NCBI GenBank assembly: GCA_000004695.1
Contig: CM000154.2
Span: 800,001-864,000 of the forward strand
DNA length: 64,000 bases
Source of the DNA: Dictyostelium discoideum
Taxonomy: Eukaryota
Direction of reading: 5' to 3'
Part shown: piece by piece, positions 1-64,000 of the stretch
How positions within the stretch are numbered: the first letter of the stretch is position 1
Layout of the letters: each line of letters begins with the position of its first letter
Position numbers and translations under genes: made by a program
Notes under the pieces: generated by a model
What the model saw: the letters and a program-made list of their open reading frames with translations, nothing else
Databases searched by the model: none
What the model was told of the DNA's origin: nothing

Positions 1-12425: not shown

Positions 12426-13388
12426 TATTATTATTATTATTTTATTTGTTTTGATTGATTTGCGAAAGAATTTATAAAAAAAAAATAAAAATTCAAAAAT
12501 TTCGGTAGCCTTTAGATTTTTTTTTTTTTTTTTTACCTGATTATTTGGGTTTTTTTTTTTTTAATTTTTAATTTTCTATTTTTATTTTTTTATTTATTTT
12601 TAATTAAAAGTTTTAATGAAATAATAAAATTTGGAAAAAACAGAAAATGTAAATCTATTTAATAAAAAAAAAAAAAAACAGTTCATTAAACTTCTTATTT
12701 TTTTACCCCATTTTTTTATTCGCAACAAAACCTTAAATGGAAAAAAAGAAACTACATTTTCCCAAAAGATATTCTAAATATAATTTTTTATAATTTTGGA
12801 AAGAAATCATTTTTGAATAACATTAAATAAATTGGAAAATATTTTGGTGAATGGAAACCATTTTTATTTTTATTTTTATTTTTTTTTTTTATAAAAATAA
12901 AAAGGAAGGAAAAAGTAAAAATTTTATAAAAAAAAAAAAAAAAGAAAATTATTGGATTCCCCATTTTTAAATATCAAATAATTTTTTATTGTAATTTATT
13001 TTAATGGGCCAAAAAATTAAAAAAATATTTAGATTTTAAGCTGAAGGTGATGACACGTTCACAAAAAAAAAAAAAAAATTAAAAAATTTTTTTTTTTTTT
13101 TTTTTTTTAATTTTATTTTTTTAATTTTTATATTTTTTTTAAATTCAAAACACTTCACACCTTTATATTTTTATTTCTGCATTTACAATTGTTAGAAGTG
13201 ATAAATTGTCTTTTTTTTTTTTTTTTTTCTTTCTTATTATTATCTCTTCAATAACACCACTCAATAACTATCAACCATCATTTATTTTTTTTTTTTTTTA
13301 GTAAATTATCAGATGACAAATTAAAAAGAAACAAATAAAAAAAAACAACAAAACAAAAAAAAAAAAAAAAAAAAAAAAAAAGAAAGAA

Positions 13389-16054
<2,666 letters not shown>

Positions 16055-16398
16055 ATCATTGTTTTTTATTTTCTCCCAACCAATTTTGTTCTTAAATGTT
16101 TTTTTTTTATATTTTTATTTTTTTTTTTTTTTAAATAAAATAAATTAAATATCAAGCACCTATTTAATATTTCCAAGAAAAACTTTCCCGCCAAAAAAAA
16201 AATATATATTTTTTTTTTTTTTGTTTGTTGTTTTTTTCATTTTTTTTTTATTTTTTTTTTTTTATTTTTATTTTTATTTTTTATATAAAAAGATTTCCAC
16301 ATACAACAAATAATAGTCAAATTGTTTTTATTATTTTTTATTATTATTTTTTTATTATTATTAAAAAATAAATTATAAAATAAATAAATAAATAAATA

Positions 16399-16719
16399 AT
16401 GAATGAAAATTATAATACAATTAATAAGATATTACAAACTTTAGAAAGTAATATTAATGTTACTAGTAGTTTATCAAGTACAACAATTGATCAAAAAATT
16501 CAACAACAACAGTTTCAAGAGATTGATAAATCATTTACATTATTAATAAATTTATTAAAAGAGAGTGATGAAAATGGAATGGTAATATCAGTTTTATCAA
16601 ATTCCGATATCGCATTAAGATTCATTAATATATTTCAAACTCATATAATATGTTGTAATAATAATCAATCAACACCATTACCAAATTTAAAATTAAAAAA
16701 TAATAATAATAACAATAAC

Positions 16720-16753
<34 letters not shown>

Positions 16754-19700
16754 GTAATAATAATAGTATTTTAAATAATCAAATTGATAAATTAGCAATT
16801 AATTCATTAAGATCATTAGGATTTTTTTTATATTCATCATCAATTATTAAATGTTTATCATCAGATACTCAAATTAGAGAGATTTCAACATTGTTAGAGA
16901 ACACTATTCAAGTTACAAAAAATAAGAATATATGTAACTATGCGATTTGGTGTTTTTCATCCCAAAGTTTTCCAAATGGTCCAATTAGTAATAAATTACC
17001 AAATACATATTGTGATTTATTAGAAAACACTCCATTCAATTCTAAAACCATTGAAAATGAAGTTTTAAATTCTTTTACAACATTGCTACAACAAAATATT
17101 CAACTCTATTTAAATTCAACTGAAATTTGGTTACCAATTATTTTTAATAAAATTTTAAGATTAGAAAATTTACCAAAGTAAGTATATAAAAATTCATAAA
17201 TAAATTAATAAACAAATTAATAAATAAAATAAATTATTTAAGAAATTAATAATAAAAAAATATATAAAATAATAGTATAACAGAAAAATTAAAACAAATT
17301 TTGGAAATTGTTGTTAATCATTATCAAATGAAGAATAATGTAATGAGTGAAAGAGTATCAGAGGTGTTATTAAGTAATTGTAATAGTTTTATGGAGAATA
17401 TGGGTAAACTATTTGATACAAAGAATGAAATTCTAAGTATTCAATGTTGGGGTATCTATGTTTTCTTTACTGGTAAATTAATATTTGTAAATAAAATGGC
17501 AAATAAAGTTTTAGGTTTAGCAGAGGTAAGTTAATAATAATGATAATAATAAATTTAAAAAATCAATATAATAATAATAATTTCTTTAAAAAAAAAAAAA
17601 AAAAAGAAATGTTTTACACATGAAAATAAATTAGTTAGAATTGAAACATATAATAGTTGGAAATTATTAATTGATAGTATGGATATTGAATATATTAGTG
17701 TTGATAAAAGATTAGAATTATTTTGTGCACCATTTATGACAGGATTTACAAGTGAACGTGAAGCAGAGGTTAAAAAAACTAGTTTTTCAACATGGATGTA
17801 CTTTTTAAAACAATTTAAAACTCAACTATTCGATGTTTTCAATAAAGTTTTTACACCACTTTTTATTAGCATTTTAAAGAATATAAAGACTTTTAAAGAT
17901 AATGATGAAAGTGAAAATGAAAAGAATAAAAATAAAAATAATAATAATTATAGTAATAATGCAGATTTTGAATTAGGTGAATCAGCATTACATTTATTAG
18001 TATCAATTACAGCACCGTCACAAGAGGTTAGAAGAGTTTCAAAATTAAAATTACAGGGATTGTATGGTATTGTTTTGGATACATTACCATTATCATTCAA
18101 TTCCAATCAAGTATTGAAATGTATAACTGGTGATTTGGAACCATTTACATTGGCAATCTCAACCAATTTCCTTTCAACTTCGACACCAACTAAAACCATT
18201 TTACCATATTCAAATGAAAAAATTGAAATTTGGAGTGGTCTATTGAAGAGAATGTCAAATATTGATAAGAGGGATCAAAACTATTTACCTTTTTTAAAGA
18301 ATGTTTTATTATTTATTCAGAAATTATTTGCCCAATTGGACCCATCCTCCCTATCACCTGATGATCATGAATTATGGTTTTATCGTTCAATTTATCAATT
18401 AACAATTTCAAATGTACCAAATTCAGTTTTAATTGGTAGTGGAAGTAGTAGTAGTAATACTGAAAATACTGGTGGTGGTAGTGGTAGTGGTAATGGTGAA
18501 AATATAATTGAAAATATAAATGGTGGTAAAAATTATATTGCTATTGATTTCTTTACATTGAATTTAATAGAATTTGGATTTAAATTAAATCCTGATCAAA
18601 TTAAAGAATTTTTAATACCATTGTTTGAAGAGTTATGTTCGTGTAGTTTCTCAAGTAATAATTATGTTGATTTAGCTTCAAGATTAAACTTTACAGTGGG
18701 TGTAATGAATGATAATGTCGATTCAGATATTGGCTTAGTTTATCTTTTACAACTTTGGTTCACACTAACTAAAACCATTCAATCATTTATAAAAAAGTCA
18801 CATCAACTATTATCTTTACCTCAACCATTGATAATAAGAATATTGGAGAGTATTTCAAATTTACTCATTTGGCCACTACGTGCAATTGCTTCGACACCAT
18901 ATTCCAACGATACAAGTATTAAACCAAGTTCAATGTTGGAATCAAATATAAAATTATGGAAATCAACTTTTCAATCAATGGTAACCATATTTTCAATTAA
19001 AACCACTTTAAATCCAACAATTGCTTTCATATTACAAACTATTGATGATTTACAATTGAATTGTCATTTCAATTATTTCGATTTCATTCTATCAATAATT
19101 TCACCATTATTAGATAATTATGATATTACTCCAATAATTCAAAGTGGTAATATAAATAATCAACATGAAAAAAAGAAATCTATAAAGAATAATAATAATA
19201 ATAACAATGGATCACCAGTAGGAAACTTATTAGAAATTGATTTATTAATTTCAAATATATTATTAAATTTAAATAATATTTTAATGAATTGTCATCATAG
19301 TAAAATGATAATTAATGGTGGTGTTAATCAGTTTAGAGTGTTGAAACAATTATCACCTTTATTTGAAAGTATTGGAAATATGATTAAAAAGTGTAAATCT
19401 GTACCAATGTGTTTGGCAACCTTAAAGAATATGGAAGGTTCATTCATTTTATACTTAAAAGATGGTGGTAAACCAACCGATCAAACAATTCTTACAAAGC
19501 AAACTAATGAAGATAAATATATATTGACAACGTTAATTAAAAGTTCTTTCTTTACATTTTATTCAAATACATTGGATATTTTAATTAATGATGCTTCAAA
19601 TCTATCATCATCATCATCAACTTATTCCTCCTCTTCACCAATTTATAATAATAAACTCTTGGAACAATTAGAATTATTAATTATATCAGCATTTACAAGT

Positions 19701-20519
19701 TTATCTGATGAAAATAAAGAAAAAGTATTATTCTTTTGGAATGAAACTTGGGGTAGACAATCTCAAAATCAAGATTTAATTTATCCTTCAAAACTATATA
19801 AATGTTTTAAAAAGTTAGAGAATAGAGTATCAATTAAATTACCAAATTTTCAAAATCAACTAAACAACAACAATAACAACATCAATAATAATAATAAACG
19901 TTCAAATTCTCATTTAAGTGAATATAATAATTATACACTTGAATTAAATTCATCAAGAAATGAAGATTCTCAAGATGGTTTTATTTTACCAGAGTCTGAA
20001 CTTAATAAATTTAATAATCATAATACTAATTTAATAAACAAAGATAATAAAGATGTGATTATGGGTGGTAAATCTTCAAATACAACAGCAACACCAAAAA
20101 AGAAACAAAGAGTTTCAACTTCCTCCAATAAAGATCAATATGTTTTCATTGATAAACCAATAGAAAATGATATTTCCACACAATCATTAACTGAACATCA
20201 AATGGAAATATTTGAAAAACAAAAACTAAAAAGAAATTCCTCTACAACTTTATCCTCTTCATTATCATCTGCAAGCAACTCCAACAATAATAATAACAAT
20301 AATAATAATAGTAATAGTAACACTCCTCCAACATTATTATTAAATGGTATTAATGATAAATATATTGAAAATGAAGATTTACTCAGTATAATTAATAATT
20401 TAAATGATAAATTATTTGAAAATCAATCAACACTTTCACTATTACAAATTCAAACTATTTCTTTGGAAATTTCAAATAAGATTAATATAATTTTAAAAAA
20501 TAGGTTATTTAATAAATAA
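16399..20519 (+). CDS. Rif1 (telomere-associated / replication-timing factor) orthologue. Three exons at 16399..17177, 17276..17525 and 17607..20519.
   Basis: N-terminal HEAT-like blocks match my recollection of metazoan RIF1: NSLRSLGFFLYSSS ~ ALQALGFCLYNPK, NYAIWCFSSQSFPNG ~ RTRALWVISKQTFPSE, and TYNSWKLLIDSM...SVDKRLELFCAPFM ~ AFIAWKSLIDNF...SAKRLKLLMQPL. Two GTAAGT introns have consistent phases. Confidence 0.65.
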
Positions 20520-20585
20520 AACTTTTAAAATAGTATAGTTTTTTTTTTTTTTTTAATTGTTCTCTACAACTTTTTATTTCTGATT

Positions 20586-20921
20586 TTATTTCATTGAATC
20601 AAGAATTTTTCTAAGTTGAGTTTCGTTTGGTGAAACTTAAAAAAAAAAAAATTATAGTTAATATTTTTCATTTTTAATTTTGATTGGATATTTTTTTTAT
20701 TTTTTTAAAATTTACACACCAATTTCTTTTGTTTTTTTTCCCTTTTGGTATAACATAATTGTTGGAATACTTGTTATTGATTTTGTTGATTCATGTACAT
20801 TTATTTTATCAATTTCAACTTTTAAAAATGTTACCAAAGGGTATTGAGTGCTTAATTTGTTAAAAATTGGCTCTAAAACTTTGCAAGCCTGAAACATTTA
20901 AGTTTTTAGTTTTTTTTTGTC

Positions 20922-20952
<31 letters not shown>

Positions 20953-21272
20953 TACTTACACCTTTAATTCCAATTGATTTGAATATTTAATTAAATATTT
21001 ATATAAATATAATTATTTAATTAATTAATTTGACAATTTTAAATAAAATCCTATTATTAATAAATATATTATTTAAATTTAAATAAAAAAATTTTAATAA
21101 TTACCACCTAAAAAAAAAATAAAAATATGATTTTAGTTAATTTACAGTTTTAATATGATTTAATTTTAAATAGAAACTTACACCATTCAGCTCCAAAATT
21201 TATAATTACTTGGTCACCTTTTAATAATTCATCTAATTTTGTATTTATAGAAACATTAGTAACCTTACTCAT
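20586..21272 (-). CDS. Thioredoxin-like gene with a probable three-exon structure. The exon1/exon2 join is problematic (see findings).
   Basis: Exon 1 is MSKVTNVSINTKLDELLKGDQVIIINFGAEWC with a GTAAGT donor. Exon 2 is ACKVLEPIFNKLSTQYPLVTFLKVEIDKINVHESTKSITSIPTIMLYQKGKKTKEI. Exon 3 is (V)SPNETQLRKILDSMK*. This is the thioredoxin fold pattern (WC..CK, FLKVDID, IPT). Confidence 0.55.
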
Positions 21273-21342
21273 TTTTCTAATTATTGCTTTAAGTTTATTT
21301 TTTTTTTTTTTTTTTTTTTTCTCAACAGCTTTTTAAATTGAG

Positions 21343-21383
<41 letters not shown>

Positions 21384-21559
21384 ACCCCAACTGTTTGAAA
21401 ATGTTAAGTATTAATATCTAAAAATAATAAAATTATTTTTATTTATTTGTTGCTAAAATATGATTCGATTATTTAAAATAATTTTTTAATAATTTTCCTA
21501 ATTAAAATTTATTGATTTTTTTCTATTAATACTATTATTATTTTTTTTTTTTTTAATCT

Positions 21560-22005
21560 AATTTGTTGTTTTTTTTTTTACCAATAATAAAATTATTTAT
21601 TTTTTTCGAGAATATCTCTAAGCGACTGTTCACTTACAACATCTTTAATGAAAACATATGTTATAATTTTAATTTTGATATTTTTTAAATTTTACAAAAA
21701 AAGAAATACTTTACTTAATTCTCCAACTTGCGATCCACCTTTAAAAACTTTGAAAATTTTTACTAGTATTTTTTAGTATCTTTAAAAAATAAACATATAA
21801 ATAAAAAAAGAACAAATTATACATACTCCACCTAAAATAAAAGGTAAAAAAATTTAAAAAGAAACAAAATTATTAATATTAGAAGAAATCCTTTTATGGT
21901 AATATCAAAATAAAAACTTACTCCATTCTGCACTAAAGTCAATTATTGGTCTTTCAAATGTTTATCTAATTCAAATGGTGATGAAACAAAAATTACTCTG
22001 CTCAT
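21560..22005 (-). pseudogene. Second, tandem thioredoxin-like copy that looks like a pseudogene.
   Basis: Exon 1 reads MSRVIFVSSPFELDKHLKDQ* in the ATG frame. The -1 frame continues IIDFSAEW with the same GTAAGT donor position as the upstream copy. Relative to the neighbour (gaccaaGtaatt versus gaccaataatt) one nucleotide is missing. No middle exon with CxxC or FLKVDID can be found. A C-terminal-like exon (IFKVFKGGSQVGELS / NVVSEQSLRDILEKNK*) is present. Confidence 0.45.
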
Positions 22006-22393
22006 TTTTTTAACAAATAATTATTTTCCTGCTTTGTTTTAAAGAGTAAAATCAATCTAAAAAAAATTTTATGGAAATTGGATTAATTAAAAATAAAAAA
22101 TAAAATAAAATTGAAATAAAACACATAAATAAAAAAAAAAATTGGTGATGTTTTTTTTTTGTAGAACTCCCCTATACAACACTCTAAATTTGACTATTTT
22201 TTGCATATGAGATTTTGTGATAATGATTAAAAAAATATGGGTTCCAAAAAAAAAAAATAATAAAATTAGTTTAATCCATTTTTAAAAAAAAAAATGATGA
22301 TTAAAAAAAAATTTGTGAATGAGGGAAAAATTAATTATTTAAATTTAAAAAAAAAGGAATAGTTAATAGAAAATAATTTTTATTTGTGCTAAG

Positions 22394-22426
<33 letters not shown>

Positions 22427-22587
22427 AAGGATTCCCAATAATTCTTATTTTAATTAAAAAAAAAAAAAAAATTAAAAAAAAGTGAAAATTAAAAAATATG
22501 GGGTTCATTAAAATTTTTTTTTTTTTTTTTTCAGTTTTTTTTATCTTCACAAATAAAAAAAAGCAGTAAAAGTAATAATAATAATAA

Positions 22588-22612
22588 TTTAAACAATACA
22601 CATAATAATAAC

Positions 22613-22705
<93 letters not shown>

Positions 22706-22720
22706 TAATAATAATAATAA
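22588..22720. repeat. (ATT)n / (AAT)n microsatellite immediately upstream of the M16 peptidase start codon.
   Basis: Direct read. Confidence 0.9.
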
Positions 22721-22729
22721 TTGGTAAAA

Positions 22730-23123
22730 ATGGTTGCTAATGAACAACAACAACAACAACAAGAAGAAGAAAGAAAAGAGGTTAAACTCATTCAATCACC
22801 AAACGATAATAATAAATATAGATACGTTAAATTAAAGAATGGTTTAGAAGTTGTATTAGTATCTGATGAAACTACAGACCAATCATCATGTTGTTTATCA
22901 ATTAATATTGGTTCACTTTGTAATCCAAGAGAGATTGAAGGTTTAGCTCATTTTTTAGAGCATATGCTTTTCCTTGGTACTGAAAAATTTCCTGTTGAAA
23001 AAGAATTTGTAAATTTTATTTATTTAAATGGTGGTAGTTATAATGGTACAACTTCACGTATGTTTTTTTTTTAAATAAAAAATAAAAAAATAAAAAATAA
23101 ATAAAAAAATAAAATAATTAATT

Positions 23124-23154
<31 letters not shown>

Positions 23155-25733
23155 TTCCCAAAAATAATTAAGCAAATAAAACAAATTATTATTTTACGGT
23201 TAATCAAGAATCATTTGAAGAAGCATTAGATAGATTTTCATCATTTTTTATATCACCATTAATGAATGAGGATGCAGTTAATAGGGAATTGAATGCTGTG
23301 GATTCAGAACATAATAATAATATGCAAAAAGATTTTTGGAGAATGGATAGAATTGTTAATGATCAATTTGAAGGTCACCCAATGTCAATGTTTTTCACTG
23401 GTGATAGTTCAACCTTGAAACGTGATGATATCCGTGAGAAGGTTGTTGAATTCTATCAACGTTACTATAGTGCCAATTTAATGAAAGTTTGTATCTTTGG
23501 TAGGGAATCTTTGGATCAATTGGAGGAGTATGCAAATAAATACTTTTTACCAATTGTTAATAAGGATGTGAAAGTTCCAAAGCTTCCACCGTTGGCCATC
23601 ACGTCGAAATCGATAATGATCGAAGCAGAGCCAACACAAGATATGGATCTTTTGAAATTTGTTTTTCCAATACCCGATGAAAAGTTATGCTTCTCAAAGA
23701 ACTACAAGAATGCAAGTGCAAGCATTCTATCACATATATTGGGTCATGAATGCCAAGGTAGTCTATTTTCAGTGTTGTTCAATAAAGATTATGCATTCTC
23801 TCTATCCATTAGTAGTAATTCATTCTATGAGAATATGAACAAAATTGAAATTCAAATTCACCTAACCAAAACAGGCTTAGAGAATGTAGACGAAGTTATA
23901 GCCTTACTCTTTCAATCGTTTGAATTTGATACACCAGAATACTTTTTCACAGAGAAGAAACTTTTAAGTGAAATCAATTGGAAATCTTTTCAAAAAAGTG
24001 CACCCGCCAGCACCACCCAAGCCATCACCAGTAACTTGTTCCGTGTTGAAAGACCAGAGGAAACATTAAAGTATAATAACTTTTTAGAGCAATTTGCACC
24101 AGAGAAAATTAAAGAGATTCAAAGTTATCTTCGTCCTGATAATATGATTTGTTTATTCTATTCCTCAACCAAATTCAAAGGTAAAACCACCGAAATCGAA
24201 CCACATTATAAAATTAAATTCAACAAAAGATACATTGAACAATCAGATTTCGATAAATGGAAATCTTTCCCAAAGAATACCAATCTTTTCCTACCAAAAG
24301 AGAATCCATTCCTCCCAATCGATACTACCATCAAAGCGCCACAAGATCATTCAATTCATATTCCAAAGGAGGTTTACAACAACAATGGTGTTAAAGTCTA
24401 TCATTCATTGGACCATCGTTTCAATTCACCAAAGGCCAGAGTCAACATTCGTTTCGAATTGACTTCCTATGGTAATAATCAATCGATGGTAATGTGGAAT
24501 CTCTTAAAGAAATCACTTAAAGAGGTATTGAATGAAAAGATTCTTTACTATCTTTCAGTTTTAGATTTCTCAATGAAACTTCAAATTCTTACCACTCATG
24601 TAGAATTGCAATGCTATTGCTTCAATGATATCATCTTCACTGCGTTGGGCAAGGTTTTTGACTTTTTAATGAATTTAGATCTAAATGATATGCAATTCAA
24701 AAGAATCAAAGAAAAGGTTGCAAAAAGATTCCTCAGTAGTCATTATCTATCACCCTATCAAATTTCAATGCGTCATTTATCTTTACATAATTTTAATTGT
24801 AATTCAATGTTATTGGATAAACAAGAATACTTGAAAAAAGTGACAAAATCAGAATTCCTCAATTATTTCAAATCATTATTCTCCTATATCAATTTTAGCG
24901 CTATGGTAGTTGGTAATGCTTCCATTGAGGATGCTTGTGCTTTTGGTGAGAAACTCAATTCATTCTCTAATCGTAATTCCGCTTGTCCAGGTGAAGTTTT
25001 CAAATTGGCAAGAGTGAATTTACCATCGAATACAATCACTCATCAAAGAGAGTTTCTTTATGATACCAATCAAACCAATTGCTCCTCTTCCATTTCTTTC
25101 CTTATTGGTCAATTCAATAGAAAAACCTATGCAACTACATTGGTGATTTGTTCAATTTTAGGTAGTGCTTACTTTGAAGAACTTAGAACTAAAAAACAAT
25201 TTGGTTACGTTGTAAATTGTGCTCAAGATTGTACGGGAAATGCCATTTCAATGCGTTGTATCGTTCAGTCACACACTAAAACCCCTGAAGAAATTTTCGA
25301 TGCCACTATGGAATTCTTTGTTGGTTTTGAAAAAACTTTAGATTACTTCAAAACAAGTCCCTCTGATTTTAAGGATCTCATTGAGAATTGTCAAAAACAA
25401 AACACAGTAAAACAACAAAGTAATAGTGCTCAATCTTCGCTCTATTGGAGTTTCTTCACTTTTTGTGGTGATTTCGAATTTGAAAAAAAGAAATATGAAG
25501 ACATTGGTAAAATCACTTTTGATGATGTCAAACAATACTATCTCGATCATCTCTCTCCAAATACCGCTAATTTACGTATTTTCGCAGCTCATTGTTATCC
25601 ACAATCTTATCAAATTCCTGATGAAGTTAAACCTTTTGGAAATGTAAAAGTTAATCTCCTTAGAAAATATGAACATGATAATTTTAAAGAAAATCATGGT
25701 TATTTATCATCAAAAGTAAATTTACAAAAATAA
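22730..25733 (+). CDS. M16A metallopeptidase, insulin-degrading-enzyme/insulysin-like. Two exons at 22730..23057 and 23173..25733.
   Basis: Inverted zincin motif GLAHFLEHMLFLGTEKFP (HxxEH). After a 115-nt intron come TNYYFTVNQESFEEALDRFSSFFISPLMNEDAVNRELNAVDSEH, the canonical M16A downstream block. The product is about 960 aa. Confidence 0.85.
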
Positions 25734-26689
25734 AATAATAATAAAATATTAAATATTAAATATTTAATTAAATAAGGCTTTTTTTTTTTTTTTTTTTTTT
25801 TATATTTATTAATAAAATTATTATGCATATTATTTAATATTTTGGTACAAGGCCTCAAATCTAAAAAGGTCGGAATTTTGTTATTTTTGCGCTGGTAAAA
25901 ATTATTTTTGGTGAAAAAAAAAAAAAAAAAAAAAAAAAATTTTCACCAAAATACTGTTTTCAGCTAATAATATTTATTTATTTTATTTTTTTACTTTATT
26001 TTATTTTGTTTTATTTCATTTTTGGTTTAATTTTTTTTTAATTTAATTTTTAATTTAATTTTTTTTTCACAAATACTCTTTTATTTTTTTATTTTAATAT
26101 TATTAAATAATTTTATTTTATTTTATTTTATTTTTTTTTTTTTTTAATCTGATTATAATAATTTGACATTTATTTTAAAGATAACGATCATTTGGAAAGA
26201 TTTTTTTTTTTTTCAGTTTTTTTTTTCTTTTTTTTTTTATTTTTTTTTTTATTTTTTTTTTTTTTATTATTTTTTTTTTTTTTCGACACAATTGCACCGA
26301 CACAAATAAAAACAATATCATTATTTTATATCTAATATTAAATATATATTACATTAAATCAATTAATTATTAGTTTAATTTATTGTTTTTTTTTTTTTTT
26401 TTCCCTTATTTTGTTTATTATTATTTCATTACATAATCACCCCCTTTTTTTTTTATTTTTAATTTTTTTCATTTTTTTTTTTTTTGACAATTTTTTTTTA
26501 TTTTTCGCTCTTTATTTTGTTTTTATTTATTGGGATCATTAATATAAATTTATATCTATATCACACATTGTTTTTATTTCATAATTTCATACACCCACTT
26601 TTTTTTTTTATGACACAAAAACAATTTAAATAAAAATAAATTTACCGCTCTTTGTAAAAATAAATAAAAAAAAAAACAAATAAAAAAAC

Positions 26690-26721
<32 letters not shown>

Positions 26722-26725
26722 CATT

Positions 26726-29401
26726 ATGGATGTAGAATTCACACCCAGTGACACAAATAAATTTGAAGCTAATATTACCAAACAACACCAAGTGATTGAA
26801 TTGAATAATCAAGAAGAACAACAACAACCAGAACAACAAGAACAACCAGAACAACAAGAAGAACTAAAAGATAATAACGAAAAGATAAAAACTAGTGAAG
26901 ATTCAACAACAACCACAACAACAACAGCAACAATTACAACCACTGGTGAAAACTCAATTTCAATTACAGTTACAGAGGCAAATAATAACACTAATCAATT
27001 AAATAAAAGCACTAGTAGCAGCAGTAGTTTAAATAATAATAAAAACGAAGACAATAAGAGTGTTACTGCATCAATTGCACCATCATCACCAGTCATTGAA
27101 TCATCTGCAATAGAATCAGCAATTGACTCACCATACATTTCATCTGCTTCAGTATTTTCAAACGCCACCAATAATAACAACAACACCACCACAACAAACG
27201 TTGTAGTACCACCACCACAATTACTTGAGTCTTCAACTGAAAATATTACATCTGCAGCTGAAATTACACCAGTGACAACAACAACAACAGAAGAGACAAT
27301 TAATATTCCAAAAGAATCAATAGAAGTACAAAAACAACTAGCAGAAACAACAACAACAGCAGCAATAACTACTACCAATTCAACACAAGTAACATCAACA
27401 ACTGTAACAAATCCAGATAAATTAAAGTGTAAAATGCATAGATCAAATTTTATAATGACACAAATTGGTGGAAAAAAATTCACAGAGATGACATTAGAAC
27501 AATTATTGGATGAAGATGACCCCCAAACTGGTATGGGGTTTAAGAATCCTGGTCCTCAAGGATTCTTAGAATATGTTGGTGATACTGCACCACCACCAAC
27601 ACCACCACCAATTTCAACATCCAACACAACTGGTAAAAATACAGGTAAAAACTCAACAACAGGTAAAAGTGAAGGCAAAAAAGCAACTTCAAACAGTTCA
27701 AATGTACCACCAAGTCCAGTACTTGCATCATCAGCTTCACCATCACCAAAATTAAAATCATCCTCATCTTCAATTAGAAATAGTGGTGCCATTTCAGGTA
27801 CAAGTGAAAATGGTGGTGGTGGTAATGGAAGTGGTACAATTTCAAAGAATACAGCACCTACAACAGGTAATTCTACTACCACCACCACCACCACCACATC
27901 TACAACAACATCATCATCAAAAGATAGAAAGAGTGTTGTTCAAAAACAATCAACATTAGGTAGATTACAAAAGAATGAAGAAGAAAGAAGAAAGAGAAAA
28001 GAACAAAAGAGAAGTCGTGCTCGTGAAAAACCAATTCTAATCGCAGGTATTGAGGATTTACCAGCTGAATGTTTAAAGATGGTAAAGAAATCAAAGATTC
28101 CAGAGGATAAATTAATTCAACACCTTAATATTTTATTACCAATACTTAGATTTAGAACTGGATATAATTTAAGACATGTACCAATTGTATCATCTAATAA
28201 TTCAACAAATTCTTTAGGTTCATCAATAAATAAAAATAATTCAAATAATACTACCACTACTACTACTACAACCAATACAAATAATAAATCACCAGAAGTC
28301 TCAACAAATAGTCTTGATGTAAATATAATAAACCAAAACCAAAACCAAACAAATTCTGTACAAAATAATCAAATTAACACAAGTTCAAATGTAATAACAA
28401 CAAATGTAATACCAACTACAACAGCATCTCAAAGTAGTCAAGCACCATACCATCCAAGTCATAACGGAAATGAAGAGGATGATTATGATGATGGATCACG
28501 TTTAGAGAATGCAATTTTACCAAAAGGTACCGTCGACTTGATTGAAACTGATAGAGACGTTAAAAAATTATATAAAAATTTAAAACAAATCGGAAGCGGT
28601 GGGTTTGGTAGTGTATTTTTAGCAAAATCAACCGTTGATAAATGTGAAATTGCCATTAAAAAGATTGCACATGTATCAGCAAAAGCACAAAGAACCAATC
28701 TCAATGAGATTGGATTTTTAAATTTCTGTAAGCATCCAAACATTGTCAGTTACTTAAGAAGTCATTTGGTTGATGATACCATTTGGATCGCTATGGAGTA
28801 TATGCAAGGTGGCACTTTAACCGAAGCAAGTCAAGGCCACACTTTCAATGAGTCGTGTATCGCTTACGTTGCAAAGGGTATGTTGGAAGGCTTAATGTAT
28901 TTACATGCTCACAACATCGTTCATAGGGATATTAAATCGGGTAACATTATGATGACCATCGATGGTAAAATCAAGATTGTCGATTTCGGTCTTTGTGTCG
29001 ACGCAAATGAAAGAAAATTAGTACATATGGCAGGTTCCCCTTTTTGGATGTCTCCAGAGATGATTCGTGGTGAGTCCTATGGCTGTCCAACCGATATTTG
29101 GAGTTTTGCAATTTGTCTTTTGGAATTGGCAAATGGTGAACCACCCCACAGAAAATCTTCCCTCACTGCTATGTTCACCACTGCAACTGAGGGTTGTGCA
29201 GGTTTGGACAAACCTGAAAGATGGACCGAACACTTTACTCATTTCTTAAATCTTTGTTTAGAAATGGATCCTTCAAAGAGATCAACTGCCGAACAACTTT
29301 TAAAACATCCTTGGATTAATTTATCTGAAAATCCTGAAACTATGAAAAAGATTTTAGCTCAAATTTTCATTGCGAATGTTATGAATCATTTAGATAATTA
29401 A
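26726..29401 (+). CDS. STE20/PAK-family serine/threonine protein kinase. It has a long T/S/N-rich N-terminal region and a C-terminal kinase domain. Single exon.
   Basis: Kinase subdomains are LKQIGSGGFGSVFLA, AIKKI, HRDIKSGNIMM, VDFGLC and GSPFWMSPE (compare PAK GTPYWMAPE). Confidence 0.85.
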   Translation: MDVEFTPSDTNKFEANITKQHQVIELNNQEEQQQPEQQEQPEQQEELKDNNEKIKTSEDSTTTTTTTATITTTGENSISITVTEANNNTNQLNKSTSSSSSLNNNKNEDNKSVTASIAPSSPVIESSAIESAIDSPYISSASVFSNATNNNNNTTTTNVVVPPPQLLESSTENITSAAEITPVTTTTTEETINIPKESIEVQKQLAETTTTAAITTTNSTQVTSTTVTNPDKLKCKMHRSNFIMTQIGGKKFTEMTLEQLLDEDDPQTGMGFKNPGPQGFLEYVGDTAPPPTPPPISTSNTTGKNTGKNSTTGKSEGKKATSNSSNVPPSPVLASSASPSPKLKSSSSSIRNSGAISGTSENGGGGNGSGTISKNTAPTTGNSTTTTTTTTSTTTSSSKDRKSVVQKQSTLGRLQKNEEERRKRKEQKRSRAREKPILIAGIEDLPAECLKMVKKSKIPEDKLIQHLNILLPILRFRTGYNLRHVPIVSSNNSTNSLGSSINKNNSNNTTTTTTTTNTNNKSPEVSTNSLDVNIINQNQNQTNSVQNNQINTSSNVITTNVIPTTTASQSSQAPYHPSHNGNEEDDYDDGSRLENAILPKGTVDLIETDRDVKKLYKNLKQIGSGGFGSVFLAKSTVDKCEIAIKKIAHVSAKAQRTNLNEIGFLNFCKHPNIVSYLRSHLVDDTIWIAMEYMQGGTLTEASQGHTFNESCIAYVAKGMLEGLMYLHAHNIVHRDIKSGNIMMTIDGKIKIVDFGLCVDANERKLVHMAGSPFWMSPEMIRGESYGCPTDIWSFAICLLELANGEPPHRKSSLTAMFTTATEGCAGLDKPERWTEHFTHFLNLCLEMDPSKRSTAEQLLKHPWINLSENPETMKKILAQIFIANVMNHLDN

Positions 29402-29409
29402 TTGGAATT

Positions 29410-29446
<37 letters not shown>

Positions 29447-29647
29447 AAACAAAACAAATCAAAAAACAAAAACAAAAAAAAACTATAAATTATTATTATT
29501 AATGAAACGAAAATAATAATATTAAAAAAAAAAAAAAAAAAAATAATCAAATAATAAAAAAAAACAATCAAATAATAAAAAAAAATTAAATAAAAAAAAA
29601 ACTTAATAATATTAAAAACTTAATGAGAAAATAAAATATAAAATTGT

Positions 29648-29923
29648 TTATTTTTTATCTTTAAAATAAACAACTAATAAAGTAATAGATTCTATAATTA
29701 CTCCAAGTAAAATCACTCCCAGAATAAATCTAAAAATTCTTTTTTTTAATTGATCATATACACCAAATGGTTTTGAATAAGGAATTTGATTTTCAATATC
29801 TTTCAAAAGAATTTCTTTATTTTTCTCCCTTTTTTTTTTTTTTATGAAAATTAATATAAATAAAAATAAAAAGTTTCAATAAAAAGGAAAATTTAATTTT
29901 AAAAAAAGTAATTACTCTTGCAT
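29648..29923 (-). CDS. Small single-TM protein A (63 aa). Exons at 29923..29916 (ATGCAAGA) and 29828..29648.
   Basis: The 8-nt first exon is followed by a GTAATT donor, then an acceptor AG at 29830/29829. The product is MQEEKNKEILLKDIENQIPYSKPFGVYDQLKKRIFRFILGVILLGVIIESITLLVVYFKDKK, with a basic patch and a C-terminal TM. Confidence 0.5.
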
Positions 29924-30567
29924 TATAATTATGATAAATTGTTTTTTTAAAAAAAGTTTTTTTTTTTTTCTTTTTATCATTAAATTGTTGTATGATTTAA
30001 TAAAAATGGTGGGAATTTGGAAAGGATTAATACATATTCATGGATTTATTTTCATAAAATAATATTTTGAGAGGTAAAACCTTGAAAAAAAAAAAAAAAA
30101 TAAAAAAATAAAAAAATAAAATTAGAAAATTTATTTTTTTTTGGAAAATTGAGAGTAAGCATCTCAAAAAAAAAAAAAAAAAAATATTTTTTTTTTAATC
30201 ATTTTTAAATTATTTTGGATGAGTTGGTGATAATTGTGTTACATTATTAAATGCATTATATGTGATATTGGATTAATGTTATTATTTTTTATATGCAAAT
30301 GATTAATTAGTTAATATTTCAAATAATTAAAAATAATAATAAAATAAAAAAAAAAAATAAAAAAATGAATAAATTAAATATTAAAAAAAAATTTAAGCAC
30401 TAAAATTTTTTTTTTTTTGACATTTTTAAATTAAAAATAATAATGGAATTATTAAATAATAGAAAATTAATTTTATAGTATATATGTACTTTGAGATGTG
30501 ATCAATCTATATTTTATTTTATTTTATTTTATTATATAATAAAAAAAAAAAAACCAATTTTAAAGAT

Positions 30568-30875
30568 TAATAGGGTTTAAAATTTTCCAAGCCAATTATT
30601 ATTTTAATTTATTAACAAAAGTGGCTGCACAAGTTGCAATTAAAGCAATCAAAATAATAGTAAGGAAACATAAAAGTGTTCTCCATTGTCTTTGTTTTTT
30701 AAGTTGGAGTTCCTTTTGGATTGTTGTTTCGGACTCATTAGTTTTTTGGTTATTTCCAACTTCAATTTCAATATCTTTTACAACTATTTGTTGTGTTGTT
30801 CTATTAAAATTAAAATTAAAGTTAATATAATTTTTAAAATGAAATAAATAATATAATATGATATTACTCTCCCAT
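30568..30875 (-). CDS. Small single-TM protein B (about 80 aa), paralogue of A. Exons at 30875..30868 (ATGGGAGA) and 30800..30568.
   Basis: Same 8-nt exon 1 plus a GTAATA donor, and a 67-nt AT intron ending ttttaatag. The product is MGETTQQIVVKDIEIEVGNNQKTNESETTIQKELQLKKQRQWRTLLCFLTIILIALIATCAATFVNKLKLIIGLENFKPY. Confidence 0.55.
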
Positions 30876-30960
30876 TATAAAATGTAATAAAGTTTTAAAG
30901 TTTTTAATTTAATTTAAAGTTTGTAGTTTTAGATAATAAAATTATTATTTTTCATTTTTA

Positions 30961-31020
<60 letters not shown>

Positions 31021-31705
31021 ATTGCTTCAATGAAACTTAATTAATGAATTGCAGCCTTTTTAAAAAAAATAATTATATACATATAAATAAAAAAAGGTGG
31101 GAAATATTTGGTTTATGATCTTCAATTCATATGGATTGCAACGTGTTTGTTTTAATTTAAAAAAAAAAAAAAAATTAAAAATAAAAAAATAAATTTTCGT
31201 TGAAAACCTAAAATAAAAAAAAAAAAAAATGATGAAACTGGTTAGATTTTTGGTATTGAATAAATTAAAATTTCATTATAAGATATACAATATAAACTTT
31301 TCTTTTAATTGTTTTGATTTTATTTGATTTTATTAATTAATATATATATATATATTTTATTTAAAGTTTTTGGAATGGGATTTTTTTGTTATTGATAAAA
31401 TTTCAAAACACTATTTATTATTTTTATTTTTATTTTAATTTTTTTTTTTTTATAATTTAAAATTTAAAATTTAATATTTTATAATATTAATTATTTTATT
31501 TTATTTTGGATGAAAGGTTATTTTCTTGGTAAAAATTTCTTTTTTGTTTTATTCATTTTAACCAAGTTACATTATTACAAAATCCATTTCTTTTTTTATT
31601 ATTTTTTTTTTTATTTTTATTTTTTTTTTCAATCGGAATGTTAATTAAAAACTTTGAGAAAATTGAAATCTATCAATGAAGATTTGATTTACCTCTTCTT
31701 TATTT

Positions 31706-32057
31706 TTATTTGATGGTAGTGGTAAGAATAGGAACTATTATTGCAACCATTGCAATTATTAAAAGTAATGTTATGAGAATTTTAAATTGAATTCTCTTTT
31801 TTTTTTCTTTGTTATATTCTTCATTAGCTTTTCTTGATTGCTCTAGTGTGATTGAATAAGATGTTTTTTCAAAATCTTTTGAACCCCTATTATCTAATAA
31901 AAAGCTATCACCAATCCCTATTATTTTTTTATTATTATTACTTTTTGTATTTTTTTTTTTTTTTTTTTTTTTATTATGTTTGAGTACTTTTTTTTTAAAA
32001 AAGAAGATATAAAAATTAAATATTTAATTATTTTTTTTTTTATATTTACTCTCCCAT
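31706..32057 (-). CDS. Small single-TM protein C (about 85 aa), paralogue of A and B. Exon 1 is 32057..32050 (ATGGGAGA). Exon 2 is approximately 31940..31706, with the acceptor uncertain.
   Basis: Identical first exon ATGGGAGA plus a GTAAAT donor. The downstream ORF is ...IIGIGDSFLLDNRGSKDFEKTSYSITLEQSRKANEEYNKEKKKRIQFKILITLLLIIAMVAIIVPILTTTIK*. The phase-2 acceptor candidate aaaaag|t lies at 31942/31941. Confidence 0.45.
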
Positions 32058-33037
32058 TTTTAAAAATTATAATTAAATGATTTTCTGTTTATTTAAATTT
32101 CTATTTATATTTTTGTTTTTTTTTTTTTTTTTTTTTTTTTGCTAAAGGTTATTTATAAAATTTGCAAGCATTGCATAGGTTAGTTTATAATTAATAAAAA
32201 TCGTATTTTAATTTTTTTTTTGAATTTTTGAATTTTGATCATAAAAAAAAAAAAAAGTGTTGTAACCTTCCCCAAATGGATTTTTTTTTAAAAAAAAAAA
32301 ATTATTTTTATTTTATTTTATTTTTTTTTTTTTTTAAAAATTTTATTTTTTTTTTTTTTTAAAAATTTTATTTTATTTTTTTTTTTTCATTGTTTATTTT
32401 TAGTTCAATCATTTACTAAAACCTTTATCTTGTGATTAATTACTTTTTTAAATTATTTTCTTTATTTTTTTAATTTTTTATATTCAAATTGGTTCCTAAC
32501 ATATTCGAATTGGTTCCTAACATCCAAATTTGATTCAAATAAATTTTTTTATTTTATTTTTTTTATATTTTATATCATTTTGTGTATTTTTGAGTATTCT
32601 ATTTTTTTTATACCAACTTAATAAAAATAAATAAAATTAAATAGTTAATAAAAAAAAAAATATGAATATTAAAATAAAATCATTTTAATTTTAAGTGTAA
32701 AAATAATGTTTTATTTAATAATATTCGCAAGGATATTAATTTTTTTTTTAAATTATTTATTAAAACGATAATATTATAAAATTTGATTAAACATTATTTA
32801 CTTTTTTATATTTTAAAAAAAAAAAAAAATTTCTGGAAATTTTCAAATTCGAATATTTTATGAGAAAAGATCATGATCAAAAAAGGAAATGGTGTGTTGC
32901 TGTGAGATGAATGATCAAATTTTTTTTTTAAAATAATAATTTTTTACAATATTTTTTTTTTCTTTTTTTTTTTTTTTTCATTTAGTTATCAATTTTAAGT
33001 AATAAAGATAAAAAAAAAAATAAAAAATAAAAACAAA

Positions 33038-33203
33038 ATGTCTATAAAATCAAAAACAAATTCAGTAAAACATGAACCATATCTATATAGACCAACAAAT
33101 ATTTTAACTAGGTCAAGAACCAAGGCATTTGATGAATCATGTACTATAAAAGAAAAAGATAAAGGATTCAAATCAACTTATATCAAAGCTAAAACCATTC
33201 AAA

Positions 33204-33245
<42 letters not shown>

Positions 33246-33884
33246 AATAAGTTACTTTTTTTTTTTATTTTTTGTTTGTCATTAATATTTAAATAAAGGA
33301 AAAAAAAACAAATAAAAGAGTCATTAGATGAAGAAATAATTGAGCCAAAAGATTTTGATATTAAAGATTCTTGTGAAAATGAAGATAATTGTGAAAATGA
33401 TTTTAGTGGTGATGAAGAAATTGATAATAATTTAACAAATAAAAAATTAATAGAAAAAAAAAAACATTGTCTTGTTGAAGCAAAGTGTAGAAGAAGAAGA
33501 ATTGAACTTTACAAAAATTTACACAACGTTATTGAATCAATTGAAGAAAAGTTAAATCACCAAATCCCACTCTATAAAATAATTGATAATAGAAGAAAAG
33601 TTGATATAAAAAATGGAAAATATACTCAAGAACACATACTCCGAAAAATTTATTCCACCATTTTAATCAATGAAAAATTTATTAAAAATAATAATCAATC
33701 AAAAAATTTAATAAATTCAAATAATGACACAATTGAAGATGAAAATAAAAATGAAAATGAAAATGAAGATGAAAATGAAAATGAAAATGAAAATATTGGT
33801 GAAATTAAACAAAATCCAATTGAAAAAATTGGTTATTATGGATTAAAGAACTTGCTTCTTGCAAGTGAAATTGACGGTGAATAA
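33038..33884 (+). CDS. Hypothetical 250-aa protein with a possible bHLH-like basic-helix segment and an acidic (ENENED)n tail. Two exons at 33038..33204 and 33299..33884.
   Basis: AG|GTAAAA donor and a phase-2 acceptor at 33297/98. The candidate bHLH segment is KKKHCLVEAKCRRRRIELYKNLHNVIESIEEKL, which fits the H-x3-E-x2-RR-x-I pattern. Confidence 0.5.
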
Positions 33885-33952
33885 AAAAAAAAAACAATAA
33901 TAATAATAATAATAAAATAGTACCTTTTGCAATATATAAATTTATTTTATTT

Positions 33953-36900
33953 TTATTTTTTACAAGATAATTTATATTCTTCATAGTTGAAAGGAATATA
34001 TAACTGGGAAGGATATTTTGAGGTAATTGAAATGTCAAAGGTTTCCTTTAATTCAGTTTCTAAAGGTTTTGCAGAAGAAGGATTAACAGTGAGACTTAGG
34101 AATAAATGATTTGGATCTAAAAATTGAATGAAATATTTATTAAAGACATTAATGATTTGATCATAGGTGACCACTTTAAAACGATTTAAAAAATCAATTG
34201 ATTGTTGAAAATCATTATGGCCCTTAAAGATATTGATATAAGATTCAATGACTAATTCTTGAGGTGCAGAACGAGTTGAATAGAAATCATAGATTTCACT
34301 ACAAATTGCGGTTTCAATTGATTGTTGAGTAATGATTTCCGTTGGTCTATCTCTAACATTTTTTAACCATTTATGAAATTCAGCCAATGCTTTAATTGGG
34401 GAAGATGATTCAGTTAGACCAAATATCAATGTGCCTTTAGTAGTATCAGTTAGTAAACTATGACCATATGAATAACCTTTTTTACGAATTTCACCCTCTT
34501 TACCATTGAAAATATTACACAATAATGAAACTGCTGGATAATCTTCATGAGTTGAACTAATTGGTAATGTAACATATTGTAAAAGACTATTTGACTCTGA
34601 TCCTTTAATAATTAATTGTTCAGAGAATGGTGTTGGAATTTTTGTTTTTAAACGTTCTAATGGTTGAAAAAATGGTATATTTTGTTGTTGATTTTCTATT
34701 TCATTATTATGATTATTATTATGGTGTTGGTGTTGTTGTTGTTGTTGTTGATCATGTTGTTGATCTTGTTGTGGTTTTCTTTTTTTATTTAATTTAATAT
34801 TTGAATTTTCTAAATATTCATTCCATTTATCAATAAAACGTTGAGTGAAAGATTGATTTGAAACTAAAGGTGAATGTGAAATTTGAATAAACATTGCCTC
34901 TGGATTTGAGATAATACAATCACGTACTTGAGTTATCATATTGAAAATGTAATCTATTTCAATTTGATTTTTACTTTTTATAATTGATATTATTGATTTA
35001 AGGAATTCTTTTTGTTTAAAGATTGAAATATTGGCTTCATTTGAAATCTTTGGATTTGGGAATAATTTATTAAGAGAATATAAACCACACATTGTTGTTG
35101 AATCATTTTCAACATCTTGAAGTGATGAATAGATATTGGTTAACAATGTTGATAATCTTTTAAGATTTAAAGAGAAATTAAATAAACCATTGAAAATCCA
35201 ATAAATTAAATGATCAAATTTCTCAACTTGACAAGATGCTGTAATTCTAAATAACTCTGATGATGAACATGTAAATGTACTATTTGAAAATCCAAGTACA
35301 GCTTCAAAACTTAATACTTGTTCAGCCATTGATTTACAAACTTTTTTATATGGAATTAATAATTTTGATTTTTCTTTTTTTGTTGTTGTTGTTGATTTAT
35401 TTCTCTCATCATTATCAGCAACAACAACTTGATCTGAATCAACTAATAAATCAGTTTCAAATAAAATAATTTGAAATAATGTTAACCAAGGACGTAAATG
35501 ATCTGGTAAACTTTGTTGAACATGAAATATAATTGTTGAATGAATGAAATGGGATGGTACTAAAAGTGTTTGAACTGTGAATGGATTTGGATTATTTTGA
35601 GTGTATGCACGATTTAAAATTGTATCAATTTTAATTAATGGTATTTTATTGATATCAAAAGATTCAATTTTTGACATTGTTTCAGTTAATAATTCCTGTG
35701 GAAAAGATTTACTAGAATCAATTGCACATTTTAATTTCTCACCAATTATTTTCATACCTTCTTCACCACCATTCTTTTCAATTGTATCTTTCATACGTTG
35801 AGTGGTTTCATTTGCAATTGTTTCAGATAACTTTGAATCTGGTTTCAATAGAATTTCAACATATGGTTTATCAATGAAAAATTCATCTAAAAGATCGAAC
35901 CAAAATTGTGATGGTTTTTCCAAAAGTTCTTCAAAAACTGGTTTTAAGAAAAATCTGGATTTAATATCGCTATATTCAACATCACCATTTGGTTTTATTG
36001 TTTTTGATGATGATGGGAATACTATACAACATAATAAACTACCAAATACTAAAGATAATGGATCCTCTTCTAAAACTTCCAACATTTTAATCATCTCTTT
36101 TTCTATAACTTTTTTAATTGAATCCTCTTCTGGAAATCCATTAGTTTTTAAATCCTTCAATACTTTAATTAATCTATCATAAATTGATCTTTCATTAAAT
36201 AAATTATTATCACCTTCATCAATATCATCTTCATCTTCACAATTTTTTTCTTTTTCTTTTTCTTCTTCCAAATCATCATCCTCTTCTGATCCTTCTTCTG
36301 ATCCTTCTTCTGATCCTTCTTCTGATCCTTTTGATTCTTCTTCTTCTTCTTCTTCTTCTTCTCCCTCTTCTTCATTTTCTTTATCTTCTTCTACTTTTTC
36401 ATTAGATTTACCATTTTGTTGTTCCTCTTGTTTTACTTCTTTTTCTTCTTCTTGTTGTTTATCTTTATTATATTTAATAGGTACACCAGAGAATTCAATA
36501 ACAACTTTTGTATCTTTAACTTCATGAACTATACAATAGACACTATTTGCAATTGGTACAGTTTTATTTACAAATCTTTGTTGTAAGGGTGAAGAAGCAT
36601 TGTCTTGAAGATATCTTAGTAAAACTGTTAATGCAGTTATTTTAAAGATATCATTAATTGGTGGACCTCTCCAACCAATTGATACACTACCAGTTTCAGA
36701 TTCTGATGGGTATGGTACAAATGATGATTTTGATTTTAATAACGGTGGTATTTCATTTTTCCATGGTACGAAATCAACATCATCTTCTTCCTCCTTGTGA
36801 AATGGACTTTTTACAAAATCAACTTTATCTAATACTTTAAATAAACTTTCAATATCTATACAACCTTGAATTACCAATGTCATAAACTTTGGATCATAGA

Positions 36901-37572
36901 ATTTACCATGATAATCTCTAACCATTTCATTATTCAATGTTGCAATCTCTGATGTTTTACCACCATATGAATATTGGTAACCACTACCTTCAAACATATT
37001 TCTACACATATTAATCTCCAATAAATCATCTGCTGTATTCTCTCTTGCTTGCATTTCACATAAAACAACACCCTGATCTTTACCATTTGAATCAATATGA
37101 TAAATTTCTGTAACTATTTTATGTGATTAAAAAAAATAAAAATTAAAAAATTAATAAAAAGGTATTATTATTAAAATATATATTTATATATATTCAATTT
37201 TTTTTAAAATTATAATAAACTTACTGAAATCATTTTCTTTTAAAGTTGGAGTTAAAACATATTTTAAATAAATTGGTAAATATGTTAATATAGCTTCAGG
37301 ACCAATCGAATCAATTGAATAACATGTATGATCTTCTGCGGTATAAGCATTGCAAGGTGCTGATAAACAACGATTACTTAATACCTCTAAAAATTCCCTA
37401 TATGGTATATCATTACAACCTGTAAATATTAAATGTTCTAATGTATGTGGTAAACCTTTATCATTAATTGATTCAGTTGGTACAACAATAGATGCATTAC
37501 ACTAAATAAATTAATTAATTAATAAATAAATAAATAAATAAATATTTTTAAAAATATATGATAATAAAAAAA

Positions 37573-37610
<38 letters not shown>

Positions 37611-37780
37611 CTTTTGGACCCGGACAATAATTTAAAATCAATGTCAAACCACTCTTTTTATGAACAAATCTTTTAACATTAATATCCTTTGCTAAAGGTA
37701 AATCAAATTCATCAATAAATTGAAATTCTTTACTTAACTCTTCATATTTGTTTGACATTATTGGTTGATTATATTTCATT
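33953..37780 (-). CDS. Second M16-family metallopeptidase, PreP/Cym1-like, about 1200 aa with a long acidic E-rich insert. Three exons at 37780..37611, 37501..37225 and 37113..33953.
   Basis: Exon 1 is M(KYNQPIM)SNKYEELSKEFQFIDEF...KRFVHKKSGLTLILNYCPGPK. Exon 2 is CNASIVVPTESINDKGLPHTLEHLIFTGCNDIPYREFLEV (HxxEH zinc site) ...TLKENDF. Exon 3 is ITEIYHIDSNGKDQGVVLCEMQARENTADD... and carries the large ORF. Donors are GTTTGT and GTAAGT, acceptors are ..tttag and ..aaatag, and the phases are consistent. Confidence 0.75.
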
Positions 37781-38038
37781 AAAAAAAAAAAAAAAAAAAA
37801 TAAAAATAAAAAAAGTAAAAAAATAAAAAAAGGAATTTGATAACGAGAAAATTCGGGAAAAAAAAAAAAAAAATCCAATCACTTCTTGAGAAAAATGTGA
37901 AAATATAAAAAAAAATGAAAAATGAAAAATAAAAAAAATAAAAAAAAACATGTTATTAAAAGTTTTTATTGGTTATTCATTTGTTTAAATTCGTTGAAGA
38001 CTTAAAAAATGATTATAGGATATTTATTTTTTTTTTTT

Positions 38039-38596
38039 TTAGTAAAAGACTCCTTTATGAGAGATTGAACTCTTTTTACTTGCAGTTTTAAATGTATTCA
38101 ATAAGAAATGAGCAGCAAAAACCACCAAAACAACCATTAAAAATCTAAACAATGGACGTAATTTAACCATTATACTATCATTGGCATTATTTGCTCTTTG
38201 AATAAATGTATCATTACTACTACCATCATCACTATTTCTATTAATGTCAATCATTGGTTGTTGACGTTGATGTTGTTGGTGGTGGTGTTGATTTATTAAA
38301 ATTGGTTTTGTGTTTTGTTGTTTTATATTATTATTTTTAGAATTATTATTACTAATATCTTCACTAAATAATAACATATATTTAACTCTAATATCCTCTG
38401 AATTATCAGCTAAAATATAACAAGGTGGTAAAGAACGATCCTTTTCAGTAAAGACATGAGGTGATTGATGATGATTAGTTGCCATAACTTCAATACCACG
38501 TGCTGTTTCAATTGTATTAATTAAAGTACATGCTGATAAGAACCCAATTTTCTTTTTTGCCCACATTGAATTTGGCCACCATAATTCACTGATATG

Positions 38597-38641
<45 letters not shown>

Positions 38642-52129: not shown

Positions 52130-52470
52130 GTTGTGTTGAAATATTATTTATTAAATTTTTAAATTCTTTAATAAATTCATCAAGTAATTCCTTATCATCG
52201 AATTCAATAATTAATGAATATAATTGTAATTTAAAAATATTATTTAAAATTAAATTAAATATGAATTTGAATTCTTTTGATTCTTTGAAATTAATTTTAT
52301 AATGTCTAATTGATGTTAATGGTGATGAAAATATATTTTCAAATAAATATTGATTAATTGAAAAAGTTTCTTAAAGTACTTCACTACCATAATCATCTCT
52401 TTCATCACCACTACTACCATCATCTTCACTATCATCAACACCAGTTGGTTTTAATGAGTAAACATTGAAA
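51440..52470 (-). pseudogene. Frame-broken ORF cluster on the minus strand. It is a probable pseudogene of unknown family.
   Basis: Successive minus-strand segments read naturally but in different frames and are separated by in-frame stops: ...NKIFQNQINLFFNDCDFNVYSLKPTGVDDSEDDGSSGDERDDYGSEVL*, then ETFSINQYLFENIFSSPLTSIRHYKINFKESKEFKF...EFDDKELLDEFIKEF, then LYSLMKFDGPTRVLVLFYDLPKDDSSSELSQTGLKIVLIIFWLNKFPRTIRGSLHFGNSFQG*, then RFKNSHLYIIHFNNGDVKNYITLITNLRIKSCEITPDGLLLHFETSSKK*. Confidence 0.35.
52026..52135. repeat. (GTT)n trinucleotide repeat, which is (AAC)n on the minus strand and encodes poly-Asn in the frame-broken ORF.
   Basis: Direct read. Confidence 0.9.
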
Positions 52471-52625
52471 TCACAATCATTAAAAAATAAATTAATTTGA
52501 TTTTGAAATATTTTATTATTATTATCTGTTTTAATTTTTTTTTTGACATTATTATTTGTTTAAATTATTAAGAGTGTGTGAGTCTGAAAATAATGATTTT
52601 AAATTTTTTTTTTTTAAACATCCTT

Positions 52626-52677
<52 letters not shown>

Positions 52678-53412
52678 CCCCAATTATTGATAATTTTTAA
52701 AATTCTAATAAGAAAATAGATACAACTTAAGAGGTAATAATATAAATTTAAATTTAAAAAATTTATTATTATATTTACATTTTATAAAATGTTATCCAAC
52801 AATTGATCAACTCTTAAAATATCATAAAATGTTAATAAAACTATATTTAAAAAATTATATAATGCAAAAAAAAAATTTAAATTTTAAATGATTTAAATCC
52901 AATAAATAGTAAAGATAGGTTATCTCAAATACCATTAATTAGTGATGGCATTAAAATATTTTCAGTTCTGGATACAACATTATTTAATATACAAAATTAG
53001 ATAAACATGCTAGAATAATTATTTTTATTTTTAATACTTTGGATAATTTTTAATCCAACAAGCTAATAAATAAAATCCAAATCATTTTTAATTTATTTAT
53101 ATATTTTTTTTTTTTTTTTTTTTTTTAATTTTTTTTTTTTTCAATTTTTTTTTTTTTTTTTCAAATTACACCATCTCTGATAGGGCAAAAAATGGAAAAA
53201 TCTATTTCCAATATAAAATAAAAAAAAATAAATAAAAAAAACAAATAAAAAACTTTTTTTATGTTGAAACGGTTTGAATTATTTCCAATTAAAAAAAAAA
53301 AAGGTGAATAAAAAAGTAAATTAATAAATTATAAAAAAAACAAATAAAAATAAATAAATTATATTATTATTTATAAATTTATAAAGTAGAATGTTGATTA
53401 TTGTAGCGTATT

Positions 53413-53444
<32 letters not shown>

Positions 53445-53500
53445 GGTAAACATTTTAAAATAAGATAAATAAATATAAGAAAAGAAATTCAATATAAGAT

Positions 53501-53541
<41 letters not shown>

Positions 53542-53548
53542 AATAAAT

Positions 53549-53579
<31 letters not shown>

Positions 53580-53663
53580 TTTATTTTACAACTTAAATCA
53601 TTTTATGTATAGTTGAAGTGCTTTATTTTTTATTTTTATATTATAAATTCTTATCACCCCTGT

Positions 53664-54160
53664 TTATTTTTCAAATTTTTGATTAAAAAAATTTAAATCA
53701 AAATTAAGAATAGAGAGTACTTCAGATCTGGACCAAATACTAGGTTTTGAACCAATAAAATCTTTAAGATTTCCTTTATACTCTTTTTCATCGATTAAGA
53801 GTATACCCATAAATAATTTAGTATCACAAACACCAAATACAAATATATTACTATCATCATTAAATTCGAGTAAACCTGAAATATCTTCAATATTAACTTG
53901 ACCACTAGTACCATATATTATTTTAACATTTTCATCCACTATTGGGTCAATTGTATTATACCCTTTTCTTTTAAATTCTGACACCATTTGATTTTTATCT
54001 TTCTCATTTTCACATGAAATTAATAATTGAATGATTTTCTTTTTCTTTCTCATTTTAACTATTGAATAATTTATAATATTGGTGACATCTTCAATTTCAT
54101 TTTTTATTCGATTATAAGATTGAAATTTTATTTTAACTAATAGAATATAAGAATAAAAAA

Positions 54161-54210
<50 letters not shown>

Positions 54211-54638
54211 GTTGGAGTGTATGGTTTTGGTTTTGATGGTGGTGGTGGTGTTGGTAGTGGTTTTGATGGTGGTGTTGATAGTGGTTTTGATGGTGGTTTT
54301 GATGGTGGTTTTGATAGTGGTAGCGTTGGTATTGATGGTGTTGGTATTGATGGTGTTGGTATTGATGGTGTTGATATTGATGGTGTTGGTATTGATGGAG
54401 TTGATAGTGGTAGCGTTGGTATTGATGGTGTTGGTATTGATGGTGTTGATGGTGATATTGGTGGCGTTAATGGTGTTGGTATTAATGGTATTGATGGTAT
54501 TGATGGTATTAATGGTATTAATGGTATTAATGTTTTTGATGATGTTGGTATTGATGGAGTTGGTATTGATGGTGTTGATGGTGTTGATTGTGATATTGGT
54601 GGCGTTAATGGTGTTGATAGTGATGATGATGGCGACAA
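53664..54638 (-). CDS. Pro/Thr/Ser-repeat (PSIPT)n mucin-like protein with a C-terminal globular domain of unknown family. The ORF is 324 aa.
   Basis: The ORF runs from ATG 54638 to stop 53664. The N-terminal half consists of PSIPTPSIPT and SKPPSKPP repeats encoded by the minisatellite. The C-terminal region is KKIIQLLISCENEKDKNQMVSEFKRKGYNTIDPIVDENVKIIYGTSGQVNIEDISGLLEFNDDSNIFVFGVCDTKLFMGILLIDEKEYKG. Confidence 0.6.
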
Positions 54639-54640
54639 AG
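54225..54640. repeat. 12- and 18-bp minisatellite (GGTGTTGATGGT / GGTATTGATGGT / GGTTTTGATGGT variants) encoding the PT repeats.
   Basis: Direct read. It generates spurious G/V/D-rich plus-strand ORFs. Confidence 0.9.
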
Positions 54641-54821
54641 AAGAAGCTAATGTGGCTGTTGGTAAAGGAAATTCAAATGATTCGTTTAAAGTATTGAGAT
54701 TGGTGGTAGTGGTGCGATTGAAATACTATTTTGGTTGCATCAGTTACATCTTTTCTATCTGTTATAAACGATTCATGGTTTAGTTTTATTCTTTTTGCAT
54801 TCACTATATCATCTGGATTTA

Positions 54822-55810
<989 letters not shown>

Positions 55811-56052
55811 TTTATTTTTGGACTGACATTGTTAACTACTATTATTCATTTGTGATGGTTTTTATTTTTATTTTTTTTTTTTATTATTTTTTTTTTTTGT
55901 ATCTTATTTTAAATTAAAAAAAAAATTCACACTATCTTACCATATATTATACAATTAAAAAAACACACAAATAATTTGATAATTTTCCAGCGAAGGAAAC
56001 TCAGGGTTGTGAAAAATAAAAAAAAAAAAAAATTAAAAAAAATAAAAAATGA

Positions 56053-56091
<39 letters not shown>

Positions 56092-57145
56092 ATTTTACAC
56101 CAATTTTAAATTTAATTATTAAATTAACTAAAATGGAAATTGAAAAGACCAAATCAATTGAATTAAGTATAGATAAATAGAGCACTCAAATACACAAAAT
56201 GGTCCTAAAAAAGGAATTTTTTTTATTTTTTATTTTTTATTTTTTTTTTTATGTTGTAAATAAATTTTGAAACATTAATTAATGATGGTTATTAATTAAA
56301 AAAAAAAAAAAAAAAATTAAAATTTATAAATAAAAAAAAAGAGAGATTTTGAAAATAAAAGATAATCGGTGATTTATCTATCTTTATGGAGCGTCAATAA
56401 ATAATAAATGGAATATGATCCAATAGGAGTCAATGGTCATCTCGATTTTTATTTAATGAAATGAAACTAAAAAGATTGGGTGTACACCTACATAACCACC
56501 CCAAACAAAACTTTTATTTTTTTTCCCAAATCAAAATTATTAGTTTTTTTTTTTTTTAAAAATATTTTCAAAATGGTTTATATTTTAAGTTTATGATAAT
56601 GATTTACCTTTTTTAACTTTTCTTAAAATGTTTATGTTGACACAAATTTTTTTTTTTTTTTTTTTTTTATTTAGAAAATAGGCATGAGTTTGATTTTTTT
56701 TTTTTTTTTTTTTATTAATTTATTAACCCAATAGTAAACCATTTAAATCTTTTTTTTTTTAAATTTTAAATTTTAAATTTTTTTATTTTTATTTTTTTTT
56801 TGATTTTCATCATTTTTGTAGTCTCAGTATATATAATCTTGCTTCAATCTCAATTTTTCCCTTTTAAGATATCTTTTATTGAAAAATTACAACTTTGTTT
56901 TTTTTTTTTTTTTTTTTTAAATTCCATTTTTTTTATTTTTTTTTAATTTTTTTTTTTTTTTTTTAAATTAATTAATTAATCCTAAACATTAACAAAAAAA
57001 AAAAAAAAAAAAAAAATTTAAAAAAAAAAAAATAAATAAAATTAAATTTTTTTTTTTTTTTTTTTATTTTTTAATTTTTATTTTTAATTTTTTTTTTATA
57101 TGTACATATATGTTTTTAAACAACCCTTAAAATTTTAATTCATTA

Positions 57146-59073
<1,928 letters not shown>

Positions 59074-59383
59074 AACAACATTAAAAAAAAAAAACCTAAA
59101 ACTAAAACTAAAAATTAAAAAATCTATTTTTTCATATAAAAAACAATGAATTATATTCGGGATTGAATCAAACAATAAATTATATTGGGGATTTCCCATA
59201 AAGATTTCTTAAAAATCTAAAATTAATTTTTTTTTTTTTTATTTAATTTAATTTATTTTTTATTTTTTTATTTTTTTTTTTTATTTTTTATTTTTTTTTT
59301 TTTAATTTTATTTTTTATGAAAATTGCACCATCCTTTCCTTTTTTATCCTCGAACATTATTTTAATTTAATAATATAATTTAC

Positions 59384-59426
<43 letters not shown>

Positions 59427-59572
59427 CCGTAATATTATTTTTTTTTTAGACCACATATTTCAAAATAATAGACCTAATTTTTTATTATAAAATAAAATAA
59501 AATAAAAAAAAACAAAAACAGAAATTAAAATAAAAAATAAAATAAAATAAAAAATTAAATTAAATAAAAAAT

Positions 59573-59602
<30 letters not shown>

Positions 59603-59606
<4 letters not shown>

Positions 59607-61202
59607 AACATACAAATAATTTAAATAAAGTCAATGATAACATCAAACACAATGAAGATAATAAAAAAAAAGATTATGTTAATAATGAAAAAACAAAAGA
59701 AATAAACCCACACTCAATTATTCACACAAATACAAATACAAATACAAGCATACATACAAATACAAATACAAATACAAATACAAATACAAATACAAATACA
59801 AATACAAATACAAATACAAATACAAATACAAATACAAGCATTCATACAAATACAAATACAAATATACATACAAATACAACGACAACTGAAAAATTAAATA
59901 ATCGTCATAGTAATCATTATAGTGGTAATTTTATAATTGCACAATATCATATAATTGAAAGATATTTAAAGAATTTTGTACATGATGGTGTTGAGAGATG
60001 GAATTTAAAGATTCAACAAATTAGAGATATTATAAAAGAACTATATAAGAATCCAATTGATTTGGATTTCGGAGATCTTAATATTAGTATGGATGAAGAA
60101 TCATTGTATTCAAATTCATCCTCTGATAAATTATTAAACACTTATTCAATTGAAGAATTGGAATCCTATTTCGATAAATTTGGTATAAAACAACAATTAT
60201 CATCAAGAGGTTATAATCATCCAAAAATAATTGTAGATTTCACTGACCCATTCGTACATAGACTCGAAGTTACTGATTCAATATCAACAACAACAACCAC
60301 AACTACTACTATAAACTCACCAAATAGTAATAGTAATACAGATCATATTTTAATTGATATATTTATAAGAAGAAAAGAATTTTATATTTATGAATTATTA
60401 GAGGAGAAGAAAAAACATGATAATAGTAGTGATAGAAATATTGGACCACCTTCAAATGTTGATCAAAGATATGTACCAAATTTTAAGATGATGAATGGTA
60501 CTAAATTATTTGAATGGGTAGATTTACATCCAACTGAACCAGTTTTAAAACAAATTGATTATCCAATTAAATCAACAGTTATCGAATGGTTATGTTTACA
60601 AGATCCAAGTAAACCATTCTCTGAAACTAGACCACCTTTACCTGGTCAACAACATTCAGGTTTGGGTGTAACAAAACAAATTAATAATCTATTAGTACAT
60701 TTAGCAACTATTCAAAATAGGGATTGCCTATTAAATAAACCATTTAGATTTTATAATGCTTTCTTTTATCAAACAAGAGTAAATAATAATATAAATAATA
60801 TAAATAATATAAATATATATATTTTTTTATAATCTTTTTTCTAAAATTTTTTTTTTTTTTTTTTTTTTTATTTTTTAAAAATACTATTAATAGGAATACT
60901 TTTATATTGATCCAGGAGTTCAAGCAATATTTTTAAGTTTATTAAATGATATTGAAGAATCAATTAGTAAATTTGGATTAGCACCAATTTCATGGGCATT
61001 CGAGTTTGGTTGTGTTAAAGAGAAAGCAACTGGAAACACTGTTAAATGGGAATTCCATAAACAAATTAAACCAATCTCACCGAGAATGAAAAATTATTTT
61101 AAAAGTAAACTTTATATTAAATCAGTTCAAGATAATATGAGACCTATGGGTACTTTTTATATTGATTGGTCTGGTCATCCATCATTATCTCATTTTGTAT
61201 AA
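59603..61202 (+). CDS. Hypothetical protein of about 510 aa with an (HTNTNT)n repeat and a conserved-looking C-terminal domain of a family I cannot name. Two exons at 59603..60778 and 60894..61202.
   Basis: Donor AGA|GTAAAT in phase 0, and acceptor ttaatag|GAATAC. The C-terminal region is ...PPLPGQQHSGLGVTKQINNLLVHLATIQNRDCLLNKPFRFYNAFFYQTR/EYFYIDPGVQAIFLSLLNDIEESISKFGLAPISWAFEFGCVKEKATGNTVKWEFH...MRPMGTFYIDWSGHP. Confidence 0.55.
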
Positions 61203-61261
61203 ATTTATAAATTAATTATTTATCATCATTTCCCTCCCCTCCTCTTCCTTTCCCCCTCCCC

Positions 61262-61292
<31 letters not shown>

Positions 61293-61719
61293 CCAAATCG
61301 AACAAAAAAAAAAAAAAAAAAAAAATATTAATAGATAAATAAATAATAATTAACTTTTAAATATATAATATATATTATTTTTTAAAAATAAAAATAAAAA
61401 AAAAATCAAACGTTTTATTTTTTTTTATTTTTATTTTTAAATCAAAGGGTGATAATTATTTTTAAATTTTAAAATTTTTTTTTTTTTATTTTTTTTGTGA
61501 GATTTGGAAGATATTTTTTTTTTTTTTTTTTTCCCAACAACAATAATGTTTAATTTTTTTTTTTTTTTTCTTCAATTTAAATTTTTAATTTTTTTATTTT
61601 TATTTTTTTTATTTTCACTTTCATTCTCCTATATGTATTTATAATAGATAAAGATAATATTTTTAATTAATTAGCTTTGTAAAAAAAAAAAAAAAATAAA
61701 AAAAATAAAAATAAAAAAA

Positions 61720-63096
61720 ATGTCAACACCAATGGAAATTAAAGAAAAAGAAGATAGAGGAGAATATTTATTTTTTAAAGTTTTTAGAAATAAAGTTATA
61801 AGAACAGTTATATTCAAATTTATAGAAGGTACAGGATGGAAATATTCAAATATTTTATCAGCATTATGGATGATGAATAATAAACATTTTGAATTATTTA
61901 AAGATAAATTAAGAACTCATAGTGATATTGATTATTCAATAGATTCATATATTAAAGTTGTGGAAATGATTGAAGATATGGATATTTTCTTATTGTTTAT
62001 GCAAGATGTAATCAAAAGGATTACAATAGCATCATTAGCATTTAAAGAGAAAGAAAAGTTGGTACCATTCATTGATTATTTAGCAAGTTTTGGTAAATTG
62101 GAATTCATTAAATACATTGAAACTCATTATGGAGATAATAAAAAAGTTATATATACAGAGAGTCCAATTGATTGCGCATGTTTATCAGGTTCACTTGAAT
62201 GTTTAAAATATTTAGAAGAGAAATATACCAAATGTACAACCAAAGCATTGGATAATGCTTCAAAGAATGGTCATTTAGAAATGGTTAAATATCTATTGGA
62301 AAATAGAACCGAAGGTGGTGAGCATGCTCTATCATTGGCAATTGAAAATGGTCATTTAGAGGTGGTCAGATATTTAACTGCCCACGATAGCACCTTAAAA
62401 ACTACTGAACAAAGTTGGAATAAAGCCGCAGAGAATGGTCTTTTGGAAATGTGTAAATATTTACATGAGAATAGAAAAGAGGGATTCACAGTATTCGCCG
62501 TTGATAAAGCAGCCCAAAAAGGTCATTTACAAGTGGTTAAATTCTTATTGGAGAATAGAGACGAGGGTTGCACTGCCACCGCATTAAGTTTGGCCGCAAA
62601 GTATAATCATGAAGAGATTTGTAAATATCTAATAGACGTAAATGCACCAATCAATAGTAACAGTATTTGTAATGCTGCTTTGGCTGGTAATACAAATTTG
62701 GTTAATTATATTCATTCTAAAACAAGTTATCGTGTCTCTGCAAATGCATTCAGTTATGTTTGTCTTAATGGTGATTTTGAAATGGTCAAATGTTTATCTC
62801 AATTGGATACTCCAATGACTTGTTCTGCCTATGAAAAAGCTGCTCAAAATGGTCATTTCAAAATCGTTGAATTCCTTCATTTCTCTCGTCCAAAAGATGT
62901 CTCTTCACCTCAAGCTGCAAATTTAGCTGCTCAATTCAATCACTATCAAACCCTTTGTTTCCTTATAAAATATCGTCCTGAATCCAATCTTCATACCGCT
63001 TTAAAAGCCGCAACTGATAATAAAAATGAAAAAATTATAAAATTCTTAAATAATGCAATTGCTGATCCAAAATCATTACAATCAATGGTTATTTAA
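61720..63096 (+). CDS. Ankyrin-repeat protein, 458 aa, single exon.
   Basis: At least 8 tandem 33-aa ankyrin repeats: ASKNGHLEMVKYLLENRTEGG / LAIENGHLEVVRYLTAHD / AAENGLLEMCKYLHENRKEG / AAQKGHLQVVKFLLENRDEG / AAKYNHEEICKYLIDVNAP / AAQNGHFKIVEFLHFSRP.... Confidence 0.85.
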   Translation: MSTPMEIKEKEDRGEYLFFKVFRNKVIRTVIFKFIEGTGWKYSNILSALWMMNNKHFELFKDKLRTHSDIDYSIDSYIKVVEMIEDMDIFLLFMQDVIKRITIASLAFKEKEKLVPFIDYLASFGKLEFIKYIETHYGDNKKVIYTESPIDCACLSGSLECLKYLEEKYTKCTTKALDNASKNGHLEMVKYLLENRTEGGEHALSLAIENGHLEVVRYLTAHDSTLKTTEQSWNKAAENGLLEMCKYLHENRKEGFTVFAVDKAAQKGHLQVVKFLLENRDEGCTATALSLAAKYNHEEICKYLIDVNAPINSNSICNAALAGNTNLVNYIHSKTSYRVSANAFSYVCLNGDFEMVKCLSQLDTPMTCSAYEKAAQNGHFKIVEFLHFSRPKDVSSPQAANLAAQFNHYQTLCFLIKYRPESNLHTALKAATDNKNEKIIKFLNNAIADPKSLQSMVI

Positions 63097-63426
63097 TAAA
63101 AAAATAAAATAAATAAAAATAGAAATAATTTAAGTTATAACCCACTATTTTGGGAACTGGAATTTAAAAATATTATTTTTTTTTTTTTTTTTTAAAAAAT
63201 TTCACTTTTTTTTCTTTTTTCAGAACACTTTAGTTTTGTGATCACAAAAACATTCAATTTTTTTTTTTCTTCTTTCAAGTAAATATATATAAATAATAAT
63301 TTCATAAATGTAAAAAAAAAAAAAACAATTTCTTTTTTTTATTAAAAGATAGAAAAAAAAGATTTAAAATAAAATTATAAAAAAAAAAAGAAATTTCTTT
63401 ATTAATTTTCTTTTCTTTTCTTTTAT

Positions 63427-64000
63427 AAAAGGAATGATATAGATTATAATAAAGATTTATATAATTTAGAAGAATTATTAAGAAAAACTAAAAGTGAAGA
63501 TGATGATGATGATAATGATGATAATTTTGATGAAGAAATAAATAATTCAAAGATATGTAATGAAATTAAAAGATTATTATCAAAAAAAGAAGGTTCAAAA
63601 TTAATATATGTATTAGAAGAAATGGATTATAATGATGAAGATGAACCATTTAATTCATTGATTGGCATTGATAAATTAATTGGTGATAAATTAATTAAAG
63701 CTTCAAAACAATTAAATCTTTCATTATACATGTCAACTTTAGTAATTAAAGAGAATAGATTCATTGAGGATCCAAAAAATGTTGATTTTCAACAAGATCT
63801 AAAAGAATGGGATAATTATGATTTCGATTCATTCTTAATTAATTTCTTTGATTTAAATAATGAACTTTGGGAAGAAATGATAATGAATACATTGGAATTT
63901 GATGAAGTTTTACCTGGTGGTTCTTTAAGTGAAATAGAGAATCACTTGTATAAAAAAAAGTTACCGTTTCATTATCAATCTCAAATTACTCAACAATTAT
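63427..64000 (+). CDS. 5' or internal coding segment of a gene that continues beyond the window end. Product unknown.
   Basis: The frame is open from about 63424 to the window end: NDIDYNKDLYNLEELLRKTKSEDDDDDNDD...KEGSKLIYVLEEMDYNDEDEPFNSLIGIDKLIGDKLIKASKQLNLSLYMSTLVIKENRFIEDPKNV...LPGGSLSEIENHLYKKKLPFHYQSQITQQL. It is preceded by a candidate acceptor tataaaag| at 63431. Confidence 0.4.

Follow-up and report, generated by a model that had tools for sequence, protein, structure and literature searches.

A probable five-exon thioredoxin gene with 3-nt and 2-nt micro-exons in its active site, and its unprocessed pseudogene neighbour, in Dictyostelium discoideum

The thioredoxins of Dictyostelium discoideum reportedly form a developmentally regulated multigene family, as Wetterauer and colleagues are said to have described in 1992. 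The closest described splicing systems come from plants and insects, examples being the 1-nt exons of plant APC11 and VPS55, the adjacent 5-nt and 12-nt micro-exons of rice (PMC4674806, PMC8831610) and the alternatively spliced 3-nt micro-exon, micro-Ex8, of Drosophila homothorax (PMC7392893). Here, we describe an old tandem thioredoxin pair of which one copy, trxD, is, with a probability that we put at about 80%, a five-exon gene with a 3-nt and a 2-nt micro-exon, its neighbour being an unprocessed pseudogene; as the micro-exons explain what looks like a broken junction, nothing new need be invoked.

The pair lies within a 64-kb window of D. discoideum AX4 DNA (the window being the whole stretch that was analysed), where direct reading of the minus strand reveals two thioredoxin-like loci arranged head-to-tail, at 21272-20586 and 22005-21593. 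The original prediction had picked out this pair, and tblastn of the 64 kb found no thioredoxin-like loci beyond it. The copy at 20586-21272 is DDB_G0287849, trxD, named ‘Putative thioredoxin-4’ (Q1ZXE0), and its 315-nt coding sequence gives a conceptual product of 104 residues identical to the reference protein (P0001; XP_001134530.2, Q1ZXE0.2, THIO4_DICDI, 104 aa), which reads ...AEWCGACKV... through the active site; the exon 1 product alone matches residues 1-30 at 100%. It is already known, then, that trxD is an annotated gene and that its reference protein holds the residues which we assign here to micro-exons. The gene is intact, with an odd splicing layout rather than a broken frame.

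On the minus strand, exon 1 (21182..21272, 91 nt) opens with the ATG at 21272, encodes MSKVTNVSINTKLDELLKGDQVIINFGAEW and base 1 of Cys31, and ends ...GAA TGG T in phase 1 at a GTAAGT donor (21182|21181), just as first read. The large exon 4 (20720..20888, 169 nt) starts in phase 0 at cag|GCT TGC AAA and encodes ACKVLEPIFNKLSTQYPLVTFLKVEIDKINVHESTKSITSIPTIMLYQKGKKTKEI with base 1 of a Val, and is separated by intron D (20636..20719, 84 nt; GTGTGT...TTAAG) from exon 5 (20586..20635, 50 nt including the TAA at 20588-20586), which supplies (V)SPNETQLRKILDSMK and the stop. The CAG acceptor at 20889 had been taken for the only one before this large exon; its phase was rightly called, but micro-exon acceptors also exist. 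The 293-nt ‘intron’ between exons 1 and 4 in fact holds two micro-exons with canonical AG/GT flanks: tag|GTG|gtaatt (micro-exon 1, 21105..21107, 3 nt), carrying bases 2-3 of Cys31 and base 1 of Gly32, and aaag|GT|gtaagt (micro-exon 2, 20960..20961, 2 nt), carrying bases 2-3 of Gly32 and restoring phase 0. They are delimited by intron A (21108..21181, 74 nt; GTAAGT...TTTTAG), intron B (20962..21104, 143 nt; GTAATT...TTAAAG) and intron C (20889..20959, 71 nt; GTAAGT...TTTCAG), the corresponding introns of paralogues measuring 69-208 nt.

Joined in this order, T+GTG+GT+GCT TGC reads C-G-A-C, and the path, GT-AG throughout, reproduces the annotated trxD protein exactly, WCGAC included. This overturns the expectation that canonical splicing could not rebuild the CxxC motif, and with it the proposal that trxD must have a non-canonical intron or encode a CxxC-less protein. 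The ag|GTGG element previously noted in both copies is present in each (21110-21104 and 21834-21828) but is not intronic, being micro-exon 1 itself. The path is also unique, in that GT..AG chains of up to three introns give 22 products that preserve the reading frame, a single one of which contains CxxC, and this is the one that removes 21181-21108, 21104-20962 and 20959-20889 and includes both perfect GTAAGT donors; without micro-exon 2 there is no passage from phase 1 to phase 0. The motifs of the two micro-exon islands, AGGTGGTAWKT and AGGNGTAWGT, each occur once on the two strands of the window, where 0.18 and 0.24 occurrences are expected, and both fall inside the 293-nt intron in the correct order and on the correct strand. 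An exon extended to ...AAAGGT was tried as a candidate and rejected, its backward frame reading ...IFKSIGIKG with no usable ATG or acceptor seen by eye.

The trxD coding sequence would thereby comprise five exons of 91, 3, 2, 169 and 50 nt, with three short GT-AG introns interrupting a run of six coding bases (T^GTG^GT^GCT) and Cys31-Gly32 of the active site (WCGAC) supplied by the two micro-exons. Exon definition cannot work on exons of this size, so their splicing would have to rely on intron definition, the mode expected for short Dictyostelium introns, and introns A-C would probably be removed sequentially, since simultaneous occupancy of an acceptor and a donor separated by just 2-3 nt is hardly feasible. 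We infer that trxD mRNA uses these junctions and that the protein is redox-active. The predicted spliced junction is GCTGAATGGT-GTG-GT-GCTTGCAAAG (short form GAATGGTGTGGTGCTTGC; k-mer GAATGGTGTGGTGCTTGCAAAG), while skipping of micro-exon 1 would give GAATGGTGTGCTTGC (k-mer GAATGGTGTGCTTGCAAAG), use of a cryptic acceptor at 20879 would give GAATGGTTTTTAGAGCC (k-mer GAATGGTTTTTAGAGCCA) and retention of intron B would give the k-mer GGTGGTAATTATTAA; for the paralogues, the micro-exon arrangement predicts the junction k-mer GAATGGTGTGGTCCATGTAGAGC.

Comparison of trxD across four genomes shows 91-97% identity in the exons, with 0 indels over 315 nt, and 64-85% identity in the introns, with many indels. 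Within introns A-C, the longest stretches unchanged in all four genomes are the two micro-exon islands, 16 nt each, namely TAGGTGGTAATTATTA around micro-exon 1 (21110-21095) and AATTAAAGGTGTAAGT around micro-exon 2 (20969-20954); outside them, intron B is 65% identical between AX4 and ACTFIZ. None of the four genomes has lost either micro-exon or any of the eight splice sites. Intron A keeps its donor GTAAGTTTCT and an internal TAAAACT unchanged in the four, and in intron C an A-run/CTAAAA block (20918-20904), likewise invariant, is a possible branch site. Just upstream of the gene, an intergenic block on the minus strand (21321..21410), consisting of TTTTCAAACAGTTGGGGTG, a T-run and then AAAATCTCAATTTAAAAAGCTGTT, is kept in four genomes of the D. 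discoideum group and recognisable in D. citrinum, and is a candidate trxD promoter element.

Comparison with the paralogous genes, which the original prediction had recommended, finds the same micro-exon pair in eleven intact thioredoxin genes. The 91/3/2/169/50-nt layout holds across these 11 paralogues and orthologues of the D. discoideum/D. citrinum group, and every paralogue with the micro-exons gives a full 104-aa thioredoxin; paralogues with the 91/3/2/169 series and AG|GTG|GTATGT and AG|GN|GTATGT islands were found in ACTFIY, ACTFIW, ACTFIT, ACTFIZ and D. citrinum. The two D. citrinum genes examined both carry GA as micro-exon 2, and at paralogue L008 the codon becomes GGA, a synonymous change that still encodes Gly. 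At four paralogue loci close to Trx-1 and Trx-3 (L004, L005, L006 and L011), the bases for WCGPC can be reached from canonical sites only by the 3+2 path. The deposited proteins Trx-1 (AAA33258.1, P29445) and Trx-3 (AAA33260.1, P29447) both read WCGPCRAI; we take AAA33258.1 and AAA33260.1 to be cDNA-derived, from the 1992 work of Wetterauer et al., which would make them indirect transcript evidence, and they are tied to the gene layout through other strains and through the obsolete AX4 model P0159, which has the same intron A and an exon starting PCR. A search of representatives with trxD returned mostly multi-domain proteins and no identifiable Dictyostelium paralogue, only P0097.

In Cavenderia fasciculata, TGG TGT GGT CCA TGC is contiguous within a single exon, and because the motif is uninterrupted there the micro-exon layout can be regarded as derived. 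It would be ancestral to the whole D. discoideum/D. citrinum thioredoxin family and would have arisen after the split from Cavenderia. Introns B and C both begin GTATGTATAA in the paralogues, a hint that intron B may be a duplicate of the 5' end of intron C, although 10 shared nucleotides are weak evidence in DNA so AT-rich.

The best-surviving alternative, which we consider unlikely, leaves the protein unchanged and alters the splicing, replacing the 3-nt and 2-nt pair by one 5-nt micro-exon, GTGGT (21107-21103), and a non-canonical intron after it (AA...AG in trxD, AT...AG in paralogues), with island 2 unused. In trxD and most paralogues the five genomic bases GTGGT do run together, aligning a cDNA to the genome would readily yield such an exon, and a genuine GTGGT|GTATGT occurs in the ACTFIW and ACTFIR pseudogene. 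Such an exon, however, demands non-GT donors that change from gene to gene, whereas two micro-exons of 3 and 2 nt give GT donors in all 11, and it explains neither the AG|GN|GTAWGT found 120-155 nt downstream in every gene nor the invariance of island 2 across four trxD orthologues amid diverged flanks. The paralogue donor would be ATGTAT, which differs from the U12-type donor ATATCCTT; U12-type or other non-canonical splicing was accordingly set aside as unnecessary and mismatched at the donors.

With both micro-exons spliced in, the trxD product matches Pfam PF00085 at 74.3 bits (cut-off 23.5; E=8.7e-21) over residues 15-101, covering profile positions 12-102 of 103. Its active site is WCGAC in AX4, ACTFIW and ACTFIR and WCGVC in ACTFIZ, a non-canonical motif in which both Cys and the Gly are kept and the canonical Pro is replaced. 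The cis-Pro loop SIPT is present at residues 72-75, and the buried Asp position before the motif is, in the alignment, Asn in trxD (IINF) as against VIDF in the paralogues; the roles of both the loop and the buried Asp are known from E. coli and human thioredoxin.

Somewhat less probable again than a 5-nt exon is that trxD lacks CxxC, as its main product or in an alternative isoform, either through joining of exon 1 to the cryptic acceptor GCAAAG| at 20879 (AEW-F-LEPIF) or through skipping of micro-exon 1 (WCACK). Both paths are canonical and in frame, automated annotation chose the cryptic acceptor in ACTFIR and ACTFIZ (P0003, P0004), and because skipping a 3-nt exon is frame-neutral a minor isoform is plausible. 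Yet the Pfam score falls from the 74.3 bits of WCGACK to 64.6 for WCACK and 44.7 for the CxxC-less product, and neither path gives any reason to conserve the islands or the TGC AAA G that precedes the cryptic site. Moreover, the same pipelines give CxxC-less models (P0155, P0160, P0164, P0165) for paralogues near Trx-1 and Trx-3, and since those proteins were deposited as WCGPC the automated models are best seen as a systematic artefact. Every automated thioredoxin model examined from seven recent Dictyostelium assemblies is without an intact CGPC/CxxC, because the micro-exons were missed, a tangible fault of annotation that the simple pattern AG|NTG|GT...AG|GN|GT can put right.

The neighbouring high-coordinate copy (21593..22005, minus strand) is, as originally suspected, a decaying pseudogene, unprocessed and with its lesions and retained intron positions plain to read. 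Its exon-1 remnant (22005-21922) is 84 nt long against the 91 nt of every intact family member and of the orthologous ACTFIW/ACTFIR pseudogene, a 7-nt deletion where the loss of a single nucleotide had been claimed, and its start reads MSRVIFVSSPFELDKHLKDQ up to a premature TAA at 21945-21943; the stop does precede IIDFSAEW, which lies in another frame. A fused 5-nt micro-exon remnant, GTGGA (21831-21827), stands between a remnant of intron A and a GTATGT, and the codon of the first active-site Cys has become Ser (TGT to AGT, A|GT). About 230 nt, comprising the 3' part of intron C and the 5' part (most) of the 169-nt exon, are gone, and direct reading bears out that the CxxC-bearing middle exon is absent. 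The tail of exon 4 (21758-21715; IFKVFKGGSQVGEL) and a last-exon remnant (21642-21593) follow, and MSRVIFVSSPFELDKHLK, IIDFSAEW, FKVFKGGSQVGEL and VVSEQSLRDILEKNK are still recognisable, with intron A and the last intron at the family positions. In three other genomes the corresponding copies have been inactivated in different ways, with ATG to ATT, TGG to AGG, CGPS, in-frame stops and an (AAT)n expansion in ACTFIW and ACTFIR, and only the 3' part left in ACTFIZ. The high-coordinate copy probably lost intron B, fusing the micro-exons to GTGGT/GTGGA, before it acquired the frameshift, the Cys-to-Ser change and the large deletion. A protein search with the reconstructed ancestor of the pseudogene gave one candidate, which was not significant.

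That trxD might be non-functional as well, either untranscribed or truncated to ...AEWCGNY and a stop once intron A is removed, its intactness then reflecting recency or weak drift, is marginally less probable than the loss of CxxC. Orthologue dN/dS is moderately below 1 with few substitutions (0.39-0.87), the upper end coming from close strains; the active site is atypical (CGAC/CGVC) with Asp changed to Asn, in D. citrinum the gene has become a pseudogene, an obsolete model (P0005) ends CGNY, and in a collection of 5.8 billion proteins trxD had matches from genome annotation only, with no transcript-derived protein. Against this, dN/dS is 0.39-0.48 relative to the most distant genome, the 315 coding nucleotides hold neither stop nor indel in any of the four genomes, including the one whose introns are ~35% diverged and rich in indels, the splice sites and micro-exons are uniformly preserved, and the neighbouring true pseudogene displays real decay over the same time span. 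Lastly, the idea that the phase problem comes from an indel introduced in sequencing or assembly, as had also been suggested, can be dismissed even for an AT-rich region of homopolymer runs, in which assemblies often go wrong, as four independent assemblies (AX4, GCA_054859355.1, GCA_054859385.1 and GCA_054859235.1) are identical at the end of exon 1, both islands and the start of exon 4, save for substitutions in the first codon of exon 4 (GCT/GCA/GTT), and once the micro-exons are recognised no correction is needed.

In D. citrinum, an intact gene stands at the position of the AX4 pseudogene and it is trxD that is the pseudogene, so trxD is dispensable in a close relative. The intact gene is possibly orthologous to the AX4 pseudogene by position, through synteny and a shared intergenic motif, and not by sequence, being 49% identical to the reconstructed pseudogene and 73% to another D. 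citrinum paralogue; gene conversion or non-orthology are also possible. Opposite fates of a tandem pair in D. discoideum and D. citrinum would make a clean, small case of reciprocal duplicate loss.

Searches of the literature on Dictyostelium micro-exons and thioredoxin genes, and on micro-exons and single-nucleotide exons in general, yielded no description of the exon structure of these genes. In Dictyostelium papers ‘microexon’ turned up once, as an option on a TopHat command line. We suggest, tentatively and with rather less than even confidence, that the thioredoxin genes of the D. discoideum/D. citrinum group as a family constitutively splice adjacent 3-nt and 2-nt exons, with three introns within six coding bases of CGPC, that this arose by intron gain after the split from Cavenderia and has not been explicitly described before, and that the tandem duplicates have undergone reciprocal pseudogenisation between sister species. 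If so, few known pairs of adjacent exons would be as short, and these would offer a tractable model for the way a spliceosome deals with an acceptor and a donor separated by only 2 nt. Lying in an active-site motif in at least 11 genes, they would stand at the extreme of micro-exon splicing, in an organism amenable to genetics.

Among known thioredoxins, Trx-1 and Trx-3 (trxA and trxC; P29445, P29447) share with trxD the fold and the length (104-105 aa) at 41-42% identity, and the 91/3/2/169/~50 layout recurs in other-strain paralogues that are 61-87% identical to a Trx-like query sequence, which shares 91% identity with Trx-3 and 78% with Trx-1. They differ in having CGPC where trxD has CGAC (CGVC in ACTFIZ) and the conserved Asp before the motif where trxD has Asn; the trxD donors are GTAATT/GTAAGT as against GTATGT in paralogues, and its protein is named ‘putative’. 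The high-coordinate copy resembles other unprocessed pseudogenes in its tandem position, retained introns and flanks, frameshift, stop, active-site loss and deletion, and departs from its relatives in lacking intron B, with the micro-exons fused into one 5-nt exon. As to splicing, micro-exon 1 is like homothorax micro-Ex8 in being 3 nt long, with frame-neutral skipping (to WC-ACK) (PMC7392893), but, unlike animal 3-nt micro-exons, it has a 2-nt partner that is obligatory for the frame, and its use is proposed to be constitutive. Closer are the plant micro-exons, which like those proposed for trxD are coding, constitutive, smaller than exon definition allows and conserved across species, with canonical AG/GT flanks and strong GTRAGT-type donors, and which like those of Dictyostelium are systematically missed by annotation, giving truncated or altered proteins (PMC4674806, PMC8831610). 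The plant examples were validated by RT-PCR (PMC4674806, PMC8831610), whereas those of trxD are deduced from sequence, and trxD differs further in belonging to the Amoebozoa and in having its 3-nt and 2-nt exons adjacent, splitting two active-site codons, family-wide.

The conceptual product of the low-coordinate thioredoxin copy (20586-21272, minus strand), used as a query, retrieves the trxD gene of D. discoideum AX4 (DDB_G0287849), described as 'Putative thioredoxin-4' (XP_001134530.2, Q1ZXE0.2, THIO4_DICDI), for which the reference annotation already gives the correct protein. GC content along the window ranges from ~16 to 36%, with a mean of ~22%, and tblastn with three thioredoxin queries finds no thioredoxin loci there beyond the two tandem copies. 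On the minus strand, exon 1 of trxD (21272-21182) ends GAA TGG T|GTAAGT in phase 1, while the large thioredoxin exon (exon 4, 20888-20720), separated by intron D from exon 5 (20635-20586), starts cag|GCT TGC AAA in phase 0. The reference protein reads ...AEWCGACKVLEP..., and the bases GT GGT must therefore link TGG T to GCT TGC in the mRNA. The 293-nt gap between these exons holds only 12 GT and 11 AG dinucleotides, and enumeration of every chain of up to three GT..AG introns, each of at least 45 nt, gives 22 products that preserve the ORF, exactly one of which contains CxxC. This path runs through intron A (21181-21108, GTAAGT..TAG), a 3-nt micro-exon, GTG (21107-21105), intron B (21104-20962, GTAATT..AAG), a 2-nt micro-exon, GT (20961-20960), and intron C (20959-20889, GTAAGT..CAG); the assembled CDS is 315 nt long, and its translation matches the 104-aa reference protein exactly. 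Judged from its sequence, then, trxD is predicted to be intact by way of two micro-exons. The original prediction had read the raw features of both copies correctly, including the tag|GTGG that they share, but the element it called intronic is micro-exon 1, the acceptor it took to be the only one before the thioredoxin exon has other AG acceptors around it, and the CxxC that it thought beyond the reach of canonical splicing is rebuilt by a single GT..AG path.

Each micro-exon, together with its flanking splice sites, forms an island with a distinctive signature. AGGTGGTAWKT and AGGNGTAWGT each occur once in the 64-kb window, both strands counted, at 21109-21099 (0.18 expected) and 20963-20954 (0.24 expected), respectively. 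When trxD orthologues from AX4, the recent assemblies ACTFIW and ACTFIR and a more distant one, 'D. cf. discoideum' ACTFIZ, are aligned, AX4 and ACTFIZ share 91-95% identity with zero indels in exons, against 64-65% with many indels in introns A-C. Among the stretches of these introns that do not vary across the four genomes, the two longest, TAGGTGGTAATTATTA (21110-21095) and AATTAAAGGTGTAAGT (20969-20954), are the two predicted micro-exons and their splice sites; next in length are an A-run/CTAAAA close to intron C's 3' end, the donor of exon 1 and a TAAAACT within intron A. All four genomes encode an intact 104-aa product, whose motif is CGVC in ACTFIZ and CGAC in the other three. Estimated from few changes, dN/dS is 0.87 between the closer strains and 0.39-0.48 when ACTFIZ is one of the pair. 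A sequencing indel in trxD, which had been offered as one explanation, is ruled out by the four-genome conservation. Separately, the active-site Pro (CGPC in the paralogues) is replaced in trxD by Ala, or by Val in ACTFIZ, and the Asp of the pre-motif VIDF, unlike in the paralogues, by Asn (IINF); at such functionally important positions these replacements suggest altered redox properties or relaxed constraint.

One rival splicing path uses a single 5-nt exon, GTGGT; these bases are contiguous in the genome and would give an identical protein. We nevertheless think it quite improbable: it requires AA as a donor in trxD, or AT in the paralogues, and leaves no role for the AG|GN|GTAWGT island, which is conserved and present in all. 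Two further paths are canonical and in frame, one joining exon 1 to a cryptic acceptor at 20879, which gives AEWFLEP, and one that skips micro-exon 1 and gives WCACK, but these products score 44.7 and 64.6 bits, respectively, against a thioredoxin profile, compared with 74.3 for the 3+2 arrangement, and neither explains the conserved islands; skipping of the 3-nt exon could occur as a minor isoform.

The two-micro-exon structure extends through the thioredoxin family. A profile search recovered Trx-3 (P29447, DDB_G0294489), Trx-1 (P29445, AAA33258.1) and AAA33260.1, along with predicted paralogues in seven recent assemblies, which cover D. discoideum, D. cf. discoideum and D. citrinum. The first three all carry WCGPCRAI and are early entries, which we take, in view of work from 1992, to be cDNA-derived. 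Seven of the eight paralogue loci read contain an intact gene with a common layout which, with four trxD orthologues, makes 11 intact genes, each encoding a full-length thioredoxin: a 91-nt exon 1 ending TGG T|GTAAGT, then ...AG|GTG|GTATGT..., ...AAAG|GT|GTATGT... and ...TTAG|CCA TGT..., followed by a 169-nt exon. In loci close to Trx-1 and Trx-3 the micro-exon pair is the only canonical source of the CGPC bases, and the deposited CGPC of these proteins, taken with their relatives' loci, gives indirect transcript-level support for it. One D. citrinum paralogue has GA as micro-exon 2, so that Gly is retained (GGA), while in ACTFIY_005144 (L010:1001-1713) the splice layout is fully kept but micro-exon 1 is CTG and the motif WSGPC; with its first active-site Cys changed to Ser, it is a predicted monothiol thioredoxin-like variant. 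The eighth locus, from Cavenderia fasciculata (L007:1501-1983), lacks micro-exons and encodes WCGPC uninterrupted in one exon (TGG TGT GGT CCA TGC AG|GT), with an intron two bases past the motif (TGC AG|GTAAAT). The three-intron cluster is therefore derived, a later gain inside the motif in the D. discoideum lineage.

Such small exons are easily missed. Every automated thioredoxin model examined from the seven assemblies (P0002-P0004, P0155 and P0160-P0166; tags ACTFIR/T/U/V/W/Y/Z) has a lost or garbled CxxC/CGPC, for example AEWSISPVF, AEWLISPVF, AEWFLEPIF or AEWCKFLL...PCR, an error caused by omission of the two micro-exons. In P0155 the gene is also fused to the adjacent pseudogene. Current pipelines overlook the tandem layout systematically. 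Two obsolete UniParc models are still present in sequence collections: UPI00004E4323 is a fusion of trxD exon 1 with remnants of the pseudogene and spliced pieces of intergenic DNA, and ends in CGNY*, while UPI00004E34BF runs through trxC intron A. The sequence of the latter, AEWCKFLFIEENIMNFFILIL-PCRAIAP, shows that intron A is the same in AX4 trxC and that one exon of this gene begins PCR. Current entries for trxD (Q1ZXE0.2, XP_001134530.2) and Trx-3 (P29447.2, XP_001134491.2) stand at version 2, consistent with later revision.

The high-coordinate copy (21593-22005, minus strand) is, as had been proposed, a decaying pseudogene with five lesions in AX4, and it is differently disabled in ACTFIW, ACTFIR and ACTFIZ. 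Its ATG at 22005 opens MSRVIFVSSPFELDKHLKDQ*, stopping at TAA (21945-21943), and IIDFSAEW follows in a different frame; the cause is not the loss of one nucleotide but a 7-nt deletion, leaving an exon 1 of 84 nt where every relative has 91 nt. The AX4 copy further has TGG A|GT, changing the first Cys to Ser, and a fused GTGGA followed by GTATGT (21831-21821). Relative to ACTFIW and ACTFIR it is missing ~230 nt, including the 5' part of the main exon with CxxC/FLKVDID, leaving just that exon's tail (IFKVFKGGSQVGEL) and the last exon. The ACTFIW and ACTFIR copies keep the main exon but show ATG to ATT, TGG to AGG, CGPS and internal stops, and in ACTFIZ only the 3' part survives. It is therefore an old, unprocessed pseudogene that decays separately from lineage to lineage. 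Precise loss of intron B would generate its GTGGT|GTATGTATAATTTG junction, whose donor context agrees with that of the paralogues' intron C. In ACTFIW and ACTFIR (L001:3248-3355, L002:3290-3365) the pseudogene's intron contains a long, expanded (AAT)n microsatellite; AX4, in which this region is deleted, lacks the tract.

The trxD region is flanked in L001, one of the orthologue loci, by a peptidase M16 gene and a ~1,300-aa gene, and long ORFs lie at 23262-25733 and 17679-20519 in the window. The syntenic D. citrinum locus (L009, GCA_054859325.1) is bounded by peptidase M16 and a 1,297-aa Rif1_N gene, of similar size and on the same side. Here the first thioredoxin gene (L009:1001-1622), which sits where AX4 has its pseudogene, is intact, with intron B kept and micro-exons GTA and GA giving WCRPC, and the trxD counterpart (L009:~1915-2300) is a pseudogene without an ATG, with small exon 1 deletions, TGG changed to TTG and the 169-nt exon 4 deleted, although the micro-exon-1 island and last exon are kept. 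These opposite fates look like reciprocal loss of tandem duplicates, but the intact gene is only 49% identical to the reconstructed AX4 pseudogene, against 73% to another D. citrinum paralogue, and its orthology is therefore positional only. Elsewhere in the genome, ACTFIT has another tandem pair (L006:2501-3215 and 3729-4421), in which an intact gene precedes a disabled copy; that copy has TAA at codon 11, TGG in place of TAG at the micro-exon-1 acceptor, an island-2 donor damaged to GTGTAT and a frameshift in its main exon. The family seems to have undergone tandem duplication and subsequent decay repeatedly. Between the copies lies a conserved block on the minus strand (TTTTCAAACAGTTGGGGTG, a T-run, AAAATCT(C/G)AATTTAAA(A/C)AGCTGTT; 21321-21410 in the window, ~3880-3960 in L001-L003, ~1810-1870 in L009), located ~50-140 nt 5' to the ATG of trxD and recognisable in D. 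citrinum despite its dead trxD, which may be a promoter or regulatory element.

Exon-definition complexes would not bridge exons of 2-3 nt, and the short Dictyostelium introns (69-208 nt in these genes) would suit intron definition. With just 2 nt between an acceptor and a donor, both are unlikely to be in use at the same time, so the three introns are probably removed sequentially, in a manner probably resembling recursive splicing with 2-3 nt left behind. The accessible literature yielded no description of Dictyostelium micro-exons or of the structure of these thioredoxin genes, and the tandem 3+2-nt layout is unusual and apparently undiscussed there. Very small exons are documented in other systems: 3-nt exons are known in animals (PMC7392893), and plants have 1-nt exons (APC11, VPS55) and adjacent 5+12-nt micro-exons, which are pervasively misannotated (PMC4674806, PMC8831610).

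Follow-up and report, generated by a model that had tools for sequence, protein, structure and literature searches.

Between a protein-kinase gene and DDB_G0287907 on chromosome 5 of Dictyostelium discoideum, three short candidate genes lie in tandem on the minus strand, each opening with a coding micro-exon of eight nucleotides. The question raised by this locus is whether the three candidates, here called genes A, B and C, are genuine and related genes, and what kind of protein they would encode. The window, that is the whole stretch of DNA that was analysed, comprises 64 kb of very low GC content (about 16-30% GC per 2-kb bin) with long homopolymer runs, and neither an Rfam family nor a tRNA was found in it. 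The three candidates occupy 2.4 kb of a 3.6-kb gap. On one side the gap is bordered by an open reading frame with a Pkinase domain (26726-29401, plus strand) and on the other by DDB_G0287907 (exons 33038-33205 and 33299-33885, plus strand), whose spliced product is exactly XP_636986.1/Q54JP8. Past DDB_G0287907 an M16-peptidase-like open reading frame follows on the minus strand. The intron of the confirmed neighbour DDB_G0287907 is 93 nt long and runs from GTAA to AAAG, and the introns of A, B and C are similar in style. A pattern search and a scan of micro-exon models found no fourth copy within the window.

Gene models were built by reading the minus strand and enumerating GT...AG introns. 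In gene A (DDB_G0287865), the coding part of exon 1, ATGCAAGA, occupies 29916-29923 and is followed by the GTAA donor of a phase-2 intron of 87 nt (29829-29915, GTAATT...AAAAAG); exon 2, including the TAA stop, covers 29648-29828 and completes a 62-aa product. Gene B (DDB_G0287903) opens with ATGGGAGA at 30868-30875, again followed by a GTAA donor, and continues through a phase-2 intron of 67 nt (30801-30867, GTAATA...TTAATAG) into an exon 2 at 30599-30800 that includes the TAA stop, giving a product of 69 aa. The unannotated gene C has the same ATGGGAGA and GTAA donor, with the coding part of exon 1 at 32050-32057. Its longest model joins this, across a phase-2 intron of 109 nt (31941-32049), to an exon 2 at 31706-31940 with a TAA stop, for a product of 80 aa. 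Two other in-frame acceptors in gene C would start exon 2 from 31904 (145-nt intron, 68 aa) or from 31886 (163-nt intron, 62 aa). The micro-exon is ATG plus five nucleotides in each gene, and the introns (67-109 nt) are AT-rich and all in phase 2. There is no in-frame ATG in the stop-free exon-2 frames of A and B, and in C no ATG precedes the hydrophobic segment; the start codon must therefore come from the micro-exon. The peptide ILLKDIENQIPYSK is an example from the predicted second-exon products. An earlier note on this DNA had proposed three spliced minus-strand models with an 8-nt exon 1, a GTAA donor and a phase-2 intron, and all three are present as described. Its coordinates stand except for the end of gene B, placed at 30568, which is 31 nt too far and is corrected here to 30599. 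The intron range it gave, 70-110 nt, holds for A and C, but the gene B intron falls just under it, and its protein lengths of 63-85 aa were slightly off.

Genes A and B are not new, since the AX4 reference already lists them, micro-exons included, as hypothetical proteins. The spliced product of gene A is identical, residue for residue, to XP_637102.1/Q54JQ0, named 'Putative uncharacterized transmembrane protein', and that of gene B to XP_637103.1/Q54JP9, named 'Transmembrane protein'. These source names mention neither paralogy nor a three-gene cluster, and the reference proteome contains nothing that corresponds to gene C. Five alternative products or fragments of gene C were all absent from the deposited proteins, a word-indexed protein search with its 80-aa product gave no match at E <= 10, and a search of 1.84 billion representatives with a three-sequence profile did not bring it up. 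Q54JQ0, Q54JP9 and Q54JP8, the UniProt accessions of A, B and DDB_G0287907, are consecutive; if accessions track gene order, they would leave no room for a further protein between B and DDB_G0287907. Gene C is probably an unannotated paralogue missing from the AX4 annotation. Contrary to what the earlier note implied, the three genes are thus not all unannotated, and only C is missing. The gene identifiers and UniProt accessions of A and B were not found in the literature searched. They were also absent from the transcriptome and proteome supplements of PMC6198379, PMC12821622 and PMC4403905, the last of which lists neighbouring identifiers and holds selected gene sets only.

The locus was also compared with a newer D. 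discoideum assembly, GCA_054883475.1, which encodes DDB_G0287907 on CM142511.1 and whose DNA matches the window with 99.45% identity across 12 kb. The annotation of that assembly has no gene between the kinase gene and DDB_G0287907, leaving A, B and C all uncalled. Across the cluster, three homopolymers vary in length between the assemblies, and two single bases differ, one of them intergenic (31207) and the other inside gene C (31879). A and B show no difference, and base 31879 is the sole coding difference in the cluster. The change converts the conserved K of a K-D-F-E motif in gene C to E, and the frame stays open.

Descent of A, B and C from one ancestor is well supported by the position and phase of the intron, the start/donor block, an in-frame 13-mer, the order of the parts and the tandem placement on the same strand. 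ATGNNAGAGTAA matches three times in total across the two strands of the window, only at the starts of A, B and C, where 0.08 matches were expected and none of 100 shuffles reached three. The start/donor blocks of B and C are alike at 12/12 bases. The in-frame 13-mer AAAGATWTTGAAA, encoding K-D-I/F-E, also has three matches in the window (0.21 expected), all in the second exons of A, B and C. On the minus strand, this conserved block reads AAAGATATTGAAA in gene A (29791-29803, K12-D-I-E) and in gene B (30766-30778, K11-D-I-E), and AAAGATTTTGAAA in gene C (31867-31879, K24-D-F-E in the 80-aa model, with the K at position 12 in the 68-aa model). A KDIE motif had been described in A and B and is present there, but it is not limited to those two, since C carries K-D-F-E. 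A 4-residue motif common to all three soluble parts arises in 339 of 20000 shuffles (1.7%, p about 0.017).

The view of the earlier note that these are duplicated genes is thus supported by ATGNNAGAGTAA and AAAGATWTTGAAA, which are confined to A, B and C, whereas relatedness was not shown by protein alignment alone. The note had held that the idea would fail if the three frames proved unrelated by statistical alignment. Protein BLASTP aligned A with B at E = 0.81 and B with C at E = 4.2, and gave no alignment of A with C. In a shuffle test on the soluble and the hydrophobic parts separately, the signal was marginal for A-B (p about 0.01) and B-C (p 0.02-0.05) and not significant for A-C (p 0.2-0.3). 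When B and C were aligned without gaps from the K-D-x-E block onward to the C-terminus, p was 0.15, and the alignment of all three is too divergent for building search patterns. Putative homology at the level of the protein sequences is weakly supported. Plain blastn between the repeat units was swamped by AT-rich low complexity, and GC-weighted local alignment of the three units against real intergenic controls revealed no significant DNA similarity. Shared GC-containing upstream k-mers were likewise not significant, save a weak p = 0.04 for two 7-mers found in all three. On the minus strand upstream of gene A (30008-30046), AATCCAT is followed by TTCCCACC from 31 nt after the AATCCAT start; upstream of gene B (31096-31137), the same pair recurs with TTCCCACC from 34 nt after it. 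This possible shared element is a lead. It was not significant in the alignment or k-mer tests, and promoter homology is therefore not claimed.

Outside the large open reading frames, about 30 kb of unmasked sequence contains 109 stop-free stretches of 55 codons or more. Only A, B and C among the 109 join a complex hydrophilic head to a single C-terminal hydrophobic segment, and the pattern that they share exceeds chance. In each of the three genes, the proposed frame has the highest codon-usage score among the six, and GC content falls by codon position in the order GC1 > GC2 > GC3, a trend also seen in the window's large genes. The exon-2 scores per codon are 0.71 for B (rank 6 of 109), 0.35 for C (rank 20 of 109) and 0.06 for A (rank 39 of 109). 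For comparison, the same measure gives 0.29 and 0.53 for the two confirmed exons of DDB_G0287907. Gene B thus scores like real exons, and the score of gene A is weak and near zero.

The three products share one layout: the N-terminal part is hydrophilic, a basic patch comes next, and a hydrophobic stretch of 22-23 residues then leaves only 1-4 residues as a C-terminal tail. The basic patches are KKRIFR in A, KKQRQWR in B and KEKKKRIQFK in C, with 5-6 basic residues and a net charge of +3 to +4. The hydrophobic segment extends from F37 to F58 in gene A (29663-29728), from T44 to V65 in gene B (30614-30679) and from I57 to I79 in gene C (31712-31780), leaving tails of four (KDKK), four (NKLK) and one (K) residues. 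The best 19-residue Kyte-Doolittle mean is 2.6-3.3 within the last 30 residues and at most 0.53 elsewhere. Flanking charge is net +3 to +4 on the N-terminal side of the segment versus +1 to +2 on the C-terminal side. The tail-anchored topology suggested earlier is consistent with this hydropathy and these charges, the C-terminal hydrophobic segment being the only one and no N-terminal signal being present. An AlphaFold model of gene B is one long helix with a pLDDT of 69, confident only in the hydrophobic segment and without a tertiary fold; the charged N-terminal part of all three products is probably helical. Lipid modification at the other end was also considered. N-myristoylation (PROSITE PS00008) usually requires Gly2 followed by a residue other than E, D, K or R. 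This rule excludes B and C, which start with MGE and MGD, and A starts with MQE and has no Gly2.

Small size, no signal peptide, a basic juxtamembrane stretch, an anchor at the extreme C-terminus and an expected post-translational insertion are common to RAMP4/SERP1, Sec61 beta and gamma, and phospholamban-type regulators. A, B and C resemble these proteins in architecture alone, with no sequence or profile similarity to them. In word-indexed searches of 5.8 billion clustered proteins, A and B each retrieved only themselves. The profile of A, B and C, searched against the 1.84 billion representatives, returned only A, B and one low-complexity ENA protein. Pfam-A hmmscan at E <= 10 assigned no family to any of the three products. 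It returned only unrelated families far below their cut-offs, and RAMP4 (PF06624) was not among them. A sequence search of the PDB found no related solved structure, and metagenome scans with gene B and with exon 2 of gene C yielded no relatives. The resemblance to the RAMP4/SERP class proposed in the earlier note is therefore one of topology. That the three are divergent members of this class of ribosome- and translocon-associated tail-anchored proteins would fit their size and topology only (a length of about 65 residues, with a basic part in the cytosol and an anchor at the C-terminus). Against the Pfam, profile and structure searches, it is highly improbable and effectively refuted at the sequence level.

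Collectively, these results suggest, with a probability of about 0.6, that A, B and C form a tandem cluster of paralogous, species-restricted small D. discoideum genes encoding fast-diverging tail-anchored microproteins. As the sequence shows, the micro-exon provides the start codon in each gene, and phase-2 splicing links it to the only other coding exon. By the rules for tail-anchored proteins, the anchor would still lie in the ribosome tunnel when translation ends; because it could not exit the ribosome before termination, insertion would be post-translational, by a GET/TRC40- or EMC-type route. The flanking charges predict that the basic N-terminal side remains cytosolic. The cluster itself would have arisen by tandem duplication followed by fast divergence, in which the start/splice block, the K-D-I/F-E block and the layout of basic patch plus anchor were kept. 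As for a putative role, no more can be suggested than a small adaptor or regulator bound to a membrane. Several observations weigh against the paralogous-gene reading as a whole: the literature and supplements searched gave no sign of transcripts or proteins, the newer annotation calls none of the three, cross-species conservation cannot be shown with no homologues, protein similarity between the copies is at best marginal, the codon score of gene A is near zero, the K to E change at 31879 hits the conserved block of gene C, and upstream similarity is not significant.

The same absence of homologues could be read differently, with A, B and C as homologous copies of DNA but not functional genes, either proto-genes or decaying duplicates in T-rich intergenic DNA. 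A and B would then owe their place in the reference solely to an ab initio gene finder that took an ATG, a GTAA donor and an open frame as sufficient. The reference names, which go no further than 'hypothetical' or 'putative uncharacterized', are in keeping with this, as are the independent annotation of 99.45% identical DNA, which calls none of the three, and the weak coding score of gene A. Stop-free stretches of at least 55 codons are also common here (the 109 in about 30 kb), and T-rich DNA readily encodes hydrophobic segments (PMC7005711). However, the start, donor, a usable acceptor, the frame, the basic patch and the anchor are intact in 3/3 copies, while the flanks and most of the coding DNA have diverged beyond recognition. 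Such intact features amid diverged DNA are the pattern expected under selection on the product. That all three copies score highest in the proposed frame out of six, with gene-like codon-position GC, and that gene B scores like real exons, also argue against non-functional copies, an explanation that we consider doubtful but not negligible. A narrower possibility is that A and B are real genes and C is a pseudogene or dead copy, which would explain its lack of annotation. C is absent from all protein sets searched, its acceptor is ambiguous among three in-frame options, and the sole coding difference between the assemblies strikes the conserved K of its K-D-F-E. Yet its start/donor block is the same as that of B over 12 bases, it has an open frame of 77 codons with a clean basic patch and anchor at the end, and its codon score of 0.35 exceeds the 0.06 of the annotated gene A. 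Loss of function in C alone is thus distinctly unlikely.

That no relatives were found and that the copies have diverged so strongly points to either a fast-evolving dispensable function or young genes. Vakirlis et al. 2020 (PMC7005711) described de novo membrane microproteins from thymine-rich non-genic sequence in yeast. Like those microproteins, A, B and C are short and of restricted taxonomic range, have hydrophobic segments of T-rich codons and lie in a very AT-rich intergenic setting. In contrast to them, they exist in triplicate, have a spliced micro-exon and share sequence blocks, which implies that at least the last steps were duplication and not independent birth. It is conceivable, if unlikely, that they are a young family found only in D. 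discoideum. On this view, T-rich intergenic DNA would have given rise de novo to the ancestor, starting with its hydrophobic segment, and tandem expansion to three copies would have followed, with the micro-exon kept as the only source of a start codon and one member left unannotated.

For the paralogous tail-anchored microproteins favoured here, the practical yield is modest, namely one gene of roughly 80 residues beside DDB_G0287903 that is probably missing from the AX4 annotation. This is a minor annotation finding with no bearing on a long-standing open question. DDB_G0287865 and DDB_G0287903 can now be read as part of a three-copy family defined by gene structure and not by sequence similarity. 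The locus also illustrates that micro-exon starts hide small genes from callers based on open reading frames and from some evidence-based ones, the newer annotation having missed all three. Should the genes prove to be expressed, they would offer a handy example of tail-anchored microproteins that diverge fast and are restricted to one lineage.

The three tandem minus-strand small genes with 8-nt first exons, the reference genes DDB_G0287865 (gene A) and DDB_G0287903 (gene B) and their probable unannotated paralogue (gene C), were compared with L001, the corresponding stretch of CM142511.1 in the newer D. discoideum assembly GCA_054883475.1. The annotation of that assembly places no genes in L001 6400-10000, which corresponds to window 29402-33037, so that DDB_G0287865, DDB_G0287903 and gene C are all absent from it. 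Small micro-exon genes may have been lost systematically from the newer annotation.

Twelve of the 14 base substitutions separating the two assemblies fall within window 26024-26534 (L001 3026-3536), an AT-rich stretch of ~500 bp upstream of the plus-strand protein-kinase ORF that flanks the cluster. Such clustering is more suggestive of a local misassembly or a faulty consensus in one of the two records than of true polymorphism. A run of 100 consecutive N at window 45392-45491 marks an assembly gap of the source record.

Further along the window, two near-perfect inverted-repeat arms of 186 nt (49432-49617 and 49650-49835) are 99% complementary and separated by a 32-nt spacer. The GC content of the repeat is far above that of the adjoining DNA, and the repeat gives mirrored open stretches of 76 codons on both strands. 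Rfam and tRNA searches returned no match for the repeat. It might be the end of a transposon or else some palindromic element.

Upstream of gene B, the promoter-proximal poly(A/T) run at window 30965-30993 is 29 nt shorter in GCA_054883475.1; this homopolymer is either unstable in length or has been resolved poorly. All three genes carry AATCCAT 120-260 nt upstream, within the intervals 30008-30046 (A), 31096-31137 (B) and 32276-32282 (C). In the upstream regions of A and B, TTCCCACC follows, starting 31 nt and 34 nt, respectively, past the start of AATCCAT. The pattern may represent a regulatory element common to the genes, but compared with intergenic controls it did not reach significance.
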